The notes under the pieces were generated by a model. That model was not told where the DNA came from. It saw only the letters and a list, made by a program, of their open reading frames with translations, and did not search any database. From an uncultured bacterium (GTDB lineage: Bacteria > Krumholzibacteriota > Krumholzibacteriia > Krumholzibacteriales > Krumholzibacteriaceae), in NCBI GenBank assembly GCA_965371515.1, contig CBDUYR010000039.1, positions 1-26,402 of the forward strand: a DNA stretch of 26,402 nucleotides, given 5' to 3'. A program made the translations under genes and the position numbers. Numbering within the stretch: position 1 is the stretch's first letter; every line of letters begins with the position of its first letter. This document shows positions 1 through 26,402 of this stretch, piece by piece.

Positions 1-1577
1 TCGACCGACGCGGGGTTGACCTGCGTGATCTCGTCGGTGGTAACGTTGAGCTCGGTAGGATCGTTCCCCGAGACCGCGTTGACTACGGCCAGGTAGGGGC
101 CTCCGGCAACGGCGTCGCCCGGAATGGTGATGCGGACGATGAAGTCCTGCACCACGCCGGGGTTGATCGTACCGACATCGGGGATCCCGTCCGTGCCCGT
201 ATCGTTCAGGGGGGTGACCCCGTCGATACGGAAGAACTGGATGCCGAAGCCCGCGGGGAAGGTCGAGGAACCGGCGTCTAGGACGATGTTGATCTCGTCC
301 GCGGCGTTGCCATCGTTCCTGACAGTGTTGATAAAGTCGACCGTCTGGTTCGCGTAGGCAACGGCAACGGCCTGGGAATCGTCATCATACAGAGGAGCCG
401 TTCCCGCGTCGGGCACGCCGTTCGTACCTACGAGAACATTTGCCAGGACATTCACGTCGATCTGCGTGTTGTTCGTCGTGACGATGGTCGGATCGGGCGT
501 GCCGGCATTGTTGTCTACAAATGCAACAGCGCCGTCATTGTTGATGATACCGGCGGGCATCGTCGAAGGAACGAGCACGTCATAGGTGAAATTGTAGTTC
601 TGGCCGATAGCCAGGCCACCGGTGGTGAGATAGGCTATAGCTATGTCGCCGGCCGCGGCACCGCCTACCCAGGCCCACATCTCGGGCGCACCAACCGTCG
701 CGCTTCCGGTGGGCAGGTACAGGAAGATGCCCGCGGGAGCACCGGCGGGAATGCCGGTGAGAGCCAGCGGACTACCCGTCGAAGGGTCGGTCGGGAGAAT
801 GTCGTATATAAGGACGCCTGTCAGGGCCATCGAAGCGACGGTGACGCCGTTCGCGACATCATTACCGACATTCTGGCCGGTGACCGTGTAGGTGGCCACA
901 TTGCCCGGATCGATGGCGGCCGGAAGGCCGGTCATCGTCGCGGTCAGAACGGCATCGCTCACGACGTCGGTCTGATGATAATTGTCCGTGTCTACCTGCG
1001 CAACGTCGCCGACCGAAGTGGCCTCGATGCCGACATAGGCGACCTCACCGGCAGCCGCCAGCGCGGGCACCTGGTATTCGATCAGGAGTAGTAACGTCGT
1101 GCCGGCAGCTATCGGACCGATGTTGCCCGGCACTCCGCCGGCGGAGATGACGGGCTCGCCGCCATCGAGCACTCCGTTACCGTTGACATCGTGGTAGATG
1201 TCGATATCGCCCAGCCCGAGCGTCATCGTCGTGGCCGGATCGATAAGGGGCTCGATCGTGAAGTTGTCGAAATCGTTACCCGTGTTGGTGAGATTGTAGC
1301 TGTAGTATATCGTCTGTCCGGGTATCGCCGTTCCGACCATTCCCGGCGCTGCCGCGGTACCGTCCGGAAGGACCGATACCCCGTATACCGGGAGCACGAT
1401 CGTGGTGACCTCGTTAGAGGTCGCCATGTAAGTGTTGCCGGAGAGATCCTCGAACGTGGCCGAAGCCTGGTTCCGGATCGTCGTCCCGGCAGGCGTCTGG
1501 GCGTGAGCGGCCGACGATACGAGCACGAGCGCGATCGCCAGGACCGTCAACAGCCCGGCTGACTTTCTGAAAGCCAT
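1..1577 (-). CDS. Large secreted DUF11/Ig-like repeat surface protein (3' end outside the window)
   Basis: Manually translated open frame from ATG 1577 (alternative 1589) to the window edge with no stop. Signal peptide MAFRKSAGLLTVLAIALVLVSSAAHA, then QTPAGTTIRNQASATF. DUF11-like motifs PGQTIYYSYNLTNTGN, PGNVATYTVTGQNVGN and NQTVDFINTVRNDGN; Ca-binding-like loops DVNGNGVLDGGE and DGVTPLNDTGTDGIPD. Absent from the ORF track because it has no stop. Confidence 0.85.
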   Translation of the reverse strand, partial: MAFRKSAGLLTVLAIALVLVSSAAHAQTPAGTTIRNQASATFEDLSGNTYMATSNEVTTIVLPVYGVSVLPDGTAAAPGMVGTAIPGQTIYYSYNLTNTGNDFDNFTIEPLIDPATTMTLGLGDIDIYHDVNGNGVLDGGEPVISAGGVPGNIGPIAAGTTLLLLIEYQVPALAAAGEVAYVGIEATSVGDVAQVDTDNYHQTDVVSDAVLTATMTGLPAAIDPGNVATYTVTGQNVGNDVANGVTVASMALTGVLIYDILPTDPSTGSPLALTGIPAGAPAGIFLYLPTGSATVGAPEMWAWVGGAAAGDIAIAYLTTGGLAIGQNYNFTYDVLVPSTMPAGIINNDGAVAFVDNNAGTPDPTIVTTNNTQIDVNVLANVLVGTNGVPDAGTAPLYDDDSQAVAVAYANQTVDFINTVRNDGNAADEINIVLDAGSSTFPAGFGIQFFRIDGVTPLNDTGTDGIPDVGTINPGVVQDFIVRITIPGDAVAGGPYLAVVNAVSGNDPTELNVTTDEITQVNPASV

Positions 1578-1675
1578 ACCTGTCACCATCCTTCCGCCCC
1601 CCATAAGGAGAGCATCCTCACGGAACTATCCCCTCGCGGGGAGCTTGAAAACGAAACTTCTGAAGCCTCAGGGGC

Positions 1676-2167
1676 CTACTTCACATGGACGCGGTAGCTG
1701 ACCATGATCTCTTCCCCGACGCCGAGGTTCCCCGCGAGCGACCACTTGACATGAGTGATCATCTCGGGATCGGCCTTTCTCTTCTCGACCGTCCCGTCCT
1801 TGCGGGCCACCTCGATGATTACCGGGGCCTCGTGCCAGGTCTTGCCCTGATCGATGCTGTACATGGGGGTGAGCCCGGAAATGTCGGTGGCTGTCTCTTC
1901 GATGTAGACCGTTCCGGCCGGAACGGGCCCGATCAGGTCGACCCCGGCCGCCGTTGCGGTTCCGGCGTTCGTGTACTTAAGCGTGTACTCGACCGTATCG
2001 TTCGGGTAGACCTTCTCGGCCGACAGAGCGATTTCGCCCTTTTCCTCGTCGACGACGATCTTCGCGGCCAGCATCTCGCCCTTGAGCTCGGGGCCCTGGG
2101 CAAAAGCCGAACCGGCGGAGACGGCGGCGAAGAGGAGAAGGATCGCTACCGAAAGACTCCTTCTCAT
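1676..2167 (-). CDS. Secreted single DUF11 (conserved repeat) domain protein
   Basis: SD GGAGG upstream of ATG 2167; signal peptide ending AFA-Q; motifs VYPNDTVEYTLKYTNAG, GPVPAGTVYI, YSIDQGKTW, THVKW; ends YRVHVK. Confidence 0.85.
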   Translation of the reverse strand: MRRSLSVAILLLFAAVSAGSAFAQGPELKGEMLAAKIVVDEEKGEIALSAEKVYPNDTVEYTLKYTNAGTATAAGVDLIGPVPAGTVYIEETATDISGLTPMYSIDQGKTWHEAPVIIEVARKDGTVEKRKADPEMITHVKWSLAGNLGVGEEIMVSYRVHVK

Positions 2168-2309
2168 CAGGCTGTCCTCCTTTTTTTCCTCCAGCTCGAA
2201 TGGAGTTAGCACGCGGTGATGCGCTGACATCTCGATTATGGAGGTCTGGTATTAAGATCCACGTTCCGCCTGGAGGCGGTCGCGGAAAACTCCTACGGCC
2301 GGGGCATAG

Positions 2310-2326
2310 CGCAATTGATATGCCGA
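2310..2326 (-). promoter_or_regulatory. Putative sigma54 (-24/-12) promoter of the DUF11 operon
   Basis: Minus strand reads TCGGCATATCAATTGCG: GG-N10-GC with GGCA and TTGC cores, about 140 nt upstream of ATG 2167. Confidence 0.6.
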
Positions 2327-2489
2327 AACAGGCCGATTCCGACCGTTCTGACGGGAAACAGGGGAATCCCCCCAAGGGGATATCCCCGGTTCGGCGAGAC
2401 CAACCTGTTGTATTAGTGGAAGTTAAGCGGCGAAGGAACAGGAAGGCACGACAGGGAACTACAAGGAACAACGGGGAAGCGGGTGGAAT

Positions 2490-2517
2490 AAAAAACGGCC
2501 CCCGCGATGGGGGCCGT
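2490..2517 (-). terminator. Intrinsic terminator after the YHS lipoprotein gene
   Basis: Minus strand ACGGCCCCC-ATCGC-GGGGGCCGT followed by a T run. Confidence 0.8.
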
Positions 2518-2579
2518 GGCTGAAATCCATTCACTGACCTGTCAAAATGCGAATTACGTCAGGACCGGACGTGCCTCTG

Positions 2580-2849
2580 TCACCTGGACAGGTATTTATC
2601 GGGGTTCTTTTTGAACGCCTCGTAGTTTTCTTTGCTGTTGAAGCGATACTCGACACGATTGTAGACGTAGGCGTACTTCGACTCCTCGAAATTCTCGATT
2701 CTGCTCCCATCGACAGGATCGGAGAGAAAGACCTGGTTCACGGTGCCTTCCTGCGTCGTAGTCGAATTCTCGTCGCTCTGAGGCTTGTTGCCGCATCCGA
2801 ACGATGCGAAAAGAGCAAGTGCGAGACAGATAACAAGCAGCTTCTTCAT
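2580..2849 (-). CDS. YHS/TRASH-like domain lipoprotein (cysteine-less variant)
   Basis: Lipobox ASFGC; YHS-like pattern DPVDG...YVYNRVEYRFNSKENYEAFKKNPDKY; SD GGAGG. Confidence 0.75.
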   Translation of the reverse strand: MKKLLVICLALALFASFGCGNKPQSDENSTTTQEGTVNQVFLSDPVDGSRIENFEESKYAYVYNRVEYRFNSKENYEAFKKNPDKYLSR

Positions 2850-2885
2850 TGATATACCTCCATATCACGTTGTTCGGGCACGGCG

Positions 2886-2914
2886 AAGATAACAAATTTG
2901 CTGCCGGCGGTCAA
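2886..2914 (-). promoter_or_regulatory. Putative sigma70 promoter of the YHS lipoprotein gene
   Basis: Minus strand TTGACC-N17-TATCTT. Confidence 0.55.
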
Positions 2915-2982
2915 GCACACCGCCGGGGGAGGACCAGCTCGTCAAGACGGCCGAGGCCCCAGGCGCTTGACGCCATAGCGTG

Positions 2983-3009
2983 AAAAGGCCCGGCTCAAAC
3001 AGCCGGGCC
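2983..3009 (-). terminator. Intrinsic terminator after the DUF3996-like gene
   Basis: Minus strand GGCCCGGCT-GTTTG-AGCCGGGCC-TTTT. Confidence 0.75.
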
Positions 3010-3037
3010 CCGGATATTCATTTTATAACGAGCGGCC

Positions 3038-3547
3038 CTAGAAGTAGAAACGGCCCCCGATACCGCCATTTATATCGAAGTCGGACGACGGCGCGAGATC
3101 GAGGATCGGAACGATCTCAACGAATACAGCGAGTGGCAGGTCATCGAAGTAGTACTCGATTCCGATCGGGAACCTGATGCCGATATTGTCGTCCGCGTCG
3201 TCCCGGAACAGCATCCTGGCCCCGATACCGAAGTAGAGGGGCAGCGCTCCCTTGCTGACATTAAAAACGCCGAGTCTGTGGAAGAGATAATCGCCGTGAA
3301 TATGGAAATGTCCGTTCCCCGAGAACGACCAGGCTAGCCCGAGGTCGAAAGCGGTATTGTTCGATGTCCAGAACTTTGCGCTCAGTCCGGTCGGCTCTCC
3401 GAGGATCACTCCCAGGCCTATATTTCCATGATTGAAGCTCTTCGACGGCGTGGTGGCGCCCGCCGTATCATCCTGCGCAACGGCGGTGGAAAACACCGAG
3501 GCCACGCAGAAAACAGCGATCAGCGCTGCAGGGAGTACTTTCTTCAT
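3038..3547 (-). CDS. Small outer-membrane beta-barrel protein, DUF3996-like
   Basis: Signal peptide (AVA-Q); GLGVILGEPTGLSAKFW motif; amphipathic strands; C-terminal GGRFYF barrel signal. Start may be 3553. Confidence 0.75.
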   Translation of the reverse strand: MKKVLPAALIAVFCVASVFSTAVAQDDTAGATTPSKSFNHGNIGLGVILGEPTGLSAKFWTSNNTAFDLGLAWSFSGNGHFHIHGDYLFHRLGVFNVSKGALPLYFGIGARMLFRDDADDNIGIRFPIGIEYYFDDLPLAVFVEIVPILDLAPSSDFDINGGIGGRFYF

Positions 3548-3556
3548 AATCATCCT

Positions 3557-4087
3557 CTACCCTTTCTTTCTTCCGGCAATAAACCGGTAAGACGGTGAAA
3601 ACAGTACTGCAACCAAGAACACGAGTAAAATGGTGTCCTCGATCAGTTTCTTCCATGCATATGTGGGGCCGAATCCGCAGCCGCAGTCAAAGTAGATCTG
3701 CCTGAGCGGAGTCCCCTCGGCGGCCATTATACCAACAGTCCTGTATGAGATGACAACGATAAAAATGATGGTCATCGCGGTAAGAATCAACGCGGCGCCT
3801 CTCATGAAGATCCCCGTGAGCAGAGCGAGGCCGCAGAGCATCTCGATCCACGGGAGGACTATCGCAATCAGGTAGAGAATGAAGCCCGGCCCGATGACGC
3901 CGTACATCCCTATCTCATCGGCGAAGAGCAGAGGTTTGCCGATCTTCTGCAGGGCTGCGTAGATGAAGACCGCTGCCAGCACTACGCGGAAGGCGAGCAG
4001 AAGAAGCTGCCGGCGCCTTGAGTCGCCGGGGATCTCGAAAAGCAGACCGGGAAGTCCGCCGTAGCCCGTATCCGCCTGCCGGCTCAT
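3557..4087 (-). CDS. MauE/DoxX family membrane protein
   Basis: RVVLAAVFIYAALQK, LPWIEMLCGLALLTG and DCGCGFG motifs; four hydrophobic segments; ATGA overlap with the rhodanese stop; SD GGAGGAGG. Confidence 0.85.
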   Translation of the reverse strand: MSRQADTGYGGLPGLLFEIPGDSRRRQLLLLAFRVVLAAVFIYAALQKIGKPLLFADEIGMYGVIGPGFILYLIAIVLPWIEMLCGLALLTGIFMRGAALILTAMTIIFIVVISYRTVGIMAAEGTPLRQIYFDCGCGFGPTYAWKKLIEDTILLVFLVAVLFSPSYRFIAGRKKG

Positions 4088-4611
4088 TCCCATGCCTCCT
4101 CCGGTCCGTGCTCGAGTGTCAGCCCTGTCTCCGTCCATTCATCCAGGCCCCCCTTGAAGACGCACAGTTTAGTGTATCCCATGTTGTAGAGCTCGCGCGC
4201 GAGCATCTCGGAGTCGTCGCACGCTGGCCCGCTGCAGTAGATGCCTATCCTTTCCTCGGGGTTCAGGCGCGGAAGGACCGTCTCGAAGTACCTTCCCATC
4301 TCGAAGTAGTCGCAGAGTATGGCTCCGGGGATATGACCGGATTCGTAGTCATCGGACGTCCGGGCGTCGATTATGGGATACCCGGCATCGACTATCTCGC
4401 GGAATTCCTTGAACGAGACATAGCAGATCCCGTCGTGATCTTCCGGATCGGTCTCCCCCAGAGACTTGTCGCCGTTGTCGTAAACGGGAACGTCCCCGAG
4501 CTTCCGGAACGGGTCGATCCCGTTGGCCGAGAAGCCGTTGTGGACCAGCCCGGCGACCGTCCCCAGAAGGACCAGGGCCGCGGCCTGCGCTATAGCTCTT
4601 TTCATTTTCAT
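4084..4611 (-). CDS. Membrane-anchored/exported rhodanese-domain protein
   Basis: N-terminal hydrophobic anchor; IIDART...YESGHIPGA; active loop YCSGPACDDS; FKGGLDEW. Start 4611 or 4605. Confidence 0.9.
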   Translation of the reverse strand: MKMKRAIAQAAALVLLGTVAGLVHNGFSANGIDPFRKLGDVPVYDNGDKSLGETDPEDHDGICYVSFKEFREIVDAGYPIIDARTSDDYESGHIPGAILCDYFEMGRYFETVLPRLNPEERIGIYCSGPACDDSEMLARELYNMGYTKLCVFKGGLDEWTETGLTLEHGPEEAWE

Positions 4612-4621
4612 AACGGCAGTC

Positions 4622-4650
4622 AATATACATCCGGAAAAGGTTAAAATCAA
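4622..4650 (-). promoter_or_regulatory. Putative sigma70 promoter of the rhodanese-MauE-DUF3996 operon
   Basis: Minus strand TTGATT-N17-TATATT, ending 10 nt before ATG 4611. Confidence 0.5.
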
Positions 4651-4802
4651 TGATCCTCGAAAGGATAAATTACATCTGACTGTTACACCCGCGGCGTCGC
4701 GATTCGCCGCCCTTTCTTCATCTTCCCTGTTGAAAGCGTGGTGGCGTGTCCAATACAATACCCGGGAGACGACCGGCCCCTATCCCCCTACATGGAGAGA
4801 CA

Positions 4803-5801
4803 ATGGCGTCAGACAACGGAAAATCCGCGAAGTTCGAGATGGAATACCGGGCCGTCGATCTCTCATGCCTCGAGCTCGGCAGAGGAGCAGCATTCAGATT
4901 CAGGTGGAAACTTCCCGGCGAGGAGGGCAGCGGAGACTCCGACACTGTGCTGACTGGATCAGTCGGGACCCTCGGGATCATATCGCCGCCGATTCTCGCC
5001 GATACCGGAGAGGCTCTCGAGGTCGTCTCGGGATTCAGGAGACTCGCCGCGGCACGCGAGGCAGGACTCGAAGATGCTTCGGCCTTCATATTCAATGCGC
5101 GGAAAGAGGGTCCGGCAGCGGTCCTTCCCTTATGGCTGGAATCGTCGCTTCATGGCGAGCCACTCTCCGAGATGGACAAAATCACGCTCACGGCAAAGAC
5201 ATCCGCAATCGCGGACAAACGTCTCCCCGATTTCCTTTCGTACCTTTCCAGGATTTTCGGCAGAAACATCACTGTCGATCTCGCCGGCAGGCTCGCCGGC
5301 CTGGCGGAGCTCGACGGCGATGCGTGCGAGGCGATCCACGAGGGAAAAATATCTTCCGGCGATATGCTTCAGCTCGGTTCGCATCCCGGCATCGATATCG
5401 GAATCGCTGCCGGCCTGCTTGCGGGAAGCGGGCTGAGCAGGAGCGCCCGGCGCGAAGCGGTACGCGGGATGCTCCGTCTCGCCGACCGCGGAGCGGATGC
5501 CTTCGGGGAATTCGCCGGGCATTACGACCCGGACAGCATGCCGCTCGACGAGGCGGTAAGGAGCCTGACACATCCGCACATGAAGGAAGACGCCGCCTTC
5601 ATACTACGTATGATAGAAGAGATAGGCCTTCCGCCCGGAACATCGATCCACCTTCCGGGGAACCTCGAGGGCGGGAACTGCACGGTCGAGATCAGGATGC
5701 GCGACGAGGATGTGCTGCGCCTTTCTCTCGACCGGCTCCGGGAGGCGCTCGAGGACGGACTGGTCGAGGAGATACTCGGGGTACTGCACGGGAGAAATTG
5801 A
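4803..5801 (+). CDS. ParB/sulfiredoxin N-terminal domain protein
   Basis: SVGTLGIISPPIL and VVSGFRRLAAA (ParB GxxR box), followed by a helical region; SD GGAGA before ATG 4803; candidate promoter TTGAAA-N18-TACAAT at 4730-4759. Confidence 0.75.
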   Translation: MASDNGKSAKFEMEYRAVDLSCLELGRGAAFRFRWKLPGEEGSGDSDTVLTGSVGTLGIISPPILADTGEALEVVSGFRRLAAAREAGLEDASAFIFNARKEGPAAVLPLWLESSLHGEPLSEMDKITLTAKTSAIADKRLPDFLSYLSRIFGRNITVDLAGRLAGLAELDGDACEAIHEGKISSGDMLQLGSHPGIDIGIAAGLLAGSGLSRSARREAVRGMLRLADRGADAFGEFAGHYDPDSMPLDEAVRSLTHPHMKEDAAFILRMIEEIGLPPGTSIHLPGNLEGGNCTVEIRMRDEDVLRLSLDRLREALEDGLVEEILGVLHGRN

Positions 5802-5811
5802 GAGCGGGATA

Positions 5812-5930
5812 GAGGGGGTGCGTACTGGGCTGAGCGTTCCGGGTATTCAGTCAGTGTTCAACTGAACATCGCACCCCCTCAATATTTTACAGACCCCCGG
5901 CGCCGGGGTCATTCCTTCTGTTGTTTCCTG
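5812..5930. ncRNA. Candidate structured non-coding RNA or 3'UTR element
   Basis: Perfect 11-bp stem GAGGGGGTGCG (5812-5822) / CGCACCCCCTC (5870-5880) enclosing two inner hairpins; a further GC hairpin at 5892-5910; an ECF-type promoter on the minus strand points into it. Confidence 0.35.
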
Positions 5931-5938
5931 TATTAAGA

Positions 5939-5965
5939 TACGCCGGCGGGACCAGTATTGTTACA
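5939..5965 (-). promoter_or_regulatory. Putative ECF sigma promoter (SigW-like)
   Basis: Minus strand TGTAAC-N17-CGTA, closely matching the TGAAAC-N17-CGTA element at 24138-24164. Confidence 0.5.
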
Positions 5966-5975
5966 TCTTCCGATG

Positions 5976-6004
5976 AAAAGGGGGCGGCTGCGGGCCGCCC
6001 CCTT
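5976..6004 (-). terminator. Intrinsic terminator after the TPR lipoprotein gene
   Basis: Minus strand AAGGGGGCGGC-CCGCA-GCCGCCCCCTT-TT. Confidence 0.8.
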
Positions 6005-6036
6005 CGATGATGTCTTTCCTGCCGCAGCCGGGCGCC

Positions 6037-7557
6037 CTATTCGACGAATCTCGGCTTCAAGTCCTTGCCCTCCCATTTCTCGATGAGCTCGAGCATCTTT
6101 CCGGCGTCGGGATCGTCGGGGACCAGGGCGAGATACTTTTCATACCATCTCGCCGCGACCAGATCCATGTGGAAATTCCATGCGAGATCGCCCAGTTTCT
6201 TGAAGGCCCAGGGCATGTCGCGCGCCACCCTGTCCCTGTCGAGCTGGACGAGGTCCTCCAGGGTGCTGTACATCCTCCTCGTATTATCGAGCTCCTCGAA
6301 CGCCCGGTAGAGGACAGTCCTGACGGCGAAATCCTTCGGCCTCTTCGCCGCTACATCGATGAGTATATCCACGGCCTGCTGGTAAAGACCAGCCTGCGTG
6401 TAAAAGAGGCCCCACTGGTACTCCATCTCGACTACGGGGAGTATCTTATTCAGGTCGGAGGTCTCGAGGAGTGCCTCGCCAGCGTTTATTCGACCGTTCG
6501 CCCCGAGAACCCTCGCAAGCTGGAAAAAGCCCCTCATGTATGCCGAATCAATGCCGTACGCCCTGACCATCGCCTCGCGGCACTCCTCTCCCTTGTCGAG
6601 GAATCCGAGAGCTACCGCGTGCGAGAAGTGCAGTCCCGCATCGTACGGGTGGGACCTGGCGAGGCCCGCGTAGAGGGCCGCCGCTTCCCCGTAATGCCCT
6701 TCGGTCAGCGCCTTCTCGGCCTGTATCATCAGATTGTACTTCTCGGGCACGGGGCCTTCGAGAAGCGAGGGGTCTGTGAGAACCTCCTCGATGACATCGG
6801 CGTAATACCTGATATCGAGCGGCGCCGTCTGGCTTATGGAAGCGCGGTTGATCGTGGCCATCACGGCCGTGATCCTCTTGCGCTTCAGGACCCTGAGGAA
6901 ATTGAGCAGCGCGGCCGTGCCGGGCCGGTAATCGGCCGAAACGGCCTTCAGCCCCGCGAAATATGAGAGGTCGATGTCGATCAGCGCGATCTCGCCGGCC
7001 GTTTCCAGGTCCTCGAGGCTCGTCACCGTGAGCGGCACACCCGCGATCTTGCCGGTGATATGCTTTCCCGATACCGCGAAGTCCTCGAGCTCACTCGCAG
7101 GAAAGCCGCGTTTCATCATGAGCACCTGCTTGAAGTTCTCGAGCGGAAGATCGGTCACCGAACCCGGGGAGGGGATGATCCAGATGACCCGCCCGTACAT
7201 CCCGGCCTTCATGCCGATGTTGACCGTCCCTCCCTTCTCGATGATCGTCGCGATCCTGTTGACTACTTCGGAGTTCTTCCTCGCGAGGTGGTCTGCGGTG
7301 TTCTTTATCGTCTCGTGAAGAGACGTCGAAAATATCGCCACGTCGTCGGTCCCGTCGATATGGACCAGAACGTCTGCCCTGGCCCCCGCGTCGGCCCACG
7401 CCATAAGTGTCTGGGCATTGCTCTCGGTCTTGACCACGTCGCGCAGCGGCTTCTCGAGCACGACGGAGGATTTCCGCCCGCACCCCGCCGCCGCAAGAGC
7501 CAGCACGGCCGCGAGAGCCGCCAGACACCTGCCATGTATCATCGTCGATCTCATCAT
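6037..7557 (-). CDS. Lipoprotein with a UPF0489/arginase-like N-terminal domain and C-terminal TPR repeats
   Basis: Lipobox LAAAGC; VLVHIDGTDD and ALIDIDLSYF resemble the UPF0489/ureohydrolase motifs; TPR helices such as AARWYEKYLALVPDDPDA; SD GGAGGA; extended -10 TGTTACAAT at 7596-7604. Start 7557 or 7554. Confidence 0.7.
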   Translation of the reverse strand: MMRSTMIHGRCLAALAAVLALAAAGCGRKSSVVLEKPLRDVVKTESNAQTLMAWADAGARADVLVHIDGTDDVAIFSTSLHETIKNTADHLARKNSEVVNRIATIIEKGGTVNIGMKAGMYGRVIWIIPSPGSVTDLPLENFKQVLMMKRGFPASELEDFAVSGKHITGKIAGVPLTVTSLEDLETAGEIALIDIDLSYFAGLKAVSADYRPGTAALLNFLRVLKRKRITAVMATINRASISQTAPLDIRYYADVIEEVLTDPSLLEGPVPEKYNLMIQAEKALTEGHYGEAAALYAGLARSHPYDAGLHFSHAVALGFLDKGEECREAMVRAYGIDSAYMRGFFQLARVLGANGRINAGEALLETSDLNKILPVVEMEYQWGLFYTQAGLYQQAVDILIDVAAKRPKDFAVRTVLYRAFEELDNTRRMYSTLEDLVQLDRDRVARDMPWAFKKLGDLAWNFHMDLVAARWYEKYLALVPDDPDAGKMLELIEKWEGKDLKPRFVE

Positions 7558-7743
7558 TCCTCCATGATTTTCGTATGGAACATCTTCACTCCGGTATTGT
7601 AACATCTTTCCGCCCCTTTCCCAAACCGATTGAGCCCGGCAGCCGCCTCATCGTCCGCTTGACACTGCGGGCCGGCGGCTGTAATCTGGATTCCTGCGGC
7701 CCGGGACGGCCGGTCGCCCTGTCGATTGAAAAGGAGATACGAG

Positions 7744-8952
7744 ATGCTTCGCCATCTTCTCAGCGCAAACGATTCGAAGATAATCCTCCTCGTCATGGAC
7801 GGCGTCGGCGGCATAAGGACTTCCGCCTTTCCCGAGACCGCCCTCGACGCGGCACATACACCCAACCTCGACGCCCTGGCCGCCGGAGGCCTGTGCGGCA
7901 GGTCCCTTCCTGTCGCGCGGGGCATTACGCCCGGCAGCGGGCCGGCGCATTTCGCCCTGTTCGGATACGACCCGCTCGCTCCTGAAAACGACGTGGGCAG
8001 AGGGGTCGTGGAAGTGACCGGGACAGGGTACGATGTTCTCCCCGGTGACGTCGCGATAAGGGGCAATTTCGCGACAATCGACGGCGCCGGAATCCTCACC
8101 GACAGGCGTGCGGGCAGGATCCCCCACGAGGAGGGGGAGAGGATCTGCGCAAAGCTCGGAGAGGGGATAAAGGAGATCGACGGGGTCGAGATAATAGTGA
8201 TGCCCGTGCGCGAATACAGGTTCGGCGTGGTCCTCAGGGGAGAAGGCCTCTCTCCCGATGTCGAGGAGACCGATCCCCAGGTGACGGGAAAGAAGCCCCT
8301 GTCTCCCGTCGCGATGAACACCGGCGCGGAGCGGACCTCCTCGATCATCGCCAGGTTCATCGAGATGGCCGGCGCGATCCTCGCCGACGAGGAGAAGGCA
8401 AACGCCGTCCTTATGAGGGGCATATCGAGCAGGCCAGTCATCGAACCCTTTTCGGACAGGTACGGTCTTTCAGGGGCCGCCGTCGCGGCATACCCGCTCT
8501 ATCGCGGCGTCGCCCGGCTCTGCGGAATGGACATCGTCGACACAGGATTTTCCGTGAAGGAGGAATTCGATACGGCATCTGAGATATTCAGGCGGGGAGA
8601 GCACGATTTCATCTTCATACACGTCAAAAAGACCGACTCGTACGGTGAGGACGGCAACCTCGATGGGAAAAAGGGGATCATCGAGGAGGTCGACGCTCAC
8701 CTGACGATATTGCTCGGTCTCGAGCCCGATGTACTGATCGTCACTGGCGACCACTCCAGCCCCTGCGCGATGAAGAGCCACTCGTGGCACCCGGTACCGT
8801 TCTTACTGAAGTCTGAATTCTGCGGTATCGACGGGGCCGCCGCCTTCAGCGAGGCCGAATGCGACCGAGGCGCCCTTGGCGTCTTTCCCGCGGTCGATAT
8901 CATGACGTTCGCCCTGGCCAATTCCGGCAGACTGAAGAAGCACGGCGCGTGA
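7744..8952 (+). CDS. apgM: 2,3-bisphosphoglycerate-independent phosphoglycerate mutase (ApgM type)
   Basis: LLVMDGVG, TPNLD, TPGSGPAHFALFGYDP, AIRGNFAT, DRRAGRI, HVKKTDSYGEDG, TGDHSSP, HSWHPVP; SD AAGGAG. Confidence 0.93.
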   Translation: MLRHLLSANDSKIILLVMDGVGGIRTSAFPETALDAAHTPNLDALAAGGLCGRSLPVARGITPGSGPAHFALFGYDPLAPENDVGRGVVEVTGTGYDVLPGDVAIRGNFATIDGAGILTDRRAGRIPHEEGERICAKLGEGIKEIDGVEIIVMPVREYRFGVVLRGEGLSPDVEETDPQVTGKKPLSPVAMNTGAERTSSIIARFIEMAGAILADEEKANAVLMRGISSRPVIEPFSDRYGLSGAAVAAYPLYRGVARLCGMDIVDTGFSVKEEFDTASEIFRRGEHDFIFIHVKKTDSYGEDGNLDGKKGIIEEVDAHLTILLGLEPDVLIVTGDHSSPCAMKSHSWHPVPFLLKSEFCGIDGAAAFSEAECDRGALGVFPAVDIMTFALANSGRLKKHGA

Positions 8953-8955
8953 TAC

Positions 8956-10365
8956 CTACCTGCCGCCGGCCTTCCTCCGTAATGTCATGACGACCTGTTC
9001 GAGGGTCTCGATATTCTTTTTCTCGATTTTCTGGTCGTTCCCGGCATTAGTGAGCATCCTGATCGAATAGATCTTCCCGTCCAGCAGCGTCATCGTCCAA
9101 AGCCAGGCTCCTCCGCCCCTCGTCCTCGTGCCCTGCCTGTATGTCCATCTGCCGTACGCAGCCGGAACAGCCTCCTCGCCGACTATGAGCTTTTTCGAGC
9201 CCTCCGCCGTCATCGCGTACAATCCCTCCTGCGAGCTTGCGTAACGGGCCATCCTGTCATGTATGTCCTCGAGGATGACCTCGCTCCTGCTTGTCGGCTG
9301 CCACCTCAGTTCGAGCTCGAGATATCCCTCGTCCGACTGCACGATCCACTGGATCATGCCGGCATCGGACCCTCCGGCTGCGTCGCTCGGGACGAACCCG
9401 GTCGGGATATCCATTTCGACGAGCGGCGCGACTACTTCGAGGGCCTTCATCCGGTATATCGCCTGGATGTTGAAGGGGAGAAGGTTCGCCTGGAAATATC
9501 CTCCGGCTCCGGGGACATCGATCTCCTGAATCGACCTGGAAAGTGTTCTCCCTCTTCTTATCGCATCGACGCTGAGCCCGATCAGGTCGACCATGTAGCT
9601 TCTCTGGAGGTCGATAATGCCGGCATCTCCGGCCTGGCCCTGTCCGGGCACGACGATTTTCGGCTGCTCGTCGTCGAGCCTGTCGAGCGTGATCAGCCAG
9701 TTCCCGAAATCGGCTCCCTGGTCGCCCATGTTGGGATGATACCCGTTGCTGACCAGTCCCCCTGTAAAGACTATACGCTTTGAGGGGACGGCCACTACGA
9801 GGTCTCCCGCCGTGTGCCCCGGGCCGAAATATGTCACGACTGCCTCGATCCCTCCGAGATCGAGCCTGAGCTCGCCGGCGACGAATGAATCTGGCAGGGC
9901 CGGCTCAACATCCTTTATCATCTCGAAGACATCGGGCTTCCGGTCCCTGTAATGATCCCTGTAGATGGGGCTGAACCTCTCCATCTCGATCTTCGTCTCC
10001 GGTCTCGCGAGGATGATCGCGCCCTCGGCGCGGAAGATCGAATTCCCCCAGACGTGATCGGGATGATAGTGCGTATTGACGAGATGGCTGACAGGCAGGT
10101 CGGTGATCGAGCGGATCGCCTTGAGGAGCTGCCTGGCGTGGTTGTAGCTGAATCTCGAATCGACCACGAGCACCGATTCGTCTCCAACGATGAACCCGGA
10201 GTTCGCCCCGAGGCCCTCCGCCGATGACGGCCCCGGCGCGATCCACGCATAGACCCTCTCGTCGAGACGGATCAGGCCCGTGCCGCTGATGTCGGCCTGC
10301 CGGGAGCACCCGGTCGCGATTGCGGCGGCAAGTGCCGCGGCGATGATCCATCTGTTCACTTTCAT
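8956..10365 (-). CDS. MBL-fold metallo-hydrolase lipoprotein with an extra C-terminal domain
   Basis: Lipobox IATGC; ANSGFIVG, NTHYHPDHVWGN (HxHxDH), GHTAGD; C-terminal extension of about 150 aa. Confidence 0.85.
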   Translation of the reverse strand: MKVNRWIIAAALAAAIATGCSRQADISGTGLIRLDERVYAWIAPGPSSAEGLGANSGFIVGDESVLVVDSRFSYNHARQLLKAIRSITDLPVSHLVNTHYHPDHVWGNSIFRAEGAIILARPETKIEMERFSPIYRDHYRDRKPDVFEMIKDVEPALPDSFVAGELRLDLGGIEAVVTYFGPGHTAGDLVVAVPSKRIVFTGGLVSNGYHPNMGDQGADFGNWLITLDRLDDEQPKIVVPGQGQAGDAGIIDLQRSYMVDLIGLSVDAIRRGRTLSRSIQEIDVPGAGGYFQANLLPFNIQAIYRMKALEVVAPLVEMDIPTGFVPSDAAGGSDAGMIQWIVQSDEGYLELELRWQPTSRSEVILEDIHDRMARYASSQEGLYAMTAEGSKKLIVGEEAVPAAYGRWTYRQGTRTRGGGAWLWTMTLLDGKIYSIRMLTNAGNDQKIEKKNIETLEQVVMTLRRKAGGR

Positions 10366-10512
10366 AACCCGCTCTCCTTGTCTTCTGATATTTCGCTACA
10401 ATGATTTTCACGCGCAGGAGGAGTATATAGCAGGCGGGCCGCCCGATGCAAAACCTACATCTCCGGCGGCCCGCCGTCTGCCTGCTTTTTCATTGTGGAG
10501 TTTCGCGCTCTA

Positions 10513-10839
10513 CTATACGGCCCCGTCGATCCACTGCTTGAGGTGTTCCTTCGGCAAGGCTCCTGACACGGAGGCAACTTCCTCGCCGCCCTTGAATATC
10601 TTGAGCGTCGGGATCCCCATGATGCCGTACTTGATGGCGACGTTTCTCGCGTCGTCGGTGTTGACCTTGGCGAAAGAGACCTTTCCATCGTATTCGTCGG
10701 CCAGTTCGTCGAGGATCGGCGCAATCATCTGACAAGGGCCGCACCACGGCGCCCAGAAATCTACGACCACCGGGACGGCCGAATCCAGCACCTGTACCTG
10801 AAATTCATCTTCGCCGACGTGAAGTACCTTATCGCTCAT
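10513..10839 (-). CDS. trxA: Thioredoxin
   Basis: VDFWAPWCGPC, GIPTL; 108 aa; SD AAGGAGG. Confidence 0.97.
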   Translation of the reverse strand: MSDKVLHVGEDEFQVQVLDSAVPVVVDFWAPWCGPCQMIAPILDELADEYDGKVSFAKVNTDDARNVAIKYGIMGIPTLKIFKGGEEVASVSGALPKEHLKQWIDGAV

Positions 10840-10854
10840 TTTCCCTCCTTGCCG

Positions 10855-11193
10855 TCAGCCGCGGAAACATCCGCATCTGCCGAGGCAGTTCAGCATATTG
10901 ACAACGTTCTTTTCCTTGAGCCTGTAATAGACCCTCGAATCTTCTTTTCTTCGCTCTACAATATCGTTCAGTCTGAGATTCTTCAACTGCTGAGATACCA
11001 GTGATTGTTTCAGTCCCGAAATCTCGCAGAGCCTGGAAACGGTCCTCTCGCCGCCGACCAGGATGTTGACGAGACGAAGCCGCGCCGGGTTGGCCAGAGA
11101 CTTCAGGATCTCGGACGACTTTTCTATCTCGTCTTCCCTGAGCGGTCCCGGCGACACCGCCGCCCCTCTTCTTTCCGTTGTTGCCTTTCTCAT
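10855..11193 (-). CDS. ArsR/SmtB family transcriptional regulator
   Basis: LKSLANPARLRLV, QSLVSQQLKNLR, RVYYRL; Cys-rich tail CLGRCGC. Confidence 0.92.
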   Translation of the reverse strand: MRKATTERRGAAVSPGPLREDEIEKSSEILKSLANPARLRLVNILVGGERTVSRLCEISGLKQSLVSQQLKNLRLNDIVERRKEDSRVYYRLKEKNVVNMLNCLGRCGCFRG

Positions 11194-11202
11194 AACGAAA
11201 TT

Positions 11203-11231
11203 ATAATATTACAATATTGCACTATCGTCAA
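11203..11231 (-). promoter_or_regulatory. sigma70 promoter of arsR-trxA with an overlapping palindromic operator
   Basis: Minus strand TTGACG-N17-TATTAT; imperfect inverted repeat ATATTACAAT/ATTGCACTAT (11206-11225) covers the spacer and part of the -10. Confidence 0.6.
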
Positions 11232-11281
11232 GAAAATAATTCAGCCGGGGGGCGTTTTGTGCCGAAAACCCTCCCTAAGCC

Positions 11282-11310
11282 TTGACATGGCCATGGAGTG
11301 GGAATAGAGT
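11282..11310 (+). promoter_or_regulatory. Putative sigma70 promoter of dapA-dapB
   Basis: TTGACA-N17-TAGAGT. Confidence 0.6.
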
Positions 11311-11375
11311 CTGTGTTGCCCGAAAGGGTGTCCGCGACTGCACGGACAGGGCTGTGAATGAAGGAGGATGGTTTC

Positions 11376-12269
11376 ATGCTCAAGGGTCTATACGTTGCAC
11401 TCGTCACGCCGTTTACGGAGGACGGAAGCCTGAACGAGGAGAAACTCCGCGAGCTGGTCCGGTTCCATATCGACGCCGGCGCCGATGGACTGGTCCCTTG
11501 CGCTACTACCAGCGAGAACCCCACATACACGTGGCAGGAGCATTTCAGGATCATCGAGATCGTCGTCGAGGAAGCGGCGGGAAAGCTCAAGGTAGTGGCC
11601 GGATGCGGCACCAATTCGACGACCAAATCGATCGCAAATATCAAGAAGGCGAAGGAGCTCGGAGCGGACGGTGCCATGGTAGTGACGCCGTACTACAACA
11701 AACCGACGCAGGAGGGGCTTTACGCGCATTTCATGAAGCTCGCCGACGACGGCCGGCTCCCGCTGATGCTCTACAACGTCCCGAGCAGGACCGGCCTGAA
11801 CATGAAGCCGGCTACCGTCGCCAGGCTCTCGCAGCACGACCTCATCGTGGCCGTCAAGGAAGCGAGCGGCTCGGTAGAGCAGATGGCCGAGATCATCATG
11901 CTGTGCGGGGGGAAGATAAACCTCCTCTCGGGAGATGATTCGATAACCTTCCCGATACTGGCAATTGGCGGAACTGGCGTGGTGAGTGTCGTGGGAAACA
12001 TCGTCCCGAAGGACGTGCGCGCGATGATATCGGCGTATGAGAAGGGTGACCTCGACAAAGCCCGCGACCTGCATTACAAGCTGCTCCCCCTCAACCAGTC
12101 GATGTTCATAGAAACAAATCCGATGCCGGTCAAGGAAGCGATGAACATGCTCGGCATGGGCGTCGGAAACGTCCGGCTGCCGCTTGTCAGGATGCTCCCC
12201 GAGAATCTTGTCAAGCTCGCGTCCTCGCTGACCGATTACGGGCTCGAGGTGAAAAATCCGCCTGCATAG
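11376..12269 (+). CDS. dapA: 4-hydroxy-tetrahydrodipicolinate synthase
   Basis: ALVTPF, TTSE, VVTPYYNKPTQEG, LYNVPSRT, VKEASG (Schiff-base Lys), LSGDD, ETNPMPVK; SD AAGGAGG; directly followed by dapB. Confidence 0.95.
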   Translation: MLKGLYVALVTPFTEDGSLNEEKLRELVRFHIDAGADGLVPCATTSENPTYTWQEHFRIIEIVVEEAAGKLKVVAGCGTNSTTKSIANIKKAKELGADGAMVVTPYYNKPTQEGLYAHFMKLADDGRLPLMLYNVPSRTGLNMKPATVARLSQHDLIVAVKEASGSVEQMAEIIMLCGGKINLLSGDDSITFPILAIGGTGVVSVVGNIVPKDVRAMISAYEKGDLDKARDLHYKLLPLNQSMFIETNPMPVKEAMNMLGMGVGNVRLPLVRMLPENLVKLASSLTDYGLEVKNPPA

Positions 12270-12278
12270 GGGCACGAA

Positions 12279-13043
12279 ATGATCAAGGTAGTTATCAACG
12301 GCGTCCTCGGCAGGATGGGCGGCATCGTCGCCGGTGAGATCGTCGCAGCAGACGATCTCACCCTTGCGGGCGCTGTCGAGGTCGCAGGTCACGAAGGTAT
12401 CGGGAGCACCGTCTGCGGGGTCGAGGTGACCGACGAACTGACGTCTGCCCTGGCCGGCGCGGATGTCGCCGTCGACTTCACCCTGCCCGAATCGGCTTCA
12501 GCCTTCTTCGAGGCCTGTTCCGCCGCGGGGGTACCTGCGATAACGGGAACGACCGGCCTGTCTCACCAGCAGATCACCCGGGCGAGGGAGATCTCGGGCA
12601 GCATCCCCGTTCTGATCAGCCCGAATATGTCGCTCGGAGTCAATCTTCTCTTCAAGGTCACCGAGGATATTGCCAGGGCCCTCCCGGGATTCGACATAGA
12701 GATCACCGAGATCCACCACAACAGGAAGAAAGACTCCCCGAGCGGCACCGCCGTAAAACTGGCCGAGGCGGCACTCAAGGCCCGCGCCGGGGCGACCGTG
12801 ATCCACGGAAGGCAGGGCATGGTCGGCGAGAGGCCCACCGGAGAGATCGGCATGCACTCACTGCGCGGCGGCGACGTTACCGGCGAGCACACCGTCATCT
12901 TCGCGGGAGAGGGCGAGAGGGTCGAGTTGACACACAGGGCCCATTCGCGCAGGACGTTCGCGATGGGCACGCTGCGAGCGATAAGGTTCATCGCCGGCAA
13001 ACAGGCCGGTTTTTACAAGATGTCGGATGTCCTGGGCCTTTAA
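12279..13043 (+). CDS. dapB: 4-hydroxy-tetrahydrodipicolinate reductase
   Basis: GRMG, VDFT, GTTG, SPNMSLGVN, EIHHNRKKDSPSGTA, LRGGDVTGEH, THRAHSR. Confidence 0.96.
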   Translation: MIKVVINGVLGRMGGIVAGEIVAADDLTLAGAVEVAGHEGIGSTVCGVEVTDELTSALAGADVAVDFTLPESASAFFEACSAAGVPAITGTTGLSHQQITRAREISGSIPVLISPNMSLGVNLLFKVTEDIARALPGFDIEITEIHHNRKKDSPSGTAVKLAEAALKARAGATVIHGRQGMVGERPTGEIGMHSLRGGDVTGEHTVIFAGEGERVELTHRAHSRRTFAMGTLRAIRFIAGKQAGFYKMSDVLGL

Positions 13044-13130
13044 AGCCACGAAAGTCCTTCTGTCTCGTTATCCCCCCAAAACACGTGTGTAAAGTATCCC
13101 GACAGTAAAACGGGTCTCCCGATCCACTCG

Positions 13131-13146
13131 TGGTCTGCTTCTTGCA
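13131..13146 (+). promoter_or_regulatory. Putative sigma54 (-24/-12) promoter of the pga-like operon
   Basis: TGGTCTGCTTCTTGCA = TGG-N10-GC-A, about 55 nt upstream of ATG 13200. Confidence 0.6.
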
Positions 13147-13199
13147 GTGATTTTCATGGATTATAAGAAGTTTTCCGCGGCATAGCGAAGTCGGGCATC

Positions 13200-13643
13200 A
13201 TGAAATCTGACCGGAACAACAAGCAATTCCAACCGGAGGGTGGATCTCTGCCTCGTATTGTGTTCCATGTCGCTATAGCCGTGCTCGGCTGGCTCCTCTT
13301 CGCCTACTTCTGGAGGGCCGTCGGCGAGCGGGGCCTGTCGCCCGGGGTCATTATTTCCCTTGTCGCGATGGCGATATTTCTCGCCACAGTTATCATCATG
13401 ACGACGCTCTGGATCGTGCACAACCTCAGGATTTCCCGACGTGACAGGCGCACCGGAAACAGGCCGGTCGCCGAAGTTCTATACCAGCAGGACAAGATCG
13501 GCCAGACGATCGAAGGCGAGGATTTCGATTCTCTCAGGAGCGCCGATATGATAGAGGTGGCCGTCAAAGACGGGAAAAAGACCTACCGGAGGGCAAAGCG
13601 CTTGTCTCAACCGGGTTCGAATATCTTTAGAATAAACGAGTGA
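13200..13643 (+). CDS. PgaD-like inner-membrane accessory subunit
   Basis: Two TM helices followed by LWIVHNLRISRRDRR, resembling the PgaD W..YN..RF...RR motif; lies immediately before a PgaC-like GT2. Confidence 0.6.
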   Translation: MKSDRNNKQFQPEGGSLPRIVFHVAIAVLGWLLFAYFWRAVGERGLSPGVIISLVAMAIFLATVIIMTTLWIVHNLRISRRDRRTGNRPVAEVLYQQDKIGQTIEGEDFDSLRSADMIEVAVKDGKKTYRRAKRLSQPGSNIFRINE

Positions 13644-13653
13644 GCGATCAGCG

Positions 13654-14913
13654 ATGGATCTTTTGACAATACTCGATCAGCTTGAAAATTCGGCGATCTA
13701 TTTGATCGCACTGGTCTTCTTTGCCTGGTATCCGATCTTCTCGAGCATGATGTGGATCATAACATCACTGATCTACTTCTTCAGGCAGGAGAGAAAACAG
13801 GGGGGAGATTTCTACAAACTGGATATCTATCCCTCCGTCACTGTTCTCATCCCGGCCTACAACGAGGAACGGAACATCGAGAACACACTCAGCGCCGCGA
13901 CTTCGATCGATTATCCCGAGTACGAGGTTGTCGTAGTGGACGACGCCTCGACTGACCGTACGGCCGAGATCGTTACTCGCTTCGTAAGCCAGAGAAAAGT
14001 CCGGCTCATCCGCAAGCTGGTAAACGAGGGCAAGGCGATGGCGCTCAACGACGCCATCCCCTGCACGAACGGAGAGATACTGCTCATCATAGACGCGGAC
14101 GCGAGTCCCGACCCGGATATCCTCAAGTACATTGTTCCCCACTTTCGCTTCCCCCGCGTGGCAGCCGTCACGGGAAACCCAAGGGTCGCGAACAGGCAGA
14201 GCCTTCTCGGCAAGCTCCAGTCGATAGAGTTCACGTCGATCATCAGTCTTCAGCGACGTGCGCAGCGCGTATGGGGAAGGATAATGACCATGTCCGGGGT
14301 CGTAGGGGCATTCAGGCGCTCGGCCCTGAACGATGTGGGGCAGTTCAGTCCCGAGATGGCGACCGAGGACATCGATCTTACATGGAAACTGCACCTGAGA
14401 CATTACGAGGTGCGTTACGAGGCGCGGGCCCTCGTCTGGATGAGAGTGCCGCAATCCCTTCCGGGGCTCTGGAAGCAGCGGCGGAGATGGGCGCTGGGCC
14501 TCTCGCAGGTTTTAAGGAGGCACGGGGTGACGGCCCTCGCCTGGAGGCACCGGAGGCTCTGGCCCGTCATGCTCGAATCGACATTGTCGATACTCTGGGC
14601 TTACGCATTCGTCCTGCTCACAGTGATCTGGATCATCTCCTACTCTGTCGGGTACCCCCCGGTGGGAGCGAGCCCGATACCGAACTGGTGGGGGATGCTG
14701 ATATCGACCGTCTGCCTGTCGCAGCTCCTCACAGGTGTGCTCCTCGACAGGCGCTATGACCGCGGGCTCGGCTGGTATTTCGGGATCGCCGTCTTCTATC
14801 CGATAATCTACTGGATACTGCTCGCGATCATAACAGCCTCCTATTCGCCCAGGGGCCTGATGAGAAATCCCATCGCCGGACGGCTGACCCGATGGCAGCC
14901 TGTCAGGGAGTGA
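13654..14913 (+). CDS. pgaC: Poly-beta-1,6-N-acetylglucosamine synthase-like GT2 glycosyltransferase
   Basis: PAYNE, DDAS, NEGKAMALN, IDAD, AVTGNPRV, EFTSIISLQRRAQRVWG, TEDIDLTW, QRRRW; TM helices at both ends; PgaC/IcaA-like length. Confidence 0.85.
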   Translation: MDLLTILDQLENSAIYLIALVFFAWYPIFSSMMWIITSLIYFFRQERKQGGDFYKLDIYPSVTVLIPAYNEERNIENTLSAATSIDYPEYEVVVVDDASTDRTAEIVTRFVSQRKVRLIRKLVNEGKAMALNDAIPCTNGEILLIIDADASPDPDILKYIVPHFRFPRVAAVTGNPRVANRQSLLGKLQSIEFTSIISLQRRAQRVWGRIMTMSGVVGAFRRSALNDVGQFSPEMATEDIDLTWKLHLRHYEVRYEARALVWMRVPQSLPGLWKQRRRWALGLSQVLRRHGVTALAWRHRRLWPVMLESTLSILWAYAFVLLTVIWIISYSVGYPPVGASPIPNWWGMLISTVCLSQLLTGVLLDRRYDRGLGWYFGIAVFYPIIYWILLAIITASYSPRGLMRNPIAGRLTRWQPVRE

Positions 14914-14922
14914 CAACCGAGA

Positions 14923-16515
14923 ATGACCATGAAGCCGAAGAAACTGATACCGATATTGATACTGCTGGTGGCCGTACTGCTTCCAGCCCGAAGCCGGGCC
15001 GCATCAAGCGCGGATATCGACGAGTCGGTCCACAAGGCCCGTGAAGCCGCCGCGGCCGACCGCCATTCCGAGGCGATAGCGCTGTTCGAGAAGGCGTGCG
15101 CCCTGGACTCCTCGCTCGTTTCCCGTCTCGGCAAGGAGATCGGCTTTCAGTACACCTGGGACGACAGGCCAGGCGAAGCGCTCCCCTATTTCGAAGCGTA
15201 TATCGCTAATCACCCGGATGATTCCGAGGGGCTTCTCGGCTACGCCCTTGCTCTCTCATGGGCCGACCGCCAGGAGGAATCGCTCGAATACTACAGAAGT
15301 GTACAGAGCAGCTATCCCACTTCTCTCCAGGCCAGTGTCGGCGAGGCTCGCGTCATATCCTGGATGGACAGGAACAGCGAAGCCGAACTGCTCTACCGGA
15401 AGATCCTGGATTCCGAGCCGGAAAACCTGGAAGCGAGGCTCGGGCTCGCGCAAGTGATCAACTGGCAGGGTCGACACCGGGAGGCGAGAGAGCATTACAC
15501 GAATATCCTTGAGGACCACCCCGGCAATCGTGACGCGATCCTGGGACTCGCCCAGGCTGAGGTGTGGCTCGGGCGCAACGACAGGGCCCGCGAGCTGCTC
15601 GAGGGATTGGAGGGCGATGCCGAGGCAGAGAAGCTTCTCGCGGGGATCGACCGGGGATCGTCATCAAATCTACGGTTCGATTACGGCGTCTCTAAGGACT
15701 CGGACGAGCTGGTCATGCACCGTTTCGAGGCTGGAGCGACCTATTACATCGACGATCTGACTTCGGCCGGGATCTTCGTCGGCAGACTCTCGATGCGGCA
15801 GGATGACTTTCCCCATATCACGGTCAAGAGCGTCTCCTTGAGGTTCTACAGGCGATTCAACGAGGATATCTCTATCAATGTCGATCTCAGGCCCCTCATA
15901 ACGGACTACTTCGATCCTTTCACGTTCGATACCTGGCTCACCTGGACGCCGAACTGGCGCCTCAGGTTCGATTTCGGCGCCTACCGCCAGCTCGTCGAGA
16001 CCCCGCTGTCGGTCATGCGCAGCATTACGGCAACGGGCGGCAACCTCGGTGTCGGTGTGCGCGCGAATGACCGGCTCCTTGTGAACGGCATCTTCGATCT
16101 CAGAGGGTACTCGGACAACAACAACCGCACGCTCTGGGGCACGAGCCTTTCATGGCTCGCTGTAAAGAAGCCGGTTGAGCTGTCGCTGGTGCCGGGCTAT
16201 ATGGGCTTTTCCTTCGCCCGCTGGGAGGACAACGGGTACTACAGCCCGGAGGAGTACCACAACATCGGACTGGGCGCAAAGATGCAGTACAACGTAAAGG
16301 GGAAGGTCACCTTCACCGTCGAGGGCCGCGTGTCGGAGGAGAAGGAGGGGGGCGGGGATTTCTTCACCGTCGGTTCCTTCAGAGCGGCGGCGGCGCACGA
16401 TGCGCACGAGCGGGTGACATGGGGCGGCGAGTTCTTCACATCCAATTCCAGCCTCGCCGGCGACGCGGGATACGGCAGGACGCTGCTGCAGATTTTTCTC
16501 GTCGTGAGGTTGTGA
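14923..16515 (+). CDS. TPR plus outer-membrane beta-barrel exopolysaccharide export protein (PgaA-like)
   Basis: Signal peptide; TPR repeats (ARLGLAQVINWQG, AILGLAQAEVWLG); C-terminal amphipathic strands with GYYSP, a motif seen in PgaA/BcsC-type porins; operon context. Confidence 0.7.
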   Translation: MTMKPKKLIPILILLVAVLLPARSRAASSADIDESVHKAREAAAADRHSEAIALFEKACALDSSLVSRLGKEIGFQYTWDDRPGEALPYFEAYIANHPDDSEGLLGYALALSWADRQEESLEYYRSVQSSYPTSLQASVGEARVISWMDRNSEAELLYRKILDSEPENLEARLGLAQVINWQGRHREAREHYTNILEDHPGNRDAILGLAQAEVWLGRNDRARELLEGLEGDAEAEKLLAGIDRGSSSNLRFDYGVSKDSDELVMHRFEAGATYYIDDLTSAGIFVGRLSMRQDDFPHITVKSVSLRFYRRFNEDISINVDLRPLITDYFDPFTFDTWLTWTPNWRLRFDFGAYRQLVETPLSVMRSITATGGNLGVGVRANDRLLVNGIFDLRGYSDNNNRTLWGTSLSWLAVKKPVELSLVPGYMGFSFARWEDNGYYSPEEYHNIGLGAKMQYNVKGKVTFTVEGRVSEEKEGGGDFFTVGSFRAAAAHDAHERVTWGGEFFTSNSSLAGDAGYGRTLLQIFLVVRL

Positions 16516-16521
16516 CGATTC

Positions 16522-17460
16522 ATGAAAGCCGGATATGCCATGAAGAAGAGGCTGTTGCTCTGTCTCTTCGTCTCGATCGCAGGGCTGTTGCTATCGAGCG
16601 GCTGCGGGGAGAGCTACGGCGAACCTGTTCCAGATTTCGATGCCGCGCGTGACGGCGTTCCGATCATCACCTATCATTACTTCAGCGAGGGAGCCACGCC
16701 CGACCGGACCCTGAGGGTGATCGGAGCCGTGCTGCTGAACCTCCCTCTGCTCCCTCCCCTCGAGGAATGGACCATATCTGCCGGTACATTCGAAAGGCAC
16801 CTGGAATACCTCCATGAGAACGGCTACCGTTCCGTGACGATAGACGAGGTGATCGACCATATGGCGGGGACGAAGGTACTCGAGGGCAAGTGCGTCGCTC
16901 TCACCTTCGACGACGGCGACGGGAGTGTCTATGATCATGCCTATCCACTTCTGGCAAGGTACGGGATGAAGGGAACCCTGTTCGTCATCACCTCGAAGAT
17001 GGGGCTGGAGTGGAACGAGCTCTCGCTCTCATCTATTGACGAGCTTCGGGAGATGCAGCGCTCTGGCGTGATGTCGATCCAGTCACACACCCACGATATG
17101 CACTACAAGATCAAGCACGGAAAGACCCCTCATCCGACCTTCGATGTGCTGGCCAGGAGCGGCATCAGCGATGAGTGGTACGAGGTCAGGGATGATCTCG
17201 TCAAATCTCGCGACTTGATCGGGCACCTGTTCGGAGAAAAACCGAAGGCGCTTGCCTGGCCGTTCGGATTCGGCTCGGCCCATAGCGACGCGATCGCCAT
17301 GGAGGCCGGCTTCGACGGCATCTGCAGTCTCTGGCCCGGCACGAATTTCCGCGGCGATTCGCCCCTGTTCATGAAACGTTATACGATCACTGCGCGTACT
17401 ACGCTGCGCGACTTCCGCATGATGTCGACGGGCCGTTTCGAGGAATCAGACGAAGAATAG
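16522..17460 (+). CDS. Polysaccharide deacetylase (CE4) lipoprotein, PgaB-N/IcaB-like
   Basis: Lipobox LSSGC; PIITYH, ALTFDDG, QSHTHDMH, LAWPFG; no room for a GH153 domain. Start may be 16540. Confidence 0.85.
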   Translation: MKAGYAMKKRLLLCLFVSIAGLLLSSGCGESYGEPVPDFDAARDGVPIITYHYFSEGATPDRTLRVIGAVLLNLPLLPPLEEWTISAGTFERHLEYLHENGYRSVTIDEVIDHMAGTKVLEGKCVALTFDDGDGSVYDHAYPLLARYGMKGTLFVITSKMGLEWNELSLSSIDELREMQRSGVMSIQSHTHDMHYKIKHGKTPHPTFDVLARSGISDEWYEVRDDLVKSRDLIGHLFGEKPKALAWPFGFGSAHSDAIAMEAGFDGICSLWPGTNFRGDSPLFMKRYTITARTTLRDFRMMSTGRFEESDEE

Positions 17461-17487
17461 AAAAAGGCAGAGGATCTCTCCCCTGCC
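17461..17487 (-). terminator. Intrinsic terminator of the lrp-lyase-hom-ALDH operon
   Basis: Minus strand GGCAGGGGA-GAGA-TCCTCTGCC-TTTTT, between convergent genes. Confidence 0.7.
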
Positions 17488-17520
17488 CACTCATTCCCCA
17501 ATCGTTATTACAGCTTCAAT

Positions 17521-18933
17521 CTAGAGATTGAAGCAGACGACTCGCGGTTCGGTCATCTCCTGGAGGGCGAACTTGATGCCCTCGCGCCCGAGACCGCTGT
17601 TCTTTACGCCGCCGAACGGCATCATGTCTACGCGGTAGTCGGACGAGTCGTTGATGATGATGCCGCCGACCTCGAGCTCCCTTATCGCCTTGTAGGCCTT
17701 GCCGATGTCCTTCGTGAATATGCCTGCGTGCAGGCCGAAGTCGACCGCGTTGGCCCTGGTGATCGCCTCGTCGAGATCCGCGACCGGGTAGAGGTTCACC
17801 GTCGGGGCGAAGACCTCGTCCTTGTCTATGCGGCACCCTTCGGGAACGTCTGCCAGGACCGTGGGATCGTAGATCGCGCCGTTGCGCGTCCCGCCGGTGA
17901 GCACGCGGGCGCCCTTGGCGACGGCGTCGTTGACCCACTTCTCGATTCTGACAGCCTCTCCCTCGGCGATCATGGGCCCCATGTCGCAATCCTCGTCGAG
18001 CTTCGGTCCGACCTTGTACTGCCTCGTTCGCGAGACAAACAAGGTCTCGAACTTCTTGTAGATGCCCTCTTCGATATATATGCGCTGGACCCCGATGCAG
18101 TTCTGCCCGGCGGCCCAGAAGGCGCCCGACACAGAGTTCTCGACGGCCTGCTCGAGGTCGCAGTCGTCGCATACGATAACCGGCGTGTTGGAGCCGAGTT
18201 CCATCCCGATCTTCTTCAGGCCGGCCTTCTTCACGATCTCCAGGCCCGCCTCTACGCCGCCGGTGAAGCTTACCATCCTCACCCTGGGATCGGTGACGAG
18301 CGGATCGCCGATCTTCGCTCCGTAACCCGTAACGCAGTTGAGGATGTTATCGGGCAGGCCGGCCTCCATAAGCGCCTCGCACAGCTTGAGCGCCGACAGC
18401 GGGGTGACGGTCGCCGGCTTGAGGACGACCGAGTTGCCGCCCGCGATCGCCGGGCCGAGCTTGTGGGCAACGAGGTTGAGCGGATCGTTGAACGGCGTGA
18501 TCGCGGCGATTATGCCGATCGGGAACCTGAAATAATAGCCGAGCCTGTTCTCCGACCCGATGTTCGTATCGAACGGGATCGTCTCGCCGTTTATCCTCCG
18601 GGCCTCCTCGGCCGAGATCGTCATCGTCTGGGCGGCGCGGTAGACCTCCTTGCGGGCCTCACCGATCGTCTTGCTACCTTCACGGGCTATGATGACTGCG
18701 AACTCCTCGGCATTGTCGTCGATCATGTCCGCGGCCTTTTTGAGGATTCTGACCCTCTCGTGCACTGGCAGGGCGCGGCTGATGCGACACCCTTCCTCGG
18801 CGGCCGTGATCGCCGCCTTGATATCATCGGCCGTCCCGCTCGGAACCGTATCTATCACCGAGTTGTCGAACGGGTCGCGGACCTCGATCGTGTCCTTGCC
18901 CTCGACCCATTTCCCTGCGATGAGCATCTTCAT
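17521..18933 (-). CDS. NAD(P)-dependent non-phosphorylating aldehyde dehydrogenase
   Basis: ITPFNDPLNL, KPATVTP, SFTGG, MELGSN (catalytic Glu), AGQNCIG (catalytic Cys), EVFAP, MPFGGVKNSGLGREG; ATGA overlap with hom. Confidence 0.93.
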   Translation of the reverse strand: MKMLIAGKWVEGKDTIEVRDPFDNSVIDTVPSGTADDIKAAITAAEEGCRISRALPVHERVRILKKAADMIDDNAEEFAVIIAREGSKTIGEARKEVYRAAQTMTISAEEARRINGETIPFDTNIGSENRLGYYFRFPIGIIAAITPFNDPLNLVAHKLGPAIAGGNSVVLKPATVTPLSALKLCEALMEAGLPDNILNCVTGYGAKIGDPLVTDPRVRMVSFTGGVEAGLEIVKKAGLKKIGMELGSNTPVIVCDDCDLEQAVENSVSGAFWAAGQNCIGVQRIYIEEGIYKKFETLFVSRTRQYKVGPKLDEDCDMGPMIAEGEAVRIEKWVNDAVAKGARVLTGGTRNGAIYDPTVLADVPEGCRIDKDEVFAPTVNLYPVADLDEAITRANAVDFGLHAGIFTKDIGKAYKAIRELEVGGIIINDSSDYRVDMMPFGGVKNSGLGREGIKFALQEMTEPRVVCFNL

Positions 18934-19958
18934 GCCTGTACCATCCTGTCTATAGCCAGCATGTCAATGAGAAGCGAATATCCCGTCTCTATCTTTCCGG
19001 CGCCGGGGCCGACGATCGTCACCTCGCCGAGAAGATCGGTCACGAATGTCAGCGCGTTCGTAGCCCCGCCGACCGCGGCGAGGGGCTCGGTCAGCGCTAT
19101 CTTCTCCGGTTTGACCGAAGCCTTTACACCGCTGCCGTCGCGGGTGACCTTGCCGATCAACTTCCAGCGCTTCCCGTCAGCTTTGGCCGCCGCTACGTCC
19201 TCGAGGGTTATCTGTGTGATACCCGTCCTGTCAACGTCTTCGGGGGAAATGTCAGCGCCCATCACGGACTTGGCCAGGATGACGACCTTGGCAAGGGCGT
19301 CGAAGCCCTCCACGTCGGCCGTCGGGTCGGCCTCGGCGAATCCGAGTTCCTGGGCCTCCTTGAGGACCTCATCGTACGCCCTTCCGGCCTCCATGTTGGT
19401 CAGGATAAAGTTCGTCGTGCCGTTGAGGATGCCGCGGATCTCGGTGATCTCGTTCCCCGTGAGGCAGAACTCGCCGAGGTTCAGGACCGGAGTGCCGGCG
19501 ACCACGGTTCCCTCGTAACGGAACTGCACACCCTTGCTCTTCGCAAGCGCGGCGAGTTCCTTGAAGAAGAGGGCCGTCGGGCCCTTGTTCGTCGTTATCA
19601 GATGCTTGCCGCCCTCGAGGGCCGCCCTGAAGTGGCTGTTGGCAGGCTCGCCCGTCTTTATGTCTGTGTACGAGACTTCGATCACCGTGTCGGCATCGCA
19701 CTGCTTGATCGTCTCGAGCGCGTCGAGCCCCGTCGTCGCGCCGGGATACTCCGAGATCTTTCCATCGGCGGCGAGTTCGAGGAGTTTGCCGAGATCCAGG
19801 CCGTTATTGTCAAGCACCGAGCCGAGCTTGAAATCGCTCACCGCGACGACCGAATAATCGAAGCCGTACTTTTTTCTCAGCTCGTCCTTCTTCTTGAGCA
19901 GGATCTCCGCCAGGCCCTGCCCGACGACACCGAATCCAATGAATGCGAGTTTCTGCAT
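18930..19958 (-). CDS. hom: Homoserine dehydrogenase (short form, no ACT domain)
   Basis: GFGVVG, TTNKGP, YEGTVVAGTP, GILNGTTNFIL, AQELGFAEADPTADVEGFDALAK, GPGAG; 342 aa. Confidence 0.93.
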   Translation of the reverse strand: MQKLAFIGFGVVGQGLAEILLKKKDELRKKYGFDYSVVAVSDFKLGSVLDNNGLDLGKLLELAADGKISEYPGATTGLDALETIKQCDADTVIEVSYTDIKTGEPANSHFRAALEGGKHLITTNKGPTALFFKELAALAKSKGVQFRYEGTVVAGTPVLNLGEFCLTGNEITEIRGILNGTTNFILTNMEAGRAYDEVLKEAQELGFAEADPTADVEGFDALAKVVILAKSVMGADISPEDVDRTGITQITLEDVAAAKADGKRWKLIGKVTRDGSGVKASVKPEKIALTEPLAAVGGATNALTFVTDLLGEVTIVGPGAGKIETGYSLLIDMLAIDRMVQA

Positions 19959-20005
19959 CGTTTCCTCCCTCAGGTATGTTCTATCGTTTCGTCAGTCGCC
20001 CGGCC

Positions 20006-21196
20006 CTATGCGTTGAGCGCCTCGTCGAGATCTTCCATCAGATCGTTCTCGTCCTCGATCCCTGCCGAATACCTGATCAGGTTGTCGGGTACACCCGCCT
20101 TCATGCGCTCCTCGGGCCCGAGCTGAAAGTGTGTCGTCGCCGCCGGCTGGATCGCCACCGTCTGTGACGAGCCGAGGTGCGTCGTGTGAACGGCGATCGT
20201 CAGGTTGTCGATCACCTTCCTGGTCGCCTCGAGACCGCCCTTGACGTTGAAGCTCATCAGAGACGAGAAGGCAGACATCGTCTTCTTCGCCACCTCGTGC
20301 TGGGGATGGCTAGGCAGGCCGGGGTAGCTCACAGACTCGATCTTCGGGTGCTTCTCGAGGTACTTCGCTATCGCCATCGCGTTGTCCGAATGCTTCTTCA
20401 TCCGCAGCGACAGGCTGTCGAGACCGAGCAGGCAGAGCCACGCGTTGAACGGAGCGATCGACGGACCTATGTTCCTGTAGCCGATGTGCCTGATGTGGTC
20501 CATGAATTCCTTCTTGCCGCATATCACTCCGGAGAGGCTCGTCCCGTTTCCGCTGATATACTTTGTCGCCGAGTGGATCACGATGTCGGCGCCCATCTCG
20601 ATCGGCCGCATCAGAGCGGGCGAGCAGATCGTGTTGTCGACCATCAGTGGTATCCCCTTCGATTTTGCCAGCTCGGCGAGCGCCGGGATGTCGGCGACGA
20701 AGAGGTTCGGGTTGCTAGGCGACTCGACATGCATCAGCTTCGTCTTCGGGGTGATCGCCTTCTCCCACTCCTCGATCTTATCAGGCTCGATGACCCAGTT
20801 CGTCTTGATGCCCATCCTCGGGAACGACTCGGCAAAGAGCTGCTGCGTCCCGCCGTATACCCGCTGCGACGAGGCGATCTCCTCGCCCGATACGACGAGG
20901 TGATGGGCGACCATGAAGACCGCCGCCATGCCCGAAGCGGTTCCGAGCCCTGCCTCGGTCCCCTCGAGAAGGGCCATTCTCTTCTCGAAGATGTCGCATG
21001 TCGGGTTATTGATGCGCCCGTACGCGAACCCTTCCCTCTTGTAGCTGTAGAGCTCGGCGGCCCATTCGGCCGACTCGTAGGGGAATACCGAGCTCTGGAT
21101 CAGCGGCGGCGGCATCGTGTTGTATCGCAGCTGCTCTTCCCAGGGGTATCCTCCCTTGACGGCGATCGTGTCGAATCTCATCTTCTTCTCATCCAT
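20006..21196 (-). CDS. PLP-dependent Cys/Met-metabolism gamma-family enzyme (MetB/MetZ/MGL-like), substrate uncertain
   Basis: YGRINNPT, SGMAA, YGGT, ESPSNP, VDNT, HSATKY (PLP Lys), YPGLPSHP; SD AAGGAGG before ATG 21196. Confidence 0.9.
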   Translation of the reverse strand: MDEKKMRFDTIAVKGGYPWEEQLRYNTMPPPLIQSSVFPYESAEWAAELYSYKREGFAYGRINNPTCDIFEKRMALLEGTEAGLGTASGMAAVFMVAHHLVVSGEEIASSQRVYGGTQQLFAESFPRMGIKTNWVIEPDKIEEWEKAITPKTKLMHVESPSNPNLFVADIPALAELAKSKGIPLMVDNTICSPALMRPIEMGADIVIHSATKYISGNGTSLSGVICGKKEFMDHIRHIGYRNIGPSIAPFNAWLCLLGLDSLSLRMKKHSDNAMAIAKYLEKHPKIESVSYPGLPSHPQHEVAKKTMSAFSSLMSFNVKGGLEATRKVIDNLTIAVHTTHLGSSQTVAIQPAATTHFQLGPEERMKAGVPDNLIRYSAGIEDENDLMEDLDEALNA

Positions 21197-21740
21197 TTCC
21201 GCCTCCTTCTGGCTGTGACTTTCCGTTCTTTCTGTTGTTTCTTTTTCCACCGTTTTCGCTTCCAGCTGCTTCCGTGCATCCGGATTCCACGACCGGCACG
21301 CCGATATCCCTCTTAAGCGTTGAGAGCACGAACATCGTCTTCACGCGATCGATTCCCTTTATTCTCGTCAGCGAATGCAGGAGGAAGTTCTCGTAGTCGT
21401 CGATGTCCCTCGTATAGACCTTGAGCAGATAGTCGTCGTTGCCGGCGATGTGGTAGCACTCACGGACGCTCGAGCATGCACCGACGAATTCGTGGAAGTT
21501 TTCAATAGAGTCTTTCTGGTGCAGGTTCAGCGACACGGCGACGAAAGACACGGTTCCCATGCCGACCTTTTTATTGTCGACAAGCGCCGTGTATCCCGTT
21601 ATCACGTCCCTCTCCTCGAGCTTCCTCACCCGCTCGAGGACGGCGGGAGGACTGAGGCCGACCCGTTCGGCGAGCTGCACATTGGGTATGCGCCCCTGCT
21701 CCTGCAGGATCTCGACGATCTGCCTGTCCACCGGATGCAT
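21189..21740 (-). CDS. Lrp/AsnC family transcriptional regulator
   Basis: DRQIVEILQEQGR, LAERVGLSPPAVLERVRKLE, ECYHIAGNDDYLLKV; stop overlaps the lyase start. Confidence 0.95.
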   Translation of the reverse strand: MHPVDRQIVEILQEQGRIPNVQLAERVGLSPPAVLERVRKLEERDVITGYTALVDNKKVGMGTVSFVAVSLNLHQKDSIENFHEFVGACSSVRECYHIAGNDDYLLKVYTRDIDDYENFLLHSLTRIKGIDRVKTMFVLSTLKRDIGVPVVESGCTEAAGSENGGKRNNRKNGKSQPEGGGNG

Positions 21741-21807
21741 TTCCACTATTTCCGCTGCCAACGAGATTCTCCTTGGTTTATTAGGGTTATCTGCGTATAG
21801 GCTGAAG

Positions 21808-21836
21808 ATAGTAAGGCATACGCCGAATATTGTCAA
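21808..21836 (-). promoter_or_regulatory. Putative sigma70 promoter of the lrp operon
   Basis: Minus strand TTGACA-N17-TACTAT. Confidence 0.65.
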
Positions 21837-21862
21837 TTATTATTAATGTCATTAATAATAAT
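21836..21862. promoter_or_regulatory. Perfect 13-1-13 AT-rich palindrome, putative operator
   Basis: ATTATTATTAATG-T-CATTAATAATAAT between two divergent promoters. Confidence 0.65.
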
Positions 21863-21880
21863 CCCGTGGATAATTCATGT

Positions 21881-21908
21881 TTGAGTGCCGGGCACAGGGT
21901 GCTATAAT
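21881..21908 (+). promoter_or_regulatory. Putative sigma70 promoter of the nitrilase-family gene
   Basis: TTGAGT-N16-TATAAT with an extended -10 (TGcTATAAT). Confidence 0.6.
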
Positions 21909-21947
21909 GGGGAAAAGGGCTTTAACAGCGATTAGAAGGGATATGAC

Positions 21948-22760
21948 ATGAAGATAGCGCTCGTGCAGCAGCACGCCGTAAGGGAAATGGAGGACAATAT
22001 CGCCAGGGGGCTCGCGGCCCTCGAGGAGGCGGCCCGAGCCGGGGCGGACCTCGTGTCGTACGCCGAGCTGGCCTTCAGCTGGTTCCTTCCCCAGCACGAG
22101 GCGGAGGGCAGCGTCCTCGAGCTGGCCGAGCCTGTGCCGGGGCCGATCACGGACCGCTTCTGCGCAAAGGCGAGGGAGCTGGGCGTTGCGGTCGTCCTCA
22201 ACCTCTTCGAGCGGGACGGCGACAGGACATACGACTGCTCGCCGGTGATCGATTCGGACGGGACGATCGTCGGCAGGAACAGGATGGTCCATGTGGCCGA
22301 CCTCCCCTGCTTTCACGAGAAGGGGTACTATGCCCCCGGCGATCTAGGCGCCGGAGTCTTCGACACATCGGCCGGACGTATCGGCGTGGCAATCTGCTAC
22401 GACCGCCATTTCCCCGAGTACATGCGTGCCCTCGCCCTCAACGGGGCGGAGATAGTCGTGGTGCCTCAGGCCGGCTCGATCGGGGAATGGCCCGAAGGCC
22501 TCTACGAGGCTGAGCTGCGAGTCGCCGCATTCCAGAACGGCTACTTCGCCGCGCTGGTCAACAGGGTCGGAAAGGAGGACTGCCTCGAGTTCGCCGGCGA
22601 GTCGTACGCAGTCGGCCCGGACGGGAGAGTCCTGGCGCAGGCCCCCGCCGGCGTGGACCATATCCTCTATTGCGACATCGCCCTGTCGGAGCTGGAAGAC
22701 TGTCACGCGCGCAGGTTCTTCCTTCCATCGCGCCTTCCGGAGATATATCAGGATCTGTAG
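21948..22760 (+). CDS. Carbon-nitrogen hydrolase (nitrilase superfamily; N-carbamoylputrescine amidase/beta-ureidopropionase-like)
   Basis: MKIALVQ, YAEL (Glu), FHEKGYYAPGD, GVAICYDRHFPE (Cys), AFQNGYF, VNRVG. Confidence 0.88.
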   Translation: MKIALVQQHAVREMEDNIARGLAALEEAARAGADLVSYAELAFSWFLPQHEAEGSVLELAEPVPGPITDRFCAKARELGVAVVLNLFERDGDRTYDCSPVIDSDGTIVGRNRMVHVADLPCFHEKGYYAPGDLGAGVFDTSAGRIGVAICYDRHFPEYMRALALNGAEIVVVPQAGSIGEWPEGLYEAELRVAAFQNGYFAALVNRVGKEDCLEFAGESYAVGPDGRVLAQAPAGVDHILYCDIALSELEDCHARRFFLPSRLPEIYQDL

Positions 22761-22764
22761 GAAA

Positions 22765-22802
22765 CGGAAAGGGGACCGGACCCTGGTCCCGCCCCCTTTC
22801 CG
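22765..22802. terminator. Probable hairpin terminator between convergent genes
   Basis: Long GC stem CGGAAAGGGG...CCCCTTTCCG with an inner GGACC/GGTCC pair. Confidence 0.55.
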
Positions 22803-22860
22803 CCTCTTCACGCTGCGGCAGGTCTGTATGATGGAGGCGCGGTTGACGACCCGCGCGCCT

Positions 22861-24102
22861 CTATTCCTCGTTAATATGCACGTCTCCGTTGATCGTCCTG
22901 ATCTTGATGAAATGCTTCCCGCCGCCGACTTCGCCGGTGCCGTAGATGTACTTCCTCTTCTGGCCGTGCTTCTTCTTCCACTCCTTCGTCTCCTCAATAT
23001 CAATGCCGAGGCTGGAGACGATCTTCGGCTTGCGGTCGTGGTCCTTCGTATACTCTATCTCGATGTCGAACTTCATCGACAGTCCCTTCGGGACGGTCAG
23101 GTCGACATCGCCGCCCATCGATTTTATTTCGACGCTGCGCTTCCCCTTGTCGGGATCGCCGATCATGGTGACCTCGACGTCGCCGCCCATTGTGATCGCC
23201 TTTATCCATCCGTCGATCTCGTCTATGGTGATGTCACCGCCCATCGTCTCGGCGATGACGTAATCGCCGACTGAGCCGATCTCGATATCGCCGCCCATCG
23301 TTTTCACCTTCGCGCCTGTAGGAGCTTCTTCCACGTTGATGTCGCCGCCCATTGTCGTCACATTGACCTTCTCGGCCCTGGCCACATCGATGTCGCCGCC
23401 GTACGTCTTCGCTTTTATGTTCTTGCCGGCGTAATCGAGGGACAGGTCCCCGCCCATCGAGGAAATCACGATCTCTTCCTCGCCGCCGCCGGAACGCTCG
23501 ACGTTCTTATACGTAACATCGCCGCCCATCGTAGAGCCTTTCAGGTCGCCCTTGACGTCCCTTATCTCGACGTCGCCGCCCATCGTCTTCACCTCGCCGT
23601 CGACCTCGGAATCGAGGACGGCAATGTCGCCGCCCATCGTCGTCACTGCGAGATGTCCCGAGAGGCCCTCGAACTCGACGTCGCCGCCCATCGTCTCGCC
23701 GGATATCTCGCCCTCGACGCCCTGTATGGAGACATCTCCGCCCATCGTCTCGAACTCGATGTCGAACTTAACAGGCACCATGATGAAGACGTCGCAGCTC
23801 GCTTTGACGTCCCTGCGCCTGTCGATCTCGGCCGATATCTCGAGGCCGGATTTATTCTTGTCGAATTCGAGCTCGACCTCGTCGCGATGCTTTCCGCTGA
23901 TGAGCACCTTCACGGTGACTTCGTCGCGGTCCCAGCCCTCGATCGTGATGTCGCCGCCGACCTCGAGATCGATCTCGAGATTTCCGCCCTTTTTCAGATC
24001 GAACGACTTTTCGACCTTCCGGACGCTCCCGCCCGACAGGGCGAGTGCCGGCAGCATAACTACAAGCAATGAGGCCACCATCAGAATCATGGATCTCTTC
24101 AT
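22861..24102 (-). CDS. Secreted DUF4097-family beta-strand repeat protein
   Basis: SD AAGGAG before ATG 24102; signal peptide; 11 (T/S)MGGD(V/I/L) repeats; C-terminal IRTINGDVHI. Confidence 0.85.
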   Translation of the reverse strand: MKRSMILMVASLLVVMLPALALSGGSVRKVEKSFDLKKGGNLEIDLEVGGDITIEGWDRDEVTVKVLISGKHRDEVELEFDKNKSGLEISAEIDRRRDVKASCDVFIMVPVKFDIEFETMGGDVSIQGVEGEISGETMGGDVEFEGLSGHLAVTTMGGDIAVLDSEVDGEVKTMGGDVEIRDVKGDLKGSTMGGDVTYKNVERSGGGEEEIVISSMGGDLSLDYAGKNIKAKTYGGDIDVARAEKVNVTTMGGDINVEEAPTGAKVKTMGGDIEIGSVGDYVIAETMGGDITIDEIDGWIKAITMGGDVEVTMIGDPDKGKRSVEIKSMGGDVDLTVPKGLSMKFDIEIEYTKDHDRKPKIVSSLGIDIEETKEWKKKHGQKRKYIYGTGEVGGGKHFIKIRTINGDVHINEE

Positions 24103-24137
24103 CGGGATCTCCTTTCCATATACCCTTTGCATACGAT

Positions 24138-24164
24138 TACGCCTCCGGGGGCGATTTTGTTTCA
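24138..24164 (-). promoter_or_regulatory. SigW-like ECF sigma promoter of the DUF4097 gene
   Basis: Minus strand TGAAAC-N17-CGTA, matching the B. subtilis SigW-type consensus. Confidence 0.65.
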
Positions 24165-24208
24165 TCGGCCGGTGCGGCGGGTGTTACAATAAGACCGAGA
24201 GGTAATAT

Positions 24209-25951
24209 ATGAGCGATCAGCGGGAAAAGATCCGCATAGGGCTGGCCCAGGTCAATCCCACGGTGGGGGACCTCAAGGGTAACGCCAGACTCGTAAGGAG
24301 ATGGATCGGCGAGGCGAAGAAGCGCGGCGTCCAGCTGCTCGCCTTCCCCGAGCTCGTCCTCTGCGGCTACCCGCCGGAGGACCTCCTGCACAAGCCAACC
24401 TTCCTCAGAGACTGCGAGAAGGAGCTGAAGTCCCTCGCCCGGGCTGCGAGCGGGATCGCCGTGATAGTCGGCTGCCCCGAGAAGCCGAAGAAACGCGGCG
24501 GCCCCCTCTACAACAGCGCCTGGCTCCTCTACAGGGGAAAGGTCGCGGCCCGCTACCGCAAGATCAACCTGCCGAACTACGGCGTTTTCGACGAGAAGAG
24601 ATATTTCACCAGCGGCTCGGCCGCGACCGTCCTCGATTTCGCCGGCACAAAGGTCGGCCTCAACATATGCGAGGACGTCTGGGTCGACGACGGACCGATC
24701 GGCTGCCAGGCCCTGACAGGAGGCGCCAGTATCGTCGTGAATATCTCGGCGTCCCCCTACCACCGCCGCAAGGGGCCCGAGAGGGAAAAACTGATGCAGC
24801 GCAGGGCTCGCGAGAACGGTGTCTGGCTCTGCTACATCAACCTCCTCGGAGGCCAGGATGAGCTCCTCTTCGACGGGAGCAGCGTGATCTGCTCGCCGCG
24901 GGGAGAGACCGTCGCGAGGGCCGCCCCGTTCAGCGAAGAGATGATAATCGCCGATATTCCCGTCAGGCAGGGAACGAAACCGGCCGGGCCGGGCGATTCG
25001 TGCGGCACGGCTTCGCTCGAAACGGTCAGCCTTCCCGCGCTCCCGCGACGCAGTCGCCCGCCCCTGCCTCGAAAGCGCAGGGCTCCCCATCCCGACCCCG
25101 TCGAAGAGATATACGGCGCCCTGGTGATGGGAACGAGGGATTACATACGCAAGAACGGGTTCATGGGAGTCGTCCTCGGCCTCAGCGGAGGAATCGACTC
25201 GGCCCTGACCGCCGCGATAGCCGTAGACTCCGTCGGGCCGGAGCGCGTCCACGCCGTTACGATGCCCTCGGGATTCACATCGAGGGGAACGCTCGGCGAC
25301 GCGAAGAGGCTCGCGGAAAACCTCGGCATACCCCTCTACGAGTACCCGATCTCCGGGATCTTCGAGGCCTACCGCGACCTTCTCCACCCGACTGTGCCGA
25401 AAAAGGGGATAGGGATCACAGAGGAGAACATCCAGGCGCGCATCAGGGGAAACATCCTGATGGCCCTCTCGAACCGTTTCGGGTGGCTCGTGCTCGCCAC
25501 GGGGAACAAGAGCGAGGTCGCCGTCGGCTACTGCACCCTCTACGGCGACATGGTCGGCGGATTCGCCGTGCTCAAGGACGTCCCCAAGACGATGGTCTAC
25601 GCGCTGAGCCGCTGGAGGAACCGCGAGGCGGGCAGCACGCTGATCCCCGCCTCGACGATAAGACGGAAGCCGTCGGCCGAGCTGAGGCCGGACCAGGTCG
25701 ACGAGGATTCCCTCCCTCCATATCCTGTACTCGACCGGATCATCGAACTCTACGTGGAGGGCGACCTCTCGCCCCGGGAGATCGTCGCTACAGGTATTGA
25801 CCGCTCCACCGTCCGAAAAATCATCAGGATGATAGACATGAACGAGTACAAGCGGAGGCAGGCCCCCCCCGGCATCAAGATCACCCCGAAGGCCTTCGGG
25901 CGCGACCGCAGGCTCCCCATCACCAACAGGTACCGGCCGGGAGGCCGGTGA
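24209..25951 (+). CDS. nadE: Glutamine-dependent NAD+ synthetase
   Basis: Glutaminase domain (FPEL, YRKINLPNYGVFDEKRYF, ICEDVW) fused to the synthetase domain (GLSGGIDSA, ENIQARIRG, GNKSE, PSAELRPDQ, EYKRRQ); extended -10 TGTTACAAT at 24182-24190. Confidence 0.97.
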   Translation: MSDQREKIRIGLAQVNPTVGDLKGNARLVRRWIGEAKKRGVQLLAFPELVLCGYPPEDLLHKPTFLRDCEKELKSLARAASGIAVIVGCPEKPKKRGGPLYNSAWLLYRGKVAARYRKINLPNYGVFDEKRYFTSGSAATVLDFAGTKVGLNICEDVWVDDGPIGCQALTGGASIVVNISASPYHRRKGPEREKLMQRRARENGVWLCYINLLGGQDELLFDGSSVICSPRGETVARAAPFSEEMIIADIPVRQGTKPAGPGDSCGTASLETVSLPALPRRSRPPLPRKRRAPHPDPVEEIYGALVMGTRDYIRKNGFMGVVLGLSGGIDSALTAAIAVDSVGPERVHAVTMPSGFTSRGTLGDAKRLAENLGIPLYEYPISGIFEAYRDLLHPTVPKKGIGITEENIQARIRGNILMALSNRFGWLVLATGNKSEVAVGYCTLYGDMVGGFAVLKDVPKTMVYALSRWRNREAGSTLIPASTIRRKPSAELRPDQVDEDSLPPYPVLDRIIELYVEGDLSPREIVATGIDRSTVRKIIRMIDMNEYKRRQAPPGIKITPKAFGRDRRLPITNRYRPGGR

Positions 25952-26402
25952 TCCCCGTGACTATCAGGCCTTATCTTCCAGAGGATCACCCTGGTGTCAT
26001 AAGTACCGTAAAGGCCTCGTACGACTCGCTCGGGTACACGATGGACTTCAATGAGTTCGACTGTGACCTCGATTCTATCCCGGAGACGTACCAGGACAGC
26101 GGCGGCGAGTTCTGGGTCCTCGAAGACGACGGGCTCGTCGCCGGATGTATCGGCGTAACGTGCGAGGACACCGAGAGGTGCGAGCTTCACCGCCTCTACC
26201 TGCTGCCTTCGCACAGAGGCAGGGGCTTCGGCAGGAAACTCATCGAGACGGTCGTATCGTGGTGCCGCGAGAACGGGTGCAGGGAGATCTTTCTCTGGTC
26301 GGATTTAAAATTCGAGGCGGCGCGGGAAGTCTACATCCGCTGCGGATTTTCCCCGACGCAGGAGACTAGGGCGATCGATCCGGTCAATCCGGAGAGCGTC
26401 GA
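25948..26402 (+). CDS. GNAT family N-acetyltransferase (3' end outside the window)
   Basis: Manually translated from GTG overlapping the nadE stop (GTGA; alternative 25957): TIRPYLPEDH...GEFWVLEDDG...ELHRLYLLPSHRGRGFGRKLI...AAREVYIRCGF. Acetyl-CoA motif RGRGFG; no stop before the edge; absent from the ORF track. Confidence 0.88.
   Translation, partial: MIPVTIRPYLPEDHPGVISTVKASYDSLGYTMDFNEFDCDLDSIPETYQDSGGEFWVLEDDGLVAGCIGVTCEDTERCELHRLYLLPSHRGRGFGRKLIETVVSWCRENGCREIFLWSDLKFEAAREVYIRCGFSPTQETRAIDPVNPESV

Follow-up and report, generated by a model that had tools for sequence, protein, structure and literature searches.

The window, a stretch of 26,402 nucleotides, carries on its minus strand an operon of four genes, which encode an Lrp/AsnC regulator, a Cys/Met-family PLP enzyme (here called lyase X), a homoserine dehydrogenase (Hom) and an aldehyde dehydrogenase (ALDH). 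As first called, they occupy 21189-21740 (Lrp; PF01037, PF13404), 20006-21196 (lyase X, a MetY-related fold-type I PLP enzyme by PF01053, fold, motifs and tree), 18930-19958 (Hom of the PRK06270 type by NCBIfam and Pfam) and 17521-18933 (non-acylating ALDH with Glu245 and Cys279; PF00171). The Lrp and lyase genes overlap by 8 nt, with the C-terminal tail of Lrp running over the lyase start, Hom and ALDH overlap by 4 nt, and the 47-nt gap between lyase and Hom contains a ribosome-binding site. The regulator gene most likely starts at TTG 21761 (21189..21761) rather than at the in-frame ATG 21740, 7 codons later, because a GGAG ribosome-binding site lies 7 nt upstream and the start codons of relatives fall near the same place. 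A sigma-70-type promoter-like site in AT-rich surroundings (TTGACA-17-TACTAT; 21808..21836, minus strand) was detected by sequence scan and conservation, and its TTGAC is unchanged in 17/17 aligned upstream regions. The gene set, both overlaps and the promoter-like site are all present as claimed in the preliminary description, which proposed a single four-gene operon. As for its one terminator, a hairpin followed by a T-run does occupy a fitting position (17465..17488, minus strand), but such sites are no commoner than chance would give (3 seen in the scan, 4.1 expected), and the argument for a terminator comes from position and not from the count. The described lack of an acyltransferase, kinase and threonine synthase holds for the operon, but a threonine-synthase-like gene lies elsewhere in the host genome.

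On the plus strand, the window contains dapA (11358..12269; TIGR00674, 339 bits, cut-off 206), whose product consumes aspartate semialdehyde, and dapB (12279..13043; TIGR00036, 250 bits, cut-off 122), whose immediate neighbour, in several relatives, is the ALDH or Hom gene facing it. The order Lrp-lyase-Hom-ALDH was found in 20 of 30 close loci, Lrp being present in 28, and lyase-Hom-ALDH also occurs in one archaeon. The three enzymes are therefore syntenic elsewhere and no MetX partner was found; where testable, none of the observations named beforehand as fatal to the earlier reading was made. A carbon-nitrogen hydrolase gene stands head to head with the operon in the host and in 6/30 close loci, and is also found at 4 Hom loci lacking X, including that of genome G025, which has Hom and neither X nor its sister lyase Y.

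Lyase X and its relatives

Lyase X is a Cys/Met-family fold-type I PLP enzyme, as seen from PF01053, the catalytic lysine (Lys212) and an MGL fold (TM about 0.9); Asn217, Arg241, His337 and His340 were marked besides. The motifs KYISGNG, TTHLGSSQT and YGGT can all be read in its sequence. Motifs of lyase X recur in 119-121 of 121 homologues, with Lys212 and His340 in 121/121, Arg241 in 120/121 and Gly116 in 118/121. It scores under every listed NCBIfam cut-off, the highest scores being to MetY and MetZ. The match to the MetY profile TIGR01326 reaches 417 bits against a cut-off of 495 and is split into two stretches; the protein lacks the insertion that follows the PLP lysine in MetY and has 396 aa versus about 430. 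The MetZ profiles also failed (416 vs cut-off 522, 394 vs 510 bits), with HLGS in place of the NLGD motif, as did the MGL profile (391 vs 550 bits), with Gly116 for Cys and His340 for Ser. The atypical specificity positions noted earlier are indeed present, but YGG is the norm in MetY, CGL and MetB, and YGGT therefore rules out MGL only. The histidine at the 'SLG' position (His340) is shared by one ordinary MetY; a more specific mark of lyase X is the Asn that follows its PLP lysine (GN).

In a quick tree, lyase X is the sister clade of MetY (SH-aLRT 97). With MetY of T. maritima (PMC8191291) it has in common Tyr/Arg/Ile, YGG and an arginine that walls off the active site against bulky groups and cysteine; Arg241, equated with Arg270 of that enzyme by the LRD motif and a Lys+60 offset, matches, in the alignment, the LRD arginine seen in three MetY proteins, which suggests a small substituent on the lyase X substrate. 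Unlike MetY, lyase X has no insertion, GN for GH and S/T for D after the 340 position, and is proposed to run the opposite way with water as nucleophile; MetX was not found in the host. The MGL enzymes of C. freundii and P. putida match it best in both sequence and fold (40-41%, TM 0.9), and the substrate class is likely the same. Where MGL has its active-site Cys, Lys-Asp and Ser, lyase X has Gly, Arg-Asn and His, respectively, and its proposed product is homoserine, not 2-oxobutyrate.

The canavanine pathway of Pseudomonas canavaninivorans and Rhizobiales (gamma-lyase, HD, AC/AH, AAL; PMC9533460) likewise has a Cys/Met PLP enzyme followed by a Hom of the short form and an ALDH related to the one here; dapA is nearby here as in Rhizobiales, and the proposed attack of water on a vinylglycine ketimine is alike. 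However, its gamma-lyase, represented by L142:9887-11104, which is called the rhizobial lyase by gene context (the record is unannotated), is not an orthologue. It is 33% identical, has GH and VSLG where lyase X has GN and THLG, and in the quick tree falls on the opposite side, on a long branch of unsure placement. The earlier likeness thus stands for chemistry, but not for descent.

Homoserine dehydrogenase and aldehyde dehydrogenase

The operon Hom passes the PRK06270 model (439 bits, cut-off 373) and carries two Pfam domains only. The ACT domain is absent, as had been stated, but this is no evidence of direction, the ACT-less form being normal for PRK06270 Hom (solved homologues have 304-335 aa). 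One PRK06270-class Hom has been found to act in oxidation only (bioRxiv 10.1101/2021.02.09.430557), and the operon Hom shares with that class (Arthrobacter AnHSD and the R. leguminosarum pRL8 homoserine cluster) PRK06270 membership, the lack of ACT and an adjoining ALDH, which is 52% identical to that of the pRL8 cluster. Identity to Hom of the rhizobial homoserine and canavanine clusters is 48-50%. In contrast, its nucleotide-binding motif is GFGVVG, not the GXGXXN proposed for the NAD-only oxidative class (two rhizobial Hom proteins carry GFGGVN), it is the only Hom of its genome instead of a second copy, and it would be fed by the lyase and not by uptake of plant homoserine.

An ALDH signature (NDPLN, GQNC, NDSxDxR), derived in the present analysis, was found in 11/11 Hom-linked ALDHs, including those of the rhizobial homoserine and canavanine clusters, and is missing from the unlinked paralogue. 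With the ALDHs of catabolic clusters, the operon ALDH shares 51-65% identity, against 44% with its own paralogue. In Pseudomonas, paralogous ALDHs and an NAD-only Hom take homoserine to aspartate and fumarate in vitro (PMC9533460). Signature and linkage to Hom support the suggested type of enzyme, and the operon ALDH likely oxidises aspartate semialdehyde to aspartate. The slot after Hom is alternatively filled by an aldehyde:ferredoxin oxidoreductase-like gene in 7 Heimdallarchaeota loci and by Asd and kinase in L028, L108 and L109; all occupants act, or could act, on aspartate semialdehyde.

The host genome and its relatives

The near-complete host genome (99.6%) carries dapA, dapB, dapF, a DapL-like gene (445 bits, cut-off 507) and a MurE with a DNPR motif that scores over the cut-off as DAP ligase, yet the searches turned up neither aspartate kinase nor Asd nor MetX, which is a new observation; no ThrB exceeded its cut-off, and one weak kinase match is a UMP kinase. 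Searches of all six frames by phmmer with two types each of Asd and kinase, plus MetX and ThrH, returned nothing, while the control queries did give hits. The suggested check for a metX partner and a second Hom found neither, the operon Hom being the only one found and the acyltransferase search covering the MetX family. Hom is thus the only identified source of aspartate semialdehyde in the host, and for this reason it likely runs oxidatively, as had been proposed. The feeding of semialdehyde to the nearby DapA, formerly a side remark, now looks central. The host also has metK, ahcY and homocysteine methyltransferases. A separate MGL-like enzyme would compete with lyase X for methionine. No CBS, doeA/doeB (four queries) or Gdx was found, which argues against cystathionine, diaminobutyrate and canavanine as substrates.

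Counts over relatives come from related genomes, mostly MAGs, so they are not independent and absences mean 'not found'. Among 37 genomes of the family, Asd and kinase were found in 3, dapA in 33, Hom in 30 and lyase X in 24; of the 30 with dapA but neither Asd nor kinase, 27 have Hom and 26 have X or Y. In the sister family (8 genomes), kinase is present in 7, Asd in 6 and Hom in 1. Asd and kinase also occur in 2 of the 24 X-carrying family genomes (G009, G026), and Asd, kinase and Hom were all unfound in three dapA-positive genomes, G008 (75% complete), G010 (94%) and G012 (89%). Hom alone stays beside dapB in 4 relatives (L098, L100, L101, L103). In distant loci, X often stands alone, with Hom adjacent in 1/50 and a short-chain dehydrogenase nearby in 7/50.

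A second sample comprised 101 relatives of a Bacteroidales genome, in which X or Y usually heads thrC-thrH. Of the 32 X carriers, 3 have Hom and 31 have thrH. The prediction that the 18 thrH genomes lacking both Hom and X carry Y came true in 15, and Y stands directly before thrC-thrH in 13/18 of the regions fetched. Overall, X or Y is present in 43/46 thrH-positive Hom-negative genomes versus 3/11 Hom-bearing ones; Hom, X and Y were all unfound in three thrH-positive genomes (G102, G139, G146). ThrH can act as a phosphoserine phosphatase alone. With this, and with the short-chain dehydrogenase found close to X in some of the distant loci, a non-homologous Hom is possible there. The gene patterns of Krumholzibacteria and Bacteroidales both point to a homoserine-making lyase, and thus support the homoserine-yielding gamma-lyase first suggested.

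Proposed route and alternatives

In the proposed route, Lrp would sense the amino acid, and lyase X would exchange the gamma-substituent of a small amino acid for water through a vinylglycine ketimine, yielding homoserine by chemistry like that of canavanine gamma-lyase but evolved separately from a MetY-like ancestor. By oxidising homoserine, Hom would supply DapA/DapB with aspartate semialdehyde on the way to the diaminopimelate of the cell wall, and ALDH would turn surplus semialdehyde into aspartate. Oxidative Hom with supply of semialdehyde to DapA is very probable, and the formation of homoserine by lyase X via the ketimine and water is probable. Methionine (releasing methanethiol) or homocysteine (releasing H2S) is the best guess for the substrate, and the part of which we are least sure. 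Taken as a whole, an operon running the aspartate pathway backwards from methionine or homocysteine is modestly favoured. The earlier idea of a catabolic operon via homoserine is supported in its oxidative direction and its homoserine-yielding lyase, but 'catabolic' is too narrow given the likely DAP supply, since the pathway probably also serves biosynthesis (DAP, threonine). At standard state, the exchange of a thiol or thioether for water does not run downhill, and removal of product must pull it.

A different substrate with a better leaving group, giving the same product in the same direction, seems unlikely. Candidates would be S-adenosylmethionine, S-methylmethionine, O-acylhomoserine, diaminobutyrate or, as the preliminary description left it, some other gamma-substituted amino acid, and with a sulfonium as leaving group the reaction would be thermodynamically easier. 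The genomic patterns all fix the product and not the substrate, and differing feeders occupy the slot before Hom: lyase Y in L105 and L110, an aminotransferase with an unnamed TIM-barrel protein in L106 (Heimdallarchaeota), a PRK08249 lyase within an ectoine cluster in L144 and the canavanine lyase in L142. However, the queries used showed neither a transporter nor an upstream enzyme accompanying X across 160 loci, which fits a common cell metabolite, the MetY-like arginine hints at a small substituent, and doeA/doeB, Gdx and MetX were not found in the host. The earlier analogy with ectoine doeABXCD of Halomonas elongata (PMC3187862) holds in that both systems have an Lrp/AsnC regulator and an ALDH assigned to aspartate semialdehyde, but it is loose, the semialdehyde there coming from a transaminase and not from Hom.

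Less probable still, homoserine might be taken up, released by the breakdown of acyl-homoserine or made by a reductase that went unrecognised, and then be consumed by the lyase, which would add sulfide or methanethiol to give homocysteine or methionine without acyl activation, or dehydrate it to 2-oxobutyrate, with Hom still oxidative in the host. This would suit the sister position to MetY with its kept arginine, the usual thioether-forming direction among relatives of X, and the hydrolase gene facing the operon. Cys/Met-family PLP enzymes readily degrade homoserine to 2-oxobutyrate, and CGL dehydrates it (PMC11229439). It would, however, require that two unrelated groups each have a homoserine source that went unseen. 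In thrH-positive genomes, X or Y follows the absence of Hom, which is expected of a supplier but not of a consumer; the operon has no transporter, and the hydrolase is missing from most loci.

Ordinary biosynthesis, with Hom reducing the semialdehyde, the lyase a divergent O-acyl- or O-phospho-homoserine sulfhydrylase and ALDH unrelated, is very improbable and close to refuted for the present host: the best profile scores to MetY and MetZ, the biosynthetic-looking order Lrp-X-Hom-Asd-kinase in L028 and the GXGXXG motif of Hom are set against the unfound kinase, Asd, MetX and homoserine kinase, metX in 0/80 genome loci, the metY-metX-hom cluster that G084 keeps in addition to, and separate from, X and Y, and the catabolic-cluster signature of ALDH. 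Canavanine utilisation is barely credible, since the three enzyme types match (Hom 50%, ALDH 51% identical to the rhizobial cluster) but the lyase differs in identity, motifs and tree side, and of the Gdx exporter, ABC importer and aspartase of canavanine clusters none is in the operon, while one query each for Gdx and aspartase gave no match in the genome.

Under the favoured reading, a route from methionine or homocysteine through homoserine, the pathway looks needed for DAP in the host, Asd and kinase being unfound, and not optional as in canavanine users. More tentatively, and at somewhat under even chances, X and Y may be widespread, undescribed methionine (or homocysteine) hydrolases making homoserine in many uncultured bacteria and archaea that build aspartate-family products top-down. 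If true, methionine would be converted via homoserine to diaminopimelate in Krumholzibacteria, replacing aspartate kinase and Asd, and via homoserine to threonine in Bacteroidales, replacing Hom, with methanethiol or H2S released.

Layout and conservation of the operon

Four minus-strand genes form a real and conserved operon, namely an Lrp/AsnC regulator (21189-21740, likely start TTG at 21761), lyase X, which is a Cys/Met-family PLP enzyme (20006-21196), a homoserine dehydrogenase (Hom, 18930-19958) and an aldehyde dehydrogenase (ALDH, 17521-18933). Lrp and lyase X overlap by 8 nt, Hom and ALDH overlap by 4 nt, and 47 nt separate lyase X from Hom. Upstream of Lrp is a TTGACA-17-TACTAT site, whose TTGAC is unchanged in 17/17 aligned upstream regions. 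The single terminator claimed in the preliminary description corresponds to a suitably positioned hairpin (17488-17465), but such sites are not enriched in number (3 vs 4.1 expected by chance). No riboswitch, of SAM type or other, was found in the window (Rfam, 0 matches), and a single small-share run, with relatives' contigs over 28/30 bins, carries no information on transcription.

A genome scan with the lyase X alignment yielded 405 loci, the best 80 of which comprise close (at least 65% identity, n = 30) and distant loci (n = 50); some relatives carry lyases that are 91-98% identical to lyase X. Among the 30 close loci of these best 80, Hom adjoins the lyase in 29, Lrp in 28 and ALDH in 21, and the complete four-gene set is present in 20, which bears out the synteny of the operon elsewhere. 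The sequence stops within 1.3 kb of the lyase in five of the nine close loci lacking ALDH; as well, Asd and aspartate kinase occupy the ALDH position in locus L028, no ALDH adjoins in L007 and L009, and L024 holds a solitary lyase. Of the 50 distant loci a single one, the archaeal L045, has X-Hom-ALDH, there accompanied by a divergent Lrp, while thrC is close to X in 16 and thrH in 13; metX is found beside lyase X in 0/80. The best 80 of 514 metagenome loci, partly duplicates of the genome loci, present the same two contexts.

Between ALDH and dapB lies a polysaccharide-like block (13200-17460) of a membrane protein, a GT2 glycosyltransferase, a TPR protein and a deacetylase. Since the GT2 gene is present in 1/30 close loci (L002) and ALDH adjoins dapB in several relatives, this region is a variable insertion site. 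Head to head with the operon is a carbon-nitrogen hydrolase (21948-22760), which scores under every listed NCBIfam cut-off, recurs in 6/30 close loci and in four Hom loci without X, and is possibly an alternative homoserine-releasing amidase or a mere neighbour. In locus L004, Hom (9220-10240) and dapB (11736-12385) each appear split in two by frameshifts, perhaps sequencing errors.

Apparent absence of the forward route in the host and most of its family

In the textbook entry, aspartate kinase and Asd lead to diaminopimelate and Hom leads to threonine. Neither Asd nor aspartate kinase was found in the host genome (completeness rating 99.6%), each search being positive in 14/14 control genomes, and the weak kinase match is a UMP kinase. 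MetX, the one acyltransferase searched for, was not found in the host, and no ThrB scored above the cut-off. Moreover, phmmer queries for two types each of Asd and kinase, and for MetX, ThrH, DoeA/B, Gdx and aspartase, were all without match in the six frames of the host genome; as controls, MetL retrieved the Hom, of which the host has a single copy, and the other control queries retrieved their homologues.

Within the window, a distance of 4.5 kb separates dapA and dapB from the operon. The host also has dapF, a DapL-like aminotransferase slightly below the cut-off, and a MurE that scores as a DAP ligase and carries the DNPR motif, which we take in the same sense. DapA requires aspartate semialdehyde. 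A general-base Glu with a catalytic Cys marks hydrolytic, one-way ALDHs, and because this pair is in its sequence the operon ALDH cannot produce the semialdehyde; oxidative Hom is the only identified source in the host. The LysA-like match reaches 221 bits against a cut-off of 298, so lysine synthesis is not established. The ApgM-like gene at 7726-8952 was rejected as a homoserine kinase, scoring 519 as phosphoglycerate mutase (cut-off 468) and only 163 with the kinase model (cut-off 446). A threonine-synthase-like gene on another host contig (G000:C17:17110-18315) is above the PRK08197 cut-off, in a genome with no homoserine kinase found.

The same gap is seen in the family, a set of 37 related genomes that are kin and hence non-independent in every count: Asd and kinase are present in three (G009, G021 and G026), dapA in 33, Hom of the operon's type in 30 and X in 24. 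Every X carrier also has this Hom, and the six Hom-positive genomes without X include five with lyase Y, the sister family of X, and one (G025) with neither. When dapA is present without Asd and kinase, Hom is found in 27/30 and X or Y in 26/30; the exceptions without Hom (G008, G010 and G012) are 75, 94 and 89% complete. A sister family (n = 8) has kinase in 7/8, Asd in 6/8 and Hom in 1/8. Both routes are present in G009 and G026, against strict complementarity. In four relatives Hom alone faces dapB, with Lrp, lyase and ALDH lost from the locus, a pattern expected if Hom is the key step for the wall.

Lyases X and Y and the proposed supply of homoserine

On balance, we lean towards a route in which lyase X delivers homoserine, Hom converts it to aspartate semialdehyde, and DapA and ALDH consume the latter. 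Lyase X would expel methanethiol or H2S and add water to the vinylglycine ketimine, yielding homoserine, from which Hom would form the semialdehyde and NADH; DapA would draw on this as the wall requires, while ALDH would clear the surplus to aspartate, so that the first step stays pulled. Oxidative operation of Hom is the firmest step and very probable, homoserine as the lyase product comes second and is probable, and the lyase substrate is the least secure. The route is open to the objection that its thermodynamics are uphill. In addition, an MGL-like enzyme encoded in the host would compete, and the lyase's enzyme family is prone to degrading homoserine, according to PMC11229439.

The lyase motifs quoted in the preliminary description were confirmed; the YGG, listed there as atypical, and the ACT-less Hom are also present, but neither is uncommon. 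Lyase X scores under all listed cut-offs for MetY, MetZ, MGL and CGS. Its monomer model, built without PLP, has an MGL fold, matched MGL and MetY only in a fold search, and gives no indication of substrate. Across 121 homologues, Lys212, Asn217, His340 and Arg375 are invariant, with Arg241 in 120/121 and His337 in 119/121. In a quick tree of 37 proteins, X groups with Y (SH-aLRT 92), a MetY-like lyase of 464-489 aa with an N-terminal extension and a TDLG motif, and MetY is the sister group of the pair (97). On the opposite side are the canavanine lyase (long branch), PRK08249, MGL, CGL, MetB and MetZ. Identities as MGL, MetZ or plain MetY were rejected. The proposed phylogenetic check thus places X beside MetY; descent from canavanine gamma-lyase is not borne out, X being 33% identical to the rhizobial enzyme, recognised by gene context, and no orthologue of it.

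Position 340 is catalytic, with Ser or Asn alone reported there in PMC13577012; it is His in X, in common with one ordinary MetY, and Asp in Y, and these residues could activate water. As described in PMC8191291, an arginine of MetY shuts out succinyl groups and cysteine and leaves space for small nucleophiles, with water at the nucleophile site. Arg241 of lyase X corresponds to this arginine, which favours a substituent no larger than acetoxy and hence methionine or homocysteine as the substrate. Host metK and ahcY provide for homocysteine production, and remethylation is also possible. A host cluster (G000:C62; L167:4712-8418) that combines a corrinoid-like protein with a homocysteine methyltransferase domain and a methyltransferase of the MttB family is a possible route for remethylating homocysteine from a methylated amine. 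Another gamma-substituted substrate is unlikely; cystathionine and diaminobutyrate are disfavoured, and CBS, ectoine enzymes and a guanidine exporter were not found in the host genome.

A second gap occurs in Bacteroidales, where lyase X is the first gene before thrC-thrH. Among 101 relatives of one Bacteroidales genome, again kin and of unstated completeness, 57 have thrH and 38 have Hom; X occurs in 32, three of them with Hom and 31 with thrH, and Y in 40. For the 18 thrH-positive genomes without Hom and X, Y was predicted in advance and was present in 15, lying immediately before thrC-thrH in 13 of 18 fetched regions. X or Y accompanies thrH in 43/46 genomes without Hom vs 3/11 with Hom, the three Hom-less exceptions being G102, G139 and G146. 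Asd is retained in most of these Bacteroidales, as seen in a separate, earlier genome set. At loci L074 and L284, X or Y stands together with thrC and a different proposed homoserine kinase. Since ThrH and ThrC depend on homoserine, X and Y act in this pattern like its suppliers. ThrH is a phosphoserine phosphatase as well, and a short-chain dehydrogenase near X in 7/50 distant loci (best 80 of 405) could be a hidden reductase. Against this distribution, a homoserine supply from elsewhere, with lyase X as the consumer, appears rather improbable.

Probable homoserine oxidation and its exchangeable partners

The operon Hom is above the PRK06270 cut-off and 48-50% identical to Hom of rhizobial homoserine and canavanine clusters. 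The PRK06270 class includes an oxidation-only, NAD-only enzyme, as described in bioRxiv 10.1101/2021.02.09.430557, although the class motif GXGXXN is absent from the operon Hom. The ALDH, below all listed NCBIfam cut-offs, shares 51-65% identity with ALDHs of rhizobial catabolic clusters and 44% with its paralogue in the host; for both enzymes, rhizobial cluster proteins stood in for the assayed Pseudomonas ones. Hom-linked ALDHs share NDPLN, GQNC and NDSxDxR (11/11), while the paralogue has NFPLN, GQVC and GDIPTFR, and the Asp of the shared signature might contact the amine of the substrate. Purified Pseudomonas enzymes (Hom, either of the ALDHs, and aspartase) convert homoserine to fumarate (PMC9533460). 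The oxidising half, Hom plus ALDH, is already known. Ordinary biosynthesis is very improbable. Canavanine utilisation is hardly credible; the operon works like that pathway without belonging to it. With the ectoine system (PMC3187862) it shares no more than the type of regulator and the final step.

The favoured route, from lyase X through Hom to DapA and ALDH, has variants at both ends. After Hom stands ALDH, an aldehyde:ferredoxin oxidoreductase-like gene, or Asd with kinase (L028, L108 and L109). In Heimdallarchaeota the oxidoreductase-like gene directly follows Hom in 7/7 fetched Hom loci (L145-L151), X is elsewhere in the genome, and Asd was not found in 10/10 such genomes searched. Before Hom stands lyase X, lyase Y (L105, L110 and L281), an aminotransferase accompanied by an unnamed TIM-barrel protein of 419 aa (L106 plus six loci in archaea), a PRK08249 lyase within an ectoine cluster (L144), or a canavanine lyase (L142). 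Such a Hom, together with a partner that oxidises the aldehyde, therefore appears to be a homoserine-oxidising module that can be reused with varied feeders.

Lyase Y (L105:8142-9533, L077:705-2171 and L153:2036-3439) substitutes for or joins X before Hom-ALDH or thrC-thrH. The unnamed protein of 419-427 aa (L106:6503-7759; L145-L148, L150 and L151), found beside the aminotransferase in the lyase's slot, belongs to a family of at least 8000 clusters; the 419-aa member has no Pfam, NCBIfam or Atlas match, and its TIM-barrel model drew weak aldolase-like or generic hits, the top one at Z 12.6 with rmsd 3.5 and 210 aligned, that do not reveal a substrate. Speculatively, it might make homoserine through a 2-oxo acid. 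Next to Hom in L152:7701-12871, L153:2036-5965 and L283 lies a second unnamed protein, of 413 aa, grouped with an aminotransferase, a cupin and a short-chain dehydrogenase; L152 and L153 also have Y and ALDH. The PRK08249 'cystathionine gamma-synthase family' protein of ectoine-degradation clusters (L144:5527-10515; L258:3729-7155), which follows doeB on a Klebsiella plasmid and accompanies Hom and ALDH on a Priestia plasmid, is a candidate diaminobutyrate gamma-lyase. The Lrp-Hom-Asd-aspartate kinase operon of L108 and L109 (genomes G059 and G049, with Y and without dapA) could gain ATP from reversed Asd and kinase, or serve biosynthesis.

Titles and abstract openings, with little subscription literature among them, held no published account of the X/Y feeder family or of its apparent role instead of aspartate kinase/Asd or Hom, and nothing relevant on a methionine-to-homoserine enzyme or on making DAP or threonine when the forward enzymes are absent. 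If the favoured route is true, water-adding gamma-replacement would have arisen a second time, from MetY and independently of canavanine gamma-lyase, and other unnamed enzymes are indicated in the slot before Hom. A further biological source of methanethiol or sulfide would exist in anoxic habitats. Moreover, entire lineages would skip the textbook entry enzymes by using methionine or a relative of it, which would account for the pathway holes of these genomes and alter auxotrophy calls based on MAGs.
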